Translations under genes and position numbers: made by a program
The notes under the pieces: generated by a model
Seen by the model: the letters and a program-made list of their open reading frames with translations, nothing else
Database searches by the model: none
What the model was told of the DNA's origin: nothing
From: Alphaproteobacteria bacterium
GTDB lineage: Bacteria; Pseudomonadota; Alphaproteobacteria; Bin95
Direction: 5' to 3'
DNA: 64,000 bases
Assembly (NCBI GenBank): GCA_965205265.1
Contig: CBDBGH010000003.1
Span: 1,728,001-1,792,000, forward strand
Shown: piece by piece, positions 1 to 64,000 of the stretch
How the letters are laid out: the number at the start of each line of letters is the position of its first letter
Numbering within the stretch: the first letter of the stretch is position 1

Positions 1-28
1 TATCCGACCGGTTTGAAACGGGCGGCGG

Positions 29-545
29 CCCTTCGACAGGCTCCGCCGTCATGCCCGGACTTGTTCCACGGCTGTCCGGTTTAGATTTGGGGGACAGAGC
101 GCATGGCTTGGATTCAAGCGGGTTTCCAAGGGTCTGGTCGAACCGGGACTCCGATCGACGCCCGGCGCGCCGCCCCTCTTCATCGTCATGCCCTCATATC
201 GTCATGCCCGGACTTGTTCCGGGCATCCATGCGGCCGCCGCGATGGCCCCGACGGAGATGCCCGGAACAAGTCCGGGCATGACGGAGGAGGGCGTTCGGG
301 CACAGCGCGCGGAGGCCGTTCGGACACGATGGAGGGAAGCGGACCGGAGACACCGCGCGCGCCCAAAAAACTCCGGACCGGCCCGGCCCAATGATGGAAC
401 CGGACAGCAATGGAACAAGTCCGGGTATGACGATGTGAGGGCGGGCATGACGGCGGCGCCTGTCCTGAGCCTGCCGAAGGTACCCGGGGCGGGGCTCCGG
501 GACCTCCCTCATCCCGGGTAGCCGCGAAGCGGCGTGTCGAAGGAG
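29..545. repeat. Stack of nested REP-like palindromes and a MITE-like element
   Basis: GTCATGCCCGGACTTGTTCC at 48-67 and 201-220, with inverted copies in 257-283 and 412-432. CCTTCGACAGGCTC (30-43) pairs with GAGCCTGCCGAAGG (467-480). CCTCATCCCGGGTAGCCGCGAAGCGGCGTGTCGAAGGA at ~507-544. Lies in the non-coding region downstream of the MetE-like gene. Confidence 0.85.
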
Positions 546-581
546 CTTGCCGAACGGACGGCAGGACAACCCGGACGGCCG

Positions 582-1739
582 CTACGTCATCCCCAGCCGC
601 CCGCTCGCGATGCGGGCGCCTTCGGCCATGCTGCGGAGCTTGGCCCAGACCACGTCTTCCGGCACCCGGCCCATGCCGGCGGAGGTGTCGAAGCCGCAGT
701 CCGTGCCGGCCTGGATGCGCGCCGGATCGCCGACGGCGCGAGCCGCGCGCTCAAGCCTTTCGGCGATGGTTTCCGGGTGCTCGACATAGTTGGTCGTGGT
801 GTCGATCACGCCCGCGACCAGATACTGGTCCGGGGCCAGCGGCGTGCGGCGCAGCTCCTCGACCTCGTGCTGATGGCGGGGATTGGCGAAGGGCAGCACC
901 AGCCCGCCGACATCGGCCTCGAGCAGGATCGGCAGCACGTCGCGAAGCTCGACATCCATGTCGTGCGGCCCTTCGTAGTTCCCCCAGCAGACATGCAGCC
1001 GCACCCGCTCGCGCGGCACATTGGCGAGCGCGCCGTTCAGCGTCTCGACCACAAGCTCCACCCAATCCCGGAAGGCGCGGAGCGGTTCGTCGGCGAACAG
1101 AAAATGGCGCTCCATCGCAAGGTCCGGCGCATCGATCTGCAACAGCCATCCGTTCTCCACAATTGCTTCGTATTCGACCCTGAGCGCCTCCGCGACATCG
1201 GCCAGATAGGCATTCCGGTCGGCATAGTGCCCGCTCTTCATGGCCGAGACCACGATGCCCGGCGAGGCCGCCGTCATGAAGGGCTGCCCGAAGCCGCCTC
1301 CCGCCCTTTCCAGCGCCAGGCGGAAGGTCTCGCACTCGTCTTCGAGCGGCCCCCGGTCCACATAGCGGACGGCGCCGAGGTTCATCGGCGGCTCCATGTT
1401 GGAGACCGCTTCGGCGCGCACGCGCAGGAAGGTCTCGTATTCGCGCACCAGCCCCGGATAGCGGAACACATCCCGGCGGCCGGGGCGCTTCCAGCTTCCG
1501 CCGAAGCCGCTCATGCGGTGCTGGACATAGAGGAAGAAGCCTTCCCGCTGCTGCTCGCCATTGTTACCGACGGTGACGCCCGCCTCGATCTGCCGGGCGA
1601 CAATGGCGTCGGTCGCCTTCCGTCCGGCCGCTGCCAGGGCGTCCGCGTCCACATGGCCGCCTTGCGCGCGGCGCGCATAGAGGCCGGTGAGTTCCAACGG
1701 CCGGGGCAGGCTGCCGGCATGCGTGGTGGGTATGCCCAT
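582..1739 (-). CDS. Cobalamin-independent methionine synthase II (MetE C-terminal-like) family protein
   Basis: N-terminal [22 protein letters not shown], Zn ligands HVCWGNY and GTDCGF; start moved to MGIPTT (ATG at 1739). Confidence 0.85.
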
Positions 1740-1882
1740 GGATTTCCGGCTCCGGTTTCGGCGGATCGGCAAGGCGCCATGCGCATTCTTCCCGAACGCG
1801 GCGGCGCAAGAAAGGTCCCCTGCCCGCCCGGCCGCCATCCCGGCCGGGCTTGCGCGGGGCGCGGCTTGGGCATACCGTTTTG

Positions 1883-1906
1883 CCGCCCGCAACCGGTTGC
1901 GGGCGG
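1883..1906. promoter_or_regulatory. Perfect 24-bp palindrome in the divergent metE-like/msrB intergenic region
   Basis: CCGCCCGCAACCGGTTGCGGGCGG is its own reverse complement. Confidence 0.45.
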
Positions 1907-1966
1907 AATACGAACGGCAGAACTCTCGACAGGCCGGCATCTTCGATGCGGCCGGTGGTGGACCCC

Positions 1967-2386
1967 ATGACCGACATCCTCGACAGAGCGCCTCCCCGAA
2001 CCGAACTCAGCGACGCCGAATGGCGCAGCCGGCTCACGCCCGAGCAGTACAAGGTGACACGCCGGCACGGCACCGAACGCCCCTTCGCCAACGAGTACCA
2101 CGCCACCAAGACGCCCGGCACCTATCGCTGCATCTGTTGCGATATCCCGCTGTTCGAGAGCCACACCAAATTCGACAGCGGCACCGGCTGGCCGTCCTTC
2201 ACAGCGCCCGTCTCGGCCGAAGCCGTGGCGGAGAAGGTGGATCGAAGCTGGTTCATGACCCGCACGGAGGTGCTTTGCGCCGGATGCGACGCACATCTGG
2301 GCCACGTCTTTCCGGACGGGCCGCCGCCGACGGGGCTCCGCTACTGCATGAACTCCGCCTCCCTGCGCCTGGAGCCTGAAGAGTAA
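1967..2386 (+). CDS. msrB: Peptide-methionine (R)-S-oxide reductase
   Basis: [43 protein letters not shown]. Confidence 0.97.
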
Positions 2387-2430
2387 CCGCCTGCCCGACC
2401 CGACGACCGAACCCGAGGAAACGCGACCCC

Positions 2431-2751
2431 ATGCTCTACGAACTGCGCACCTACAACGCCGCGCCCGGCAAGATCGATGCGCTCAATGCGCGCTTCCGGG
2501 ACCACACATGCGGCCTCTTCGCCAAGCACGGCATCGGCGTCGCCGGCTTCTGGATCAACCGCGCGGACCCGAACCAGCTGATCTATATCTGCAGCTTCGA
2601 GGACGCGGCGCAGATGGAGAGCGCCTGGGCGTCCTTCCGCGACGATCCCGACTGGCAGAAGGCAAGGGCCGAGAGCGAGCGCGACGGCTCCCTCGTCAGC
2701 TCCATCGAAAGCGTGGTCATGGACCCGACCGACTACTCCCGGATGGCGTGA
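2431..2751 (+). CDS. NIPSNAP family protein
   Basis: YELRTY...PGK...RF...KHG..GFW...F.D.DW pattern, 106 aa. Confidence 0.9.
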   Translation: MLYELRTYNAAPGKIDALNARFRDHTCGLFAKHGIGVAGFWINRADPNQLIYICSFEDAAQMESAWASFRDDPDWQKARAESERDGSLVSSIESVVMDPTDYSRMA

Positions 2752-2778
2752 ACGCCCGACCGCGGAGACAGCCCGGCA

Positions 2779-4257
2779 ATGGCAGGCGCGGCCAAGGACG
2801 CGGCCGAACATCTGGCGAGCCTTGACGACGGACGCGCCGTCTGGCTGGACGGCGCCCGCGTCGAGAACCCCGCCCGCCATCCCGCCTTCCGCAACGCCGT
2901 GCGCTCCGCCGCCGGGCTTTACGGCTACCAGGCCGATCCCGCCAATCTGGAGGCAATGACCTTCCCTTCCCCGACCGGCGGCCGGCGGGTCAACCGCGCC
3001 TGGCAGATGCCGGCCTCGCTGGAGGAGCTCGTGCGCCGCCGCGAGGCCCTGACCGCCTGGGCCGAATGCCATGCCGGCTTCATGGGCCGGGCGCCGGACC
3101 ATCTGGCGTCCGCGGTCACCGGGCAGATCATGGGGCTTGAGGTGTTCGAGGCGCACGACCCGGCCCGCGCGCGCGCCTTCCTCGACTATTTCGTCCATGC
3201 GCGCGACAACGACCTCTACCTCACCTATGTGATCGTCAACCCGCAGCTGGACCGCTCGAAGAGCACGGGCGAGCAGGGAAGCGACAGCCCGATGCTCCGC
3301 ATTGTGGACGAGGACCCGGAAGGGGTGACGGTGCGCGGCGGCAAGATGCTCGGCACCGCCGCGGTGCTCGCAAACGAGCTGTTCGTGGCCCACCTCCAGC
3401 CGCTGAAGCCGGACGAGGAGGACTACGCGATCAGCTTCGCGGTCCCGATGGCGGCGAAGGGACTCCGGCTGCTGGCGCGCAAATCCTATGAGGGCCGCGC
3501 GCTCTCCACCTTCGACGACCCGCTCGCCTCGCGCTTCGACGAGAATGACGGGCTGGTCTGGTTCGACGATGTGAAGGTCCCGTGGGAGCGGGTCTTCGTC
3601 CATCGCAGCCCCGCCATGTGCGCGCGCCAGTTCCACGCCACGCCCGGCCATATCTACCAGAACTACCAGGCGCAGATCCGCCTCGCGGTGAAATTCCGGT
3701 TCCTCGTCGGCCTCGCGCGCCGCATCTGCGAGACCATCGGCACGGCGAAGATGCCGCCGGTCGCCGAAACCCTCGGAATGCTGGCCGCGCAGGCGACGGC
3801 GGTCGAGACCATGCTCCACGGCATGGAGGCGAAAGGCCGCCAAAGGGGCCGCTATTTCGTGCCGGACGCACATTCCGTCTATGCCGCCCAGGCCTACTGC
3901 CAGGCGCTCTATCCGCGCATGGTCGAGCGCGTGCGCGGCCTGGCGGGTGGCGCGCTCATCATGCTGCCCTCCTCCGAGCGCGACCTCGCCGACCCCGAGC
4001 TTGCCGGCATCCTGCAAAGCGTCCAGCAATCCGCCGACGGCGCGCCGCCGGTCGAGCGCGTGCGGCTGATGAAGCTCGCCTGGGACGCGCTCGGCTCCGA
4101 ATTCGCGGGCCGACAGACGCAATACGAGATGTTCTATGCCGGCGCGCCCTTCGTCACGCGCGGGCACAGCTTCCGCACCTATGACTGGGAGGGGGCCGAA
4201 GCGCTGGTCGCGGCCGTCTCCGATTCCGCTGCCGAAACGAGGTCCGAACGGCCATGA
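2779..4257 (+). CDS. 4-hydroxyphenylacetate 3-hydroxylase (HpaB-like) flavin monooxygenase
   Basis: L.DGR.VW.DG.RV..HPAF, MGRAPDH, NPQ.DRS, SRFDEND, V.VPWERVF, WDALGSEFAGRQTQYEMFYAG. Confidence 0.9.
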   Translation: MAGAAKDAAEHLASLDDGRAVWLDGARVENPARHPAFRNAVRSAAGLYGYQADPANLEAMTFPSPTGGRRVNRAWQMPASLEELVRRREALTAWAECHAGFMGRAPDHLASAVTGQIMGLEVFEAHDPARARAFLDYFVHARDNDLYLTYVIVNPQLDRSKSTGEQGSDSPMLRIVDEDPEGVTVRGGKMLGTAAVLANELFVAHLQPLKPDEEDYAISFAVPMAAKGLRLLARKSYEGRALSTFDDPLASRFDENDGLVWFDDVKVPWERVFVHRSPAMCARQFHATPGHIYQNYQAQIRLAVKFRFLVGLARRICETIGTAKMPPVAETLGMLAAQATAVETMLHGMEAKGRQRGRYFVPDAHSVYAAQAYCQALYPRMVERVRGLAGGALIMLPSSERDLADPELAGILQSVQQSADGAPPVERVRLMKLAWDALGSEFAGRQTQYEMFYAGAPFVTRGHSFRTYDWEGAEALVAAVSDSAAETRSERP

Positions 4258-5381
4258 AATTCAGTTTTTCCGAGGAGCAGACCGAGTTCCGGAACATGCT
4301 CCGCCGGTTCCTCAACGACCGCTCGCCGACGGCCGAAGTGCGCCGGGTCATGGAAACCGAGTCCGGCTACGATGCGGAGGTGTGGCGGGTGATGGCGGAG
4401 GAGCTGGGCGTCGCCGCAATCCATATCCCCGAGGCCTATGGCGGGGCCGGCTTCGGCGTCTCGGAGCTTGCCATCGCCGCCGAGGAAGCGGGCCGCGCGC
4501 TCCTGCCCTCGCCCTTTTTCGGATCGACCGTCATGGCCGCGACCGCCATTGCCGAGGCCGGGACCGACGCCCAGAAGCAGGCCCTCCTGCCCGGCATCGC
4601 CAGCGGCGCGACGATTGCCGCGCTCGCCGCCGCCGAACCCGGAACCGGCTGGAACGCCGACGCCTTCACGGCGGCCGCGCGCGCCGACAACGGCTCCTGG
4701 CGGCTTACCGGGCGCAAGAGCTATGTGCTGGACGGCATGGCCGCGGACCTTGTCGTGGCGGCGGCGCGGCTGCCGGAAGGCGGGCTCGGCCTGTTCAGCC
4801 TGCCGGCGGAGAGCGAGGGGCTTGCGCGCCGGCCGCTGCAATCCATGGACCCGACGCGCCGGCTCGCGCAGATGGACTTCGACGACGCCCCGGCGGAATT
4901 GCTCGGCGGGCCGGAGGCCGGCGGGCCCGCCTGGGCGCGGACGCTCGACATCGCCGCCGTCTGCCTCGCCGGCGAGATGGTCGGCGGCGCGGAGCGGCTG
5001 CGCGAGGACGCGCTCGAATATGTCTCCATGCGGATGCAGTTCGGCCGCTCCATCGCCTCCTTCCAGGTCACCAAGCACAAGGCGGCGGACATGTTGCTGG
5101 AGGTCGAGCTCGCCAAGGCCGCCGCCTACTATGCCGCCGCCGCGGCCGACGATGATGACGAGGTGGACCAGCCGCTTGCCGCGCTCGCCTCGCTCGCCAA
5201 GGCCGCCGCCTCCGACACCTACATGCAGACCGCCATCCACGCCGTGCAAATGCATGGCGGCATCGGCTTCACCCACGACAACGACACACAGCTCTGGTTC
5301 AAGCGCGCAAAGGCGAGCGAGGTCTTCCTCGGCAGCGCCGCCGACCACCGCGAACGCATGCTGCAGCACTGGAACGCCTGA
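4254..5381 (+). CDS. Acyl-CoA dehydrogenase family protein (short, beta-type subunit)
   Basis: FSEEQ, IPEAYGGAG, R.QFGR.IASFQ..KH, QMHGGIGFT; overlaps the upstream stop (ATGA). Confidence 0.9.
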   Translation: MKFSFSEEQTEFRNMLRRFLNDRSPTAEVRRVMETESGYDAEVWRVMAEELGVAAIHIPEAYGGAGFGVSELAIAAEEAGRALLPSPFFGSTVMAATAIAEAGTDAQKQALLPGIASGATIAALAAAEPGTGWNADAFTAAARADNGSWRLTGRKSYVLDGMAADLVVAAARLPEGGLGLFSLPAESEGLARRPLQSMDPTRRLAQMDFDDAPAELLGGPEAGGPAWARTLDIAAVCLAGEMVGGAERLREDALEYVSMRMQFGRSIASFQVTKHKAADMLLEVELAKAAAYYAAAAADDDDEVDQPLAALASLAKAAASDTYMQTAIHAVQMHGGIGFTHDNDTQLWFKRAKASEVFLGSAADHRERMLQHWNA

Positions 5382-5382
5382 C

Positions 5383-6639
5383 ATGACCGACATGACCGAA
5401 GACGAAATCCGCGCCGAAGTCCGCGAATGGCTCCTGGAGAACTGGGACCCGGACCGGGGCCTTGTCGAGTGGCGCAACATGCTCATCGAGTCCGGCTGGG
5501 GCGTGCCGCACTGGCCGCATGAATGGCACGGGCGCGGCCTGCCCGTCGGCATGACGCCGGTAGTCGAGGAGGAGTTCGACAGGCTGGGCGCGGTCGGAGT
5601 CGCCAAGATGGGCATCCGCACGCTCGCCGCCGCCACGATCCTCGAACACGGCACCGACCTGCACAAAGAGCGCTTCCTGCGCGGCATCCTCACCGGCGAG
5701 GAAACCTGGTGCCAGCTCTTCAGCGAGCCCGGCAGCGGCTCGGACCTCGCCGGCGCCGTGACGCGCGCCGATTTCCGGGACGGGAAGTGGGTCATCAACG
5801 GCCAGAAGGTCTGGAACACCAGCGCCCACCACGCCGATTTCGGCCTGCTGCTGGCGCGCACGGACTGGGACGCGGTCAAGCATCAGGGCCTCAGCTATTT
5901 CCTGCTCGACATGCGCCAGCCGGGCGTCCAGGTCCACCAGCTCAGGCAGATGAACGGCCATGCCTCCTTCAACCAGGTCTTCTTCACCGACGCCGTGGTG
6001 GAGCCGGAATACCGGATCGGCGGGCTCGGCGAAGGCTGGAAGGTCGCGACGACCACGCTCATGCACGAGCGGCGGGGCGCGGACGGCGTGCGCCGCTACG
6101 CCACCGGCAGCGACCGGCCGGGGCGCATCTACGAGGAGGAGCGCGCCGAGGTCGCGACCGTCATGGCGCCCTATGTCTGGTATCCGCAGCGCACCGGCCG
6201 CGCCGACCTGCTGATCAAGCGCGCGAAGGCGGCGGGGCGCTGGGACGACCGGGCGGTAAGGCAGGAGGTCGCGAAGGCGCTGACGCTCGCCCGGACCGCG
6301 GAATGGACCGCGCGGCGCGCCCGCGAGGCGCAGCAGCTAGGGCTGCCGCAGGGGCCCGAGGGGTCCATCGGCAAGCTCGCCGCCAGCATCGTCGCCCGCG
6401 CCTGCGCGAAGGCCCACACCATGATCGCCGGCCCCGACGCCATGCTGACCGGCGAGGACGACGGCACGGACGGCGTGGTGGCCGAAATCCTGGTCTCGAC
6501 CCCGGCGATCTCGATTGCCGGCGGCACGGACGAGATCCAGCGCAACATCATCTCGGAGCGCATCCTCTCCATGCCAAAGGAGGCCCGCCACGACACCGAC
6601 CGCCCCTTCCGCGACGTGCCGCGGAACCAGGTCGGCTGA
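5383..6639 (+). CDS. Acyl-CoA dehydrogenase family protein (alpha-type subunit)
   Basis: WCQLFSEPGSGSDLAG, NGQKVWNTSAH, FNQVFF, IAGGTDEIQRNII; start MTDMTE at 5383. Confidence 0.9.
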   Translation: MTDMTEDEIRAEVREWLLENWDPDRGLVEWRNMLIESGWGVPHWPHEWHGRGLPVGMTPVVEEEFDRLGAVGVAKMGIRTLAAATILEHGTDLHKERFLRGILTGEETWCQLFSEPGSGSDLAGAVTRADFRDGKWVINGQKVWNTSAHHADFGLLLARTDWDAVKHQGLSYFLLDMRQPGVQVHQLRQMNGHASFNQVFFTDAVVEPEYRIGGLGEGWKVATTTLMHERRGADGVRRYATGSDRPGRIYEEERAEVATVMAPYVWYPQRTGRADLLIKRAKAAGRWDDRAVRQEVAKALTLARTAEWTARRAREAQQLGLPQGPEGSIGKLAASIVARACAKAHTMIAGPDAMLTGEDDGTDGVVAEILVSTPAISIAGGTDEIQRNIISERILSMPKEARHDTDRPFRDVPRNQVG

Positions 6640-6649
6640 CGCGCGGCTC

Positions 6650-8389
6650 TTATCCCGGCTGCCGCCTGCGCTCGCGGAGGCGCCGGGTCGCGTCGGCATC
6701 GACGGTCATCGTCGCCCGGTCGATGACGACGCCGTAGTCCTGCTCGGCGCTTTCGATCGACACATAGCCCTGCTCGACATCGGCGAGCACCCGTTCGGGC
6801 TCGCGCTCGAACGGGTCGCCATAGCCGCCCCCGCCGCTCAGCACGAACCGCACGCGGTCGCCGGGGGCGAGACGCCGATAGACCCCGTGGTCCACCGCCC
6901 CGCCGTTGTGCCAGAGGCCGCTGCCGCGCCCGTTCCGGCCGCCGAGGCGGCCGAACACCGGGAAGGGGCCGTCCTCGGTGCGGCCGCTGAGGCGCACCGA
7001 GCTCTCGACATCCCGGGCGCGCTCGCTGCCGCCGTCGAGGATGGCGAACTCGATCTCCTGGCCGAGCCCGCCCCGGTTGCGGCCCGGCCCTCCCGAATCC
7101 GCGAGAAGCTCCTTGCGGACATAGTACATCCGCGCCTCGTTCTCGGTCACCTCGACGGGAATGTTGCGGGTGTTGTTGGGGAAGCAGAGGCAGGCATAGC
7201 CGTCATGGCGGGCGCTCGCGCCGAAACCGCCGCTGTGCTGCGCGATGGCGAGGAACGACCGGCCGTCCGCGTGGCGGCCGTGGAGATAGACCTCGTTGGC
7301 CGGTGAGCCGCCGTTCGAGGCGAGTACGGTCTCCGGCATGACGGCCTCCATCGTCGCGAAGACGATCTCGGGAAAGAGGTGCGAGATCATCGTCCGGCCC
7401 CAGGTGGCGGCGGGCGGGCGCGAATTGACGACGGTGCCCTCCGGGGCAATCACCTCGATGGGCCTGAGCCCGCCTTCATTGTTCGGCACATCGGGGTCGA
7501 GCGCGAGCTTGATCGGGTAGGCGGTGTAGGAGCGGGTCATGTTGTAGGAGCAGTTGATCGCCGCCCCGACCTCGCCCGACGAGCCCGAGTAATCGACGGC
7601 GATCCCGTCGCCCGCCACCGTAACCTCGATCTTCACCACGACCTCGTCGTCGCAGCCCGGAACCTTCGGAAGCACCGCCACATTGCGGTAGGACCCGTCG
7701 GGCAGCGCCGCAATCCTGCGCCGGAGGCTCGACTCGGTGCGGTGGATGACCTCGGCCCCGAGCGCCTCCAGCCCGTCCAGCCGGTATTCCTCGAGCAGCG
7801 CCTTCAGGCCCCGCGCGCAGACATTGTTGGCGACGAGCTGCGCGCGGACATCGCCCAGCACCTTGTCCGGCACCCGGATATTGGCCCGCATGAAGTCGAA
7901 CACGGTCTCGTTCAGCCGCCCTTCGTCGAAGAGCTTGAGGATCGGGATTTTCAGCCCCTCCTCGTACATGTCCTTCGATTCGAGCGTGGACATCCGCCCG
8001 CCCATGTCGAGATGGTGGACGATGCACAGCGTGTAGCCCACGATCCGGCCGCGGTGAAAAATCGGGGCCGCGATCGAGATGTCGATGAGGTGGCCGCTCG
8101 CGATCCACGGGTCGTTGGTGATGATGGCGTCGCCGGGCCTGAGCGTCTCGGGAGGGTATTTCGCGATGAAATTGCGCAGCACTTCGGGAACGATGCCGAG
8201 GAACCCCGCCGTCGTGACCGTCGAGTGGGACAGCATCCGCGCGTCGGCGTCGAACAGCGCGCAGCAGAAGTCGTGATACTCCTTCACGGACGGGGTATAG
8301 GCGGTGCGCATCAGCCCGGTCGCCGCCTCATCCACGATGGTGATAAGGCGGTTCCAGAGAATCTGGATGGTGACGGGGTCGAGCTGCAT
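6650..8389 (-). CDS. Hydantoinase B/oxoprolinase family protein
   Basis: LDPVT.QI..NRL, NDPW..GHL.D, HH.DMGG, EEGL.IP, GGGGYGDP. Confidence 0.92.
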   Translation of the reverse strand: MQLDPVTIQILWNRLITIVDEAATGLMRTAYTPSVKEYHDFCCALFDADARMLSHSTVTTAGFLGIVPEVLRNFIAKYPPETLRPGDAIITNDPWIASGHLIDISIAAPIFHRGRIVGYTLCIVHHLDMGGRMSTLESKDMYEEGLKIPILKLFDEGRLNETVFDFMRANIRVPDKVLGDVRAQLVANNVCARGLKALLEEYRLDGLEALGAEVIHRTESSLRRRIAALPDGSYRNVAVLPKVPGCDDEVVVKIEVTVAGDGIAVDYSGSSGEVGAAINCSYNMTRSYTAYPIKLALDPDVPNNEGGLRPIEVIAPEGTVVNSRPPAATWGRTMISHLFPEIVFATMEAVMPETVLASNGGSPANEVYLHGRHADGRSFLAIAQHSGGFGASARHDGYACLCFPNNTRNIPVEVTENEARMYYVRKELLADSGGPGRNRGGLGQEIEFAILDGGSERARDVESSVRLSGRTEDGPFPVFGRLGGRNGRGSGLWHNGGAVDHGVYRRLAPGDRVRFVLSGGGGYGDPFEREPERVLADVEQGYVSIESAEQDYGVVIDRATMTVDADATRRLRERRRQPG

Positions 8390-8392
8390 CGG

Positions 8393-10528
8393 CTATCTCC
8401 GCCCGAACGCCGCCGGGTGAGGCGTCTCGTCGGCATCGTCGTCGGAGGCGGCAGGCCGCTGGATGACGAGGTCCACCACAAGGCACCCCAGCGGGCCCAC
8501 GCGCAGCCGGTCGCCCGGACCGATGACGGTCGTCGATTCCGGCTCTTCGATGACCGCAGGCCCGGCGATCTCCTGCCCGACGCGCAGCGCCGCGCGCTCA
8601 TACACCGGCGCCTGCTCCATGCCGGAGCCGGCCGGGACATGGATGTCCCGCCATGCCTTGGGCGCGGCGTCGGCCGGCGCCGGCGGCCGCGCGATGGCGA
8701 GCGCGGGCGGGGGCTGGCTCGCATGCACCCTTATGCTTGCGAGTTCGACGGGATTGTCGTCGTCCACCTTGCCGTAATGCGAACGATAAAGCGCCTCGAA
8801 GCGCGCCTCCCAGTCGCCTTTCGTCGAGGGGGCGTCGCACGGTCCGGAGACCTCAATCTCAAGCGGGTAGTCCTGGCCCGAATAGCGCAGATCGACGCTG
8901 CGGCGCAGAATGGCGGCGGCGCCGTCCGGCATCAGCTCTCCGGCCTCGGCTTCGAGCGCGCGGAAACCGGCTTCGAGCGCGGCCGGGTCCACCGCTTTCA
9001 GGATCCGCCTCACGGCGCGGCTCCGCTCGAACGCGACCGGGGCGGCAAGCAGTCCGAGCGACGACATGACGCCCGAATGGGGCGGCACGACGAGGCGCGG
9101 GCAGCCGAGCTTGCGGGCGAGCCCGGCCGCGTGAACGGGCCCGGCCCCGCCGAACGCGACCAGCGAGAGTTCGGGCGGCGCCTTGCCCTTCTCGGCGCAA
9201 TAGATTCGGGCCGCCGCCGCCATGTTCTCGTTGACGATCTCGTGAATCCCCGCCGCCGCTTCGAGAGGCGTGAGGCCGGTCGCTTCCGCAAGATGCGTCC
9301 CGACGGCCCGCTCCGCCGCAGCCCGGTCGAGCGCCATGCGCCCGCCCAGGAAGTAGTCGGGGTTGAGGTAGCCGAGCGCGAGGTCCGCATCCGTCACCGT
9401 CGGCGCCGCGCCGCCCAGGCCGTAGCATGCGGGTCCGGGCGTCGAACCGGCGCTGTCGGGTCCGACCCGGATGAGGCCGAGATCGTCGACGCGGGCAATG
9501 CTGCCGCCTCCCGCCCCGATTTCGAGCAGGTCATAGACCGGCACCGCTGCGGGGAGGCCGCTCCCGGACTTGAACCGGTGCTGGCGGTCCACCTCGTAGC
9601 TACGGGTCCGCGCGGCCCGGCCGTCCTCGATGATGCAGAGCTTCGCCGTCGTTCCGCCCATGTCGAACGACAACAGGTTGTCGATCCCCGCGAGACGCCC
9701 GAAATAAGCCGCCGCCTCGACCCCGGCGGCCGGTCCCGATTCGACGATCTGGACCGGCACCCGTTTTGCCGTCTCGACCGTTGCGGTGCCGCCGTTCGAC
9801 AGCATGACGAACAGCCGGTTCCGGTAGCCGCGCCCGGCCAGCCCTTCCGCCAGCCGCTCCAGATAGCCCTCCGCCACCGCCTTGACATAGGCGTCGAGCA
9901 CGGTGGTCGAGGTGCGTTCGTATTCCTTGGGCTCGGGATGCACCTCATGCGACAGCGACAGGGTGGCGGCCGGAAGCTCCTCGCGCAGGATTGCCGCCGC
10001 GCGGCGCTCATGGACGCTGTTGCGGTAGGAATGGAGGAACGAGACCGCGACCGCCCCGACGCCCTCGCCGCGGAAGACGGCCGCCGCCCGGCGGACGGCC
10101 GCTTCGTCAAGCGGAAGGAGCACCCTGCCGTCCGCCAGCACCCGTTCCGGAACGCCGAGCCGCAGCCGGCGGGGAACCAGCGGCTCGGGCAGGCGGATGA
10201 ACATGTCGTAAATGTCGTAGCGGACCTCCCGGGCCAGTTCGAGGATGTCGCGGAAGCCTTCGGTCGTGAGCAGTCCGGTCTTCGCCCCCTTGCGTTCGAG
10301 GATGGTGTTGGTGACGAGGGTCGTCGCGTGGATCGCCTCGGAAGTCCGGCCCAGCAGGCCGGGAATCGCGCCGGAGAGGTCGGCGATGCCGCGCATGACC
10401 GACTCCTCGGGCGCCTGTGCGGAGGTCAGGGTCTTCCCGACCCGGATAGTGCCGTCGGCGTCGTTGACCGCCGCGAAGTCGGAAAAGGTCCCGCCGATGT
10501 CGATGCCGAGGCGATAGCTGGCGGTCAT
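8393..10528 (-). CDS. Hydantoinase A/oxoprolinase family protein
   Basis: GIDIGGTFSD, HATTLVTN, ESGPAAG, DMGGTT, IGAGGGS, FGGAGP.H; start MTASYRL. Confidence 0.92.
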   Translation of the reverse strand: MTASYRLGIDIGGTFSDFAAVNDADGTIRVGKTLTSAQAPEESVMRGIADLSGAIPGLLGRTSEAIHATTLVTNTILERKGAKTGLLTTEGFRDILELAREVRYDIYDMFIRLPEPLVPRRLRLGVPERVLADGRVLLPLDEAAVRRAAAVFRGEGVGAVAVSFLHSYRNSVHERRAAAILREELPAATLSLSHEVHPEPKEYERTSTTVLDAYVKAVAEGYLERLAEGLAGRGYRNRLFVMLSNGGTATVETAKRVPVQIVESGPAAGVEAAAYFGRLAGIDNLLSFDMGGTTAKLCIIEDGRAARTRSYEVDRQHRFKSGSGLPAAVPVYDLLEIGAGGGSIARVDDLGLIRVGPDSAGSTPGPACYGLGGAAPTVTDADLALGYLNPDYFLGGRMALDRAAAERAVGTHLAEATGLTPLEAAAGIHEIVNENMAAAARIYCAEKGKAPPELSLVAFGGAGPVHAAGLARKLGCPRLVVPPHSGVMSSLGLLAAPVAFERSRAVRRILKAVDPAALEAGFRALEAEAGELMPDGAAAILRRSVDLRYSGQDYPLEIEVSGPCDAPSTKGDWEARFEALYRSHYGKVDDDNPVELASIRVHASQPPPALAIARPPAPADAAPKAWRDIHVPAGSGMEQAPVYERAALRVGQEIAGPAVIEEPESTTVIGPGDRLRVGPLGCLVVDLVIQRPAASDDDADETPHPAAFGRR

Positions 10529-10641
10529 GCGGCGAGTCCCGATGTTCGCGGCGTCCGGGGCGGTGCGCCGCCGCCGGCGATTTGCCCGGCATCCGACTGT
10601 AACAATGCAGCATTCGGCCGGGCAAGCAAGCGAATTGTTCC

Positions 10642-10698
10642 AAATATTCGAGTAATATTTCTCCATAGGGATTGCATTTTCAGAAAGTGTGCTATGAT
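10642..10698 (+). promoter_or_regulatory. AT-rich palindrome plus candidate extended -10 promoter
   Basis: AAATATT-cgagt-AATATTT (10642-10660); TTGCAT (10672) and TGcTATGAT (10690-10698) in an otherwise GC-rich context. Confidence 0.45.
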
Positions 10699-10957
10699 GG
10701 GTCCGAGGGAAGCGGCGTCCATGGACCGCTTCCCGCCCGCGCCGGTCCGGTGCGGCACGACCCCGATCCAGCCGACAGGTGAAGTGTGTCCTGTGCCCGC
10801 CTCGCGCGCGGGCAATCAGGCGCGCGAACCGCGCCGCCGCGAAACGCCCGCCCGCCCGCGCACAGGCGCCCGCGCAGGATGACGCGCGAATAAGGGTCGC
10901 TCCGGTGCCGGGGCGGTGTGCCGGATGAACATGAGACGAAACCAAGGAGCCGCACCC

Positions 10958-11869
10958 ATGCCCGCGCTCGACCCGACCCTCTCCCTCTCCTCCCGCCAGG
11001 AAGCCTTCTGCCGCCACTACACAGCCTCCGGCAATGCCGCAGACGCCGCAAGGCGCGCCGGCTATGCCGAACGCTCCGCAAGGCAGACCGGCTCCGCTCT
11101 GCTGGAACGCCCCTGGATCGTCGAGCGGGTGCGGCGCATCCGCATGTCGTGGCGGCGCACCGAGCGGGACGAGGCGCAGATCGTGCTCGCCCGTCTGGAG
11201 CAGGCCTGGGATGCGGCGGTCGCCAGCGGGTCCGCCTACATGATGGTCCGGATCGTCCGCTTCCAGGCGGAGATTGCGGGGCTGACGCAGCCCGCCAACC
11301 GGGCGGCGCTCTGGTCGATGCCGGAGGAGGACGAGTTCGGGGAGATCGAGGCCGGCGAGGCGCAGGAGGCCGGCACCGTGCCGGGACCCCTCGCCGAAGC
11401 CGTGCGCAATGGCCGTGCCCGCGCCGAGCGCGCCCTTGCCCGCCATTGCGGGAACAGGGAGGCGATGGAGGCAGGGGAAGGCTTCGACAGAGCCGCCCAT
11501 GCCATGACCGCCGAACGGCTCATGGCGGCCGTCGAGGAGCGCGAGAGCCTGCCCGTCTGCTTCGACCCGCCGCCGCCTCCGGCAAACGACCTGCCCCTCG
11601 CTGACGACCCGCCCGAAGACACCTACGACCCCGAGCGGTTCCCCGGCGAGTGGGCCGACGGCGACCGCCCGGGCGAGGAGGAGAGGGCCGAGGGCGCGGA
11701 GACCGACTGGCTCTACCAGCGCCGCAACGACTATGCCGAGATCCACGACCCCTGGTCGCCGGAAAACATCGAACGCCGCCAGGCCGACAGCCTCAACCGG
11801 CTCGAGAATGGGCCGCCCTTCAACCCGCCCGACAACGCCGGTTTCGCACCCGATCATGACAAAACATGA
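10958..11869 (+). CDS. Orphan phage terminase small subunit-like HTH protein with acidic/Pro-rich C-terminal extension
   Basis: LSSRQEAFCRHY..SGNAADAARRAGYAERSARQTGSALL matches the TerS N-terminal HTH pattern; SD AAGGAG at 10944-10949. Confidence 0.75.
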   Translation: MPALDPTLSLSSRQEAFCRHYTASGNAADAARRAGYAERSARQTGSALLERPWIVERVRRIRMSWRRTERDEAQIVLARLEQAWDAAVASGSAYMMVRIVRFQAEIAGLTQPANRAALWSMPEEDEFGEIEAGEAQEAGTVPGPLAEAVRNGRARAERALARHCGNREAMEAGEGFDRAAHAMTAERLMAAVEERESLPVCFDPPPPPANDLPLADDPPEDTYDPERFPGEWADGDRPGEEERAEGAETDWLYQRRNDYAEIHDPWSPENIERRQADSLNRLENGPPFNPPDNAGFAPDHDKT

Positions 11870-11881
11870 CATCCCATGACA
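11855..11881 (+). repeat. Three CATGACA heptamers with 10-bp period
   Basis: CATGACA at 11855, 11865 and 11875, overlapping the stop codon. Confidence 0.8.
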
Positions 11882-11897
11882 CGGCGCCGGAAGGTCG

Positions 11898-11958
11898 TCC
11901 CGGCCTGCACCGCTTTCGCGAGGGCAGGCGAGTGGGGGCGCTGCGGGGAAGGCCGGGA
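11898..11958. repeat. REP-like hairpin sharing a 22-bp exact match with 23876-23897
   Basis: CCGCTTTCGCGAGGGCAGGCGA (11910-11931) is the reverse complement of 23876-23897; outer stem TCCCGGCCT/AGGCCGGGA. Confidence 0.7.
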
Positions 11959-12024
11959 GGGGGTCGGCGGCCGTGCGGCCTGGCTAATCCTGGCCGGGTC
12001 GGGCCAGGGCCCTGCAGTGAAAGC

Positions 12025-12819
12025 TCAGGGGTCGAGCGTAAGTGCGACGCGGAAACCGTTGATGTAATAGGCGCGCTCTTCCGAACTCGTCCTGAAGCGG
12101 GTGGCGGAGCGCAGCGATTCGGGGCCGTTCAGCCAGGAGCCGCCCCGCAGCACCCGCCAGTTGCAGTCGCCCGAAAGCCGCGCGCTCCCGTCCGCCGGCG
12201 CACCGGCATGGCCCGGGTTCCAGCAATCCTCGACCCACTCCCACACATTGCCGTGCATGTCGTGGAGGCCGAAGGCGTTGGGCGGATAGGACCCGGCGGG
12301 CTTCGTGCCGCCGCTGCTGTAATTCGCCCGGTCCGGGTCGAGCCGGCCGCCGGTGTGATACGGCCCCGCCGTGCCGGCGCGGGCGGCATATTCCCACTCC
12401 GCTTCCGTCGGCAGGCGGTAGTCCCGGCCCGTCCGGTGCGACAGCCATTCGGCATAGGCCTTCGCATCGAGCCACGACACATGGACGACGGGCTGCCGGC
12501 CCCGGCCCCAGGGCGCGGAGGGGCTGTAGCCGCCGCAGCCGCCGCCGGCGAGGCAGGCATCCCACTCCGCGAAGGTCACTTCACGAACGCCGACCGCCAG
12601 CCGGCGGGCGATCCCGATCCGGCGCGCCGGGGTTTCATGCTCGCGATGCGCGCCTTCCCATGCGGGCGAGCCCATGATGAAACTGCCTTCCGGCAGCACG
12701 ACCATCTCCGGGCATTCCGGGCAGTCGCGGAACCGCTCTCCCGCTTGCTGGGCCAGCGCCGGTTGCGTTGTCCAGACCATAGCCGCAGCAGCGAATGCCA
12801 GGAGGAGGCGCCGTGTCAT
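12025..12819 (-). CDS. Secreted formylglycine-generating enzyme (SUMF1/FGE-sulfatase domain) family protein
   Basis: Signal peptide MTRRLLLAFAAAA; FRDCPECPEM, YRLPTEAEWEYAARAG, NAFGLHDMHGNVWEW, RGGSW, GFRVA. Confidence 0.92.
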   Translation of the reverse strand: MTRRLLLAFAAAAMVWTTQPALAQQAGERFRDCPECPEMVVLPEGSFIMGSPAWEGAHREHETPARRIGIARRLAVGVREVTFAEWDACLAGGGCGGYSPSAPWGRGRQPVVHVSWLDAKAYAEWLSHRTGRDYRLPTEAEWEYAARAGTAGPYHTGGRLDPDRANYSSGGTKPAGSYPPNAFGLHDMHGNVWEWVEDCWNPGHAGAPADGSARLSGDCNWRVLRGGSWLNGPESLRSATRFRTSSEERAYYINGFRVALTLDP

Positions 12820-13028
12820 CGCCGCCCCTCCTCCCGCGCCGCAAGCAGGGCCAATGCTTCCGTTTCGGCAAGGCCGTCCTCTTCCACCGCGACCAGCACC
12901 GCCTCCGCCGACAGGTTTTCCGGGGCATCGTTGAGCGCCGCCCGCAGTCCTGGCGGCAATGCGTCGTAAGCCGCCATATCCGCCTTTGCCGCGGTCCGCC
13001 GGCCCGTCCTGTGGCGATTGGCGCTCAC
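12816..13028 (-). CDS. Small hypothetical protein (DUF6525-like)
   Basis: DMAAYDALPPGLRAAL motif; GTG start overlaps the sulfurtransferase stop and its stop overlaps the next ATG. Confidence 0.55.
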   Translation of the reverse strand: MSANRHRTGRRTAAKADMAAYDALPPGLRAALNDAPENLSAEAVLVAVEEDGLAETEALALLAAREEGRR

Positions 13029-13876
13029 CCGGTCTCCATCGGCAGGGACGGGTCGCGCGCCCATGCCTGGAGGGAATCGTCATAGACGGCGACATTCTCC
13101 TGCCCGAGCAGGTGGAGCGCCATGGCGCCGAGGCTGGCCGCGATGCCGCCGCCGCAATAGGTCACCACGCGCTCCGCTTCCAGCGCGCCGGCCTCATCGA
13201 ATTTCCGCCGCACCTGCGCCATCGGCAGCATCGCGCCGGTCGCCGGATCGACAAGGTCGCGGCTCGGCACATTGACCGTCCCGGCAATGCGCCCCGGCCT
13301 GCCGTAATGCTGCCCGCCGCCCGCATGCTGCTCGGCCGTCAGCGAGTTCAGCACCACGGCGCCCGGATCGGCAAGCGCCGCCTCGACCTCGCTTTGCCCC
13401 ACGAAATAGCCCGGCCGCCGCCTCGCCTCGAAGACCGCCGGCGCCGGCGTCTCGTTCCCTGCGGCAGTCGGGCGTCCTTCGGCCTGCCACTTGGCCCAGC
13501 CGCCGTCGAGCACCGCTGCGCGGTCGTGGCCGAATGCCTTCAGCATCCACCAGAGGCGCGGCGCCCAATGCGGGGTCCCGCCGGAATAGACCACAACGGC
13601 GCTCTCGTTGGAAACGCCGAGCGCCCCCATCGCCCGGCCGAAGCGCGCCTCGCCGGGCAGGGTGAAGCGGAGCCGGCTCTCCGGGTCGGAGAGGTCGTCG
13701 ATGAGATCCGCAAAGACAGCGCCCGGAATGTGGCCCGCGAGATAGTCTCCGCGCCCGCTCACGGCCCGCATGTTGCCGCCCGGCACGGGATGCAGATGGA
13801 CGGTTGCGTCGAGGATGCGAAGCGCCGGATCGCCCAGGCGCGCCGCCAGCCATTCCGTGGAGACGAATGCTTCCAT
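13025..13876 (-). CDS. Sulfurtransferase (tandem rhodanese, SseA-like)
   Basis: VSTEWL, GHIPGA, RLWW.L..FGH, LDGG..KW, active-site YCGGG, YD.S...W. Confidence 0.92.
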   Translation of the reverse strand: MEAFVSTEWLAARLGDPALRILDATVHLHPVPGGNMRAVSGRGDYLAGHIPGAVFADLIDDLSDPESRLRFTLPGEARFGRAMGALGVSNESAVVVYSGGTPHWAPRLWWMLKAFGHDRAAVLDGGWAKWQAEGRPTAAGNETPAPAVFEARRRPGYFVGQSEVEAALADPGAVVLNSLTAEQHAGGGQHYGRPGRIAGTVNVPSRDLVDPATGAMLPMAQVRRKFDEAGALEAERVVTYCGGGIAASLGAMALHLLGQENVAVYDDSLQAWARDPSLPMETG

Positions 13877-13922
13877 GAAGGCTACTCTAGCCCGGATTTC
13901 GGGCGGCAGGAACAGGCGGCAA

Positions 13923-14774
13923 GTGGACAGGGATGCGCGGCTGGGCGCGCTTTACATGGTGCTCAGCACCATCATCCTGACGGCGCAGGACGCCATCGCG
14001 AAATGGCTCACCGCCGACTACCATTCCGGCGAAATCCTGTTCTATCGCACGATTTCCGGCATGGCGGTCGTCGCCTGGCTGATGCGCAGGGACGGCGGTT
14101 GGCGGCTCGCCGTCCCGCGCGCCCCGACGCTCACCCTGCTGCGGGGCGTGCTCGCGGTCCTGTGCAGCCTCGTCATTGTCATGTCCTGGGCGGTGCTGCC
14201 GCTCGCGGACGCCATGGCCGTCGTGTTCGTCAGCCCCGTCATGCTGACGATCATGTCGGCGGTTTTGCTGAAGGAGCGCGTCGGCCCGCGCGGCTGGGCG
14301 GCGGTGCTGATCGGTTTCGCCGGCGTGCTGGTGATGATGCGCCCCGGCACTTCCGCGTTCCAGTGGGCGGTCATGGTGCCCATCGCGGCCGCCTTCATCT
14401 CGGCGGGCCGCGACGTCATTACCCGCAAGCTCGGGCCGCTGGAGGCCTCCACCACGATCTTCCTCTACAGCCAGGTCCTGACGCTGGCCGGGGGCGGCCT
14501 CAGCCTGTTCTGGGAGATGAACTGGCCCGGCTGGTTCGACTGGCTGCTGTTCGGCGCCGCGGGCGTGATGGCCGGCATCGCCCAATATCTCATCATCGCA
14601 TCCTTCCGCCTCGCGCCGGCCTCGCTCGTCTCGCCGCTGCGCTATCTCAGCCTGGTCTGGGCGGTCGGCTTCGGCTGGTGGCTCTGGGGCGACCTGCCCG
14701 ATGTGTGGATCGTCACGGGCGGCATCCTCGTCGTCATCGCCGCCATCCTGACAACGCGGCCCGGCCGGCCTTGA
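13923..14774 (+). CDS. DMT/EamA family transporter
   Basis: About ten hydrophobic segments, LL.ERVG..W, GFAGVL..RPG; start uncertain (GTG 13923 or ATG 13956). Confidence 0.85.
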   Translation: MDRDARLGALYMVLSTIILTAQDAIAKWLTADYHSGEILFYRTISGMAVVAWLMRRDGGWRLAVPRAPTLTLLRGVLAVLCSLVIVMSWAVLPLADAMAVVFVSPVMLTIMSAVLLKERVGPRGWAAVLIGFAGVLVMMRPGTSAFQWAVMVPIAAAFISAGRDVITRKLGPLEASTTIFLYSQVLTLAGGGLSLFWEMNWPGWFDWLLFGAAGVMAGIAQYLIIASFRLAPASLVSPLRYLSLVWAVGFGWWLWGDLPDVWIVTGGILVVIAAILTTRPGRP

Positions 14775-14822
14775 TTGCCGCCTGCCGCGAGGCCACGATG
14801 CCCGTGCGTCTTTGAGAGGAGC

Positions 14823-15608
14823 ATGCCGATGACTCTGCCCGAATTGCGCCGGTCCGGCCCGATCGCCTATCGCGAGGCAGGCGCGGGCCCCGCTCTCGTG
14901 CTGATGCACGGCATCGGCGGCAGCTCGAAGACCTGGGAGGAGCAATACCGGGCCTTCGCCGGCAACCACCGGGTCATCGGCTGGGACGCGCCCGGCTTCG
15001 GCGGCTCCGACCCGGCGCCGGAGGCGACCGCCGACTGCTGGGCCGACGAGGCGATGGACCTGATGGACCGGCTCGGCGTCGGGACGGCCGCCCTGGTCGG
15101 CCATTCCATGGGCGGGATCGTCGCGCCGCGCGTCGCCTCCCGCCATCCGGGCCGCATCGTCAGGCTCGTCCTGTCCGGGACGCGCGCCGGTTTCATTGGC
15201 GCCCTCGGGTTCGAAGAGCGCCTGCGCGAATTCGACACGCTCACGCCCGAGGAGCGGGGCAGGACGCGGGCCGCCACGATGGCTGCGCCGGGCGCTTCCC
15301 CGGAAGTCCTCGCGCGACTCGCCGGTATCGCGGGCGAAGTCACGCGGGAGGCGTTCGCCGGCGGCGTCGCCGTGCTGGAGGGGACGGACAATCGCGCCAT
15401 CCTGCAAGGGCTCCGCATGCCGGCGCTCGTGCTTTGCGGCATGGAGGACGGCATCGCGCCGCCCGAACGCGGCGAGGAAATCGCGTCGCTGTTGCCGGAT
15501 GTCCAGATGGCCTGTTTCGAGGGCGCCGGACACGCAGCCTATGTCGAGAAGCCGGACGAATACAATGCCCGGCTCGCGGAATTCCTGGCGGAGCAGCCCC
15601 ATGCTTGA
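14823..15608 (+). CDS. Alpha/beta fold hydrolase
   Basis: HGIGG, DAPGFGGS, GHSMGG nucleophile elbow, G..D, GAGH. Confidence 0.9.
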   Translation: MPMTLPELRRSGPIAYREAGAGPALVLMHGIGGSSKTWEEQYRAFAGNHRVIGWDAPGFGGSDPAPEATADCWADEAMDLMDRLGVGTAALVGHSMGGIVAPRVASRHPGRIVRLVLSGTRAGFIGALGFEERLREFDTLTPEERGRTRAATMAAPGASPEVLARLAGIAGEVTREAFAGGVAVLEGTDNRAILQGLRMPALVLCGMEDGIAPPERGEEIASLLPDVQMACFEGAGHAAYVEKPDEYNARLAEFLAEQPHA

Positions 15609-16497
15609 GACCCACGGACGCTACGACCATTCGAGCATCGTCTCGCGCCCGGTCTATGACTGGCCGGACGGAAACCGCCTCGCCGTCTATGTCGCGCTCA
15701 ATGTCGAGGTGTTCGCCTGGGGGCGCGGCAAGGGCGCAGGCGTCGCGCCGCCGGACCAGGCGGTCAGCGCGTCGGTTTATTCCTGGCGCGACTACGGCAA
15801 CCGCGTCGGCATCTGGCGGCTGTTCGAACTGTTCGATGCGCTCGACATTCCCTGCGAAGCGCAGATCAACACCGCCGTCTATGAGCATTGCCCGGACATA
15901 GCGGAGCGGCTTCGGGCGCGCGGCGACGAAATCCTGGGCCACGGCGTCACCAATTCGGACGAACAGGGCGGGCTGCCGGAGGACGAGGAGCGCGCGCATA
16001 TCGAGGAGGTGACGCGCGCGATTGTCGAGAACGAAGGCGCGCCGCCCACCGGCTGGATGAGTCCCTGGCTCTCCAACAGTCCGGTCACGCTCGACCTGCT
16101 CCAGGAAGCCGGCTACCGCTACGTGATGGACTGGACGCATGACGACCAGCCGGTCTGGATGCGGACCCGCTCAGGCGGGCGCATCCTTTCCATGCCCTAC
16201 CCCATCGAGACCAACGACAACCGCGCGCTCGTCTGGTTTCGATACTCGTCCGAAGAGTATGCCGGCATGCTGATCGACTGCTTCGACGAAATGCTGGACC
16301 AGTCCACCGCCATGCCGCTGGTCTTCCCGATCTCGCTGCATCCCTTCGTCGTCGGCCGGCCCTATCGCATGCGCGCGCTGCGCCGGGCGTTCGAGCATAT
16401 CGCCCGCCACCGGGACCGCATCTGGCTCACCCGCCCGGGCGACATCTGCCGCCATGTCGAGAGCCTGCCTTCCGGCACCGTGCCGGGCGATCGTTGA
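15601..16497 (+). CDS. Polysaccharide deacetylase family protein (PuuE-like)
   Basis: WPDG.RLAV, WRDYGNRVG.WR, GHG, GW.SP, HDDQP, LHPF..GRP.R. Confidence 0.85.
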   Translation: MLETHGRYDHSSIVSRPVYDWPDGNRLAVYVALNVEVFAWGRGKGAGVAPPDQAVSASVYSWRDYGNRVGIWRLFELFDALDIPCEAQINTAVYEHCPDIAERLRARGDEILGHGVTNSDEQGGLPEDEERAHIEEVTRAIVENEGAPPTGWMSPWLSNSPVTLDLLQEAGYRYVMDWTHDDQPVWMRTRSGGRILSMPYPIETNDNRALVWFRYSSEEYAGMLIDCFDEMLDQSTAMPLVFPISLHPFVVGRPYRMRALRRAFEHIARHRDRIWLTRPGDICRHVESLPSGTVPGDR

Positions 16498-16506
16498 ACG
16501 GGTCCG

Positions 16507-18357
16507 CTACAGGCCGTAATAGAACGGGAGCATCAGGCTGGCCGTCGCCCAGACGAAGAGCAGCATCGGCAGGCCGGCGCGCACATAGTCCTGGAAGCGG
16601 TATCCTGCCGGGCCCATCACGAGCAGGTTGGTCTGGTAGCCCATCGGCGTCGCGAAGGCGCAATTGGCCGCGAACACCACGGCCACCGCGAAGGGCTCCA
16701 CCGGCGCGCCGAGGCCCTGGGCCAGCGAAACGGCAATCGGCGTAAACAGCACCGCCACCGCCTTCGTGCCGACCAGGTTTGCGAGCCCCGCCACCAGCAG
16801 GAAGAAGGCGGACAGCACCACCGATACCGGCGCGCCGGCAAGCGCGCCCGCCAGCAGGTCGGAAAGGATCGCGGCCCCGCCGGTCTCCTGCAGCGCCTTG
16901 CCGAGCGCCAGCGCCGCGGCGATTGTCAGCACGAGATCGGCCCCGACGGCCCGTCCCGCCTGCCGCAGGGTCATCACGCCCGTCGCCAGCATGGCGGCCG
17001 CGCCGACCATCGCGCCGATCACGATGGGCAGGATGTCCAGGGCCGCCAGCCCGACCACGACGGCGAAGATCGCAAGCGCGCGCCTGGCCTCGGGAGCCGA
17101 CGGCACCTCGCTTGCCGACCACTCGATCGGCAGGATGCCGGGGCGGCCCCGCAGCGCCGCTTTCGCCTCCGCCGTGCCCTGCACCAGGAGCACGTCGCCG
17201 GCGGCGAGCGGCAGGTCTGTGATCGGCCCGTGCCGGCGGGCCGCCCGGCGCTGCACGCCGACCACGACGCAGTTGTAGCGGTAGCGGAAGCCGATCTGCT
17301 CCAGCGTGCGGCCGATCAGCTCCGAGCCCGGCGTCACCAGCACCTCGCCGAGGAGCTGGCGCCCGCGCAGCCAGGGCGGCCTGCCATGCGTCTCGTCCTC
17401 GCGCGCCGCCCAGCTGTCGCCGAGCGAGGGATGCAGCAGGTCCATCTCGCCGCGAACGGCATCGGTCAGCGCCTGCCGCGTGGCGCTCACGATCAGGATG
17501 TCGCCCGGCCTGAGGGCCGCGTCGTCGCCGAAGGGCGGCAGCAGGCGCGCCTCGCCGCGCCGGATCGCATGGACCGTTACATCGGCAAGGTCCGGGAAGA
17601 AGCCGCCGACGGGCATCGACCCGTCGAGAGGCCGGCCCGCGACCACGTCGATCTGCGCGAGGAACTGCCGGCCGGTCGCAAGCCCCTGGCTTCCGGCAGT
17701 GCTGCGCTCCGGCAGCAGGCGGCGCACGACCAGAAGCGCGAACACCAGGCCGGGCAAGGCCACGGCGAGGCCCGGCAAGGTGAAATCGAAGAAGCCGAAG
17801 CCCGGTTGGCCGAGGTCGGTCAGCATGCCGGAAACCAGCAGATTGGTGCTGGAGCCGATCAGGGTCGTCATGCCGCCGAGGATCGAGGCGAAGCTGAGCA
17901 CCATCATCGACCGGCTGGGCGGCGCGCCGCCGCGGCTCGCGAAGGTCTGGAGGATCGGGATGAAGATGACGACGACCGGCGTGTTGTTGAGCACGCCGCT
18001 GATGAGCAGCACCGCTAGCAGGGACGCGACCAGCGCGGTTTCCGACCGGCCGCCCGCGATCCTGAGAAGCGCCCGCGCTCCCTGGTCGAGCGCGCCCGTT
18101 TGCGCCAGCCCCTGCCCCATCACGATCAGTCCGAGCAGCGCCAGCAGGGCAGGATTGGCGAAGCCGGCAAGCAGGGATTCCGGCCCGAGGAGATTGCCGC
18201 CGTCCGGCCCCCTCTCCGGAAAGGCGTGGAATGCCAGCAGAAGCAGGCAAACCACGAAGAGCGAGGAGAATTCGAGCGGCAGCCTGGGCGTGGCATAGAG
18301 CGCCAGCGCCACCGCTATGGCCCCGAAGGCCAGAACCGGACCGAGTTCGCCTTCCAT
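16507..18357 (-). CDS. SLC13/DASS family permease with TrkA-C domains
   Basis: NNTPVV, LGG..TLIGSSTNL, soluble TrkA-C region, FATPMGYQTNL.V.GP..Y.F.DY. Confidence 0.9.
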   Translation of the reverse strand: MEGELGPVLAFGAIAVALALYATPRLPLEFSSLFVVCLLLLAFHAFPERGPDGGNLLGPESLLAGFANPALLALLGLIVMGQGLAQTGALDQGARALLRIAGGRSETALVASLLAVLLISGVLNNTPVVVIFIPILQTFASRGGAPPSRSMMVLSFASILGGMTTLIGSSTNLLVSGMLTDLGQPGFGFFDFTLPGLAVALPGLVFALLVVRRLLPERSTAGSQGLATGRQFLAQIDVVAGRPLDGSMPVGGFFPDLADVTVHAIRRGEARLLPPFGDDAALRPGDILIVSATRQALTDAVRGEMDLLHPSLGDSWAAREDETHGRPPWLRGRQLLGEVLVTPGSELIGRTLEQIGFRYRYNCVVVGVQRRAARRHGPITDLPLAAGDVLLVQGTAEAKAALRGRPGILPIEWSASEVPSAPEARRALAIFAVVVGLAALDILPIVIGAMVGAAAMLATGVMTLRQAGRAVGADLVLTIAAALALGKALQETGGAAILSDLLAGALAGAPVSVVLSAFFLLVAGLANLVGTKAVAVLFTPIAVSLAQGLGAPVEPFAVAVVFAANCAFATPMGYQTNLLVMGPAGYRFQDYVRAGLPMLLFVWATASLMLPFYYGL

Positions 18358-18386
18358 CTACAGAGGCGCCCCGTCCCGCCGGACTG

Positions 18387-19163
18387 TCAGCGCCGCGCCA
18401 CCATGAGCTTCTTGATCTCGGCGATCGCCTTGGCCGGATTGAGGCCCTTGGGGCAGGTCTTGGTGCAGTTCATGATGGTATGGCAGCGGTAGAGCCGGAA
18501 CGGGTCCTGCAGGTCGTCGAGGCGCTCGCCCGTCATCTCGTCGCGGCTGTCGGCGATCCAGCGATAGGCCTGGAGCAGCACCGCCGGCCCCAGATAGCGC
18601 TCGCCGCTCCACCAGTAGCTCGGGCAGCTCGTGGCACAGCAGAAGCAGAGGATGCATTCCCAGAGCCCGTCGAGCCGGGCGCGGTCCTCTTCGGACTGGA
18701 GGCGCTCACGCTCCGGCGGCGCGCTTACCGTCTTGAGCCAGGGCTCGACGGAAGCGAGCTGCGCATAGGCCTGGTTCAGGTCCGGCACGAGGTCCTTGAC
18801 CACATGCAGATGCGGCAGCGGGTAGATCTTCACGTCGCCGCGGATATCGCCGATGGCCTGGGTGCAGGCGAGCGTGTTGGTCCCGTCGATGTTCATGGCG
18901 CAGGACCCGCAGATCCCCTCGCGGCAGGACCGGCGGAAGGTGAGCGTGGAATCGACCTCGTTCTTGATCTTGATGAGCGCGTCCAGGACCATCGGACCGC
19001 AGTCGTCCATGTCGAGGTCGTAGCTATCCATACGAGGGTTGCCGCCCTCGTCCGGAGACCAGCGATAGACCTTGAAGCGCCGCGTCTTCCCGGCGCCGGC
19101 GGGCGCAGGCCAGGTCTTGCCGGCGCCGACCCTGGAGTTCTTCGGCAGGGTGAGCTGGGCCAT
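18387..19163 (-). CDS. sdhB: Succinate dehydrogenase iron-sulfur subunit
   Basis: [36 protein letters not shown]. Confidence 0.98.
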
Positions 19164-19181
19164 GGTCGTTGCCGTTCCTCG

Positions 19182-20984
19182 TCAGTAAACGCGCTCGACG
19201 GGCGGGATGTAGTCCACCTCGCCGGTCAGGGTGTAGTCATGCACGGGGCGGTAGGAGAGCGCTACTTTCAGATCGTCGTCGCACCGCGCGAGCGTGTGGA
19301 CCATCCAGTTCTCGTCGTCGCGGTCCGGCAGGTCCTCGCGGGCATGGGCGCCGCGGCTTTCCTTGCGCGCTTCGGCGGAGAACATGGTGGACATGGAGCA
19401 GACCATCAGGTTCTCCAGCTCCAGCGCCTCGACGAGGTCCGAGTTCCAGATCATCGAGCGGTCGGAGAGCCCGATGTCGGCGAGGCTGGCGGCGGACTGG
19501 TCCATCTGGCGGCAGCCTTCCTCCAGCACCTCCGCGTCCCGGAACACGGCGGCGTTGTTCTGCATGATGCGCTGCATGCCGCTGCGGATTTCGCCGGTCA
19601 TGAGCGAGCCCGAGGCATGGCGCAGGCGGTCGAGCCTGGCGAGCGGCCGGTCGGCCGCATCCGCGGGCGCGTCCGGCACCGCGCCCGGGCCGTCCACCGT
19701 CTCGGCCGCGCGCAGGCCCGCCGCGCGCCCGAACACGACCAGGTCGAGCAGCGAGTTGCAGCCGAGCCGGTTCGCGCCATGCACGGAGACGGACGCGCAT
19801 TCGCCGACCGCCATCAGCCCCGGCACGACCCTGTCCGGCTCGTCGGCGGTCGGGCTCAGCACCTCGCCGTGATAGTTGGTGGGGATGCCGCCCATATTGT
19901 AGTGGACCGTCGGCAGCACCGGGATCGGCTCGCGGGAGGCATCGACGCCGGCGAAGATGCGCGCCGTCTCGGTGATGCCGGGCAGCCGGCGCTGGAGCAC
20001 GTCTGCGCCCAGATGCTCCAGATGCAGGAAGATATGGTCGTTGCCCGCGCCCACGCCGCGGCCTTCCAGGATTTCGATGGTCATGGAGCGGGAGACGACA
20101 TCGCGCGAGGCGAGGTCGCGCGCGGTCGGCGCATAGCGCTCCATGAAGCGCTCGCCCTCGGAATTGGTGAGATAGCCGCCCTCGCCGCGCGCGCCCTCGG
20201 TGATGAGGCAGCCGGCACCGTAAATTCCGGTCGGGTGGAACTGCACGAACTCCATGTCCTGGTTCGGCAGGCCCGCGCGGGCGATCATCCCGTTGCCGTC
20301 GCCGGTGCAGGTATGGGCCGAGGTGCAGGAGAAATAGGAGCGCCCGTAGCCGCCGGTCGCAAGGATGACAAGCTTCGCCCGGAAGCAGTGGATCGTGCCG
20401 TCGTCGAGGTTCCAGGCGATGACGCCCCGGCAGTCGCCCTCCGGCCCCATGACCAGATCGAGCGCGAAATACTCGACGAAGAACTCGGCCGCGTGCCGCA
20501 GGCTCTGCTGGTAAAGCGTGTGCAGCAGCGCATGGCCCGTCCGGTCGGCGGCCGCGCAGGCGCGCTGGGCCGGGCTCTCGCCCCAGTTTTTCATGTGCCC
20601 GCCGAAGGGCCGCTGGTAGATCCTGCCTTCCGGCGTGCGGGAGAAGGGCATGCCGAAATGTTCGAGCTCGATCACCGCCGGCACGGCGTTGCGGCACATA
20701 TATTCGATGGCGTCCTGGTCGCCGAGCCAGTCCGCGCCCTTCACCGTGTCGTACATGTGCCAGCGCCAGTCGTCCTCGCTCATGTTCGCGAGGCTGGCGG
20801 CGATGCCGCCCTGCGCGGCGACGGTATGGCTGCGGGTCGGGAACACCTTGGTGACGCAGGCGGTCTTCAGCCCGGCCTGGACGCATCCGAGCGTCGCGCG
20901 CAGGCCCGAGCCGCCGCCGCCGACAACGACGACATCGTAGCTGTGGTCGGTCACCTCATATGCGGGTTTGCCGTTAGCGGTCAT
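19182..20984 (-). CDS. sdhA: Succinate dehydrogenase flavoprotein subunit
   Basis: [32 protein letters not shown]. Confidence 0.98.
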
Positions 20985-20993
20985 GGGGGCGCC

Positions 20994-21374
20994 TCAGCCT
21001 CCGAGAGCGATCTTGAGGGTGGCGAAGGCGCAAGCGGCGGCAAGCGCCCAGCATGCGCCCTTGACGGCCACGATGGCGGCGACCCGCCGGCCTTCCCTGG
21101 AAATGTAGTCTTCCAGCACAACCTGCAGGCCGAGCGCGGCGTGGTGGAAACCGGCGACCGTGAACAGCAGCATGGCGACGGCGTTGAAGGGCGAGGCGAG
21201 CCATTCCGCGAACGTGCCGTGTTCGGCGCCAGCGAGCCGGATGACCGAGACCGCGAACCAGACGCTGAGCGGCACCAGCGCCAGCGCCGTCATGCGCTGC
21301 GCCCACCAGTGGGCCGCGCCCTCCCGCGCGGCGCCCAGGCCGCGCACGGCCTTGGCGGATGTCCTGAATTCCAT
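20994..21374 (-). CDS. sdhD: Succinate dehydrogenase membrane anchor
   Basis: RGLG.A.EG..HWW.QR, H..LG.QVVLEDY. Confidence 0.95.
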   Translation of the reverse strand: MEFRTSAKAVRGLGAAREGAAHWWAQRMTALALVPLSVWFAVSVIRLAGAEHGTFAEWLASPFNAVAMLLFTVAGFHHAALGLQVVLEDYISREGRRVAAIVAVKGACWALAAACAFATLKIALGG

Positions 21375-21391
21375 GGGCCCCGCCTCCCCGC

Positions 21392-21775
21392 TCAGCCCGC
21401 GCAGGCCCAGACCCAGGCGCCCGCCGTCAGCACGACCGCCGCCGCAACGACCGCCCAGCCGGAGCGATAGGCCTGGTCCAGCTCCAGCCCCATGCCCGCA
21501 TCCCAAAACAAGTGCCTGATTCCGTTGCAGAGATGGTAGAAGAGCGCAAAGGAAAAGCCCGCCAGGACGATGATGCCCAGGGCTGAGCCGAAGAAGGCCT
21601 GCGCGGTGCCGTAGGCGTCCGGACCCGAGGCGGCGGCCAGCAGCCACCAGGCGAAGAACGCCGCGCCCACGCCCAGCGCAATCCCGGCGCCGCGATGGGC
21701 GATGGAAAGCACGGAGGTGAGTTGCGGGCGGTAAATCTGGAGATGCGGCGACAGCGGCCGGTTGTCGGATGCCAT
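21392..21775 (-). CDS. sdhC: Succinate dehydrogenase cytochrome b556 subunit
   Basis: NRPLSPHLQIY, SI.HR, YH..NGIRHLFWD. Confidence 0.96.
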   Translation of the reverse strand: MASDNRPLSPHLQIYRPQLTSVLSIAHRGAGIALGVGAAFFAWWLLAAASGPDAYGTAQAFFGSALGIIVLAGFSFALFYHLCNGIRHLFWDAGMGLELDQAYRSGWAVVAAAVVLTAGAWVWACAG

Positions 21776-22048
21776 GGAAAAAGCCTGTCTCACGCGCAAC
21801 GAAAGGCTCCGGTCTCCCTAGTCCCGGACAAGGGCGCTGTCAATCGGAGCGGCGCCGACCGTGTCGAAACAGGACGAGGACAGGCAAACATCCGGTTTGA
21901 GGCAGGCCCCCGAACACTCGGCGCCCTGTCCGTTGTATCCGGACCGGACGGCAACGGGTTCGGCGCACCTCCCGGCGCAGGCCGCGGCGTATGCTAGGCT
22001 GAGCGGGAGCCGGGAACGGCGGCGGTCGTCGAAGGAGGGTGGCGGACA

Positions 22049-22420
22049 TTGGCGGAAAAGCCGTTCGAGCTTTACGACCTCAAGGTGGAGGTGGTTGCCG
22101 GCGACAGGCCGATGATCTGCAACCACCCCGAGGGAGCCTATTTCACGGTGGAGGGCGAGAACCTCGTCTTTCCCGGCACCGACCGGTTCCCGATGTTTCC
22201 GCTTGCTGCGATCCTGCCCCTGCTGCCTGCAAAGCAGCGGGTCACGGACGAAAACGACTGGATGACGACGGATTCCGAGGTCGCCTGCCCGGACCCGCAT
22301 TGCGGCGGGCGCTTCCGCATAACGCGCCTGGGCAGGCGCCGCTTCGACCATGCGGAAACCACCGGCCTTCCGGAGGCGCGAGGCACGCCCTACTGGCGCA
22401 AGGGCGGGACTCGTGGTTAG
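22049..22420 (+). CDS. TIGR04076 family protein
   Basis: FELYDLKVEV, C.H..G.YF...GENL, LPLLPAKQR, ACPDP.CG; TTG start after GGAGG. Confidence 0.75.
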   Translation: MAEKPFELYDLKVEVVAGDRPMICNHPEGAYFTVEGENLVFPGTDRFPMFPLAAILPLLPAKQRVTDENDWMTTDSEVACPDPHCGGRFRITRLGRRRFDHAETTGLPEARGTPYWRKGGTRG

Positions 22421-23462
22421 GCCGGTATCGCTTCGGCCGGGCTACGAGTTCGCGCCCGTCATAAAAGGCGGCTGGCAACTGGCGGGCGACCACGGCCCCG
22501 TCGACCGCGCACGGGCGGTCGCCGACATGGAACGCTTCCTCGACGCCGGCATCACCGCCTTCGACTGCGCCGACATCTATGTCGGCGTGGAGGAGATGAT
22601 CGGCGACTTCATCGAGCGCCTGCGCCGGAACCGCGGCCCGGAGGCGGCCGATGCAGTCAAGGTGCACACCAAGCTGGTGCCCGACTTCGACCGGCTGCAG
22701 ACGATCTCGCCCGCCGGCATCGAGGCGATCGTCGACAGGTCGCTGAAACGGCTGCACCTGCAGCAATTGCCGCTGGTCCAGTTCTACTGGTGGGACCTGA
22801 CGCGCGGCCGTCCCTACGAGGTCCTGTCCTACCTGAAGGACATTCAGCAAAAGGGAAAGATCGGACTGCTCGGCGTCAGCAACTGGAGCGAAGCGGCGAT
22901 GCAGCCCTTCATCGATGCGGGTTTCGATCTCGTTTCGACGCAGGTCCAGTATTCCCTGCTCGACAACCGGCCGGCGGGCGCCTTCTCGCACTGGTGCGCC
23001 GGGAACCGCATGAAGATACTGTGTTACGGAACGCTTGCCGGCGGCTTCCTGACCGAGCGGTGGCTCGGCGCCGGCGATCCGGGGTACGAATTCGCCAACC
23101 GCTCGCTGGTCAAATACCGGCTCATCATCGACGAGTTCGGCGGTTGGGCGCTGTTCCAGCAGCTGATGCAGGCGCTCGCGGCGGTCGCCCGGAAGCACGG
23201 GGCGACCATCGGCGCAATTGCCGCCCGCTGGGTGCTGGACCGGCCGCAGGTCGGCGCCGTCATCATCGGCGCACGCACGGCCGGCCGCCTTGCAGAGACG
23301 GTATCCATCTTCGACCTGAAGCTCGACCGGGAAGACCGCCTCGCCATCGACGCCGTGCTTGCGCAGCGCCGCGGTCCGAACGGCAGGGTCTACGAACTCG
23401 AGGGCGACAGGACCGGCCGCCACGGCCGAATCATGAAATACAATCTCGGGCGCGCGCAGTAA
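22413..23462 (+). CDS. Aldo/keto reductase
   Basis: G.WQL, FDCADIY, TK, SL.RL, GVSN, QVQYSLLD, YGTLAGG; start uncertain (GTG 22413). Confidence 0.9.
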   Translation: MVRPVSLRPGYEFAPVIKGGWQLAGDHGPVDRARAVADMERFLDAGITAFDCADIYVGVEEMIGDFIERLRRNRGPEAADAVKVHTKLVPDFDRLQTISPAGIEAIVDRSLKRLHLQQLPLVQFYWWDLTRGRPYEVLSYLKDIQQKGKIGLLGVSNWSEAAMQPFIDAGFDLVSTQVQYSLLDNRPAGAFSHWCAGNRMKILCYGTLAGGFLTERWLGAGDPGYEFANRSLVKYRLIIDEFGGWALFQQLMQALAAVARKHGATIGAIAARWVLDRPQVGAVIIGARTAGRLAETVSIFDLKLDREDRLAIDAVLAQRRGPNGRVYELEGDRTGRHGRIMKYNLGRAQ

Positions 23463-23518
23463 CCGCGCAGATCGCGCGTTACTCGCACCGGGCCCGGTTC
23501 GCCGTTCGGAGCAAAACC

Positions 23519-23773
23519 ATGACCGACGCCGAGTTGCTGGCGCGAATCACGGTCCGCCCGGATGTCTTCGGCGGCAAACCCTTAGTCCGGGACATGCGGA
23601 TTGCGGTCGAGCATGTGCTCGGAATGCTGGCTGCCGGCGACAGTGCGGAAAGGATCCTGGAGGAATATCCCGACCTGACGCCGGAGGATATCCAGGCGTG
23701 CCTCCTGTTTGCCCACCGCTCCATCGCCGGCGACCGGGTCCATGACCGCGTTCCCGTACGCGAAGCTTCGTGA
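23519..23773 (+). CDS. DUF433 family antitoxin
   Basis: RIT..PDV.GGKP.VR..RI.V..VL..LA.G....IL..YP.L..EDI.ACL. Confidence 0.92.
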   Translation: MTDAELLARITVRPDVFGGKPLVRDMRIAVEHVLGMLAAGDSAERILEEYPDLTPEDIQACLLFAHRSIAGDRVHDRVPVREAS

Positions 23774-24163
23774 GGTTCCTGCTCGACGTCTGCGCAGCTT
23801 CGCGAAGCTTGCAGGCAGCGCTGGCGGAACCCATACCAGCGGCGCCGGGTTGCGACACATGGAGAATGCGCCTCGTCGCCTGCCCTCGCGAAAGCGGGGG
23901 GCGCAACGATCCCTTTGTCGTCACCCCGGCCGGAACGGAGCGAAGCGGAGTGGAGAGCCGGGGTCTCCCTGTGGCGTCTCTCCGGCCGCGGGAGGTCCCG
24001 GATCGGCGCTGACGCGCCGTCCGGAACGACGGCAAAGGCTCATGGGTTCTTGCTTGTAGCCGCTGGTACCATAGCGCGGCACGGCGACACGATGATCGAC
24101 GGCGCGATGATCGTCGTATCACGGGATCGGGTGCGGATACGATTCGAACGGGGAAGCGGTTAG
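23770..24163 (+). pseudogene. DUF5615 family PIN-like toxin, disrupted
   Basis: N-terminus MRFLLDVC (GTG overlapping the DUF433 stop) and C-terminus GAMIVVSRDRVRIR lie in different frames, separated by a MITE-like insert; the central part is missing. Confidence 0.7.
23834..24068. mobile_element. MITE-like element carrying REP hairpins
   Basis: Terminal inverted repeats TACCAGCGGC (23834-23843) / GCCGCTGGTA (24059-24068) ending in TA; internal REP-like doublet 23912-24038 and hairpin 23876-23900. Confidence 0.65.
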
Positions 24164-24190
24164 GCCGGGTTTCTTCCCGAAGCGGCGGTT

Positions 24191-25246
24191 TAGAGCATGA
24201 TCTGACCTGATTGAATCGAGGGGGATTCACGGGGCGGAGGATTTGTGATTCAAGATGTCGGCCGGGATGAGGAGGCCGGCTGAGATGTCGAAAGCGCTTT
24301 CCCTTGATCTTCGCAATCGGGTTCTGTCGGCGGTATGTGCGGGCATGAGCCATAGAGCGGCTGGTGCGCGTTTTGGGGTGAGTGCGGCGAGCGTGAGCCG
24401 CTGGCGTGCGCTGGCGCGCGAACAGGGAGACGCGCGCCCGAAGGCGCTTGGCGGGGACCGTCGCTCGGGGCGGATCGAAGCGCAGCGCGATGTGATCCTG
24501 GGTCTTCTTGAGGAGAAGCGGGACATGACCATCGAGGAGTTGCGCGCGGCTCTCGGGGACCGGGGCCTCGCCTTCAGCTACGGGGCGATACAGCGCTTCC
24601 TCGTGCGCCACGCCATCACGCGCAAAAAAAGACCGGCCAGGCGGCGGAGCAGGATCGCCCGGACGTGCTGAGCCGACGGCGCACCTGGCGCGACAGCCAG
24701 CCCGGCCTCGACCCCGACCGGCTGGTGTTCATCGATGAGACAGGGGCCAAGACCAACATGGCCCGCACCCACGGCTGGGCCCCGCGCGGCAAACGTCTGC
24801 GCATGGCCGTCCCTCACGGACACTGGAACACAACCACCTTCGTCGCCGGGCTCACGCCGCGCGGCATGATTGCCCCCTTCGTGCTCTCCGGCGCCATCGA
24901 CCGCGATGCCTTCGAGGCCTACGTCAAAGTGGTCCTCGTCCCCGAACTGAGGCCCGGCGATATCGTCGTCATGGACAACCTCTCAAGCCACAAGGGACCC
25001 AGGGTCCGCAAGATGATCGAAGACGCCGGCGCGCAACTCCTCTTCCTGCCGCCCTATAGTCCTGACTTCAATCCCATCGAACTCGCCTTCGCAAAGCTCA
25101 AGGCAAGGCTACGAAAAGCTGCCGAGAGAACTGTCGACAGCCTCTGGAACACCATCGGACAAATCTCCCAGACCTTCTCACCGCAAGAATGCAAAAACTA
25201 CTTCAATGCCGCAGGATACTCCGCAACATGATCGGATTCCGCTCTA
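24191..25246 (+). mobile_element. IS630 family insertion sequence
   Basis: Imperfect TIRs TAGAGCATGATCTGA / TAGAGCGGAATCCGA (rc), TA at both ends, encloses the transposase. Confidence 0.9.
24285..25231 (+). CDS. IS630 transposase, two ORFs joined by a -1 frameshift
   Basis: ORF1 MSKALSLDLRNRV (HTH). A7 run CGCAAAAAAAGACC at 24621-24634; the -1 frame reads KKTGQAAEQDRPDV...FIDETG...MDNLSSH...LPPYSPDFNPIE. Confidence 0.9.
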
Positions 25247-25266
25247 AGCGACATTTTCGGGAACGC

Positions 25267-25278
25267 TTATCCCCCGTC
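25267..25278 (-). CDS. ppdK: Predicted terminal mini-exon of ppdK (GAC GGG GGA TAA)
   Basis: Follows the intron 3' end directly and gives D-G-G-stop in frame after splicing. Confidence 0.7.
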   Translation of the reverse strand, partial: DGG

Positions 25279-27208
25279 ATCGCGGTAGGGACGCCGGTTG
25301 CCCGGCGCCCCCCGCACAGATCCGGACGTGCCCGCTAAGGCATCCGGCTCCTCCCTCGGGTTGCGCTGTTCCCATACACGCTGACGGCAAGTCGTCGGTT
25401 CGGCCACGGGTGCCGGATTTCCACCTTGGGCCAGTACTTGGTCGTCAACTTGTCGACCTGTGCCCAGCCGAAGCGGTCCCGTTGCGATCTGCGGCGCGTG
25501 ATCGCGATCCACATCCGCTTCAGGCGCGAGGCGAAGCGGCTCAGGTATCGGTGGCTCATCGGGACGGCAAAGTAGTTCAGCCATCCGTCAAGCACCTTGC
25601 CCAGCCACCTCGCCGTTTCTTCGGCGTTGTCATGCATTCGGCTGCATAGCGCTTCCTTTATCCGCTTCAGTGTGCGGGCCATCCGCTCCGCAACCGGCTT
25701 GCGCCCCAACTGGAAACGCCCGCCTCTGGTCTCCGTGCAGTAGTGCGTGAAGCCCAGAAAGTCGAAAGTCTCCGGTTTGCCCTGCCCTCGTCGCCGACGG
25801 TTTCTAGGGGCAAATCGCCCGAACTCGATGAGCCGGGTCTTGTCGGGATGCAGTTCCAGTTCGAAGCTTCCGAACCGCTCCTTCAGGGCATCCAGAAATC
25901 GCTCCGCGTCCTGCTTGTGCTGGAAACCAACCACGAAGTCGTCGGCGTACCGCACGATGATCGCGTCGCCGTAGACCTCGTGGCTGCGCCACTTCTTATG
26001 GAACCAGAGATCGAGGACGTAATGCAGGTAGACGTTCGCCAGGATCGGCGAAATCACCGATCCCTGCGGGGTCCCCCGCAGGTCGTCCCGCCTCTCTCCA
26101 TCTTCCATGACGCCGGCGTTCAGCCACTTGATGATCAGCCTGATGACCCGCTTGTCCGCGATGCGGTGTTCAAGGAACCGGACCAGCCAGTCCCTCGACA
26201 CCGTGTCGAAGAATTTGCGGATGTCGCAATCGACCACCCAGTTGATCTTGAACTTGTCGATGCCGACCGCGATCGCATCGAGCGCATTGTGCGCCCCACG
26301 ACCGGGCCGGAACCCGTAGCTGAACCCCAGGAACTCCGCCTCGTAGATCGGCGTCAGGATTATCTCCGCCACGACCTTCTGGACGATCTTGTCCTCGATG
26401 GCCGCGACGCCGAGCGGTCGTGTACCGCCATCCGGCTTCGGGATGTTCACCCGTCGCGATGGCGTCGCCCGGTACGCTCCCGAATGCACGCGGTCGTGCA
26501 GGTCGGCCAAGCGGCCTTCCAGTTCCTTCCCGTACATCCGCCACGTCATGCCATCCGCGCCCGCCGCCGCGTTCTTCTTTAGCTCGAAGAACGCCCAGCG
26601 AAGCGCATCGACCGTGACATGGTGAAGGAGCGTCGTGAGACGCACCTTGCGTTCCCTTTGTACAAACTGCCGTATCCGGTCGGCCGCCTGTGACACGCTT
26701 TCCCGGTTCTGCGTCCGGCGCGTGCTTTGGCCTTCCGGATTCCCCTTGGGCTCGGCCCTTGGCTCCACCGGCTCCGCCGAGGCTGACGCCCCTTTGTTCG
26801 CCGGCTTCACGGCTACTATGGCCGAGTCTGACTTCTCCATGCCGTTCATCATCGGTTACGGACTACTCCTTTCCTTTGCGATCCTGCCACGACAGCGGGA
26901 TGGCATGGAGACCTCCCAGGTCCCGGTGCAGTGCTTACGTACGTGCATGGGTTCTTGGACACCGCGGGACTCCGACCCCCCTCGCCATAACGGTGGGTCG
27001 GATGCTGCCTTCGACCGAGGAAAAGGTCTCGGCATCCCGGACTAAGGATCTTTCGGTGCTCGATAGCCCTGTCCGCACGCGCCCCTGTCAACGCTTGACC
27101 CCCGCCCTCGCGAGCGACGGCCCATGACTCGGGGTGGAAGTGGTGGCTCACCTTCTCCTTCCTGCCGGACTTTCACCGGCTACACTGGCACCAGTTAGCC
27201 TGGCGCAC
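25279..27208 (-). mobile_element. Group II intron (1930 nt)
   Basis: 5' GTGCG at 27208; domain V GAGCCGGATGCCTTAGCGGGCACGTCCGGATCTG; domain VI ending CCCTACCGCGAT; EBS1 UUCCUC complementary to exon end GAGGGA. Confidence 0.95.
25335..26852 (-). CDS. ltrA: Group II intron reverse transcriptase/maturase (no HNH endonuclease seen)
   Basis: IPKPDG..RPLG, SYGFRPGR, D..KFFD, GTPQGS.ISP.LAN.YL, RYADD, FDFLGF, domain X GW.NYF. Confidence 0.95.
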   Translation of the reverse strand: MMNGMEKSDSAIVAVKPANKGASASAEPVEPRAEPKGNPEGQSTRRTQNRESVSQAADRIRQFVQRERKVRLTTLLHHVTVDALRWAFFELKKNAAAGADGMTWRMYGKELEGRLADLHDRVHSGAYRATPSRRVNIPKPDGGTRPLGVAAIEDKIVQKVVAEIILTPIYEAEFLGFSYGFRPGRGAHNALDAIAVGIDKFKINWVVDCDIRKFFDTVSRDWLVRFLEHRIADKRVIRLIIKWLNAGVMEDGERRDDLRGTPQGSVISPILANVYLHYVLDLWFHKKWRSHEVYGDAIIVRYADDFVVGFQHKQDAERFLDALKERFGSFELELHPDKTRLIEFGRFAPRNRRRRGQGKPETFDFLGFTHYCTETRGGRFQLGRKPVAERMARTLKRIKEALCSRMHDNAEETARWLGKVLDGWLNYFAVPMSHRYLSRFASRLKRMWIAITRRRSQRDRFGWAQVDKLTTKYWPKVEIRHPWPNRRLAVSVYGNSATRGRSRMP

Positions 27209-29860
27209 TCCCTCCTTCCTCCCCGCCAGCGCCGCCTGGGCGGCGGCGAGGCGGGCTATGGGGACGCGGTAGGGGGAGCAGGAGACGTAGTCCAGCCCGA
27301 TTTCGTGGCAGAAGGCGACCGAGGCCGGGTCGCCGCCATGCTCGCCGCAAATGCCGAGCTTGAGGTCCGGGCGCGCGGCCCGGCCGCGTTCGGCGGCGAT
27401 GCGCACCAGCTCGCCCACGCCCTCGATGTCCAGCGTCTCGAACGGGTCGCTCGCCAGGATGCCGCCGTCGCGGTAGGCGCCGAGGAAGGAGCCGGCGTCG
27501 TCGCGCGAAATGCCGAAGGCGGTCTGCGTCAGGTCGTTGGTGCCGAAGGAGAAGAACTCGGCGGCGGCGGCGATCTCGGCGGCCCTGAGCGCGGCGCGCG
27601 GCAGCTCGATCATCGTGCCGGTGCTCCAGACAAGCGCCTTGCCCGTCTCTTCCGCCACCGTCGCCGCCGTCCGGTCGATGACGGCCCTGATGCGCTCCAG
27701 CTCGCTGCCCGCTGCGACCAGCGGCACCATGACTTCGGGCTCGGCGCCGGTTTCGGCAGCGGCCTCGAAGATCGCGCGGGCCTGCATCTCGTAAATTTCG
27801 GGCCATGTGATGCCGAGCCGGCAGCCGCGGTGGCCGAGCATCGGGTTCGCTTCCTCCAACCGGAGCGCCCGGCGGCGCAGCTTGACCGCATCGACGCCGG
27901 CCGCCTCGGCCACCTCGGCGGTCTCCTCCTCGGTGCGCGGCAGGAATTCGTGCAGCGGCGGGTCCAGCAGCCGGATCGTCACCGGCAGGCCGTCCATGAT
28001 CCGGAACAGCTCAACAAAATCCCGGCGCTGCATCGGCAGCAGCTTTGCGAGCGCGGCGCGGCGCCCGGCCTCGTCGTCGGCCAGGATCATCTCGCGCATG
28101 GCGAGGATGCGGCCCGCGTCGAAGAACATGTGCTCCGTGCGGCAGAGCCCGATGCCCTCGGCGCCGAAGGCGCGTGCGGCTTCGGCGTCGCGGGGCGTCT
28201 CGGCATTGGCGCGCACCCGGAGCCGCCGCACCCCGTCCGCCCATTCCATCAGCCGCGCGAACCCGCCGGTCACTTCCGGTTGGATGGTCGCGATCTCGCC
28301 CGCCATCACCTCGCCGGTGCCGCCGTCTATGGTGATCCGGTCTTCGGTCGTGAAGGTCCGCCCATTGGCGAGCATGACGCCGTCTTCGACATCGATCCGG
28401 ACTGCGCCCGCGCCTGAAACGCAGGCCCGCCCCATGCCGCGCGCGACCACCGCCGCATGGCTCGTCATGCCGCCGCGCGAGGTCAGGATGCCGCGCGCGG
28501 CGTGCATGCCGTGGATATCCTCGGGGCTGGTCTCGCTGCGCACCAGGATGACCGCCTCGCCATTCGCCGCCGCCTGCTCGGCGGCGTCGGCGGTGAAGAC
28601 GATCCGGCCGGACGCGGCGCCGGGCGAGGCCGGCAGGCCGCGCGCAATCACATCGCGCTCCGCCTCGGGGTCGAGTGTGGGATGCAGGAGTTGCTCCAGC
28701 GCCTGCGGCTCGATCCGCATGACCGCCTCTTCCGGCCCGATGGTCCCGTCCTCCACCAGATCGACGGCGATCTGCAGCGCGGCCTGGGCCGTGCGCTTGC
28801 CCGAGCGCGTCTGGAGCATCCAGAGCCGGCCGGTCTCGACCGTGAACTCGATGTCCTGCATATCGCGGAAATGACGCTCCAGCCGGTCGCGCATCTCCAT
28901 GAGCCGGGCGAACGCTTCCGGCATGGCGCGCTCCATCGGCGGCAGGCTCGAGCCGCGCGCCTCCGCTTCCGCCGCCGTCAGGCTTTGCGGCGTGCGGATG
29001 CCGGCCACCACGTCCTCGCCCTGGGCGTTGACCAGGTATTCCCCGTAAAGCGCATTCTCGCCGGTGGAGGGGTTGCGGGTGAAGGCGACGCCGGTGGCAC
29101 AGTCCGCGCCCATATTGCCGAACACCATGGCCTGCACATTGACGCCCGTGCCCCACTCCTCGGGGATGCCGTGCAGGCGGCGATAGGTCTGCGCGCGCGG
29201 CGTCTGCCAGCTTCGCATCACGGCGCCGATGGCCTCCCAAAGCTGGGCGCGCGGCTCCTGCGGGAAGGGCGCGCCGGTCTCCTCCAGCACGATCTCCTTG
29301 AAGCGGGCGACGAGGCCGCTCCAGTCATCGGCATCGAGATCGGCGTCGGCATCCACGCCTTTCTCGTCTTTCAGAATCTCGATTTCTTCCTCGAACAGCC
29401 CGCGGTCCACGCCGAGCGCCACATCGGCGAACATCTGCACGAAGCGGCGGTAACTGTCGAAAGCGAAGCGCCGGTCGCCGGAGCTCGCCGCCAGCGCCTC
29501 CACCGTCCGGTCGTTCAGGCCGAGATTGAGCACCGTGTCCATCATGCCGGGCATGGAGACCCTGGCGCCCGAGCGCACGGAAACCAGAAGCGGGTCCGCC
29601 TCGCCGCCGAAGCGCCTGCCGACGGCCGCTTCCACTTCCGCCAAAGCCGCCTCGACCTGCTCCTCCAGCCCCTCCGGATAGCGTTCGCCATCGGCATAGA
29701 AGCGGGTGCAAACCTCCGTGGTGACGGTGAAACCCGGCGGCACCGGCAGGCCGAGCCGCGCCATCTCCGCGAGATTGGCGCCCTTGCCGCCGAGCAGCGC
29801 GCTCATCTCCGCGCGCCCTTCGGTCCGCCCGCCCCCGAAGGCGTAAACCCAACGGGTCAT
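27173..29860 (-). CDS. ppdK: Pyruvate, phosphate dikinase (the last 11 codons of this ORF are intron-derived; exon 1 ends at 27209)
   Basis: LGGKGANLAEM, GEDVVAGIRTP, GGMTSHAAVVARG, GLCRTEHMF, GICGEHGG. Confidence 0.97.
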   Translation of the reverse strand: MTRWVYAFGGGRTEGRAEMSALLGGKGANLAEMARLGLPVPPGFTVTTEVCTRFYADGERYPEGLEEQVEAALAEVEAAVGRRFGGEADPLLVSVRSGARVSMPGMMDTVLNLGLNDRTVEALAASSGDRRFAFDSYRRFVQMFADVALGVDRGLFEEEIEILKDEKGVDADADLDADDWSGLVARFKEIVLEETGAPFPQEPRAQLWEAIGAVMRSWQTPRAQTYRRLHGIPEEWGTGVNVQAMVFGNMGADCATGVAFTRNPSTGENALYGEYLVNAQGEDVVAGIRTPQSLTAAEAEARGSSLPPMERAMPEAFARLMEMRDRLERHFRDMQDIEFTVETGRLWMLQTRSGKRTAQAALQIAVDLVEDGTIGPEEAVMRIEPQALEQLLHPTLDPEAERDVIARGLPASPGAASGRIVFTADAAEQAAANGEAVILVRSETSPEDIHGMHAARGILTSRGGMTSHAAVVARGMGRACVSGAGAVRIDVEDGVMLANGRTFTTEDRITIDGGTGEVMAGEIATIQPEVTGGFARLMEWADGVRRLRVRANAETPRDAEAARAFGAEGIGLCRTEHMFFDAGRILAMREMILADDEAGRRAALAKLLPMQRRDFVELFRIMDGLPVTIRLLDPPLHEFLPRTEEETAEVAEAAGVDAVKLRRRALRLEEANPMLGHRGCRLGITWPEIYEMQARAIFEAAAETGAEPEVMVPLVAAGSELERIRAVIDRTAATVAEETGKALVWSTGTMIELPRAALRAAEIAAAAEFFSFGTNDLTQTAFGISRDDAGSFLGAYRDGGILASDPFETLDIEGVGELVRIAAERGRAARPDLKLGICGEHGGDPASVAFCHEIGLDYVSCSPYRVPIARLAAAQAALAGRKEGVRQANWCQCSR

Positions 29861-29863
29861 CGA

Positions 29864-31915
29864 TCAGCCCTCTATCCGGGAGAAGTCCGCAACGCCTGCG
29901 GTCGCAGCCCGGATGCCGGCGAGCAGCCGGAGCCGGTTGGCCCGAAGCGCGGCGTCCGCTGCATTGACCGTCACCTCGTCGAAGAACCGGTCCACCGGCG
30001 CGCGCAATGTCGCCAGCGCCCGGGTCGCGGCGGAGAAGTCCTCAGCCTCGACCGCGCGGGAGGCCGCCGCGCCTGCCCTGCCCAGCGCCTCATGCAGGGC
30101 GCGTTCCGCCTCGACGGCAAAGGCGGACGGGTCGGCGTCGACGCCGTAGGAGGTGCTGTCCTTCTTCTCCTCTATGGCGAGGATGCTGCCGGCGCGCTTG
30201 TAGGCGGTCAGCAGGTTCGCGCCGTCCTCTTCGTCCACGAAGCGTTCGAGAAAGGCGACGCGGGCCATCAGCCGTGTCAGGTCGTCCTCATTGCCGAGCG
30301 CGAAGACGGCGGATACAAGGTCTTGCCTTGCGCCGCGCTCGCGCAGATGCGCCTTCAACCGGTCCTCGAAAAAGGCGAACAGCGTCTCGCCGCCCTCATC
30401 CGTTCCGTAGCTTTCCAGCGCCGCCGCAATCGCGGGACGCAGCGGCAGGCGCAGGCCGTTTTCCAGCACGATGCGCACGATGCCGAGTGCGGCGCGGCGG
30501 AGCGCGAACGGGTCGCGCGATCCCGTCGGGCGCTCGTCGATAGAGAAGAAGCCGGCCAGCGTGTCGAACTTGTCGGCGAGGGCGGCGACGATTGACACCG
30601 GATCGGCCGGCACCGAATCGCTAGGCCCCTGTGGCCTGTAGTGTTCTGCCAGCGCGTTGGCTATGTCGGCGCCCTGCCCCTCCTCTAACGCATAGTAGCG
30701 GCCCATGACGCCCTGCAATTCGGGGAACTCGCCGACCATCCCGGTCACGAGGTCGGCCTTGGCAAGACGCACCGCCTGGCGGCAGCGCGCAGCGTCGGCG
30801 CCGGGAACGAAGGGCGCCAGCTTGTCCGCCAGACGCTCCAGCCGCCGGACCTTGTCGCCCACGCTTCCCAGCTTTGCGTGAAACACCACCTTGTCGAGCG
30901 CCGGCAGGCGGTCTTCCAGCCGGCGCATCCGGTCCTGATCCCAGAAGAACCGGGCGTCGGCGAGACGCGCGCGCAGCACGCGCTCATTGCCGGCGCGGAC
31001 CGCCGCATTGCCGTCGGGCGCCTCAATATTGGCGACGAACAGGAAGCGCGGCGCGAGCCCGCCCGCCTCGTCCTCCACCGGGAAATAGCGCTGATGCGAC
31101 TCCATGCTCGTCATCAGCACTTCGGGCGGCAGTTCCAGAAAGGCCGGGTCGAAATCTCCGACGCCGGGCACCGGCCATTCGGTGAGGCCCGCATTCTCGG
31201 ACAGCAGGCGTTCCGAAAGGCGAACGCCCTCCGGCGCGCTCTCGCGGATACGCTGTACGCGTTCTTCTACATCGATCAGTACGAAGGCCGCCCGCAGCTT
31301 CGCCTCGTAATCCGCGAATCCGGTGACGGCGAACGGTTCCGGCGCCATGAAGCGATGGCCCTGCGTGCGATTCGAGAAATCGAGCCGCGCTTCCGTGCCG
31401 CCGATCTCGATGCCGCCGGGCAGCGCCTCGCCTCCGAAGACGGCCAGCACGTCCCGCAGCGGGCGCACATAGCGCATCGGCGCATCGCCCCAGCGCATGG
31501 ATTTCGGCCAGGCAAGACCGCCCACCGCATCCGCCACGATCTCCGCCAGCACTTCGCGCGCCGGACGGCCGGGCACGCGGCGCACGGCGAACCAGAACTC
31601 GGCCTTGCCCTGCTGCCGGCGCTCGCAGTCCTCCAGGCTTGCGAGGCCGGCCGCCTTCAGGAAGCCCTCGACAGCCCGGTCCGGCGCGCCGACGCGCGGG
31701 CCCTTGCGCTCCTCGATGCGGTCGGGCTGGCGCTCCGGCAGGCCCTCGACGACCAGCGCGATCCGGCGCGGGGTGGCGAAGGCGCGCGAGGCTCCGTGCG
31801 CGAGCTCCGCCTGCTTCAGCCCCTCCAGCACGAGGCATTCGAAATCGCGCCGCGCGCGGTCCTGCATCCGCGCCGGGATTTCCTCCGACAGCAATTCGAC
31901 GAGCAGTTCGCTCAT
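29864..31915 (-). CDS. glyS: Glycine--tRNA ligase beta subunit
   Basis: [54 protein letters not shown]. Confidence 0.96.
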
Positions 31916-32790
31916 AGCGCCGCCGCGTCCAGGTGGCCGCGCGAGCGGAGCCAGACGCCGGCCGAAGCGCGCGCGAGCGTCCTGACCCGCCCGATATAGG
32001 CCGCCCGCTCCGTCACGCTCACCACGCCGCGCGCATCCAGCATGTTGAAGGCGTGGCTCGCCAGGATGCACTGGTCATAGGCCGGCAGCGCCAGCCCCGC
32101 CTCCACCAGCGCCGCGCATTCGCGCTCGGCGTCGGAGAAATGGCGGAAGAGCACGTCCGTGTCCGCATGCTCGAAATTGTAGGCCGAGAACTCCCGCTCG
32201 GCCTGATGGAAGACATCGCCGTAGGAGAGGCCTGCGCCGTTGAAGTCGAGGTCGTACACATTCTCGACCCCCTGCACATACATGGCGAGGCGTTCCAGCC
32301 CATAGGTGATCTCGCCCGAGACCGGGTTGCAATCGTAGCCGCCCACCTGCTGGAAATAGGTGAACTGGCTCACCTCCATACCGTCGCACCAGATCTCCCA
32401 GCCGAGGCCCCAGGCGCCGAGCGTCGGGCTCTCCCAGTCGTCCTCGACGAGGCGCAGGTCGTGCTCGCGCGAATCGATGCCGATTTCCGCAAGCGAGGCG
32501 AAATAAAGGTCCAGTATGTCCGGCGGGCTCGGCTTCAGCAGCACCTGGAACTGGTAGTAGTGCTGGAGCCGGTTGGGGTTCTCGCCATAGCGCCCGTCGG
32601 TCGGGCGGCGCGACGGCTGCACATAGGCGGCGCGCCACGGCTCCGGCCCGAGCGAGCGCAAGGTCGTCGCCGGATGGAACGTGCCGGCCCCCACCTGCAT
32701 GTCGTAGGGCTGCAGCACGGCGCAACCCTCGCCCGCCCAGAAGCGCTGGAGCGCCAGGATCAGTTCCTGGAAGCTCGGCGCGGCTGTCAT
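31912..32790 (-). CDS. glyQ: Glycine--tRNA ligase alpha subunit
   Basis: [47 protein letters not shown]. Confidence 0.98.
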
Positions 32791-32839
32791 GGCGCGGCCG
32801 CGGCCCGCCCGCGCCGGTCTGCATCGACGCGCATGCGCA

Positions 32840-33028
32840 TCAGTCCCGGTCCCGACTCCGGTAGGCCCCGCTTTCCGGGTCGCGTTCGAGGTCGATGGGC
32901 TCCCCGTCCTGCTCGTCCCGCACCTTGTTCACGAGCTTGTTGGCCTTGCGGGCCATGCCCTCGATCCGCTTCCAGCCGAAGAACACCAGACCGATGACGG
33001 CGGCGAGAAGCAGCAATTTCCAGAGCAT
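32840..33028 (-). CDS. Small membrane protein
   Basis: N-terminal TM helix, C-terminal L.RDP..G.Y motif, SD GGAGG; fills the gap between S49 and glyQ. Confidence 0.7.
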
Positions 33029-33055
33029 GGGCCGGTCCTCCCTTCGCTGCCCCCT

Positions 33056-33844
33056 TCATAGTCCGTAGCGCGACCAAAGCAACCGTTCCTCCACCGCATC
33101 GGCGAGGCCCGGCAGCGCCGGCAGCAGCGGGAAGCGCCGGCGGCGGCGCAGCGCCACCCGCAGCCGGACCCGCTTGCCGAACCGCTCGCGGACCACCTGG
33201 CGCATCTCGCCCAGGCCGTCGGCGAGGCCAAGCTCGACCGCCTGCCGGCCCGTCCACACCTTGCCGGAAAAGAGGTCGTTCCCCTCTTCCTTCAGGCGCA
33301 CGCCCCGGCGCTCGCGCACCCATTCGATGAAGACGTCGTGGATGTCTTCCTGCATGGCGCGCAGCACCTCGACGTCTTCCGGCCTTTCGGGCCGGAAGGG
33401 GTCCAGCATCCCCTTGCGCTCGCCCAGCGCATGCACCCGGCGCTCGATGCCAAGCCGCGCAATCGCGCCGTCGAAGCCGAACCCGGCGAAGATGACGCCG
33501 ATGGAGCCCAGGATGGACGCCGGATGCACGAAGATTTCCGATCCGGCGCAGGCGAGCCAGTAGCCGCCCGACGCGCCGACATCGTCCACGAAGCTCAGCA
33601 CCGGCACACCCTTCTCCTCGCCGAGCCTGCGGATACGGTCGGCGATCCGGGCGGACTGGACGGCGCTGCCGCCAGGGCTGTTGATCGAGAGCGCAACCGC
33701 CTCCAGCCGCCGGTAGCGGAAGGCGCGCTCGATTCCGGGCGCCACGGCCTCGTAGGTGAGCGCCCGGCCGCTACCCCGGCCCGGCACGCCAATGACGCCC
33801 GCGAGCGGCAGGACGGCGACGGTCGGGCGGCGGCGGAGTTTCAT
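33056..33844 (-). CDS. S49 family peptidase (SppA-like)
   Basis: INSPGGS.VQS, D.GASGGY.LAC, GSIGV, FSG..WTG..A...GL.D. Confidence 0.93.
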   Translation of the reverse strand: MKLRRRPTVAVLPLAGVIGVPGRGSGRALTYEAVAPGIERAFRYRRLEAVALSINSPGGSAVQSARIADRIRRLGEEKGVPVLSFVDDVGASGGYWLACAGSEIFVHPASILGSIGVIFAGFGFDGAIARLGIERRVHALGERKGMLDPFRPERPEDVEVLRAMQEDIHDVFIEWVRERRGVRLKEEGNDLFSGKVWTGRQAVELGLADGLGEMRQVVRERFGKRVRLRVALRRRRRFPLLPALPGLADAVEERLLWSRYGL

Positions 33845-33845
33845 C

Positions 33846-34538
33846 TCAATCCAAATCGAAGACGTTGAGGGGCTTCAGCTCGTCGTCGAGCTCATAGACG
33901 CGCGGGCGGCCGGTCGCGATCTCGAAGGACGGGATGTCCGCGTCCGAAATGCCCTCGAGATGCTTGATGAGCGCACGGAGCGAGTTGCCGTGCGCGGAGA
34001 TCAGCACCCGCTCGCCGCGCCCGACCCTGGGCGCGATCTCGGCATCCCAGTAAGGCCGCACCCGCTCGATGGTGAGCTTCAGCGTCTCATAGGTCGGCAC
34101 CCCGCCGGGCACCTCCGCATAGCGCCGGTCCGCCGCCTGCTCCCGCCAGCGCGGGTCGGAGCGCTCCAGCGCCGGCGGCGGCGTGTCGAAGCTGCGGCGC
34201 CAGACATGCACCTGCTCCTCGCCGTGAAGCTCGCGCATCTCCTGCTTGTTGAGGCCGGTGAGCCCGCCATAGTGGCGCTCGTTCAGCCGCCAGTCGCGGA
34301 TGACCGGCAGCCACATCCGGTCCATGCGGTCGAGCGCGATCCAGAGCGTGCGCACGGCGCGCTTCAGCACCGAGGTGTAGCAGACATCGAAATCGAAGCC
34401 GCCCGCCTTGAGCGCATCGCCGGCGCGCTCGGCCTCTGCAACCCCCGCTTCGGTCAGGTCCACGTCCACCCAGCCGGTGAACCGGTCCTGGCGGTTCCAC
34501 ACACTCTGGCCGTGGCGGAGCAGGACGAGCGCCGTCAC
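33846..34538 (-). CDS. gpmA: 2,3-bisphosphoglycerate-dependent phosphoglycerate mutase
   Basis: LRHGQS.WN...[28 protein letters not shown]. Confidence 0.96.
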
Positions 34539-35563
34539 GGCAGGAGGTCCATGGCCTGTTCGAGCTGGGCGATCCGGGCCTTATGGTCGAGGCGCGAATC
34601 GAAGCGGAGGTTGAGCCCGTCAATGCCGCAGTCCCGGTAGGTCTCGAAGCGGGCGCGCACCATGTCCGGCGTGCCGATGGCACCGAAAGCGGTAATCATC
34701 TCGTCCGGCACGCGCCTCGCCGCCTCCTCGCGTTTGCCTTCGACCCAGAGCCGCTGGATAGCCCGCGCGTCGTCCTCGAAACCGGCCCGGCGGAAGGCGT
34801 CGTTGTAGAAATTGGTGCGCGCGGACCCCATGGCACCCATCTGGAAGGCAATGCCGGGGCGACGCTCCTCGATCATGCGTTCGACATCCTCGCCGATGGC
34901 GACGGTGCAAGCCGTCTCCAGATCGAGGTCCGAGAGCCTGCGCCCGGCCCGGTCGGCCCCCCTGCGTAGATAGTCGAGATGCGCGGCCGGATAGTCCGGC
35001 GAAAAGGAGGTGCCGAGCCAGCCGTCCGCCGCCTCGCCCGTGTATTCCAACGCCCGTGGCCCGAGCGTCGCCAGGTAGATGGGAATCTCCGTTGGCGGAA
35101 AATCCAACCGGAGCGCCTTGCCCTCGCCGCCGGGCCGCGGCAACCGGAACTCGGAGCCCTCGAATTGCAGCTTCTCGCCCGCAAAGGCCATGCGCACGAT
35201 CGCGACCGTCTCCCTGAGCCGCGAGAGCGGGCGCGCATAGGCCGCGCCGTGCAGCCCTTCCACCACCTGCGGGCCGCTGACGCCGAGGCCGAGCGCAAAG
35301 CGACCGCCGGAGAGATGATGCAGCGACAGGGCCGTCATAGCGGTCATGGATGGCGCGCGGGCGCTGATCTGCATGATGCCCGTGCCGAGCCGGATGCGCG
35401 TCGTCCGCCCGGCAAGAAAGGCGAGCGAAGTCACCGCGTCCGCACCCCACGCCTCGGCGGACCATGCCGTGTCCACGCCCAGCCGCTCGGCCTCCTGCAC
35501 GAACTCCGTGAGCTCCACGCCGCCGCTCCGGTCGTAGCCGCCGACGCCGATCGACGCCTTCAT
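34535..35563 (-). CDS. LLM class (F420-dependent-type) oxidoreductase
   Basis: [34 protein letters not shown]. Confidence 0.88.
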
Positions 35564-35591
35564 GCCTGTCCGTCCTCCTACGAGCTTCGGT

Positions 35592-36539
35592 TCAATCCCC
35601 GGCGAGCACCCGGCGATAGACCTCGATGTCGATATTGCCGCCGCTCGCCACCAGGCCGACCGCCTTTCCGGCCATACCCTCGCGCTCCTTCAACAGCGCC
35701 GCCAGGGGTGCTGCGCCCGCGCCCTCGATCACATTGTGGGTGTCGGTGAAATAATGGCGCATGGCTGCCTCGATTTCGTCGTCGTCCACGGTGACGATGC
35801 GCGCGGCGTGCTCCAGAATGATGGCAAGCGCCGCCTCATCCGGCGTGCGGCAGGCCATGCCGTCGGCCATGGTGTCGGCGCTGTTGGTCGAGACCGCCCG
35901 GCCCGCCTCGAAACTCAGCGCATAGCAAGGCGCCTTTTGGGCAACCACGCCGACGATCTCCGTCCTGAGCGCCAGCGTCTCGCGCGCGGCAATCGCCCCG
36001 CAAATGCCGGAGCCGAGCCCGATGGGCACATAGAGCGTGTCGAGATGCGGCGCGGCCCGCAGCAATTCGTAGCTGTAGGTCGCCACCCCGGCCGCGAGCG
36101 CCGGGTGGAAGGACGGCAGGAAATGCAGCCTTTCGTCCTCCGCGAGCGCCAGCGCATGTTCGAGCGCATCCTGGAAGTCGCGCCCATGCACGACGAGGTC
36201 TGCACCGAAGGCGCGCATCGCGGCATTTTTCTCGCGGCTGTTGCCCTCGGGCACGACGACGGTTACGCGCTTGCCCGCCTGCCGGGCGGCATAGGCGACG
36301 GACTGGCCGTGATTGCCCCGCGTCGCCGTCACCATGCCGTCGGCCTCGCACTGGGCCATGTAGGTCAACCCGCCGCGAATCTTGAACGCTCCGATAGGCG
36401 TGTGGTTCTCGTGCTTGACCCAGACCTCGGTGCCGGCGCGCTCGGCGAGCAGGGGCCAGACCCGCTGCGGAGTCGCGGGAAAGGCGCCATAGACCAGCTC
36501 GGCCGCCGCCTCGATTTCCGTCTTTCCAGGCAGTGTCAT
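35592..36539 (-). CDS. PLP-dependent threonine/serine dehydratase family protein
   Basis: KHENHTPIGAFKIRGG, ATRGNHG, VPIGLGSG, SGGNID. Confidence 0.9.
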   Translation of the reverse strand: MTLPGKTEIEAAAELVYGAFPATPQRVWPLLAERAGTEVWVKHENHTPIGAFKIRGGLTYMAQCEADGMVTATRGNHGQSVAYAARQAGKRVTVVVPEGNSREKNAAMRAFGADLVVHGRDFQDALEHALALAEDERLHFLPSFHPALAAGVATYSYELLRAAPHLDTLYVPIGLGSGICGAIAARETLALRTEIVGVVAQKAPCYALSFEAGRAVSTNSADTMADGMACRTPDEAALAIILEHAARIVTVDDDEIEAAMRHYFTDTHNVIEGAGAAPLAALLKEREGMAGKAVGLVASGGNIDIEVYRRVLAGD

Positions 36540-37321
36540 GGCAGTTCGATGGTCCCGCTGAGATAGGGCGCCGCGCGCCCGGAAATCACTACCCGGTTCC
36601 CCTGCATGGTGCAGGCGAGCCGCCCGCCGCGCTGCGACACCTGCCGGGCCGTTAGCGCCGTCTTGCCGAGCCGGTCCGCCCAATAGGGAGCCAGGGCACA
36701 ATGCGCCGAACCGGTTACCGGGTCCTCGTCGATCCCCGCGCCTGGCGCGAAGCAGCGCGACACGAAATCCACCTCGCCGCCCGGCGCGGTGGCCGCGGTA
36801 ATCCCGCCGTTCAGCGCCGCGAGCCGCCGGAAGTCCGGCCTGAGCGCCCGGACGGACGGTTCGTCGGGGAAGACCGCCACCCATATGAACGGGGCTTCCA
36901 GAACCGCTTCGGGAGCCGCCCCCAACGCATCCGACAGACCTTCCGGCTCTGCGGCCGCTTCGGGCGGATTGGCCGGAAACTCCATGCTCAGCACGGGCCC
37001 GTTGCGCCAGACGGTCAGCCTGCCGCTGCGCGTCTCGAACTCGACCTTCTGCGTCTCCCGGTGGACATGCTCGAAGACGACATGGGCGGAAGCGAGCGTC
37101 GCATGGCCGCAGAGATCGACCTCGACCCTGGGCGTGAACCAGCGCAGCCGCCACACCAGCCCCTCCGGCACCAGGAAGGCCGTCTCGGAGAGATTGTTCT
37201 CGAACGCGATGGACTGAAGAAGCGAATCCGCCGGCCACTCCTCCAGCAGGCAGACGGCGGCCGGATTGCCGGCGAACGCCCGGTCCGCAAAGGCGTCCAC
37301 CTGGTAGAGCGGTATTCTCAT
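36536..37321 (-). CDS. PhzF family epimerase
   Basis: YQVDAF...F.GNPAAV, NLSETAF, EVDLCGHAT, EDPVTGSAH. Confidence 0.94.
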   Translation of the reverse strand: MRIPLYQVDAFADRAFAGNPAAVCLLEEWPADSLLQSIAFENNLSETAFLVPEGLVWRLRWFTPRVEVDLCGHATLASAHVVFEHVHRETQKVEFETRSGRLTVWRNGPVLSMEFPANPPEAAAEPEGLSDALGAAPEAVLEAPFIWVAVFPDEPSVRALRPDFRRLAALNGGITAATAPGGEVDFVSRCFAPGAGIDEDPVTGSAHCALAPYWADRLGKTALTARQVSQRGGRLACTMQGNRVVISGRAAPYLSGTIELP

Positions 37322-37375
37322 GGGGCCGCGACCATAGCAGCGGCACGCCGAAAATCCAGCAGTCCGCAGCCCGCC

Positions 37376-37948
37376 TCAGGGCCAGAGCGCGTCCAGGGAA
37401 AAGGCTATGGCCTCGAAGGGCGGGAAGGAAACCGGCTCGTCGTTCCTGGCCGACCCGGAGGGCGCGCACCCGCCGTCCTCCAGCGCAAACGCCTCCAGCG
37501 TCCTTGCCAGCGGATCGACAAGCCACATATGGCCTACCCCCTCCCGCGCATAGGCCGGGCGCTTCTCCTCAAGGTCGAATTTCCGCGTCGAGGGGGAGTG
37601 GATCTCGCACACCCAGTCCGGCGCCAGCGCAAAATAAGCCGTGTCGGGAAGCCCGGGCATCCGGTCCCGCCGCCAGCCGGCAAGGTCCGGCACAAGGACA
37701 TCGCCTCCGAGATGGAGTTCCGGCTCGTCGATGATCCACCAGCCGCCCGGCCCGCCCCGGCCCTTCTGGAACGGGCCGACAAGCTCATCGCCGAGCGACG
37801 AATAGGCCACCGCATGGAGGGGAGCCGGCCTCGGCTGCAAGTGCAGCGCGCCGTCAACGATCTCCGCCACCATATGCGGGGGCGCGTCGAGCACATCCTG
37901 GTATGTCGCCCGTCGAGCCGTTCGGCGCAATACTGCGCTTGCGCTCAT
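37376..37948 (-). CDS. Uma2 family endonuclease
   Basis: ATY.D, AEIVDG, EPELHL, VPDLAGWRR, APDWVCEI.SPST, K...YA..GV...WLVDP. Confidence 0.93.
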   Translation of the reverse strand: MSASAVLRRTARRATYQDVLDAPPHMVAEIVDGALHLQPRPAPLHAVAYSSLGDELVGPFQKGRGGPGGWWIIDEPELHLGGDVLVPDLAGWRRDRMPGLPDTAYFALAPDWVCEIHSPSTRKFDLEEKRPAYAREGVGHMWLVDPLARTLEAFALEDGGCAPSGSARNDEPVSFPPFEAIAFSLDALWP

Positions 37949-38007
37949 GCCGTACTCCCCGCTTTCCCCGCTATGCTACGCTCGCCCGGTCTCCCTGTCA
38001 CCGCCGG

Positions 38008-38796
38008 TCAGGACCCCGCGAAGCGCACACGGACAAGCCCGAGCGGTCCGAAATCGGAGACCGCCAGCGTGTCCGGGCCGGGCACGGGCAGCACGCCCGT
38101 GCAGGAGCCCGTGGTCACGAACTGCCCGGCGGTCATGCCGAGCCCGAGCCCGGAGAGATGGTTCGCGAGCCAGCGCACCGCTTCGACCGGATGGCCCATC
38201 ATCGCCCGGCCCGTACCGCGTCCTGCCTCCACGCCGTTGAAGGTGAGGCTCACCTCCTGGTCCACGCAGTCGATGCCGCGCCAGTCCTCGAACTCGTAGG
38301 CGACGATGTAGCGCCCGGTGCCGCCATGATCGGCGATGGTGCCGAGCGGACCGAGCGGCTGGTCGTCCGCAAGCCGGCGCTCGGGAAGCTCGATGCCCGC
38401 AATCAGCGAACCGATGGCCGCCTCGACCTCCTCCCGGCTGTAGGGTTCGGCGCGCGCCGGCAGGTTGGCGGAGAGGCGGAAGCCGTATTCGCTCTCATAG
38501 ATCGGCCCCAAAAGATCGGCGAGCCGGTATTCGATCTCCGCCCCCTGATCGACCATGCCCTCGCAGATATGCCCGGCGAACGGTCCGGACAGGCCCATCG
38601 CCTGCTGCGCGGCGGTCGCGGTCGCGCCGATCTTCCAACCGACGATCTTGCGGTCCTCCATCGCATGGAGCGCCTGCCATACGGCCTTGGCCTCATCCTC
38701 GTCGCGCGGTGCGCAGTTCTCGGGAATCGCCGGCTCGCGCCGTCCCGCCAGACGCGCCTCGCGCAGGAACGCTGCGGCCGTTTTCGCTCTCGACAT
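38008..38796 (-). CDS. 2-keto-4-pentenoate hydratase-like FAH family protein
   Basis: GWKIGAT, E.E..F, IAD, GHP..A..WLAN, G..VTTGS; TGATG-coupled to the EF-G paralog. Confidence 0.88.
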   Translation of the reverse strand: MSRAKTAAAFLREARLAGRREPAIPENCAPRDEDEAKAVWQALHAMEDRKIVGWKIGATATAAQQAMGLSGPFAGHICEGMVDQGAEIEYRLADLLGPIYESEYGFRLSANLPARAEPYSREEVEAAIGSLIAGIELPERRLADDQPLGPLGTIADHGGTGRYIVAYEFEDWRGIDCVDQEVSLTFNGVEAGRGTGRAMMGHPVEAVRWLANHLSGLGLGMTAGQFVTTGSCTGVLPVPGPDTLAVSDFGPLGLVRVRFAGS

Positions 38797-40808
38797 CAAT
38801 GCGCCTCCGCCTGCTTGCGCGCCTCGACGATGTCGTCGGCAAGCTTTCCGGACAGTTCCTGGAGATGGTCGAATTCCCAGTCGAACGTGCCCACGCCAAG
38901 CGTCAGCGAGCGCAGTTCGATGATCATGTCGGACATTTCCGATTGCGGCAGGAAGGCGTCCACCCGGTCCCATCCGGCCCAGCCTTCGCGGGCGTCGAAG
39001 CCCAGGATCTGGCCGCGCCGGCCCGCCAGCAGCCGCTGGATATTCGCCGTGTAGTCGGACGGGATATGCACCTGCACCTTCAAGATCGGCTCCAGCAGGA
39101 TCGGGCTGCAATTCGGCAGCCCCTCGCTCATGGCGAGCCGTCCGGCGGTCTTGAACGCCTGCTCGGAACTGTCCACGGGATGGTGCTTGCCGTCCTTCAG
39201 CGTCACCACGAGGTCCACAACCGGGAAGCCCAGCGGCCCCCGTGCCAGGAACTCGCGCACGCCCGTCTCGACAGCCGGGATGAACTGGCGCGGCACCGAG
39301 CCGCCGACCACCTTCTCCTCGAAGGCGAAGCCCTCGCCCCGCGGCAGCGGCGCGATATCGACCACCACATCGCCGAACTGCCCGTGGCCGCCGGACTGGC
39401 GCTTGAAGCGCGAATGCTGCTCCGTCCCCTTGCGGATGGTCTCGCGATAGGGCGTCTGCGGGCGCTCGGTCTCCACGGCGATGTTGTATTTGCTCTGGAG
39501 CCGCGCGACGCCGACCTGGAGATGCTGGTCCCCCTGGCCCCAGAGCAGCAGTTGATGCGTCTCCGGATTGGGCTCTATGCGGTAGGAGCTGTCCTCCTCG
39601 GCCAGCCGCTGAAGGGCGCCGGAAAGCTTCACTTCGTCGCTGCGCTTCTCGGCATGGAGCGCAATGGCGTAGATCGCGCTGAGCTGCCCCGGCCAGGCGT
39701 CCGGCTTTTCCGCACCGCCGGCGGTCAGCATCTGTCCTGTCTCGAAGGCGTCGAGACGCCCGATGGCGACGACATCGCCGGCCTCGGCGGCGCTCACCTT
39801 GGTCAGGTTGGCGCCGTGCATGCTGGCCAGATTGCCGAGGCGCTCGCCGCCCAGGCTGTCGCCCTCGTTGAGCGTACCGGAGAGAACGCGGGCAAGATTC
39901 TGCTTGCCCTGATGCTGCGCATGGTAGGTCTTGAAGATCTGAACCGCCGTGCCCTCGCCGGCTTCGAACCGGGCGGCGGCGCGCGAGACGTCCGGCGTAT
40001 CGTGGCGCAACGCCTTGAGCAGACGGACTATGCCGTGGTCCCGCTCCGCCGCGCCCAGCATCACCGGCACGATATGGCCTTCCGCCAGCGCGGCCTTGAA
40101 ATAAGCGTAGATCTCGTCGCGCGCGGGAATGGCCTCTTCCAACAGCGCCTCGAGCAGCGTGTCATCGAAGTCCGCCAGCGCCTCCATGAGTTCCTGGCGC
40201 GCAAGCTCCGTGTCGTCCCCCACCGACTCCGGAACCTTGATGAGGTCCGAGGGCCCGCCTTCGTTGTAGCTGTAGGCGCGCTCGCTGATGAGATCGACGT
40301 AGCCCGACACGGCTTCGCCTTCGACCACAGGAATATGGCGTACCACGAGAGGCTTGCCTGAGACCCCCTGCAGGGCCTCCATGGTTTCCGCCAGGCCCTG
40401 GGCCACGGTGTCGATCTTGTTGATGAAGATGATGTGCGGAATGTTGCGCGCATCGAGGAAGCGCAGGATCGGCGCCAGCATGATGGCGCGCGCCGGGTCC
40501 GGCTCGCAGACCACCACCGCGATGTCCGCGACCACGGCGCCGTGCATCGCCTCCTGCAGGAACTCGACCGAGCCGGGGCAGTCCAGCACCGTCCAGTCGT
40601 CGCCCAGATAGTTGAAGCGCGCCGGCAGGATCTCCGTGCTCATGTTGCGGTCGCGCGACTCCGGCGAGGCGTCGCCGACCGTGTTGCCGTCCCTGACGCT
40701 GCCCTTGCGCGTCAATGCCCCGGCGGCGTGCAGCATGGCCTCCATCAGGCTCGTCTTGCCGCTGAGATAGGGGCCCACAAGGGCCACGCAGCGCGCGTTC
40801 GTGCTCAT
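38796..40808 (-). CDS. Elongation factor G paralog (EF-G2 type)
   Basis: GPYLSGKT, DCPGS, NKID, PYRETI, RQSGGHGQFG, HPVDSS, LLEP, ELRSLT.G. Confidence 0.92.
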   Translation of the reverse strand: MSTNARCVALVGPYLSGKTSLMEAMLHAAGALTRKGSVRDGNTVGDASPESRDRNMSTEILPARFNYLGDDWTVLDCPGSVEFLQEAMHGAVVADIAVVVCEPDPARAIMLAPILRFLDARNIPHIIFINKIDTVAQGLAETMEALQGVSGKPLVVRHIPVVEGEAVSGYVDLISERAYSYNEGGPSDLIKVPESVGDDTELARQELMEALADFDDTLLEALLEEAIPARDEIYAYFKAALAEGHIVPVMLGAAERDHGIVRLLKALRHDTPDVSRAAARFEAGEGTAVQIFKTYHAQHQGKQNLARVLSGTLNEGDSLGGERLGNLASMHGANLTKVSAAEAGDVVAIGRLDAFETGQMLTAGGAEKPDAWPGQLSAIYAIALHAEKRSDEVKLSGALQRLAEEDSSYRIEPNPETHQLLLWGQGDQHLQVGVARLQSKYNIAVETERPQTPYRETIRKGTEQHSRFKRQSGGHGQFGDVVVDIAPLPRGEGFAFEEKVVGGSVPRQFIPAVETGVREFLARGPLGFPVVDLVVTLKDGKHHPVDSSEQAFKTAGRLAMSEGLPNCSPILLEPILKVQVHIPSDYTANIQRLLAGRRGQILGFDAREGWAGWDRVDAFLPQSEMSDMIIELRSLTLGVGTFDWEFDHLQELSGKLADDIVEARKQAEAH

Positions 40809-40959
40809 CGTCCCTCCCCACTTCCGGCCGTCCCGTCGGCCGGCGCCCAATGTTTCCATGCAGTGGCACGCTCGGCAACGAAAAAGGCGTCGCGCGTTCC
40901 TTGACTGCCTCCCGGCGGCGGGCAAGATGCGGCGCCACGCAAAGGAAGGAAGCGGCATC

Positions 40960-41646
40960 ATGACCTATGCGGTTCCGGCTCCGGCCCGGACGGTCCTGCC
41001 GGTCAGGGGATCGGAAGCGGTGTTTCCCGTCGGGCGGATCTTCTGCGTCGGGCGCAACTACGCCGAGCATACGCGCGAGATGGGCCACGACCCGGACCGC
41101 GAGCCGCCCTTCTTCTTCATGAAGCCCGCAACCTCCATCGTCGCGGGCGGCGGCGACATGCCCTACCCGCCCGGCACGGCGGACCTGCACCACGAGATGG
41201 AACTGGTCGCCGCCATCGGGACCGGCGGGCGGGACATTGCCGAAGGGGACGCGCTCGGCCACGTCTTCGGCTACGCCGCCGGCCTCGACATGACGCGCCG
41301 CGACCTGCAGGGCGTCGCCAAGCAGCTCGGCCGGCCCTGGGAGGTCGGCAAGGCGTTCGACCATGCCGCGCCCTGTTCGCCCGTGGTCATGGCAAGCGAA
41401 ATCGGCCACCCGGAGACGGGCGCCGTGCGTCTGCATGTCAATGGCGAGCTCCGGCAGGACGGCGACATCTCGGAGATGATCTGGAGCCTGCCGGAAGTGA
41501 TCGCGCACATCTCGGCGCTGTTTGCGCTCATGCCGGGCGACCTCATCATGACCGGCACCCCCGCCGGCGTCGCCGCCGTCTCCCCCGGCGACCGCCTCAA
41601 GGGCGAGGTCGAGGGCGTCGGGCGGATCGAAGTGAAGGTGGTATGA
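40960..41646 (+). CDS. Fumarylacetoacetate hydrolase family protein
   Basis: RIFCVGRNYAEH, FF.KP, HHEMEL, DMTRRDLQ, TGTPAGV. Confidence 0.93.
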   Translation: MTYAVPAPARTVLPVRGSEAVFPVGRIFCVGRNYAEHTREMGHDPDREPPFFFMKPATSIVAGGGDMPYPPGTADLHHEMELVAAIGTGGRDIAEGDALGHVFGYAAGLDMTRRDLQGVAKQLGRPWEVGKAFDHAAPCSPVVMASEIGHPETGAVRLHVNGELRQDGDISEMIWSLPEVIAHISALFALMPGDLIMTGTPAGVAAVSPGDRLKGEVEGVGRIEVKVV

Positions 41647-41650
41647 GAGG

Positions 41651-42007
41651 ATGGATTCCGCGAAACGAACCGTCACTTTGACCGTCGTCCCCAGGGACGA
41701 GCTTGCCGCGCGGATGGACGCGGTGCTGGCGGGCCGGCGGACCGAGCCCCGAATCGCCTTCGCGTCCATCGATCTGCTCCACAGGATTTGCGCGCCGAAG
41801 CGCCTGGCGATCCTGCGCATGATGGCCGGTGAAGGGCCCCTGCCCGTGCGCGAGGTCGCGCGGCGGGTGGGACGCGATGTGAAGGCCGTCCACCGGGACA
41901 TGGCCGCGCTTGTCAATGCCGGGCTTCTCGACCGCGGCGAGGGCGGCCGCATGAGCTTCCCCTATGACGGCGTCCGTATGGAAGTGGACCTGATGCGCGC
42001 TGCCTGA
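41651..42007 (+). CDS. HVO_A0114-like HTH transcriptional regulator/antitoxin
   Basis: I.F.S..LL, KR..IL, REVARRVGRDVKAVH.D..AL..AG, FPYD. Confidence 0.8.
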   Translation: MDSAKRTVTLTVVPRDELAARMDAVLAGRRTEPRIAFASIDLLHRICAPKRLAILRMMAGEGPLPVREVARRVGRDVKAVHRDMAALVNAGLLDRGEGGRMSFPYDGVRMEVDLMRAA

Positions 42008-42185
42008 CGGGGGCAGCTTCCTGCGGCCTGGAACCGGGGCAGTAAAGAGGGGCTTGCAAAGCTTCGCATCCGGGCTAACCTTGCACTGGGTTCCGCGGGG
42101 AAGCTATTGCAGCGGAGCCGGAACGACGCGAATGAGAGCCGCTGGCCTCGCGTTGTTCGTCACCGCCTCTAGATACAGAGAGCAC

Positions 42186-42704
42186 ATGAAGCAAAACCTG
42201 CCACCGCGCCGCTCACGCGGCCGCAGCAACATGCGGAGCGGGCGTGCGCCTGCCCACCGCAACCAGGCCCTCGAAAGCAACGGACCGGAAGGACGGGTGC
42301 GCGGCACTGCGCAGCAGATCCTCGACCGCTATCTGGCAATGGCGCGCGACGCCCAGTCCAGCGGCGATTCGGTGCTGGCGGAAAACCTGTTCCAGCACGC
42401 CGAGCATTACCAGCGCCTGGTGGCGCAGTTTGCGCCGCCTCAGGCGCAACAGCAGCAGCAGCCGGCGCCGGCGGACGCTCAGCGCAACGCCGATGGCGCG
42501 CAGGCTTCCGAAGCCGAGGCCCGGCCCGACCGGGAAGCCGCCGACCGGCCCGAGGCCGAGGGAGGCGAATCGTCCAATCCCCGCCCGCGCCGCCGCCGCC
42601 GTCAGCGCAACGCTCCGGTCGAGGAGACCGCCGCTGAAACCGGCGAGGCGGTGCAGCCGCCGGACGGCGCCTCCGCCGAAGAAGCGACAGCCGAAGCGGT
42701 CTGA
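42186..42704 (+). CDS. DUF4167 domain-containing protein
   Basis: ESNGP...RGTAQQI..RY..ARDA..GD...AEN..QHAEHY.R; directly upstream of clpB. Confidence 0.92.
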   Translation: MKQNLPPRRSRGRSNMRSGRAPAHRNQALESNGPEGRVRGTAQQILDRYLAMARDAQSSGDSVLAENLFQHAEHYQRLVAQFAPPQAQQQQQPAPADAQRNADGAQASEAEARPDREAADRPEAEGGESSNPRPRRRRRQRNAPVEETAAETGEAVQPPDGASAEEATAEAV

Positions 42705-42737
42705 CCTCCGGTTGCGCGAGGGCGCGCGCGGCGTCTT

Positions 42738-42766
42738 CTTGCATGCGCCGCCGCCGGTTCCCATAT
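42738..42766 (+). promoter_or_regulatory. RpoH (sigma32)-like promoter of clpB
   Basis: CTTGCA...CCCATAT about 80-100 bp upstream of the clpB ATG. Confidence 0.65.
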
Positions 42767-42842
42767 CCGTCTTCGAGCGGGAGCGGCGCGCAGGCTGCGG
42801 CCCTCCCGGCAAAGGCTCGCGTCTGAAGACGGAGACGGACAT

Positions 42843-45425
<2,583 letters not shown>

Positions 45426-45439
45426 TGGACCATTGAACG

Positions 45440-45540
45440 ATGTCAATTGCCGATGAATACTATTATCGGCAATTGACATAGTCTTTCCCCGATACTATAC
45501 GGTTTCATCCATGACATGGTATCGGAGTAATTGACATGGT
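45440..45540. promoter_or_regulatory. 15-bp perfect inverted repeat plus TGACAT repeats (TA operator and/or clpB terminator)
   Basis: ATGTCAATTGCCGAT-N10-ATCGGCAATTGACAT (45440-45479), containing TTGACA; TGACATGGT at 45512 and 45532. Confidence 0.7.
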
Positions 45541-46006
45541 GTCCCATGCCGCCGGGATGAGCCGCATCGCCGAAGGCTTGCCGACCAAGTCCAGCAAGAT
45601 CCGCGCGCTGGATGCAGCCGGCTACAAGCGCGCGGACATCGCGCGGTTCCTGGACATACGCTACCAGCATGTCCGCAACGTGCTCGTGCAGGGACCGCCG
45701 AAGTCCGAAAAGGATCGGTCGCCCCCCCAGCCCGATGGCCCCGGCAATGTCGAGTCGCAGAAATTGCGGATCGCCGAAGACGGGCGCGTCGTCATCCCGG
45801 CGGACATGCGCCGGGCGATGCTGGTCGATGAAACCGGTATGATCACCGCGCGGGTCGTGGACGGCGAGTTGCGGATACTGACGCCGGAAGCGGCGCTTCG
45901 CTCCCTGCAGCGGATGGTGCGAGAGGCTGTGCCGGAGGGCGTTTCCCTCGCCGATGAGTTGATAGCCGAGCGCCGCGCCGAAGCGCACCGCGAGGCCGGT
46001 GAGTGA
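45536..46006 (+). CDS. AbrB/MazE-type antitoxin with an extra N-terminal HTH
   Basis: KIRAL...GY.RADIA..L.IRYQHVRNVL followed by I..DGR.VIP...R; ends SL.DELI.ERR. Confidence 0.85.
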   Translation: MVSHAAGMSRIAEGLPTKSSKIRALDAAGYKRADIARFLDIRYQHVRNVLVQGPPKSEKDRSPPQPDGPGNVESQKLRIAEDGRVVIPADMRRAMLVDETGMITARVVDGELRILTPEAALRSLQRMVREAVPEGVSLADELIAERRAEAHREAGE

Positions 46007-46383
46007 AAATCGTTCTCGACGCCTCGGCGTTGCTGGCCCTGTTGCTCCGCGAGCCCGGCGCGGATTCAATCCGGGAGGTCCTTGCAGACGCAGCGATCAG
46101 CGCGGCCAATCTCGCCGAAGTGGTTGCGAAGCTGACGGATCTGGGATTCGACGACTCCAGGGTAATCGGCGCCGTGAGCGCCCTACCGCTGCAGGTCCAC
46201 GCATTCGATGCAGCGCAGGCATGGCGCGCCGGGCTGCTCCGCCGCGAGACACGGGCGCGCGGCCTGTCGCTCGGCGACCGCGCCTGCCTCGCCCTGGCGG
46301 AGGCATTGGAAGCACCCGCAATGACAATGGATCGCGCTTGGGCCGCGCTGGACCTGGAAGTCGAAGTCGTCGTTCCCCGATGA
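46003..46383 (+). CDS. vapC: VapC family PIN toxin
   Basis: VLDASA.LA, S.AN..EV, LSLGDRACLALA, T.DR.W; GTGA overlap with the antitoxin. Confidence 0.9.
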   Translation: MKIVLDASALLALLLREPGADSIREVLADAAISAANLAEVVAKLTDLGFDDSRVIGAVSALPLQVHAFDAAQAWRAGLLRRETRARGLSLGDRACLALAEALEAPAMTMDRAWAALDLEVEVVVPR

Positions 46384-46395
46384 CCGGGCCGCCCG

Positions 46396-47172
46396 CTATT
46401 CGCCCCTGAAGTCCGGGCGGCGCTTCTCGACGAAGGAGGCGACGCCTTCGGCGAAATCGGCGCTCATGCGCAGCCGCCCGTAGGCCTGGCCCTCGATTTC
46501 CATGGCCTGTTCGAGCGGCGCGTTCTCGCCGGCGTTGAACACCTGCTTGAGCGTGCGCTGGGCGAGCGGGGAGAAACGCCGCAGCTCCTTCACCAGCGCA
46601 TCCGTTGCCGCTTCGAGCGCCGTGTCCTCGACAAGCTCGCAGGCGAGGCCCCAGTCGAAGGCTTCCCGCCCCGTGATCCTGCGGGCGCGCATGGCCACGT
46701 TCTTCGCGCGCGAAATGCCGATCATGCGCTGCAGCCGGGCCGAGCCGCCGGAGCCCGGAATCATGCCGAGATTGATCTCGGGCAGCGCAAGCCGGGCCGT
46801 TTCGGTCACAATGCGGAAGTCGCAGGCGAGCGCCAGTTCGAAGCCCACGCCCATGCAGAAACCGCGAATGGCGGCGATCACCGGCTTCGAGCAGCGTTCG
46901 GCGGCGGCGATGTTCTTGTGAAGCTGCGAGACCGTCTCCGGGCTCGCTTCCATGAAGCCCGGAATATCGCCGCCGCTGGTGAAATGCTCGCCCTCCCCCC
47001 GGACCACGACCGCGCGCACGGCCGGGTCGCGGTCGAATGCCTCAAAGGCCGCGCGCAGCAGCGGGCGCTGCGCCATCCGCACGACATTGAGCGGCGGGCG
47101 GTCGAGCACGATGTCCGCGCGCTCGTTCTCCGGATCGGTCTCGATGCGGAATCCGTCGGTCTCCAGTGTCAT
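46396..47172 (-). CDS. Enoyl-CoA hydratase/isomerase family protein
   Basis: F.SGGD, KPVIAA..G...G.GFELALACD.R, PE..LG..PG.GG, DF.EG..SF.EKR. Confidence 0.93.
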   Translation of the reverse strand: MTLETDGFRIETDPENERADIVLDRPPLNVVRMAQRPLLRAAFEAFDRDPAVRAVVVRGEGEHFTSGGDIPGFMEASPETVSQLHKNIAAAERCSKPVIAAIRGFCMGVGFELALACDFRIVTETARLALPEINLGMIPGSGGSARLQRMIGISRAKNVAMRARRITGREAFDWGLACELVEDTALEAATDALVKELRRFSPLAQRTLKQVFNAGENAPLEQAMEIEGQAYGRLRMSADFAEGVASFVEKRRPDFRGE

Positions 47173-47203
47173 GGCCGGTCGCCGTTCCTTGTCTCAAGTG
47201 TCT

Positions 47204-48829
47204 TCAATAGCCGAGCCGCCGGTCCCGGGCGGCGTCGCTCGGGTCGCGGTCTTCCGGCGCGCCGTGGCCGCCGCCGCCGGAGGTCTGGAGCAGGATGCGG
47301 TCTCCGCGGCGCACCGGCAGGTTCGAGACTTTGGAGCCGAGCTCTACCGCCTCGCCGGCGCGCGTCAGCACGGAGCGCCCCGGCGCGCCGGAACCGCCGC
47401 CGGCAAGCCCGTAGGGCGGAACCCAGAAGCGGTCGTAATTAGTGGACAGCATGCCCTCCCCGGCGTCCAGCCGGAACTCGCGCCGGAGGCCGAGACCGCC
47501 GCGCCGCCTGCCCTCGCCGCCGCTGCCGGGCGCAAGCCCGTATTCGGTGACGGTGAGCGGATAGAGGCTCTCCACCATTTCGATGGGCGTGTTGGCGAGA
47601 TTGTGCAGGCAGGCCGAGAGCGCATTCGCCCCGTCGGCCTCGGGATGCGCGCCCCAGCCGCCAACCTCGATGTCGAAATAGACCTCGGGCCGGCCGGACC
47701 GCCCCTTGAGGCCCAGCGCATAGACATAGCTCACGCCGTAATAGGCGGCGGAAATGCGCTCCGGCGCCGCCTGGCCGAGCGCGCCCAGCACGGTGGTGAC
47801 GATCCGGTGCGCCGTCGCCATGCGGTTGGCGACGGGCGCAGGCGGCAGCGCATTGCAGATCGTGCCCTCGCGCGCCGCGATCCCGACCGGCCGGTAGGCG
47901 CCGGAATTGGCGGGAACCTCCAGCCCGGCGGCGCACATGAAGGCGCAATAGACGGCCGATTTCGACATGTTGAGCGTGCAATTGACGGGCCCCGCGGCCT
48001 GCGGGCCCGAAGCGGAGAGATCGACCTGCGCCGTCTCGCCGTCGATCCGCACCTCGGCGGCGATCAGGCGCGGTTCGTCGGTGATGCCGTCGTCGTCCAC
48101 GAAATCCTCGAAGCGGTAGGCGCCGTCCGGGATGCCGGCGATGGCCGCGCGCATCGCGGCTTCCGAGCGGTCGAGAATGCGGTCGGTCGCAGCCTGGAGC
48201 CGCTCCGGGCCGAAGCGTTCCGCCAGCCGCAGCACGCCGGCCGCGCCGATGTCGAGCGAGGCCAGCTGCGCCTCGAAATCGCCGCGCACCTTCTCCGGTT
48301 CGCGGGTATTGGCGTAGAAAACGCCGAGCAGCGCAGTGTTGACCCGGCCGGCCTCGACCACCTTGCAGGGCGGGATCCGCAGCCCCTCCTGGTAAATCTC
48401 CCGCGCCTTGGCGTCGTAGCTGCCGGGGGCGCCGCCGCCGACATCGGTGTGGTGCGTCAGCGTGCCGGTAATCGCGATCCGCCGGCCCCGGAAATAGACC
48501 GGCTTGAAAGTCAGCACATCGGGCAGGTGCTGGCCGCCGGCATAGGGGTCGTTGGTGACGATGACATCGCCCTCCCGCCAGTCCGCCAGTGGGATGGGCC
48601 CGGCGAGGATGCCCTCGAGGCAGGTCGCCATGGAATTCAGGTGGATGGCGATGCGCGCGGACTGCGCAACATTTCGTCCCTCCGCGTCGAACACGGCGGT
48701 CGAATAGTCGAGCGTTTCGCGCACGACGGTGGAGCGGGCCGTGCGCCAGATGGTGACATTCATGTCCTCCGCCGCCGCGACCAGCGCGTTGCGGATGATC
48801 TCGATGTCGATAGGGCTGAGATCGGTCAT
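47204..48829 (-). CDS. Hydantoinase B/oxoprolinase family protein
   Basis: EIIRNAL, TNDPY.GGQHLPD, HH.DVGG, QEGL.IPP, NTPIE, GGGG.G.P. Confidence 0.92.
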   Translation of the reverse strand: MTDLSPIDIEIIRNALVAAAEDMNVTIWRTARSTVVRETLDYSTAVFDAEGRNVAQSARIAIHLNSMATCLEGILAGPIPLADWREGDVIVTNDPYAGGQHLPDVLTFKPVYFRGRRIAITGTLTHHTDVGGGAPGSYDAKAREIYQEGLRIPPCKVVEAGRVNTALLGVFYANTREPEKVRGDFEAQLASLDIGAAGVLRLAERFGPERLQAATDRILDRSEAAMRAAIAGIPDGAYRFEDFVDDDGITDEPRLIAAEVRIDGETAQVDLSASGPQAAGPVNCTLNMSKSAVYCAFMCAAGLEVPANSGAYRPVGIAAREGTICNALPPAPVANRMATAHRIVTTVLGALGQAAPERISAAYYGVSYVYALGLKGRSGRPEVYFDIEVGGWGAHPEADGANALSACLHNLANTPIEMVESLYPLTVTEYGLAPGSGGEGRRRGGLGLRREFRLDAGEGMLSTNYDRFWVPPYGLAGGGSGAPGRSVLTRAGEAVELGSKVSNLPVRRGDRILLQTSGGGGHGAPEDRDPSDAARDRRLGY

Positions 48830-50844
48830 TTGCCTTCTCCCCCGCGCCGCGCAACCAGATGGCCTCCGGACGACATCGCAAGGCGCCATCCCGGCGGCAC
48901 CAGCAGCGTCGCATGGGCTTCCTCGACGATGACAGGCCCCTCGACCGCCTCCGGCAGGCGGTCGCGGTCATAGATTGCAACAGGCCGCCAGCCTCCTCCG
49001 ATCCAGACATGGCGTTCGCCCTTCGGCCCGGCGTCCATTGCGTCGGGCGGCCTTATGGCGGGCTTCGGCAGAAGGCCTCTGGCGGTCGCGCGCAAGGTGA
49101 CGATCTCGACCGGCGCGCTCCGGTCGGAGTGCGCATAGCGCGCCTGGTGCAGGTCGTGGAAATCGGCGACCAGCCGGGCGAGGGAGCGCTTGTTCGGCCG
49201 CACATCGCCCCAGGGAACCAGCAGTTCGTATGCCTGGCCGCGATAGCGCATGTCGGCCGCGAGACGGATCCGGCGCGCGTCTTCGGCAATGCGGTCGGCG
49301 GCAAGCAGCGCATGGCCCTCCCCGGCCAGTTCCGCCGCCAGCTGCGCCAGCACCGGCAGCGCGCTCTCCTCCGCATCCAGCAGGCGCGAGCGCGCCACGT
49401 CATGGGCAATGTCGGCGGTCAGGATACCGCGCGCCGAGAAGGTGCCGGGGTCCCGCGGGAACACCACCTCCGCCATTTCCAGTTCCTCCGCAAGGCTCAC
49501 GGCATGCAGGCCGCCCGCCCCGCCGAAGGCGGCGATGGCGAAGTCACGCGGGTCCGCGCCCTTCTCGAACAGGCTGAGTTTGATGGCGGACGCCATATGC
49601 GCGTTGACGACGGCGAGAATGCCCTCGGCGGCCTCCTCCACGCCGAGCCCGAGCGGCCCCGCCACCCGTTCCGCCACGGCGGCCCGCGCAAGGGCGGCGT
49701 CGAGCTTAAGCGCGCCGCCGAGGAAGAAGTCCGGGTCCAGCCGGCCGAGTACGATATTGGCGTCGGTGACGGTTGGCTCGGCGCCGCCCCTCCCGTAAGC
49801 CGCCGGGCCTGGATCGGCGCCCGCGCTTGCAGGCCCCACGCTAAGCGCCCCGCCTGGCGCCACGGAGGCGATGGAGCCGCCGCCCGCGCCGATGGTGCGC
49901 ATCTCCACCATCGGCAGGCGCACCGGCAGGCCGTCGATCTCGCCTTCCGTCACCACCGACACATCGAAACTGGTGCCGCCCATATCGACCGCCACCAGGT
50001 TCGGCCGCTCAAGCACGCCCGAGAGGTCGGCCGCCGCCATCGCGCCGCCCGAGGGCCCGGAAAGCAGCAGGCGCACGGGCAGCCGCGCCGCCTGGGACGG
50101 CGTCGTCACCCCTCCGTTGGACTGCACGAGATAGAGCCGCGCCGAGAGTCTGGCATCCCGGAGCCGCGCTTCGAGCCGCGCCAGATAGTCGTTCACCACC
50201 GGCACGAGCAGGGCGTTGAGCACCGTGGTCGAAGCCCGCTCGAACTCGCGGATCTCGGGGCTCACATCGGAGGACAGCGACACCGGGATGCCGGGCGCTG
50301 CCCCGATCAGTATTTCCTCCACGCGGCGCTCATGCGAGGGGTCCCGATAGGCATGCAGGAACGCGACGGCGACGGCGCCGATGCCCGCCTCGGATATCTC
50401 GCGCGCAATGCCGGCGACGGCTTCCTCGTCGAGCGGCGTTTCCTCGCTGCCGTCCCAGCGTATCCGCCCCTCGACGCCGTAGCGCCGGTCGCGGGGCACC
50501 AGCACCGTCTGGGGCGTCGGCTTCAGTGTATAGGGCTCGCGGCGGACATGCCGGCCGATTTCCAGCACATCGGCAAAGCCCCTGTTGGCGATCAGTGCGC
50601 CTTCCGGCAGCTTGCGCTCCAGCACGGCATTGGTGGCGATGGTCGTGCCGTGCAGGATGAACCCGACCTCCCCCGGCCCGAAGCCGAGGCGTTCCTTCGC
50701 TTCGGCGATGCCTGCAAGCAGCCCCTCGGACGGGTCCGCCGGCGTGGTCGGAGTCTTGAGCGCATGGGCTTCGCCGGTTTCCGCGTCCAGCACCATCAGG
50801 TCCGTGAAGGTGCCTCCGACATCGACGCCGATGCGGTATTTCAT
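48826..50844 (-). CDS. Hydantoinase A/oxoprolinase family protein
   Basis: GVDVGGTFTD, HGTTIATN, SGPSGG, DMGGTSFD, IGAGGGS, FGGAG.LH. Confidence 0.92.
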   Translation of the reverse strand: MKYRIGVDVGGTFTDLMVLDAETGEAHALKTPTTPADPSEGLLAGIAEAKERLGFGPGEVGFILHGTTIATNAVLERKLPEGALIANRGFADVLEIGRHVRREPYTLKPTPQTVLVPRDRRYGVEGRIRWDGSEETPLDEEAVAGIAREISEAGIGAVAVAFLHAYRDPSHERRVEEILIGAAPGIPVSLSSDVSPEIREFERASTTVLNALLVPVVNDYLARLEARLRDARLSARLYLVQSNGGVTTPSQAARLPVRLLLSGPSGGAMAAADLSGVLERPNLVAVDMGGTSFDVSVVTEGEIDGLPVRLPMVEMRTIGAGGGSIASVAPGGALSVGPASAGADPGPAAYGRGGAEPTVTDANIVLGRLDPDFFLGGALKLDAALARAAVAERVAGPLGLGVEEAAEGILAVVNAHMASAIKLSLFEKGADPRDFAIAAFGGAGGLHAVSLAEELEMAEVVFPRDPGTFSARGILTADIAHDVARSRLLDAEESALPVLAQLAAELAGEGHALLAADRIAEDARRIRLAADMRYRGQAYELLVPWGDVRPNKRSLARLVADFHDLHQARYAHSDRSAPVEIVTLRATARGLLPKPAIRPPDAMDAGPKGERHVWIGGGWRPVAIYDRDRLPEAVEGPVIVEEAHATLLVPPGWRLAMSSGGHLVARRGGEGK

Positions 50845-50859
50845 ATGCTCGGTCGCCCC

Positions 50860-51498
50860 TCAGATGTCGGACGGGAAACGGCGGTGGATTTCGGCCACCT
50901 GCTCCGGAGTCAACGGCCGGGTCTTCATGCCCTGCAGGGCGAGGAACAATTTGGCCGTCTCCTCCAGCTCCTCCGTGGCATAGACGGCGTCGGCTAGGGA
51001 CCTGCCCGCCACCACAGGCCCGTGATTGGCCAGCAGCATGGCGTGATGGTCGGAGGCCATCTCGCGCACCGCCCTGGCAAGGTCGATATCGCCCGGCGGA
51101 AAATAGGGAATGAGCGGCAGCGTGCCCACGCGCATGACGTAATAGGCCGTCAGAGGCGGCAGCACATCCGCCTCGTCGATCTCCGCCAGGCAGCTCACCG
51201 CGACCGAATGCGTCGAATGCAGATGGACGACCGCCCCCGCCTTTGGCCGGCGCTCATACACGGCGATATGCAGGAAGGCTTCCTTAGTCGGCGCGTCGCC
51301 CGAGACATGGGTCCCGGCGGCGTCCAGCCGGGAAATCCGCGCCGGGTCCAGATCGCCCATGCTCGAGCCGGTCGGCGTCATCAGCCAACCGTCGTCCAGC
51401 CGGACGCTGATATTCCCCGTCGAGCCGAAGGTCAGGCCCCGGTCGAACAGCGACTTGGCCATGCCCGCGATCCGGTCTCGCAGCTTTGCCTCGCTCAC
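50860..51498 (-). CDS. otnC: 3-oxo-tetronate 4-phosphate decarboxylase (class II aldolase family)
   Basis: SLFDRGLT.GSTGNIS, PTKE..LH, VVHLHSTH, LANHGPV, EELEETA; coupled to otnK. Confidence 0.88.
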   Translation of the reverse strand: MSEAKLRDRIAGMAKSLFDRGLTFGSTGNISVRLDDGWLMTPTGSSMGDLDPARISRLDAAGTHVSGDAPTKEAFLHIAVYERRPKAGAVVHLHSTHSVAVSCLAEIDEADVLPPLTAYYVMRVGTLPLIPYFPPGDIDLARAVREMASDHHAMLLANHGPVVAGRSLADAVYATEELEETAKLFLALQGMKTRPLTPEQVAEIHRRFPSDI

Positions 51499-52604
51499 GG
51501 CAGCATCCCGAAGGCGTCGGCGAAAAACGTCTCCGCGCCGAAGTTCCCGGATTTGAGCGCAAGCGCAAGGGGCCTGCCGCCGACGGCCTCCGTCCACGGA
51601 ACGCCGGGCGCGATTTCGGGGCCGATGCGCAAGGCGGCCGCCCCAAGGGCCGAGACGACGGCGCCCGATGTTTCCCCCCCGGCGACGACAATGCGCGAGA
51701 AGCCGTTATCGGCAAGTGCACCGGCAATCCTCTCGAAGGCGGATTCGAACATGCGCCCTGCCCCTTCGACACCGTAGCGGGCCTGCACCGCCGAGACTTC
51801 CTCCGGCCCGGCGGACGCATAGACCAGTACCGGCTTGCCGGTCGGGCGGGTGAGCGCCCAGGCTATGGCGTCCTCAACCTCACCCGGCCCTGCGGCCAGC
51901 CCGTCGGGATCGATCTTGCGGGCGGGCCAGAGTCCCTCGACAGCCGCGATCTGCGCCCTGGTGGCGGCCGAGCAACTACCCGCCAGCACGACTTCCCGGC
52001 CCGCCGCCTCCGGCAGGACCGGCGCGGACCCGGCCGAAAGCAGGCCCGACCTGCGGAAATTCTCCGGCAGGCCCATGCCGATCCCCGAGCCTCCCGTGAC
52101 CAGCCTGTGGTCCGCCGCCGCCTCACCGACCCGGCGCAAATCGGCGTCCGCAACGGCATCGACGACCCCGTATCGCACACCGTCGGCCTTCAGCGCCGCG
52201 ATGCGCGATCGGATTGCGACGACGCCCGCGCTCACATCCTGCAGCGGCACCAGCCCCACCCGGCCCTGCGACTGCGCCGCCATCAGCCGGATCAGGCTGG
52301 AATCCCGCATCGGCGTCAGCGGGTGGTCCTTCATCGGCGACTCGGAAAGCAGCATGTCGCCGACATAGAGATAGCCCCGGTAGATCGTGCGCCCGTTGGT
52401 CGGAAAGGCGGGGCAGACCAGCGCGAAGTCCGCGTCGAGCGCATCCGCCAGCGCATCGGCGACGGGGCCGATATTGCCCTTCTCGGTGGAATCGAAGGTG
52501 GAGCAGTATTTGAAGACGATCTGCCGGGCGCCCGCCTCCCGCAGCCACCGGAGCGCCTCCAGCGAGCTCTCCACAGCTTCGTCCACCGGCGCGGTTCGCG
52601 ACTT

Positions 52605-52677
52605 GAGCGCCACCACGACCGCCTCCGCATCGCCGATATCCGCGCCCGTGCCCGGCACGCCGACGGTCTGCACCGTC
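52605..52677 (+). repeat. 73-bp target duplication of IS1634 copy 1 (left copy)
   Basis: GAGCGCCACC...TGCACCGTC is repeated at 54592-54664. Confidence 0.95.
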
Positions 52678-54591
52678 CTGACTTCGACGGTTGGGCTGAC
52701 TTCTGACCGATCTCGCGTCTGGAGTTTTCAGTAAAGCCAATGAGTTGGCAGTTGCGGTGCGGTCAAGCTGCGTTGTAGTGCCTAGTAAATCTTTGAGACT
52801 GTCAATGCCTCCGCCACGCGCTACACTCCCCCCATGTTCGTGCGCATCAAGACCTCCCCCAACAGCCCGCGACGCTCGGTCCAGATCGTCGAGGCCGTGC
52901 GCGACGGCGGCAAGGTCCGACAGCGCATCGTCCGCCATGTCGGCGTGGCCATGGACGAGGACGAGCTCGAGCGCCTGAGGCAGCTCGGCGAGTACGTCAA
53001 GGCGAAGCTGGAGGACGAGCGTCAGCCGGCATTGTTTGCGCCCGAGAAGATCGCTGAGCAGGCGATCCGTGTCGGCCGCCGGGGGGACGGCAAGGAGGAA
53101 CTCCCGGTCGACCTCAAGCAGCTTGAAGAGGAGCAGCGCCTGATCACAGGCATCCACGAGGTCTATGGCGAGATCTACCGGCTGCTGGGCCTCGACGCGC
53201 TGCTGCCGCGCTCGCGCTACCGGGCCTCCCATGACGCGCTGTTCCATGTGGTGATGGCGCGGGTAGCCAACCCCGACAGCAAGCGGGGCAGCGTGCGCCG
53301 GCTCGAGGAGGACTTCGGCGTGAGTCTTCCGCTCGAGAAGGTCTACCGGATGATGGATCAGCTCGACGCGACGGTGATCGAGCGACTGCGCACGCGCGTC
53401 GGCGAGGCGAGCCGGTCGCTGCTGCCGGAGCCGGTCGCGATCCTCTTCTTCGATTGCACCACGCTCTACTTCGAGACGGCCGCCGAGGACGAGCTTCGCC
53501 AGCACGGCTTCAGCAAGGACGGCAAACACAAGGACTCGCAGGTTCTGCTGGCGCTGATGGTGACGCGCGAAGGGCTGCCGATCAGCTACGAGGTCTTCCC
53601 CGGCGCCACCTACGAGGGACACAGCATGGTCCCGGTCCTGCAGGACATGCAGCGCCGCCACCAGGTGGAGCGCACGGTATGCGTGGCCGACCGGGGCATG
53701 CTGAGCGCCGACAACCTCGACGCCATGGACGCCATCGGCGGCGAGTATGTCGTCGGCGCGCGGCTGCGCAAGCTGCCGCTCGCGCTGCTGGGGCAGGTTC
53801 TCGACCCCGGGACCTATGCCCCGCTGGAGGGCTCACAGGACCGCCGGGTCGGCGAGTGGGAGTACAAGGGCCGTCGCCTGATCGTCGTCTTCTGCCCCCA
53901 GCGCGCACGCAAGGACGCGCACGAGCGCCGCCATCAGGTGGAACGCCTGCTCGACAGGCTGGCCCGCAGCGACAATCCCAGGGAACTGCTCTCCAATCAC
54001 GGGGCGAAGCGCTTCATCGCCGTCGAGGGCGACGCACGGCTCACGGTGAACCCGGAGAAGATCGCCGAGGCCGCACGATGGGACGGGCTCACCGGCGTCA
54101 TCACCAATCTGCGCGACGCGCGCGTCACCGAAGTGATGGCTCACTACCAGGGGCTCTGGCAGGTCGAGGAGAGCTTCCGGATCACCAAACACGACCTGAA
54201 GATACGTCCCATCTGGCACTGGAACCCGGACCGGATCCGCGCTCACATCGCCATCGCCTTCCTGGCCTTCGCCTGCGTTCGACACCTTGCGTACCGCGTC
54301 GCCATCCAGAAGCGGCGGATGTCCCCGGAGGTCATCCGCTCCGCCCTCGTCCACCGCCAGTGCTCCCTGCTGCGCTGTCGGCAATCGGGCAACCGCTACG
54401 TCATCCCCTCGAAGCCGACACCGGCGGCGGAGCAGATTTACGCAACCATGGGGCTGCCCCTGACGATCACCCCGTATCAACTCGCCTGACCGTCGACGAA
54501 GCACGGCTCGAAGAAATGCCGGATGTAGTGCCTAGCCGAAATGAGAACCAGGCAATATCAACTACTTATGCGAATCAACCGTCGAAGTCAG
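52678..54591 (+). mobile_element. IS1634 family element, copy 1 (1914 bp)
   Basis: 16-bp TIRs CTGACTTCGACGGTTG / CAACCGTCGAAGTCAG. Confidence 0.95.
52834..54489 (+). CDS. IS1634 family transposase
   Basis: FFDCTTLYFE, GFSKDGK...Q, VADRGM, WQVEESFR..K..L..RPI.H...RIRAH. Confidence 0.95.
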   Translation: MFVRIKTSPNSPRRSVQIVEAVRDGGKVRQRIVRHVGVAMDEDELERLRQLGEYVKAKLEDERQPALFAPEKIAEQAIRVGRRGDGKEELPVDLKQLEEEQRLITGIHEVYGEIYRLLGLDALLPRSRYRASHDALFHVVMARVANPDSKRGSVRRLEEDFGVSLPLEKVYRMMDQLDATVIERLRTRVGEASRSLLPEPVAILFFDCTTLYFETAAEDELRQHGFSKDGKHKDSQVLLALMVTREGLPISYEVFPGATYEGHSMVPVLQDMQRRHQVERTVCVADRGMLSADNLDAMDAIGGEYVVGARLRKLPLALLGQVLDPGTYAPLEGSQDRRVGEWEYKGRRLIVVFCPQRARKDAHERRHQVERLLDRLARSDNPRELLSNHGAKRFIAVEGDARLTVNPEKIAEAARWDGLTGVITNLRDARVTEVMAHYQGLWQVEESFRITKHDLKIRPIWHWNPDRIRAHIAIAFLAFACVRHLAYRVAIQKRRMSPEVIRSALVHRQCSLLRCRQSGNRYVIPSKPTPAAEQIYATMGLPLTITPYQLA

Positions 54592-54664
54592 GAGCGCCAC
54601 CACGACCGCCTCCGCATCGCCGATATCCGCGCCCGTGCCCGGCACGCCGACGGTCTGCACCGTC
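54592..54664 (+). repeat. 73-bp target duplication of IS1634 copy 1 (right copy)
   Basis: Matches 52605-52677. Confidence 0.95.
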
Positions 54665-54789
54665 TTCACGCCCTCCCCGACCCAGGTGCCGGCAAGGTCC
54701 GTCGCCCCGGTGAAATCGTCGGCAATCGCGCCCAGCACGATACTCATGCAACGGCCTCCGTCCGGTATCGCCCAGGAAGCGCGCCGCCG

Positions 54790-55326
54790 TCAGTGCGAAT
54801 AGCCCCTGAGCCGATGGTAGCTCTCGACCTGCTCCGGCGTGAGCTCGCGAGCGGCCTCGATATGCGCAAGCAGGTGGATCGCCCTGAGCTCGCCCTGCAT
54901 GACCCCGAGATGCCCGGTCGCCTGCGTCACGTTTGCGGCCGTCGGCCCGCCCGAAGCGAACAGGCCCGCGAGGTGACGTTCCGCCGCCAGGATGGTCTCG
55001 CCCTTCGCGACCGCCTGCGCCTTCATCTTCTCGTAAATCGCCTCGATGCGGCGGAGCTGCCTGCCGGCAAGGCCGAGTTCCGCCTTGAGTTCGAGAAGGT
55101 GCCTCGGCCCCGGGAAGCGGTTGAGTTCCGCCGCCCGCGCAAGGCCCATGCCGTCGCCTTCCCGCAGCTCACGAACCTCCTCGGCCGTCAGGCTCGGGAT
55201 TTCCGCGCTTTGCCCGTGCACATAGGGTGAGGCACCGTGCGAATGCTGCGCCGACGCCGACGCTGAAACCAGGGCGATGACGCAGACCGGGGCAAGAGAT
55301 CTGAGCAGGCGGGTCGCAGTCTTCAT
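54790..55326 (-). CDS. Secreted Spy/CpxP-like (heavy-metal sensor-like) protein
   Basis: Signal peptide, SPY....I.SL, G.G.GLA.AAELN..PGP.H.LEL, LT.EQ...Y..LRGY; SD GGAGG. Confidence 0.8.
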   Translation of the reverse strand: MKTATRLLRSLAPVCVIALVSASASAQHSHGASPYVHGQSAEIPSLTAEEVRELREGDGMGLARAAELNRFPGPRHLLELKAELGLAGRQLRRIEAIYEKMKAQAVAKGETILAAERHLAGLFASGGPTAANVTQATGHLGVMQGELRAIHLLAHIEAARELTPEQVESYHRLRGYSH

Positions 55327-55500
55327 CGGTTCCTCCGAATCCCGTGGCGGTTCGATTGACCGCGACTATGCCCGCCCCGGTGTCCCGGCGGCAACAGAGC
55401 GTCAGCCCCGCATCGCCGCGCCATTGGGGTCGAAGAGCGGATGGCTCTGGAGGCGGGCGGGGCGGCGGTCGCCGAGAATTTCGATTTCCCAGCCCTCCTC
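55296..55500 (+). repeat. 205-bp target duplication of IS1634 copy 2 (left copy)
   Basis: GAGATCTGAG...GCCCTCCTC is repeated at 57415-57619. Confidence 0.95.
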
Positions 55501-57414
55501 CTGACTTCGACGGTTGATTCGCATAAGTAGTTGATATTGCCTGGTTCTCATTTCGGCTAGGCACTACATCCGGCATTTCTTCGAGCCGTGCTTCGTCGAC
55601 GGTCAGGCGAGTTGATACGGGGTGATCGTCAGGGGCAGCCCCATGGTTGCGTAAATCTGCTCCGCCGCCGGTGTCGGCTTCGAGGGGATGACGTAGCGGT
55701 TGCCCGATTGCCGACAGCGCAGCAGGGAGCACTGGCGGTGGACGAGGGCGGAGCGGATGACCTCCGGGGACATCCGCCGCTTCTGGATGGCGACGCGGTA
55801 CGCAAGGTGTCGAACGCAGGCGAAGGCCAGGAAGGCGATGGCGATGTGAGCGCGGATCCGGTCCGGGTTCCAGTGCCAGATGGGACGTATCTTCAGGTCG
55901 TGTTTGGTGATCCGGAAGCTCTCCTCGACCTGCCAGAGCCCCTGGTAGTGAGCCATCACTTCGGTGACGCGCGCGTCGCGCAGATTGGTGATGACGCCGG
56001 TGAGCCCGTCCCATCGTGCGGCCTCGGCGATCTTCTCCGGGTTCACCGTGAGCCGTGCGTCGCCCTCGACGGCGATGAAGCGCTTCGCCCCGTGATTGGA
56101 GAGCAGTTCCCTGGGATTGTCGCTGCGGGCCAGCCTGTCGAGCAGGCGTTCCACCTGATGGCGGCGCTCGTGCGCGTCCTTGCGTGCGCGCTGGGGGCAG
56201 AAGACGACGATCAGGCGACGGCCCTTGTACTCCCACTCGCCGACCCGGCGGTCCTGTGAGCCCTCCAGCGGGGCATAGGTCCCGGGGTCGAGAACCTGCC
56301 CCAGCAGCGCGAGCGGCAGCTTGCGCAGCCGCGCGCCGACGACATACTCGCCGCCGATGGCGTCCATGGCGTCGAGGTTGTCGGCGCTCAGCATGCCCCG
56401 GTCGGCCACGCATACCGTGCGCTCCACCTGGTGGCGGCGCTGCATGTCCTGCAGGACCGGGACCATGCTGTGTCCCTCGTAGGTGGCGCCGGGGAAGACC
56501 TCGTAGCTGATCGGCAGCCCTTCGCGCGTCACCATCAGCGCCAGCAGAACCTGCGAGTCCTTGTGTTTGCCGTCCTTGCTGAAGCCGTGCTGGCGAAGCT
56601 CGTCCTCGGCGGCCGTCTCGAAGTAGAGCGTGGTGCAATCGAAGAAGAGGATCGCGACCGGCTCCGGCAGCAGCGACCGGCTCGCCTCGCCGACGCGCGT
56701 GCGCAGTCGCTCGATCACCGTCGCGTCGAGCTGATCCATCATCCGGTAGACCTTCTCGAGCGGAAGACTCACGCCGAAGTCCTCCTCGAGCCGGCGCACG
56801 CTGCCCCGCTTGCTGTCGGGGTTGGCTACCCGCGCCATCACCACATGGAACAGCGCGTCATGGGAGGCCCGGTAGCGCGAGCGCGGCAGCAGCGCGTCGA
56901 GGCCCAGCAGCCGGTAGATCTCGCCATAGACCTCGTGGATGCCTGTGATCAGGCGCTGCTCCTCTTCAAGCTGCTTGAGGTCGACCGGGAGTTCCTCCTT
57001 GCCGTCCCCCCGGCGGCCGACACGGATCGCCTGCTCAGCGATCTTCTCGGGCGCAAACAATGCCGGCTGACGCTCGTCCTCCAGCTTCGCCTTGACGTAC
57101 TCGCCGAGCTGCCTCAGGCGCTCGAGCTCGTCCTCGTCCATGGCCACGCCGACATGGCGGACGATGCGCTGTCGGACCTTGCCGCCGTCGCGCACGGCCT
57201 CGACGATCTGGACCGAGCGTCGCGGGCTGTTGGGGGAGGTCTTGATGCGCACGAACATGGGGGGAGTGTAGCGCGTGGCGGAGGCATTGACAGTCTCAAA
57301 GATTTACTAGGCACTACAACGCAGCTTGACCGCACCGCAACTGCCAACTCATTGGCTTTACTGAAAACTCCAGACGCGAGATCGGTCAGAAGTCAGCCCA
57401 ACCGTCGAAGTCAG
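55501..57414 (-). mobile_element. IS1634 family element, copy 2 (1914 bp, inverted relative to copy 1)
   Basis: Same TIRs and length; identical 551-aa transposase translation. Confidence 0.95.
55603..57258 (-). CDS. IS1634 family transposase
   Basis: Translation identical to 52834-54489. Confidence 0.95.
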   Translation of the reverse strand: MFVRIKTSPNSPRRSVQIVEAVRDGGKVRQRIVRHVGVAMDEDELERLRQLGEYVKAKLEDERQPALFAPEKIAEQAIRVGRRGDGKEELPVDLKQLEEEQRLITGIHEVYGEIYRLLGLDALLPRSRYRASHDALFHVVMARVANPDSKRGSVRRLEEDFGVSLPLEKVYRMMDQLDATVIERLRTRVGEASRSLLPEPVAILFFDCTTLYFETAAEDELRQHGFSKDGKHKDSQVLLALMVTREGLPISYEVFPGATYEGHSMVPVLQDMQRRHQVERTVCVADRGMLSADNLDAMDAIGGEYVVGARLRKLPLALLGQVLDPGTYAPLEGSQDRRVGEWEYKGRRLIVVFCPQRARKDAHERRHQVERLLDRLARSDNPRELLSNHGAKRFIAVEGDARLTVNPEKIAEAARWDGLTGVITNLRDARVTEVMAHYQGLWQVEESFRITKHDLKIRPIWHWNPDRIRAHIAIAFLAFACVRHLAYRVAIQKRRMSPEVIRSALVHRQCSLLRCRQSGNRYVIPSKPTPAAEQIYATMGLPLTITPYQLA

Positions 57415-57619
57415 GAGATCTGAGCAGGCGGGTCGCAGTCTTCATCGGTTCCTCCGAATCCCGTGGCGGTTCGATTGACCGCGACTATGCCCGCCCCGGT
57501 GTCCCGGCGGCAACAGAGCGTCAGCCCCGCATCGCCGCGCCATTGGGGTCGAAGAGCGGATGGCTCTGGAGGCGGGCGGGGCGGCGGTCGCCGAGAATTT
57601 CGATTTCCCAGCCCTCCTC
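57415..57619 (+). repeat. 205-bp target duplication of IS1634 copy 2 (right copy)
   Basis: Matches 55296-55500. Confidence 0.95.
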
Positions 57620-59953
57620 TTCGGCCGCCAGCGCCTTAGGCACATAGCCGCAGGCGACGGAGACGCCGGACCAGTGGGCGTAACCGCCGGAGGTAATCGC
57701 GCCGACCACCTCGCCGCCGCGCCAGACCGGCTCGTCGCCCATGGCGTCGGCATCGTCGGCGTCCATCGAGAAGAAGCAGAGCCGGACATCGCCGCCGGTA
57801 TCGCGCTCCTGCAATGCCGCCTCCTTGCCGATGAAGTCCGCAGCCTTGCCGTAGGCCACGAAGCGGTCGAGCCGCGCTTCCACCGGGCCGTAGAGCGGGC
57901 GGTATTCCCGCGCCCATGAGGCGTAATGCTTCTCGACCCGGAGCCCGTTCAGCGCCCGGCTGCCGAAGGGCCGGATGCCGTGCACCGCGCCTGCCTCCAG
58001 CAGCAGGGCGAGCAGCAGGCGGTGGTAGTCGGGCGCAACCCAGATCTCATAGCCGAGGCCGCCCGTATAGCTGACCCGGCCGACAAGCGCCGGCGCGGCG
58101 CCGAGCGTCATGCGGCGCACATCCATGAAACGGAACGCCTCGGCGGAGACATCCTCATCCTCGCCGACAAGCGCCGCCAGCACGTCGCGCGCCTTCGGCC
58201 CGGCTATCGTGAGCCCGTTCAGTCCGGACCCCAGCGGCGCGACCGACACCGACCCGTCCGCCGGCAGATGCCGGGTGAACCACCGCATGTGGTACTCCTC
58301 GGCAGGGCCGGAGCCGACCAGCCGCCAGAGCCCGCCGCCGAGATTGGCGAGCGTGAAGTCGCCGATGATCTTGCCGCCCTCGTTCAGCATTGGCGCCAGG
58401 CCCATGCGCCCCTCGCGCGGCAGCCGGCTTGCCAGTATCCGGTCGAGCCAGGCTTCCGCGCCCGGACCCATCGCATCGTAGGCGGCGAAGCCGCTGGTCT
58501 CCGCAACGCCGACGCCCTCCCGCACGGCCCGGCACTCCGCGCCCACATGCTCGAAGTCCGTGGAGCGGCGGAAGGAGAGCCTGTCCTCGACGCCGGGCGG
58601 AGCGAACCAGAGCGGCTGCTCCAGACCCCAGGCGTCGCCGAACACCGCACCCATCGCCGCCATCCGGTCGTGGACCGGCGTGGTGCGGAGCGGGCGCGCG
58701 GCGGGCAGTTCCTCGTTCGGGAAGCGGATCGAGAAGCGCCGGGAATAGTTCTCGCGGACCTTGGCGTCGGTATAGGCGGGCGTCGCCCAGGCGCCGTAGC
58801 GGGCGACGTCCATGGCGTGAATGTCGAAACCGGGGTCGCCGTCCACGATCCAGTTGGCGAGCGCGAGGCCGACGCCGCCGCCCTGGCTGAAGCCCGCCAT
58901 GACCGCACAGGCGCACCAGAAGCCCGGCAGGCCGCGCACCGGCCCGACAAGCGGATTGCCGTCCGGCGCAAAGCTGAACGGACCGTTGATGACCCGCTTG
59001 ATGCCGGCCTCCTGAAAGGCCGGGAAATGCTCGAACCCGACTTCCAGCGAGGGCGCGATGCGGTCGAGGTCCGGCTGGAGCAGCTCGTGGCCGAAATCCC
59101 AGGGCGTGTCCACGGGAGACCAGGGCTTGCAGGCCTTCTCATAGGTGCCCATGAGCATGCCGCGGCCTTCCTGGCGCAGATAGATTTCGCCCTCGAAATC
59201 CACGACATGCAGCATCTCGCCGCCCGTCTCGCGGTTGTATGCCTCCACCTCCGGCATGTCGTCGGTGATGAGATACATATGCTCCATGGCGAGGATCGGC
59301 AGTTCGAGGCCGACCATGCGCCCGACCTCGCGCGCCCAAAGCCCGCCGGCATTGACGACATGCGCCGCTCGGATTTCCCCCTTGTCCGTCGTCACCAGCC
59401 ACTCGCCGCCCGGAAGCGGCTCAAGCGCCTCGACCTTGGTGAAGCGGTAAATCTCGGCTCCCTGCTTGCGGGCCGCTGCGGCATAGGCATGGGTCGTGCC
59501 GGACGGGTCCACATGGCCGTCATCGGCGTTCCAGAGCGCCCCCACGAAATGCCGGGGGTCGAGCAGCGGCATGTGCCTGTGCGCCTCCTCGGCGGAGACG
59601 ATCTCGGTATCGAGCCCCAGATAGCGCCCGCGCGCATGGATCAGCTTCAGCCATTCCATGCGATCCGGCGTGCCGGCCAGCAGGTAGCCGCCCGTCACAT
59701 GCAGCCCCGCCGACTGGCCCGATGCGGTCTCGATCTCCGGGTAGAGGTCGATGGTGTATTTCTGGAGCTTCGCGATATGCGGGTCGCCGTTGATGGTGTG
59801 CATGCCGCCGGCGGCGTGCCAGCTCGATCCCGAAGTGAGCTCGTCGCGCTCGACCAGCACGACATCCTTCCAGCCGCGCTTCGTGAGGTGGTAGAGCACC
59901 GAAGCGCCGATCACCCCGCCGCCGATAACGACGACTTCGGTATGGGTTTTCAC
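57521..59953 (-). CDS. GcvT family FAD-dependent oxidoreductase (dimethylglycine dehydrogenase-like)
   Basis: GGGV.G, LTSGSSWHAAG, DG.VDP, NGP..F.PDGNP, R.SYTG.LGYE, LR.EK, TSGGY. Confidence 0.92.
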   Translation of the reverse strand: MKTHTEVVVIGGGVIGASVLYHLTKRGWKDVVLVERDELTSGSSWHAAGGMHTINGDPHIAKLQKYTIDLYPEIETASGQSAGLHVTGGYLLAGTPDRMEWLKLIHARGRYLGLDTEIVSAEEAHRHMPLLDPRHFVGALWNADDGHVDPSGTTHAYAAAARKQGAEIYRFTKVEALEPLPGGEWLVTTDKGEIRAAHVVNAGGLWAREVGRMVGLELPILAMEHMYLITDDMPEVEAYNRETGGEMLHVVDFEGEIYLRQEGRGMLMGTYEKACKPWSPVDTPWDFGHELLQPDLDRIAPSLEVGFEHFPAFQEAGIKRVINGPFSFAPDGNPLVGPVRGLPGFWCACAVMAGFSQGGGVGLALANWIVDGDPGFDIHAMDVARYGAWATPAYTDAKVRENYSRRFSIRFPNEELPAARPLRTTPVHDRMAAMGAVFGDAWGLEQPLWFAPPGVEDRLSFRRSTDFEHVGAECRAVREGVGVAETSGFAAYDAMGPGAEAWLDRILASRLPREGRMGLAPMLNEGGKIIGDFTLANLGGGLWRLVGSGPAEEYHMRWFTRHLPADGSVSVAPLGSGLNGLTIAGPKARDVLAALVGEDEDVSAEAFRFMDVRRMTLGAAPALVGRVSYTGGLGYEIWVAPDYHRLLLALLLEAGAVHGIRPFGSRALNGLRVEKHYASWAREYRPLYGPVEARLDRFVAYGKAADFIGKEAALQERDTGGDVRLCFFSMDADDADAMGDEPVWRGGEVVGAITSGGYAHWSGVSVACGYVPKALAAEEEGWEIEILGDRRPARLQSHPLFDPNGAAMRG

Positions 59954-60846
59954 GCCACGTTCCTCCCCGCCCCGTTTGCGCGCTCTTCGGCGTAGCCGGC
60001 AAGGCGGTCGATCAGTTGCGCGAGATCGGCCTGGACCGACGCGAAATCCGGGCGCGGACGGCGGGTCGCCTCGTCGATATAGAGGGCCTTGTTGATCTCG
60101 ATCTGGAGGCTGTGGCGGCCGGCATCCGGGGCCGAGAAGGCGCGGACGAGCTCCACGCCCTTGAAGATGTGGTTGGTCCGCACCTTGTAGCCGAGCCCGC
60201 GCAGCACCTCGGCGGCGAAGGCGGTGAAACCCGCCTCGCAGGTCGTGCCGTCGCGGTCGCCGAGCACCATATCCGGCCGCAGGGTCGTGTCCTCGCGGCT
60301 CCGCGAGCCCATGGAATGGCAGTTCAGGTGATAGACCGCGCTGAAGCGCTCCATCAGCCTGTCCAGCGCCTTGCCGAGCGCGCGGTGGTAGGGCTCGTGG
60401 TAGCGGCGGATGCGCGCCTGCACCTCCTCGACGCCGAGCCGGCGGTCGTAAAGCGCCCTGTCGTCCTCGCCGATGGTGCGCCGGATGAGCCCGATGCCGC
60501 GCCGGGTCTTCTCGGTCGGCGCGAGCGGATCGGGCCAGTACCCGTCGATAAGCCGGGCGTCGAGGTCGTCCACGGCGCGGTTCGGGTCGATATAGGTGCG
60601 CGGGAAATGCGCCTTGAGCAGCGCCGCGCCCAGCCTCGGCCCGTCGCCGAACAGCTCGTCCACCGCCGTGTCCACGGCGTCGAGCAGGGTGGCCCGGTCC
60701 ACCGCCGCATCGAAATCGGCGGGGTAATCGGTGCCGCTGTGGGGCGAGTCCAGCACCAGCGGCCTCACCGGGCCGGAGGGCCCTTGCATGGTCAGCACAC
60801 CGGGCAGCGTGTAGGTCGGGATCAAGGGCCGGCGTTCCTTCGGCAT
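59950..60846 (-). CDS. N-formylglutamate amidohydrolase
   Basis: DSPHSG..YP, D..VD.LF, R.Y.DPNR, Y..PYH, CHSM, LGDR.G, QIEIN..LY; start uncertain. Confidence 0.88.
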   Translation of the reverse strand: MPKERRPLIPTYTLPGVLTMQGPSGPVRPLVLDSPHSGTDYPADFDAAVDRATLLDAVDTAVDELFGDGPRLGAALLKAHFPRTYIDPNRAVDDLDARLIDGYWPDPLAPTEKTRRGIGLIRRTIGEDDRALYDRRLGVEEVQARIRRYHEPYHRALGKALDRLMERFSAVYHLNCHSMGSRSREDTTLRPDMVLGDRDGTTCEAGFTAFAAEVLRGLGYKVRTNHIFKGVELVRAFSAPDAGRHSLQIEINKALYIDEATRRPRPDFASVQADLAQLIDRLAGYAEERANGAGRNVA

Positions 60847-60862
60847 GGCGGGGACAGGTCGG

Positions 60863-61870
60863 TCATGGCTCGGGTATGCCTTTCGTCGTCGAATATTCCC
60901 AGTGCAGCACCTCGTCCGGAAAGATCCGGGGATGGATGTCATGCGCCGCCGCCGCGGCCTCGGCGAAGCCGGTCAGGATGAGCTTGAGCTTGCCCTTGTA
61001 GGTCGCGATATCGCCTATGGCGTAGATGCCGCCGCGGTCCGTCATCGAGGTCGAGGGATCGATGGCGATATGGTTGCGGTCGAGCCCGAGGCCCCACTCC
61101 GCGATGGGGCCGAGATTCATCGCGAGCCCGTAGAAGGGCAGCAGCACATCGGCCTCCAGCCGGCGCGTCTTGCCCTTCAGCGTCTTCACCCTCACCGCCT
61201 CCAGCCGGCCGTCCTCACCCTCCAGCCCGTCGAGATGGTACGGGATGACGCATTCCACCTTCCCGTCCGCTTCCAGCGCCTTCATGCGCGCGACGCTTTC
61301 CGGCGCGGCGCGGAATTTCGGCCGCCGGTGGACGACCGCGACCGAGGCCGCGACTTCCGAGAGCGAGAGCGCCCAGTCCACCGCGCTGTCGCCGCCGCCG
61401 CCGATCACCACCCGCTTGCCCCGGAAGTCCTCGCGCCGGCGCACGGCGTAGAAGACGCTCCTGCCCTCATAGGCCGCCAGCCCATCGAGCGGCGGGCGGT
61501 TGGGGCCGAAGGCGCCGACACCGGCCGCCACGATGACGGCCTTGCAGCGGATCGATGCGCCTTTCGCGGTCTCGACCCGCCAGCCGTCGTCCAGAGGCGT
61601 CAGCGCCTCGACCCTCTGGTCGAGGTGATAGACGGGCGCAAACGGCGCTGCCTGTTCCTCCAGCCTCGCCACCAGGTCGCCGGCGTCCACTCTCGGAAAA
61701 CCGGGAATGTCGTAGATCGGCTTTTCCGGATAGAGCGCCGTGCATTGCCCGCCGATCGCTTCCAGCGAGTCCACCACATGCGCGCGGATCCGGAGCATGC
61801 CGAGTTCGAATACGGCGAACAGGCCGACCGGCCCCGCCCCGACGATCACGACATCGGTCTCGTATTCCAT
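60863..61870 (-). CDS. Ferredoxin--NADP(+) reductase (TrxB-type)
   Basis: GAGPVG, GGQC..LYP.KPIYDIPG, GGGDSA.DW, GDI..Y.GK.KLIL.GF.EA; no CxxC. Confidence 0.9.
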   Translation of the reverse strand: MEYETDVVIVGAGPVGLFAVFELGMLRIRAHVVDSLEAIGGQCTALYPEKPIYDIPGFPRVDAGDLVARLEEQAAPFAPVYHLDQRVEALTPLDDGWRVETAKGASIRCKAVIVAAGVGAFGPNRPPLDGLAAYEGRSVFYAVRRREDFRGKRVVIGGGGDSAVDWALSLSEVAASVAVVHRRPKFRAAPESVARMKALEADGKVECVIPYHLDGLEGEDGRLEAVRVKTLKGKTRRLEADVLLPFYGLAMNLGPIAEWGLGLDRNHIAIDPSTSMTDRGGIYAIGDIATYKGKLKLILTGFAEAAAAAHDIHPRIFPDEVLHWEYSTTKGIPEP

Positions 61871-62054
61871 GAATGCTCCGGGATTGGAGGGCGCCGCAGC
61901 GACCGCTATCATGGAAGCCGCATCCTGCCCGATCAAGTCCCGACGCCATGCTGCGTAGGCAGTTGGCGCAGACGGCGGACATGTTGCGGCGGCAACCCTT
62001 GCAGGCATGTGCGGTTCGGGGCACACTCCGCCCCGAAGAAAGGTCTTCGCGCCG

Positions 62055-62285
62055 ATGGAACTGTCCGCCTGGCTTACACCCGCCATCCTCATCGCCTTTG
62101 CAGCGTTGATGTTGCGCAGCAACGCGCGGCTCGAAGAACGTCTCGGTGCGCGCATCGACGAGACCAACAGGCGTCTCGACGGGATCGACAACCGGCTGCG
62201 GGCGGTCGAGCACGGGCAAGCGCGGCTCGAGGGCCTTATGGACGGACTCCGCGAAGCAATTTCCGGCCGCCGTCCTGCCGCCTGA
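62055..62285 (+). CDS. Small membrane-anchored coiled-coil protein
   Basis: N-terminal hydrophobic segment, then heptad repeats RLEERL..RIDE..RLD.ID.RL..VE...ARLEG. Confidence 0.65.
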   Translation: MELSAWLTPAILIAFAALMLRSNARLEERLGARIDETNRRLDGIDNRLRAVEHGQARLEGLMDGLREAISGRRPAA

Positions 62286-62328
62286 CGACTCCGCACCGGA
62301 CGGCCGGCGCAAAGCGGGCCCCGCCGCC

Positions 62329-62769
62329 ATGCTGCCCGAAGCCGTCGATCTGCCCGATCTTGCCGCGACCGGACGGCTTGCCAGGCAGGTCGCGGCATTG
62401 CTCCGCCGGGGCGACGCGGTGGGGCTGATCGGGAGTATCGGCGCCGGCAAGACGGCCTTTGCGCGCGCACTGATCCAGGGCCGCCAGAGGGATGCCGGGC
62501 TCAGGCCCGAGACGGTGCCGAGCCCGACCTTCACCCTGGTGCAGGTCTATGAGCGCCCGGCCCCGCCGGTCTGGCATTTCGACTGCTACCGGCTCGCCGC
62601 GCCGGAGGAGGCGGTGGAGCTCGGGCTGGAACAGGCGCTCGGCGAGGGCGTGGCGCTGGTCGAGTGGCCGGAGCGCCTCGGCGGCTTCCTGCCCGGCCGG
62701 CGGCTCGACATCGCCTTCGAGATCGCCTGCGGGGACGCGCGCCGCGTGCGGATCGAGGACCGCCGTTGA
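62329..62769 (+). CDS. tsaE: tRNA threonylcarbamoyladenosine biosynthesis ATPase
   Basis: L.G..GAGKT.FAR, VPSPTFTLVQ.Y, H.D.YRL, VEWPE. Confidence 0.95.
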   Translation: MLPEAVDLPDLAATGRLARQVAALLRRGDAVGLIGSIGAGKTAFARALIQGRQRDAGLRPETVPSPTFTLVQVYERPAPPVWHFDCYRLAAPEEAVELGLEQALGEGVALVEWPERLGGFLPGRRLDIAFEIACGDARRVRIEDRR

Positions 62770-63740
62770 GCCGCGAGGCCGCCATCGCCGCCTTTCTTGC
62801 CGGCGCCGGCTGGGGCGGGGCCCGGCGCGAGCCCCTGCCGGGCGATGCCTCATTCCGCCGCTATGTCCGGCTGAGGCGCGGCCGGGAGACGGTCATGCTG
62901 ATGGACGCGCCGCCGCCCGAGGAGGAGGTGCGGCCCTTCGCGACGGTGGCCGCGCGGCTCCGGCACCTCGGCCTTTCCGCGCCGGAGGTCTATCGGGCCG
63001 ACCCGGCGCACGGGCTGCTGCTGCTGGAGGATTTCGGCGACGACACCTTCACCCGGCTGCTGGACCGGGGCGAGAGCGAGCAGGAGCTCTACCTGCTGGC
63101 GACCGACGCGCTGGCCGCCCTGCAGGGCCAACCGGGCGCGGCGGACGGGTTTCCGTCCTTCGGCGCGGACCGGTTCGTTGCCGGGGCGGAACTCTTCCTC
63201 GACTGGTACCTGCCGGCCGCTGGAAGGCAGGCCACGGACCGGGACGGGTTCGCCGAGGCGATGCGACAGGTGCTCGCGCCCGCACTGGCCGGCCCCGAAA
63301 CGCTGATGCTGCGCGATTTCCATGTGGACAACCTCGTGCGGCTGGACGGGCGGGAAGGCGCGGCCGCCTGCGGCCTGCTCGATTTCCAGGACGCCGCCGG
63401 CGGCCCCCCGGCCTACGACCTCGCCTCGCTGATCGAGGATGCGAGGCGCGATGTCGATGAGAGCGTGCGCCGGGCGGTGCTGGCCCGCTACCGCGCCGCC
63501 TTTCCGGACGCCCGGAACCTGGAGCGGGATGTCGCCGTCCTCGGCGCGCAGCGCCATATCCGCGTGCTCGGCACCTTCATGCGGCTCGCCCGGCGCGACG
63601 GCAAGCCCGGCTATCTGCGCTACCTGCCCCGTCTCCGGCGGATGCTGGAGCGCAATCTCGCCCATCCGGGCCTGGAGCCTCTGGCGATGTGGCTACGCCG
63701 CCATGTCGCCGCCGACCTCCGCATCCCGGCGGTCGAATGA
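62766..63740 (+). CDS. amgK: Aminoglycoside phosphotransferase family, anomeric MurNAc/GlcNAc kinase-like
   Basis: GDASFRRY.R, MDAPP, LEDFG, RDFH..NL, DFQDA, YDL.SL..D; lies between tsaE and murU. Confidence 0.8.
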   Translation: MSREAAIAAFLAGAGWGGARREPLPGDASFRRYVRLRRGRETVMLMDAPPPEEEVRPFATVAARLRHLGLSAPEVYRADPAHGLLLLEDFGDDTFTRLLDRGESEQELYLLATDALAALQGQPGAADGFPSFGADRFVAGAELFLDWYLPAAGRQATDRDGFAEAMRQVLAPALAGPETLMLRDFHVDNLVRLDGREGAAACGLLDFQDAAGGPPAYDLASLIEDARRDVDESVRRAVLARYRAAFPDARNLERDVAVLGAQRHIRVLGTFMRLARRDGKPGYLRYLPRLRRMLERNLAHPGLEPLAMWLRRHVAADLRIPAVE

Positions 63741-64000
63741 CGGGCGTCCTGCCGCATACCGCCATGGTGCTGGCCGCCGGGCTCGGCTCGCGTCTCGGCG
63801 ACGGGCCGCCGAAGCCGCTCCGGCACGTCGGCGGCCGGGCGCTGATCGACCGCGCGCTCGACATGCTGAGCGAGGCCGGGGTCGCGCGCGCCGTGGTGAA
63901 CACCTACCACCGCGCGGCGGAAATCGAACCGCATCTTGCCGGACGGAGGCAGCCGGAAATCGTGATTTCCCGCGAGGCGGAACGGCTGGAAACCGGCGGC
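63737..64000 (+). CDS. murU: Nucleotidyltransferase, MurU-like (runs off the window end)
   Basis: AMVLAAGLGSRL...PKPL..VGG..LID, VVN, E...LETGG; ATGA overlap with the kinase. Confidence 0.8.
   Translation, partial: MTGVLPHTAMVLAAGLGSRLGDGPPKPLRHVGGRALIDRALDMLSEAGVARAVVNTYHRAAEIEPHLAGRRQPEIVISREAERLETGG

Follow-up and report, generated by a model that had tools for sequence, protein, structure and literature searches.

What is a mobile intron doing inside the last codons of ppdK, and does the cell make use of the two enzyme tails that it could create? Bacterial group II introns are rare in core metabolic genes, and this one lies on the sense strand a few nucleotides before the native stop codon. 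The earlier note had read the arrangement as an intron at a near-neutral site that creates a splice-dependent tail with a Cys-X-Cys motif. The window, which is the whole stretch of 64,000 nucleotides that was analysed, contains the following elements around the insertion.

29864..32790, minus strand: glyQ and glyS (Pfam tRNA-synt_2e and tRNA_synt_2f), directly upstream of ppdK
27209..29860, minus strand: ppdK exon 1, 884 codons, ending ...AGRKEG (Pfam PPDK_N, PEP-utilizers and PEP-utilizers_C)
25279..27208, minus strand: group II intron, recognised from its termini, Rfam matches, five copies and an empty site in the congener G012
27173..27175, minus strand: TGA closing the ppdK frame on unspliced RNA, inside domain I and part of the conserved GGUGAAAGUCC
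26950..27173, minus strand: 5' part of the ribozyme (RF02005, 171.5 bits, full model)
25335..26852, minus strand: intron-encoded protein (IEP) of 505 aa (RVT_1, GIIM), with its TAG stop in the domain V loop
25279..25352, minus strand: domains V and VI (read directly and matched by RF00029 at 34 bits, short of the gathering score of 40)
25267..25278, minus strand: ppdK exon 2, GAC GGG GGA TAA (DGG-stop), its stop homologous to that of the congeners
24191..25246, plus strand: IS630-family insertion sequence (DDE_3), flanked by TA, 32 nt past the 3' splice site and separate from the intron

The minus strand from 27208 to 25279 is a complete group II intron of 1930 nt. Mobile bacterial group II introns begin with GUGYG and end in AY; here the ends are GTGCG (GUGCG) at 27208 and GAU at 25279, common to all five copies in the genome, and the 3' end reads ...CCCTACCGCGAT immediately before exon 2. 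Domains I to IV match Rfam group-II-D1D4-6 over positions 1-225 of its 225 (27173..26950; gathering score 49), while the domain V/VI model, matched below its gathering score over positions 1-77 with an E value of 2.6e-4, ends at exactly 25279. Direct reading finds the AGC triad in domain V and a bulged A in domain VI at 25286, 7 nt from the 3' splice site, where 7-8 nt is expected. The triad carries a G-A mismatch in place of the usual G-U wobble, which looks typical of the lineage and not a defect because all seven aligned relatives share it. The borders do not depend on the models. Between the ends GTGCG and CGCGAT all five genomic copies match exactly, whereas beyond these ends they differ, and removal in silico of the intron and the neighbouring insertion sequence leaves a window that aligns unbroken, at 439 of 468 positions, to the uninterrupted G012 allele, from which the IS630-family element is also missing. 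As read from sequence, this agreement on identity and borders is far beyond chance, and the borders that the earlier note had drawn hold to the nucleotide.

The IEP, which such introns encode in domain IV, has a reverse transcriptase at residues 137-369 (RVT_1, 1.9e-36) with its YADD motif and a maturase domain X at 393-463 (GIIM, 1e-5). No endonuclease domain was found by Pfam, the 42 residues after GIIM giving no HNH match; this agrees with the absence of D/En after domain X that characterises the endonuclease-minus (En-minus) classes D, E and F. The closest plasmid-borne proteins in a tblastn search of plasmids are 58% (Skermanella) and 51% (Klebsiella) identical. Introns of class C (IIC) insert just after a terminator or other hairpin. 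No stem-loop adjoins the junction in any of the five 5' exons, which share a purine-rich run instead, and the end of ppdK has no terminator-like site; by this feature the intron falls outside the class. The terminator and promoter scan was uninformative, with 7 terminator-like sites where shuffled sequence gives 5.6 ± 2.4, and no promoter-like sites. The element would be best explained as an endonuclease-less, IIB-like, mobile intron.

How it came to ppdK is suggested by its other copies and by the sequences with which it reads its target.

27209..27214, minus strand: IBS1, GAGGGA, last 6 nt of exon 1, forming six pairs with EBS1 that include one U-G
27216..27221, minus strand: possible decoy GAGGAA (−13 to −8), a perfect EBS1 complement with a putative decoy effect
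27044..27048, minus strand: tentative EBS2, UCCUU, intron nt 161-165, in an asymmetric internal loop, pairing with GAGGA at −13 to −9
27017..27022, minus strand: EBS1, UUCCUC, intron nt 187-192, in a hairpin loop, pairing at 4 to 6 of its 6 positions with the IBS1 of each of the five sites

Four of the five copies are identical over all 1930 nt, which implies recent mobility within this genome, and the fifth differs by one substitution and a 5-nt deletion that breaks the IEP. Copies D and A lie in mid-integrase, copy C in the middle of a cellular DUF350 gene and copy B in an open reading frame with no Pfam match. EBS1 makes six Watson-Crick pairs with the GAGGAA of copy D, five and a G-U with the GAGGGA of ppdK and copy A and, likewise with one G-U, pairs with the GGGGAA of copy C; at the CCGGGA of copy B only four of six positions pair. 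The assignment of EBS1 is strengthened by four related introns in which the loop covaries with the 5' exon (UUUGAU/GUCGAA, UACGAU/AUCGUA, ACCAGC/GUUGGU and GGGAUG/CAUCCC). A systematic complement search fits the candidate EBS2 loop to the exon in two of these four relatives and in three of five intron types overall. When the 5' exon of copy D (Arm-DNA-bind_3 and Phage_int_M) and the 3' exon of copy A (Phage_integrase) are aligned to uninterrupted integrase paralogues, exactly one codon separates them. From its perfect IBS1, and from general knowledge of such introns, an integrase gene carrying GAGGAA appears to be the cognate target, and at ppdK the intron seems to have gone ectopically into GAGGGA, a purine-rich sequence that resembles it. 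The ppdK site was not singled out: it is one of five, and the others are mid-gene, in integrase and DUF350 genes among them.

Among the genomes searched, the insertion is confined to this one. None of the 29 relatives whose ppdK end was read is interrupted, the best match to the intron outside this genome among 37 family genomes is 85%, and no public genome or metagenome contig matches the 22-nt stretch across the exon-intron junction exactly, although the source genome itself may have been left out of those collections. Endonuclease-less introns are expected to show a replication-strand bias. With fork direction taken from a noisy cumulative GC skew curve (minimum near 4.35 Mb, turning point near 1.45 Mb of C3), the ppdK copy, B and C are co-directional with the fork (3/5) and A and D are head-on (2/5).

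At ppdK the border between exon 1 and the intron is a codon boundary, GCG GGG AGG AAG GAG GGA being followed by GTGCG, and the native stop lies 9 nt, or three codons, further on. The downstream TAA is that stop, as had been proposed: the flank reads GGA TAA GCGTTCC here and GGA TAG GCG or GAA TAG GCGTTCC in congeners. Both C-termini proposed earlier are borne out by direct reading, a spliced message predicting ...AGRKEG-DGG and an unspliced one ...AGRKEG-VRQANWCQCSR, with C-terminal peptides ...KEGDGG and ...KEGVRQANWCQCSR. Intron-free relatives had been expected to end in GACGGGGGATAA; letter for letter they do not, the tail being hypervariable, but the stop and flank are homologous. As it stands, the ppdK reading frame spans 27173..29860 and encodes 895 aa, the last 11 codons being intron, and it is this read-through form that public collections hold.

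Neither end would reach the enzyme proper. PEP-utilizers_C stops at residue 876 of 895, and the last 331 aa are 87-95% identical to those of congeners. Beyond RLAAAQA the tail varies from 4 to 28 residues with no conserved sequence among 28 relatives, and that of G012 is frame-shifted and 28 residues long. The two predicted tails, of 11 residues when spliced and 19 when unspliced, fall inside this range; because the tail is unconserved and variable in length, the near-neutrality claimed for the site is well supported as a prediction for PpdK. The Cys-X-Cys motif fares differently. The 11 extra codons and their TGA are the conserved 5' end of domain I, where 10 of 11 aligned related introns retain GGTGAAAGTCC, and in three other copies the ORF that enters the intron uses another frame and ends at intron position +61. 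On these sequence grounds no meaning of the motif is supported, and the tail with its stop is an accidental by-product of conserved ribozyme sequence.

These observations make it probable, in our judgement, that a recently multiplied, endonuclease-less IIB-like intron made an off-target sense-strand insertion in the ppdK tail and is tolerated there as a near-neutral passenger. After multiplying in the genome, the intron would have inserted ectopically three codons ahead of the native stop, in the purine-rich and hypervariable stretch that encodes the tail, since ...GAGGAAGGAGGGA resembles the cognate target ...AGGAGGTGAGGAA in the integrase gene, which is probably read mainly through EBS1. As ppdK starts only 3 nt after the glyS stop, on the same strand, co-transcription with glyQS-ppdK is plausible, and the intron presumably travels on the ppdK message. 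Splicing would then leave PpdK ending in AGRKEGDGG and its failure would leave AGRKEGVRQANWCQCSR. The insertion may be tolerated because both forms would keep the whole catalytic domain and tails of natural length. The available text of PMC4424553 treats En-minus introns and ectopic insertion as established behaviour, and that of PMC3522654 reports ectopic retrotransposition at imperfect IBS motifs. The stray insertion is real and probably harmless, and it is probably no new regulatory device.

We infer that the intron splices in vivo. The alternative, in which the ectopic site is never spliced, PpdK always carries the intron-coded tail and the intron is a 3' passenger, is unlikely but has several points in its favour. 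IBS1 contains a G-U pair, and the perfect complement lying 7 nt before the true splice site could reduce splicing by competition; the EBS2 pairing is tentative, ribosomes would run 36 nt into domain I and terminate there, and the catalogued protein is the read-through form. Against this, the ppdK copy is identical to three others, its IEP, domains V and VI and branch-point A are intact, and six IBS1-EBS1 pairs normally suffice for splicing. The outcome for PpdK would be equally near-neutral. In a search of public sequencing runs, RNA runs shared at most 0.11 of the sequence words. The ligated joint 25278/27209 is absent from contigs of four public runs, which has no bearing on splicing either way; the one metatranscriptome among the four holds only relatives of the intron and the insertion sequence at 90-95%.

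It is very doubtful that the two forms are functional isoforms, with a metal or redox role for the Cys-X-Cys tail or regulation of PpdK by splicing. Both ends are in frame with the enzyme intact, and in the available text of PMC12584367 splicing of some bacterial housekeeping-gene introns is reported to modulate host-gene expression. The extra codons and stop are nevertheless ribozyme sequence shared by all copies and by relatives, other copies use another frame, the tail region is unconserved, and an insertion unique to this genome among those searched leaves no time for selection.

A second reading, a long shot, credits the intron with an early gene-terminal lifestyle independent of the IIB1 groEL lineage. 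Anti-Shine-Dalgarno-like loops (UUCCUC, UCCUU) would steer it to purine-rich, ribosome-binding-like gene ends, and ribosomes terminating 34-36 nt into domain I would couple ppdK translation to folding and splicing of the intron. If this were true, the form of the PpdK tail and the mobility of the intron would respond to translation load.

Membership in that IIB1 lineage itself, which targets housekeeping genes at their start and stop codons, is scarcely credible. The position 9 nt ahead of a core-gene stop codon invites the comparison, and such a lineage is described in the available text of PMC12584367. The large 5' subterminal insertion is missing here, however: the whole ribozyme portion ahead of the IEP is 356 nt long, and the Rfam match starts at nt 36 of the intron. 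Moreover, the IEP lacks an endonuclease domain, the other copies are mid-gene and ppdK is unoccupied in every relative examined; 5' insertion size and copy locations, the defining features tested, refute it. Finally, misplacement of a repeated intron in ppdK by the assembler is highly improbable: a five-copy repeat does break short-read contigs, and loose ends at 25279 and 27209 lead into the flanks of other copies, but the assembly consists of just 3 contigs, the exon borders agree with EBS1, and independent public-run contigs cross both junctions without mismatch, one joining ppdK to the intron (27183..27967) and the other joining the intron to exon 2 and the insertion sequence (25217..25306), albeit with only 26 and 28 intron letters, below the bar of 31.

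The insertion at ppdK is an ordinary case of a known kind and changes no current concept. It is a clean and datable one: four copies are identical, a sister species has the site empty and EBS1 is defined. It shows a route to tolerance, in which landing in a hypervariable tail leaves the enzyme complete spliced or unspliced. It also offers a natural test bed for splicing efficiency at ectopic sites, for the effect of translating ribosomes on the 5' end of a ribozyme and for annotation practice.

Among known systems, introns in the groEL stop codon were reportedly described by Ferat et al. 2003 and Adamidi et al. 2003. The available text of PMC12584367 places the group IIB1 introns Avi.groEL and EcKTE56.groEL at this position; like the ppdK intron, they sit on the sense strand at the extreme 3' end of a core or essential gene and leave the protein essentially unchanged, and they are transcribed from the host operon, as the ppdK intron presumably is. 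In contrast, they form a monophyletic clade with a subdomain Ia of 300-700 nt, all at start or stop codons, whereas the ppdK intron has no such insertion, lacks an endonuclease, lies 9 nt before the stop and has mid-gene copies (PMC12584367, in part). The resemblance is accidental convergent placement, not membership. RmInt1 of Sinorhizobium meliloti and the En-minus IIB-like introns of classes D, E and F have these features in common with it: as far as the available texts go (PMC4424553, PMC3552965, PMC1802570), an alphaproteobacterial host, a reverse transcriptase-maturase without D/En, a cognate site that lies, here apparently, in a gene of a mobile element, several nearly identical copies and occasional ectopic sites. 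C.te.I1 of Clostridium tetani resembles the ppdK intron in its possible isoforms that differ at the C-terminus, but in the available text of PMC4424553 these are documented and use several 5' splice sites, whereas the two ends predicted for PpdK arise solely from splicing or its failure. The introns of Geobacillus recA and Trichodesmium dnaN/RIR, cited in the available texts of PMC4424553 and PMC12584367, also lie in cellular genes in the sense orientation; they split an essential coding sequence and require splicing, while PpdK is complete without it.

The group II intron in the terminal codons of ppdK is real, has exact borders and was mobile in the recent past. The coordinates proposed for it in the earlier note are confirmed by Rfam matches, by the borders of five intron copies and by an empty ppdK allele in the congener G012.

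Features of the ppdK locus
27173..29860, minus strand: ppdK open frame (Pfam PPDK_N, PEP-utilizers, PEP-utilizers_C)
directly upstream of ppdK, minus strand: glyQ and glyS, the glyS stop 3 nt before the ppdK start
27208..25279, minus strand: group II intron, 1930 nt, from GTGCG at the 5' end to CCCTACCGCGAT at 25279
25335..26852, minus strand: intron-encoded protein (IEP), 505 aa, with RVT_1 (137-369) and the maturase domain GIIM (393-463)
25286, minus strand: bulged A of domain VI, 7 nt before the 3' splice site
25278..25267, minus strand: ppdK exon 2, GAC GGG GGA TAA, directly 3' of the intron
24191..25246: IS630-family element, 1056 bp, 32 nt past the 3' splice site, with a DDE_3 transposase in two ORFs and TA at both ends

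Exon 1 closes with the codons GCG GGG AGG AAG GAG GGA, followed on the minus strand by GTGCG at 27208. Rfam RF02005 (group-II-D1D4-6) matches over its full model at 27173..26950, with 171.5 bits where the gathering score is 49. RF00029 (domains V and VI) also matches over its full model, at 25352..25279, with 34 bits, below its gathering score of 40 (E 2.6e-4), and ends on the final intron base (25279). The source genome, assembled in three contigs, holds five copies, alike from GTGCG through CGCGAT only; the ppdK copy and copies A, B and C are identical across the full 1930 nt. When the intron and the adjoining insertion sequence were deleted from the window by coordinates, the remainder and the uninterrupted G012 allele formed one unbroken alignment (439/468 positions).

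The IEP contains YADD and, because just 42 residues lie beyond GIIM, lacks a DNA-binding or endonuclease part. The remaining copy, D (L031 3357..4616), differs by a single substitution and a 5-nt deletion at intron nt 1588-1594, with its IEP cut to 419 codons; it would rely on IEP from other copies. The terminal loop of domain V contains the IEP stop codon (25335..25337), and TAG or TAA occupies the same loop position in four of the five related introns with an aligned loop, a comparison of position and not of frame. All seven aligned domain V 3' strands carry GGAUC, so that the catalytic triad has a G-A mismatch in place of the usual G-U.

The two protein ends first read from the DNA are also correct: the predicted spliced form ends AGRKEG-DGG and the unspliced form AGRKEG-VRQANWCQCSR, stopping at 27175..27173. 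Sequencing-run searches returned no RNA from this strain, and assembled contigs aligned to the locus contained no spliced junction, a result that weighs neither for nor against splicing. Comparison of 30 ppdK loci, drawn from 41 related genomes with a match in 40, shows that the TAA downstream of the intron is the genuine ppdK stop. The nearest congeners end GAA GAG GGA TAG GCG and the relative G006 GAA TAG GCGTTCC, while the window reads GGA TAA GCGTTCC. No interruption of this end was found in the 29 relatives read (28 plus G006), a count that leaves out ten further matches with no assigned locus. In 28 relatives, the tail after the conserved RLAAAQA runs from 4 to 28 residues and has no conserved sequence; the window's predicted tails are 11 residues spliced and 19 unspliced. 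PEP-utilizers_C, the catalytic domain, extends to residue 876. Because the tail is unconserved and the catalytic domain is complete by that residue, either form of PpdK should, judging by these comparisons, be tolerated. G012 offers natural frameshift variation within the same tail: its ppdK (L004, C3 about 59990-60080) runs past the usual TAG in a shifted frame, into a 28-residue tail. Its open frame is 922 aa long; those of close relatives are 887-889 aa. The 895-aa read-through PpdK forms a singleton cluster in a public protein collection.

The CxC tail, remarked on in the earlier note, is translated conserved ribozyme sequence. Ten of the eleven introns aligned retain GGTGAAAGTCC, stop included, and at other copies host ORFs enter the intron in a different frame from ppdK. 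There is no sign of selection on the tail.

Target recognition centers on UUCCUC, in a domain I hairpin loop (intron nt 187-192, window 27022..27017), which pairs with the final six exon bases. Copy D (GAGGAA) forms six Watson-Crick pairs; ppdK and copy A (GAGGGA) and copy C (GGGGAA) each include one G-U, and copy B (CCGGGA) pairs at only 4/6 positions. Because loop and 5' exon covary in four related introns of other genomes (UUUGAU/GUCGAA, UACGAU/AUCGUA, ACCAGC/GUUGGU and GGGAUG/CAUCCC), the loop is established as EBS1. A tentative EBS2 is UCCUU, located in an asymmetric internal loop and compatible with three of five intron types. The 5' exons at all five sites contain purine-rich, Shine-Dalgarno-like runs; ppdK has a perfect GAGGAA 7 nt upstream of the junction in use, which might vie for EBS1. 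Several related introns occupy a recurring motif, CATGACA(Y)(Y)CC, matching their own EBS1 (L062: GGGAUG/CAUCCC).

The 5' exon of copy D codes for an N-terminal tyrosine integrase segment (Arm-DNA-bind_3, Phage_int_M), and the 3' exon of copy A the catalytic Phage_integrase part. Aligned to the same uninterrupted paralogues, the two parts are separated by exactly one codon (e.g. C3 2742012-2742443 and 2742447-2743133), and so are halves of a single integrase type cut at the same point. This site, with its perfect IBS1, is read as the intron's cognate homing target, and the insertion in ppdK as ectopic. The halves lie 1.77 Mb apart on C3 of the source genome (L031, 5' half, 2549750-2550181; L032, 3' half, 4324648-4325334), each adjoining an intron copy and beside several tandem integrase genes. 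This arrangement suggests that intron copies recombined with each other or that each site lost its missing half. Copy C (L034, C3 4839925-4843165) splits, in the sense direction, a DUF350-repeat gene that has a spermidine-synthase-like gene downstream; this host needs splicing to become whole, whereas ppdK does not. The host ORF of copy B has no Pfam match. As the copies outside ppdK occupy mid-gene positions, the intron shows no specialisation for protein tails.

Intron matches occur in 13 of 37 family genomes, the best outside the source genome at 85%. Genome and metagenome collections, which possibly do not include the source genome itself, gave no exact match to the 22-nt junction of exon and intron. 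The ppdK insertion is young and, within the collections searched, restricted to the source organism. G006 (six times) and G004 (five times) carry 82-nt matches covering domains V and VI alone, 95% identical and often at contig ends, probably the ends of collapsed or 5'-truncated copies. Among the relatives at L050 (G009 C162), L051, L053 and L062 is an intron inserted into domain VI of another intron copy. Around ppdK, the intron is likely co-transcribed with the glyQ-glyS-ppdK operon. The IS630-family element, absent from the G012 allele, has four full copies and one partial copy elsewhere in the genome; the ppdK 3' flank encloses it in an 8-bp inverted repeat (TTCCCGAA ... TTCGGGAA). Just past it, 23832..24071 holds a repeat of about 235 bp with five other genome copies (82-91% identity).

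The ppdK intron is most probably a tolerated ectopic insertion. According to PMC4424553, bacterial group II introns mostly avoid housekeeping genes, and an endonuclease is missing from classes C, D, E and F. PMC12584367 describes a monophyletic IIB1 lineage specialised for housekeeping-gene start and stop codons (e.g. Avi.groEL, EcKTE56.groEL), with a subdomain Ia of 300-700 nt. Despite a superficially similar location, the ppdK intron was rejected as a member of this groEL-type lineage, as both defining features tested are absent. It behaves in general like RmInt1-type En-minus introns and is a tidy case of an already known kind.

Follow-up and report, generated by a model that had tools for sequence, protein, structure and literature searches.

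Long and variable direct repeats (DRs) have been described for two insertion sequences (IS), IS1634 and IS1549, which together display repeats of 8-514 bp. The family that includes them is otherwise characterized, in the 2008 family review, by elements of 1500-2000 bp with the terminal consensus C-----YT, an incomplete YREK motif in which the arginine is usually missing, and AT-rich target duplications of 5-6 bp (PMC2266710). ISGka5 of Geobacillus, also of the IS1634 family, generates a 6-bp duplication (PMC8024623), and IS1634 itself is present in 60-65 copies in Mycoplasma mycoides subsp. mycoides SC (PMC2266710, PMC3053259). Restriction-modification units display a comparable behavior, termed 'insertion with long target duplication' (Furuta, Abe, Kobayashi 2010, PMC2853133). 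According to the 2008 review, no mechanistic model had been put forward for long variable DRs (PMC2266710). The initial annotation of the present locus cited such repeats for IS1634 and IS1549 and regarded their mechanism as poorly understood; no later model was found in the literature searched. Ever since the IS1549 and IS1634 reports, long variable duplications have stood out in DDE transposition as an exception without an explanation.

The window, a 64,000-nucleotide stretch of the alphaproteobacterial contig CBDBGH010000003.1, contains two inverted copies of an IS, each flanked by a long target duplication. The features of the locus are as follows.

51495..52676, minus strand: C-terminal portion of the gene into which copy 1 inserted, with SBD_N and NBD_C domains (ORF list, domain matches)
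52606..52676, no strand: left 71-bp target duplication of IS copy 1, extending to 73 bp (52605-52677) with the coincident G and C (sequence, repeats; single-copy in relative G012 and in empty-site contigs)
52677..54592, plus strand: IS copy 1, 1916 bp, with IRL at 52677-52693, IRR at 54576-54592 and the 17-bp TIR CCTGACTTCGACGGTTG
52834..54489, plus strand: transposase gene of copy 1, 551 aa, DDE, IS1634 family (NF033559, PF01609, translation)
54592-54747, minus strand: N-terminal 52 codons of the same split gene (ORF list)
54593..54663, no strand: right 71-bp target duplication of IS copy 1 (repeats; contig of run X22 extending through it from the IS right end)
54790-55326, minus strand: 178-aa ORF
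55297..55499, no strand: left 203-bp target duplication of IS copy 2 (repeats, sequence, G012 comparison)
55500..57415, minus strand: IS copy 2, 1916 bp, in the opposite orientation to copy 1 (repeat search, sequence)
55603-57258, minus strand: transposase gene of copy 2 (ORF list)
57416..57618, no strand: right 203-bp target duplication of IS copy 2 (repeats, sequence, G012 comparison)
57521-59953, minus strand: DAO/GCV_T gene, 810 aa

A repeat search of the window revealed an inverted pair at 52676-54594 and 55498-57416 (1919 nt, 100% complementary) and two direct repeats. The first, 52605-52682 with 54592-54669, spans 78 nt at 97% identity and is exact over 73 nt; the second, 55293-55500 with 57412-57619, spans 208 nt, of which the 205 nt starting at 55296 are exact. 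The copies at 52677-54592 (+) and 55500-57415 (-) are 100% identical to each other. A C precedes CTGAC and a G follows GTCAG in 55 of the 55 full-length copies of the genome, and these invariant tips thus define an element of 1916 bp with the 17-bp terminal inverted repeats CCTGACTTCGACGGTTG. The pair with identical ends recognized in the initial annotation is therefore retained, while the length of 1914 bp proposed there is replaced by 1916 bp in all 55 copies. The coordinates of the exact 73- and 205-bp repeats likewise hold, but the duplications proper measure 71 and 203 bp; the visible repeats are longer because at both copies the target bases beside the duplication, G and C, match the IS tips, these bases being the preferred target context. 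Chance cannot account for exact repeats this long directly at the IS tips, and 48 of the 55 copies show the same pattern, with the host sequence differing from copy to copy.

The transposase matches the NCBIfam model NF033559 (IS1634) with 341.3 bits over profile positions 1-482 of 483, against a curated cut-off of 100 bits, and PF01609 with 54 bits, while in the same profile search its scores for the IS4 and IS701 models lie far under their cut-offs. Its translation contains YQGLWQVEESFRITK, corresponding to Y-x2-L-x3-E-x6-K with leucine in place of arginine, a spacing judged by eye and unaligned to the family. A single open reading frame is characteristic of the IS1634 family, and the present element displays a single 551-aa ORF within 1916 bp, a length inside the family range, with ends CCTGACTT that follow the terminal consensus C-----YT. 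The family norm of 5-6 bp AT-rich duplications does not apply here, with DRs of 6-573 bp (median 136) of which only 2/48 measure 8 bp or less; this is compatible with membership since the family description names both IS1634 and IS1549 as such exceptions (PMC2266710). As judged from its sequence, the element can be assigned to the IS1634 family, split from IS4, as initially annotated.

The genome, which has 68% GC and a bin contamination of 7.3%, carries 53 full-length copies at 100% identity and two at 99.95%. Exact DRs flank 48 of the 55 and average 182 bp, so that duplications ranging from 6 to 573 bp arise from elements 99.95-100% identical, in line with the variability originally proposed; the alternative raised there, other copies with short fixed target duplications, is not what the 48 copies display. 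DR lengths fit an exponential distribution (KS p = 0.71), with 10/48 at or below 51 bp, 20/48 at or below 100 bp and only 4/48 at or below 14 bp. A 10-11 bp periodicity is absent (Rayleigh R 0.01 at 10.5 bp; 48 values, limited power), and the best period of the DR lengths, 19.2 (p ~0.21), is equalled in 21% of jittered sets. The duplicated segments have a GC content of 62.6%, versus 68.2% for random and 66.6% for nearby DNA, which may reflect tolerated intergenic sites rather than easy melting. Their absolute GC skew is somewhat higher (0.123 vs 0.091, P = 0.0025), only a hint of R-loop involvement. One copy is nested in another and is flanked by a 91-bp DR made of IS sequence. Neither clustering by local hopping (7/54 neighbor spacings below 8 kb vs 4.1 expected, P = 0.11, not significant) nor an orientation bias relative to replication (11+/8- and 21+/15-) was detected among the copies. 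As a control, an IS21-family element of the same genome interrupts five copies with overlaps of only 6-13 bp; the long duplication is thus a property of the element and not of the host.

Comparison with relatives and sequencing runs revealed the state of the sites before insertion. For each of the two window IS, both DR copies align to one and the same stretch in relative G012 (92% identity), and a single stretch likewise corresponds to the 73-bp DR in L034, L035 and L038. Contigs of runs X19, X23 and X1 join 52604 to 54592, the empty site of copy 1, and that of X19 has a depth of 476 and no differences in its flanks; since the 73-bp repeat forms a shared node in these short-read graph assemblies, the contigs are supporting rather than decisive evidence for identical-flank runs. 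The repeats consist of target DNA of which empty alleles hold one copy (both stretches in G012; copy 1 in three relatives and three runs), and each jump copies host sequence, as had been anticipated; an empty allele already carrying the duplication was encountered neither in G012 nor in the run contigs. The IS-to-flank depth ratios in run contigs vary from ~4 to ~60 and are unreadable as copy numbers. Small shares of the stretch are found in several runs labelled sponge, coral reef or marine metagenome. The recent activity suggested by the initial annotation is borne out by the identity of 53/55 copies, by the X19 empty site with 0 flank differences and by the absence of the IS from the five nearest same-genus genomes searched.

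The edges of the duplications share a weak motif. Of the 96 DR edges in this 68% GC genome, 74 have A at position +1, 89 have G or C at -1 and 69 have A or T at -2, so that both edges display 5'-W-S^A, or in fuller form 5'-(A)-W-S^A-3'; W-S^A also occurs at 100 edges of relatives. Different motifs at the IRL and IRR edges, a sign of a 'first' end, were considered and rejected, the motifs being the same. The polarity of the products is constant, at least 51/55 copies being of the duplication type. Seven of the 55 copies lack an exact DR, and five of these are explained by later events: two copy pairs have exchanged flanks (76-77 bp and 172 plus 101 bp shared), and in one further copy the DR is split by another IS. 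No DR at all is present at C3:4956424, the left flank of C3:3249125 is repeated elsewhere without the IS, and the right flank of 2317705 and the left flank of 4290172 are orphans. These cases could represent deletion-type events, which a strict-polarity model does not predict. In the five nearest relatives, only the left flank of C3:4956424 is present, and nothing of C3:4988585, which has the 573-bp DR, so that neither locus has a usable empty site there.

It is likely that this 1916-bp IS1634-family IS multiplied recently to at least 55 intact copies and that its ends join separately chosen W-S^A sites, the gap between them being copied into a long DR. In the strand-transfer chemistry suggested by these products, the two IS ends would be joined to opposite target strands with the usual 5' stagger, at sites 6 to ~570 bp apart where the family norm is 5-6 bp; in relatives the distance reaches 1.3 kb. 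The same weak motif would guide each end to a site of its own, and host DNA synthesis would copy the stretch between the sites on both sides, generating the long exact direct repeat. The attack of the two ends at widely separated sites, proposed in the initial annotation, is deduced from end products filtered by selection and later recombination, and the true DR length distribution may be broader than that observed since long DRs should be lost faster.

How the two sites are reached, and whether such products could arise otherwise, was evaluated against the same data. Mis-assembly around a sequence present in 55 copies might be entertained as the source of the DRs, as high-copy identical repeats assemble poorly and the bin is contaminated, but 48 distinct host sequences are exactly duplicated at IS tips, the same pattern is present in independent assemblies of other organisms, the X22 contig runs from the IS right end across the right DR into downstream DNA, and the motif at the far DR edge, to which an assembler is blind, is non-random; this explanation, considered in the initial annotation, can be set aside with near certainty. 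Very improbable, too, is a two-step origin, in which insertions with short duplications, equally oriented and separated by a few hundred bp on sister chromosomes, undergo homologous exchange within the IS to give segment-IS-segment. The product would look identical, target motif at both edges included, IS-IS recombination does occur in the genome, as the swapped flanks reveal, and close pairs exist among the neighbor spacings. Short duplications should nevertheless dominate, while so few DRs are of 14 bp or less, the clustering of copies is not significant, and two hits within ~200 bp would be needed for nearly every surviving copy and every related element.

Simultaneous looped capture, in which one synaptic complex holding both ends binds two distant duplex sites and DR length equals loop length, fits the paired-end complexes in which transposases normally act, as well as the same motif at both edges, where no end looks 'first'. 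It is nonetheless unlikely, as stiff duplex loops poorly over the lengths of the shorter DRs (20/48 of up to 100 bp and 10/48 of up to 51 bp), no helical phasing accompanies them, and a free loop should permit deletion stagger and same-strand attacks, in contrast with the prevailing duplication type. The exponential lengths, the short DRs, the lack of a 10-11 bp periodicity and the AT-richer duplicated segments favor an unwound intermediate over a rigid protein-bridged duplex loop; the target between the sites would be unwound when the second end attacks, either through strand-displacement synthesis starting at the first nick or through a bubble already present. A tentative and doubtful version of the unwound-target reading is sequential and target-primed: the target 3'-OH of the first transfer would prime synthesis that opens the duplex, and the second end would be joined to the opposite strand at the advancing branch point, at any W-S^A met, with a constant chance per base. 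If true, it would explain the strict duplication polarity, the exponential lengths down to 6 bp and the lack of helical phasing, and the whole clade of related elements would be target-primed transposons, reversible by design via recombination between long repeats.

The two window copies illustrate the consequences for host genes. Copy 1 splits a gene whose SBD_N and NBD_C domain pair is presumably four-carbon acid sugar kinase-like. At copy 2, the start of the 178-aa ORF and 173 bp upstream of it lie inside the left 203-bp DR, which also contains the final 99 nt of the DAO/GCV_T gene as a stray copy, and that gene keeps its 3' end and stop codon intact inside the right DR; a long duplication can thus leave both neighboring genes whole. 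Repeats of 70-570 bp would be substrates for homologous recombination, which might remove insertions precisely, and the long duplication would then offer the host a route to precise excision.

Transposases 50-93% identical are found in other genomes labelled Alpha- and Gammaproteobacteria. Among 70 related loci with both ends found, 50 display exact DRs of 16-1318 bp and 20 have none; the data show that the trait is inherited across a broad clade of proteobacterial elements. The close transposase relatives among the matches listed are all in MAGs, the best match among plasmids of cultured bacteria being less than 32% identical, and the host appears to be uncultured. The prospect of a tractable model, raised in the initial annotation, is thus doubtful as far as the native host is concerned. 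Common laboratory hosts might support the activity of a transposase drawn from such a clade. The genome provides an unusually clean natural data set, with 48 junction pairs of one element at 99.95-100% identity plus 50 from relatives, which constrains any model by the same W-S^A at both edges, an exponential spacing without helical phasing and an almost exclusive duplication polarity.

Among known systems, the element is a new, very active member of the IS1634/IS1549-type oddity. It resembles IS1634 in belonging to the same family by the NCBIfam model, in its long variable DRs and in its very high copy number, and IS1549 of Mycobacterium smegmatis, after which the family was first named, in the long DRs described for it on insertion (PMC2266710). 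The hosts differ, a low-GC mollicute for IS1634 and an actinobacterium for IS1549, in contrast with the 68% GC genome analysed here. An IS1634-family element on a Cereibacter plasmid has a related terminal motif, CCCAAGTTCGAC versus CCTGACTTCGAC here, but its duplication is of 5 bp (GGCAG; one copy examined) and its transposase is 29% identical. Restriction-modification units share the long variable target duplications flanking the insert and the single-copy empty allele (PMC2853133), but have neither transposase nor inverted repeats, whereas the present element displays precise conserved tips and a DDE transposase. The edge motif, the exponential lengths and the 1.3-kb upper range are features of the present elements and come from this analysis.

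A repeat search of window positions 51000-59500 returned an inverted pair of 1919 nt (52676-54594 and 55498-57416), 100% complementary and separated by 903 nt, together with the direct repeats 52605-52682 = 54592-54669 and 55293-55500 = 57412-57619. On direct reading, the repeats are exact over 73 bp (52605-52677 = 54592-54664) and 205 bp (55296-55500 = 57415-57619) and abut the tips of two identical, oppositely oriented elements. The initial annotation had described this arrangement with an element of 1914 bp and duplications of 73 and 205 bp; its coordinates stand, but its lengths were revised. Genome-wide, all 55 full copies have a C directly ahead of CTGAC and a G directly behind GTCAG, and under the 1914-bp definition all mismatches between direct repeat (DR) copies fall at the first or last position only; the element thus measures 1916 bp, with inverted repeats of 17 bp (CCTGACTTCGACGGTTG). 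Within these limits the duplications proper are 71 and 203 bp; the additional two bases that match are target bases coinciding with the IS tips.

Open reading frames at the two window copies
52834-54489, + strand, transposase ORF of copy 1, 551 aa, single long ORF of the element
54790-55326, - strand, 178-aa ORF beside copy 2, no Pfam match
55603-57258, - strand, transposase ORF of copy 2, 551 aa, single long ORF of the element
57521-59953, - strand, 810-aa gene beside copy 2 with Pfam domains DAO/FAO_M/GCV_T

Copy 1 interrupts a gene encoding SBD_N and NBD_C domains, whose product we take to be a four-carbon acid sugar kinase-like protein; its first 52 codons are at 54592-54747 and the rest at 51495-52673. 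The 203-bp duplication reaches from the 3' end of the 810-aa gene across the spacer into the first codons of the 178-aa ORF, and both ORFs are therefore whole, one on each side of copy 2.

The ORF product matches the IS1634 family transposase model NF033559 of NCBIfam with 341 bits (cut-off 100) over profile positions 1-482 of 483, and contains a Pfam DDE_Tnp_1 domain. Its translation includes YQGLWQVEESFRITK, which reads Y-x2-L-x3-E-x6-K, a YREK motif without the arginine. The 2008 family review (PMC2266710) describes the missing arginine as characteristic of the IS1634 family and gives 1500-2000 bp for the size and C-----YT for the end consensus, which the size and ends (CCTGACTT) of the element fit. 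The IS1634 assignment of the initial annotation is thus upheld. Models of IS4, IS701, IS1182 and IS1380 all scored far under their own cut-offs for this product.

The source genome (G000, 5.70 Mb in three contigs, with the window at G000:C3:1728001-1792000) was searched by BLAST with the 1914-bp element as query. Among 69 matches, 55 were full-length (53 at 100% identity, 2 at 99.95%), the remainder being fragments of copies broken by other DNA. Under the 1916-bp limits an exact DR of at least 6 bp flanks 48 of the 55 full copies. Tabulated across the genome, the duplications are long and variable, as had been claimed from the window, and range from 6 to 573 bp (median 136, mean 182, SD 162).

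Direct repeat lengths at 48 full copies (bp)
Shorter half: 6, 8, 11, 14, 33, 38, 46, 49, 49, 51, 64, 67, 67, 71, 82, 82, 90, 91, 92, 93, 107, 112, 116, 134
Longer half: 138, 143, 146, 161, 165, 170, 185, 198, 200, 200, 201, 203, 205, 287, 288, 326, 338, 454, 455, 466, 528, 567, 568, 573

Seven of the 55 copies lack a DR. Copies are named here by their start on contig C3. The mutually inverted copies 4892940-4894855 and 5202993-5204908 share 172-173 bp of their left flanks and 101 bp of their right flanks, an exchange which points to recombination between the two IS copies, each with its own long DR by then, that inverted ~310 kb. The left flank of 2317705 and the right flank of 4290172, both DR-less, have 76-77 bp in common; copy 3854289 has a 96-bp DR partner 2.8 kb off, beyond another IS; and the left flank (135 bp) of 3249125 is found again at C3:4043430 without the IS. 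A genome-wide search for a flank partner of copy 4956424 found none. Nested copies at C3:4596310-4600230 display an inner DR of 91 bp made of IS sequence and an outer DR of 215 bp.

Two same-orientation copies at C3:2239812-2243709 are separated by only 68 bp and have DRs of 46 and 51 bp that overlap; one short target region was struck twice here. Diverged ~67-bp tandem-repeat arrays (74-83% identity between registers) adjoin copy 3249125 and recur at other loci (G000:C3:3251047-3252559, 3254293-3254938, 4047003-4047497 and 4049296-4050138); they may lie inside a large repetitive gene. Contig C2 (43 kb) has two stretches, identical to each other, at 14210-14752 and 42509-43051 that partly match the IS1634 family model (83 bits, below the cut-off) and belong to a different element.

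The 909-bp interval separating the window copies was searched against 30 relatives and the best loci were aligned to the window. In one relative (G012) the locus is contiguous, lacks the IS and is 92% identical to the window. Its positions 1501-1718 align from window 55500 as well as from 57412, and 2347-2419 align to 54592-54664 as well as to 52605-52677; thus, in this empty allele of the kind to which the initial annotation had looked, each duplicated stretch is single-copy. The same 73-bp overlap is present in three further relatives (L034, L035 and L038). The repeats are target DNA duplicated on the arrival of the element.

Logan contigs of four public sequencing runs were aligned to window 52000-55450. 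Position 52604 is joined to 54592 in contigs of three of the four, skipping 1987 bases that correspond to the IS plus one repeat copy.

Empty-site contigs
X19, depth 476.5, no differences
X23, depth 2, no differences
X1, depth 4.2, 24 differences in 831 bp

With that many differences, the X1 contig comes from a relative. A contig of the fourth run, X22, covers the IS right end from 54566, the right repeat and the sequence beyond it up to 55325. Because the 73-bp repeat is a shared node in a short-read contig graph, joints with identical flanks are supportive rather than decisive; unbroken passage of that node requires IS junction words to be rare in the run, which suggests that the copy 1 site is mostly empty in X19. 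Queries with two 5.9-kb loci containing the IS did not find it in the five nearest same-genus genomes. Over the same interval the IS/flank contig depth ratio varies among X19, X22 and X23 from about 4-fold to about 60-fold, and X22 has no cover of the left flank (52000-52579) with the right flank covered; these depth differences may stem from rearrangement or from differing IS loads among strains.

Another element, 2.78 kb long, has broken five copies of the IS1634-family element; it encodes a transposase of the IS21 family (198 bits against a cut-off of 160) and an IstB helper (282 bits against 200).

IS21-family element
G000:C3:691602-694389 (locus L123, 1603-4390), plus at least 25 other places, IstA 499 aa, IstB 279 aa

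By BLAST coordinates, the halves of each of these five interrupted copies overlap by 6-13 bp only. The host repair machinery therefore does not give every IS long duplications; the trait belongs to the IS1634-family element, which, and not the host, sets DR length. The 576-bp end of the IS21-family element has some 26 matches at ≥99%, and 7 places match as a second variant (89%).

Both edges of each duplication were aligned as in the unoccupied target, giving 96 edges.

Base preferences at duplication edges
+1 (first duplicated base), A, 74/96
-1 (base just outside), G, 63/96
-1 (base just outside), C, 26/96
-2, A or T, 69/96
-3, A, 38/96

In a genome of 68.2% GC these are strong departures. 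A at +1 is found at 37/48 edges of the left (IRL) and 37/48 of the right (IRR) inverted-repeat end and the motif is alike at both; thus each IS end is joined at a W-S^A site, with a variable distance between the two sites. DR lengths fit an exponential (KS p=0.71), with 10 of 48 at ≤51 bp. A Rayleigh scan of the 48 DRs (periods 5-40 bp) revealed nothing near the helical 10-11 bp (R 0.01 at 10.5 bp), and the best period, 19.2, was equalled by 21% of jittered sets. IS orientation bears no relation to replichore (11+/8- and 21+/15-; replichores from cumulative GC skew, origin near 4.4 Mb, terminus near 1.5 Mb). Duplicated segments of ≥30 bp (n=44) average 62.6% GC, compared with 68.2% in length-matched random segments (0/2000 simulations as low) and 66.6% in segments 0.4-1.2 kb away, and their |GC skew| is 0.123 versus 0.091 (P=0.0025).

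The same motif is present at both DR edges and nearly all products are duplications. A staggered transfer probably underlies them: the two 3' ends would attack opposite strands of the target, 6 to more than 500 nt apart in a 5' stagger, leaving two gaps for host synthesis to fill. A loop of stiff duplex DNA between the two attack sites is less favoured than an unwound intermediate, as looping of such DNA over 33-100 bp should leave helical phasing, and deletions and same-strand events should be roughly as frequent as duplications if the loop were free. The favoured intermediate would have the target between the two sites unwound at the time of second-end attack; within staggered transfer, we give this unwound or sequential version roughly an even chance. 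In the sequential model, the first nick would prime strand-displacement synthesis and the second end would join at the moving branch, which would explain both the duplication polarity and the exponential lengths. Alternatively, a pre-existing bubble might be captured, which fits with the AT-richer, more skewed duplicated segments.

A search of genome contigs returned 77 loci of relatives of the element, of which 75 were examined, L101 and L104 (short contigs) being left out.

Relatives by record title (amino-acid identity)
MAGs labelled Alphaproteobacteria, 87-99%
Candidatus Poriferihabitaceae, 56-59%
Pseudohongiella, 53-59%
Paracoccaceae, 59%
Pseudomonadales, 50-55%
Chloroflexota, 58%
Gammaproteobacteria, 56%

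All relatives whose tips were located have the tip CC[T/C]GACTTCGA in common. Both tips were located in 70 loci: 50 have an exact DR of at least 16 bp (16-1318 bp, median 140), 2 have DRs with a few mismatches (217 and 478 bp) and 18 have no DR. Their 100 edges carry A at +1 in 74, G/C at -1 in 81 and A/T at -2 in 74. Among 72,556 plasmids, mostly of cultured bacteria, the best matches are <32% identical. An element on Cereibacter plasmids (29% identical) has the ends CCCAAGTTCGAC and an ordinary 5-bp DR, GGCAG, in the one copy examined, a single copy (L126). On a different plasmid, CP031754.1 of Cereibacter sphaeroides, two inverted copies of a distant element of the IS1634 family lie directly against each other (locus L125, 2340-5727).

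The initial annotation had thus reported a real finding and interpreted it correctly. Its description of the element as a tractable model holds only in the sense of a heterologous assay, since the native host looks uncultured. The literature searched contained neither a subsequent mechanistic explanation nor a description of the proteobacterial clade; features such as the target motif may already be on record for IS1549 and IS1634. In the family review, AT-rich duplications of 5-6 bp are the IS1634-family norm, from which IS1549 and IS1634 depart with DRs of 8-514 bp, and no mechanistic model for the long variable DRs had been proposed as of 2008 (PMC2266710). IS1634 is present in 60-65 copies in M. 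mycoides PG1 (PMC2266710, PMC3053259), ISGka5 of Geobacillus, of the same family, produced a DR of 6 bp when its transposition was observed (PMC8024623), and restriction-modification units generate long target duplications without any transposase (PMC2853133). The value of the present element lies in the size and cleanness of its natural junction set and in the limits this sets on mechanism. The phenomenon itself is not new; this type of IS is known but has lacked an explanation, and the element adds a new member to it, together with evidence that an entire clade is of this kind.
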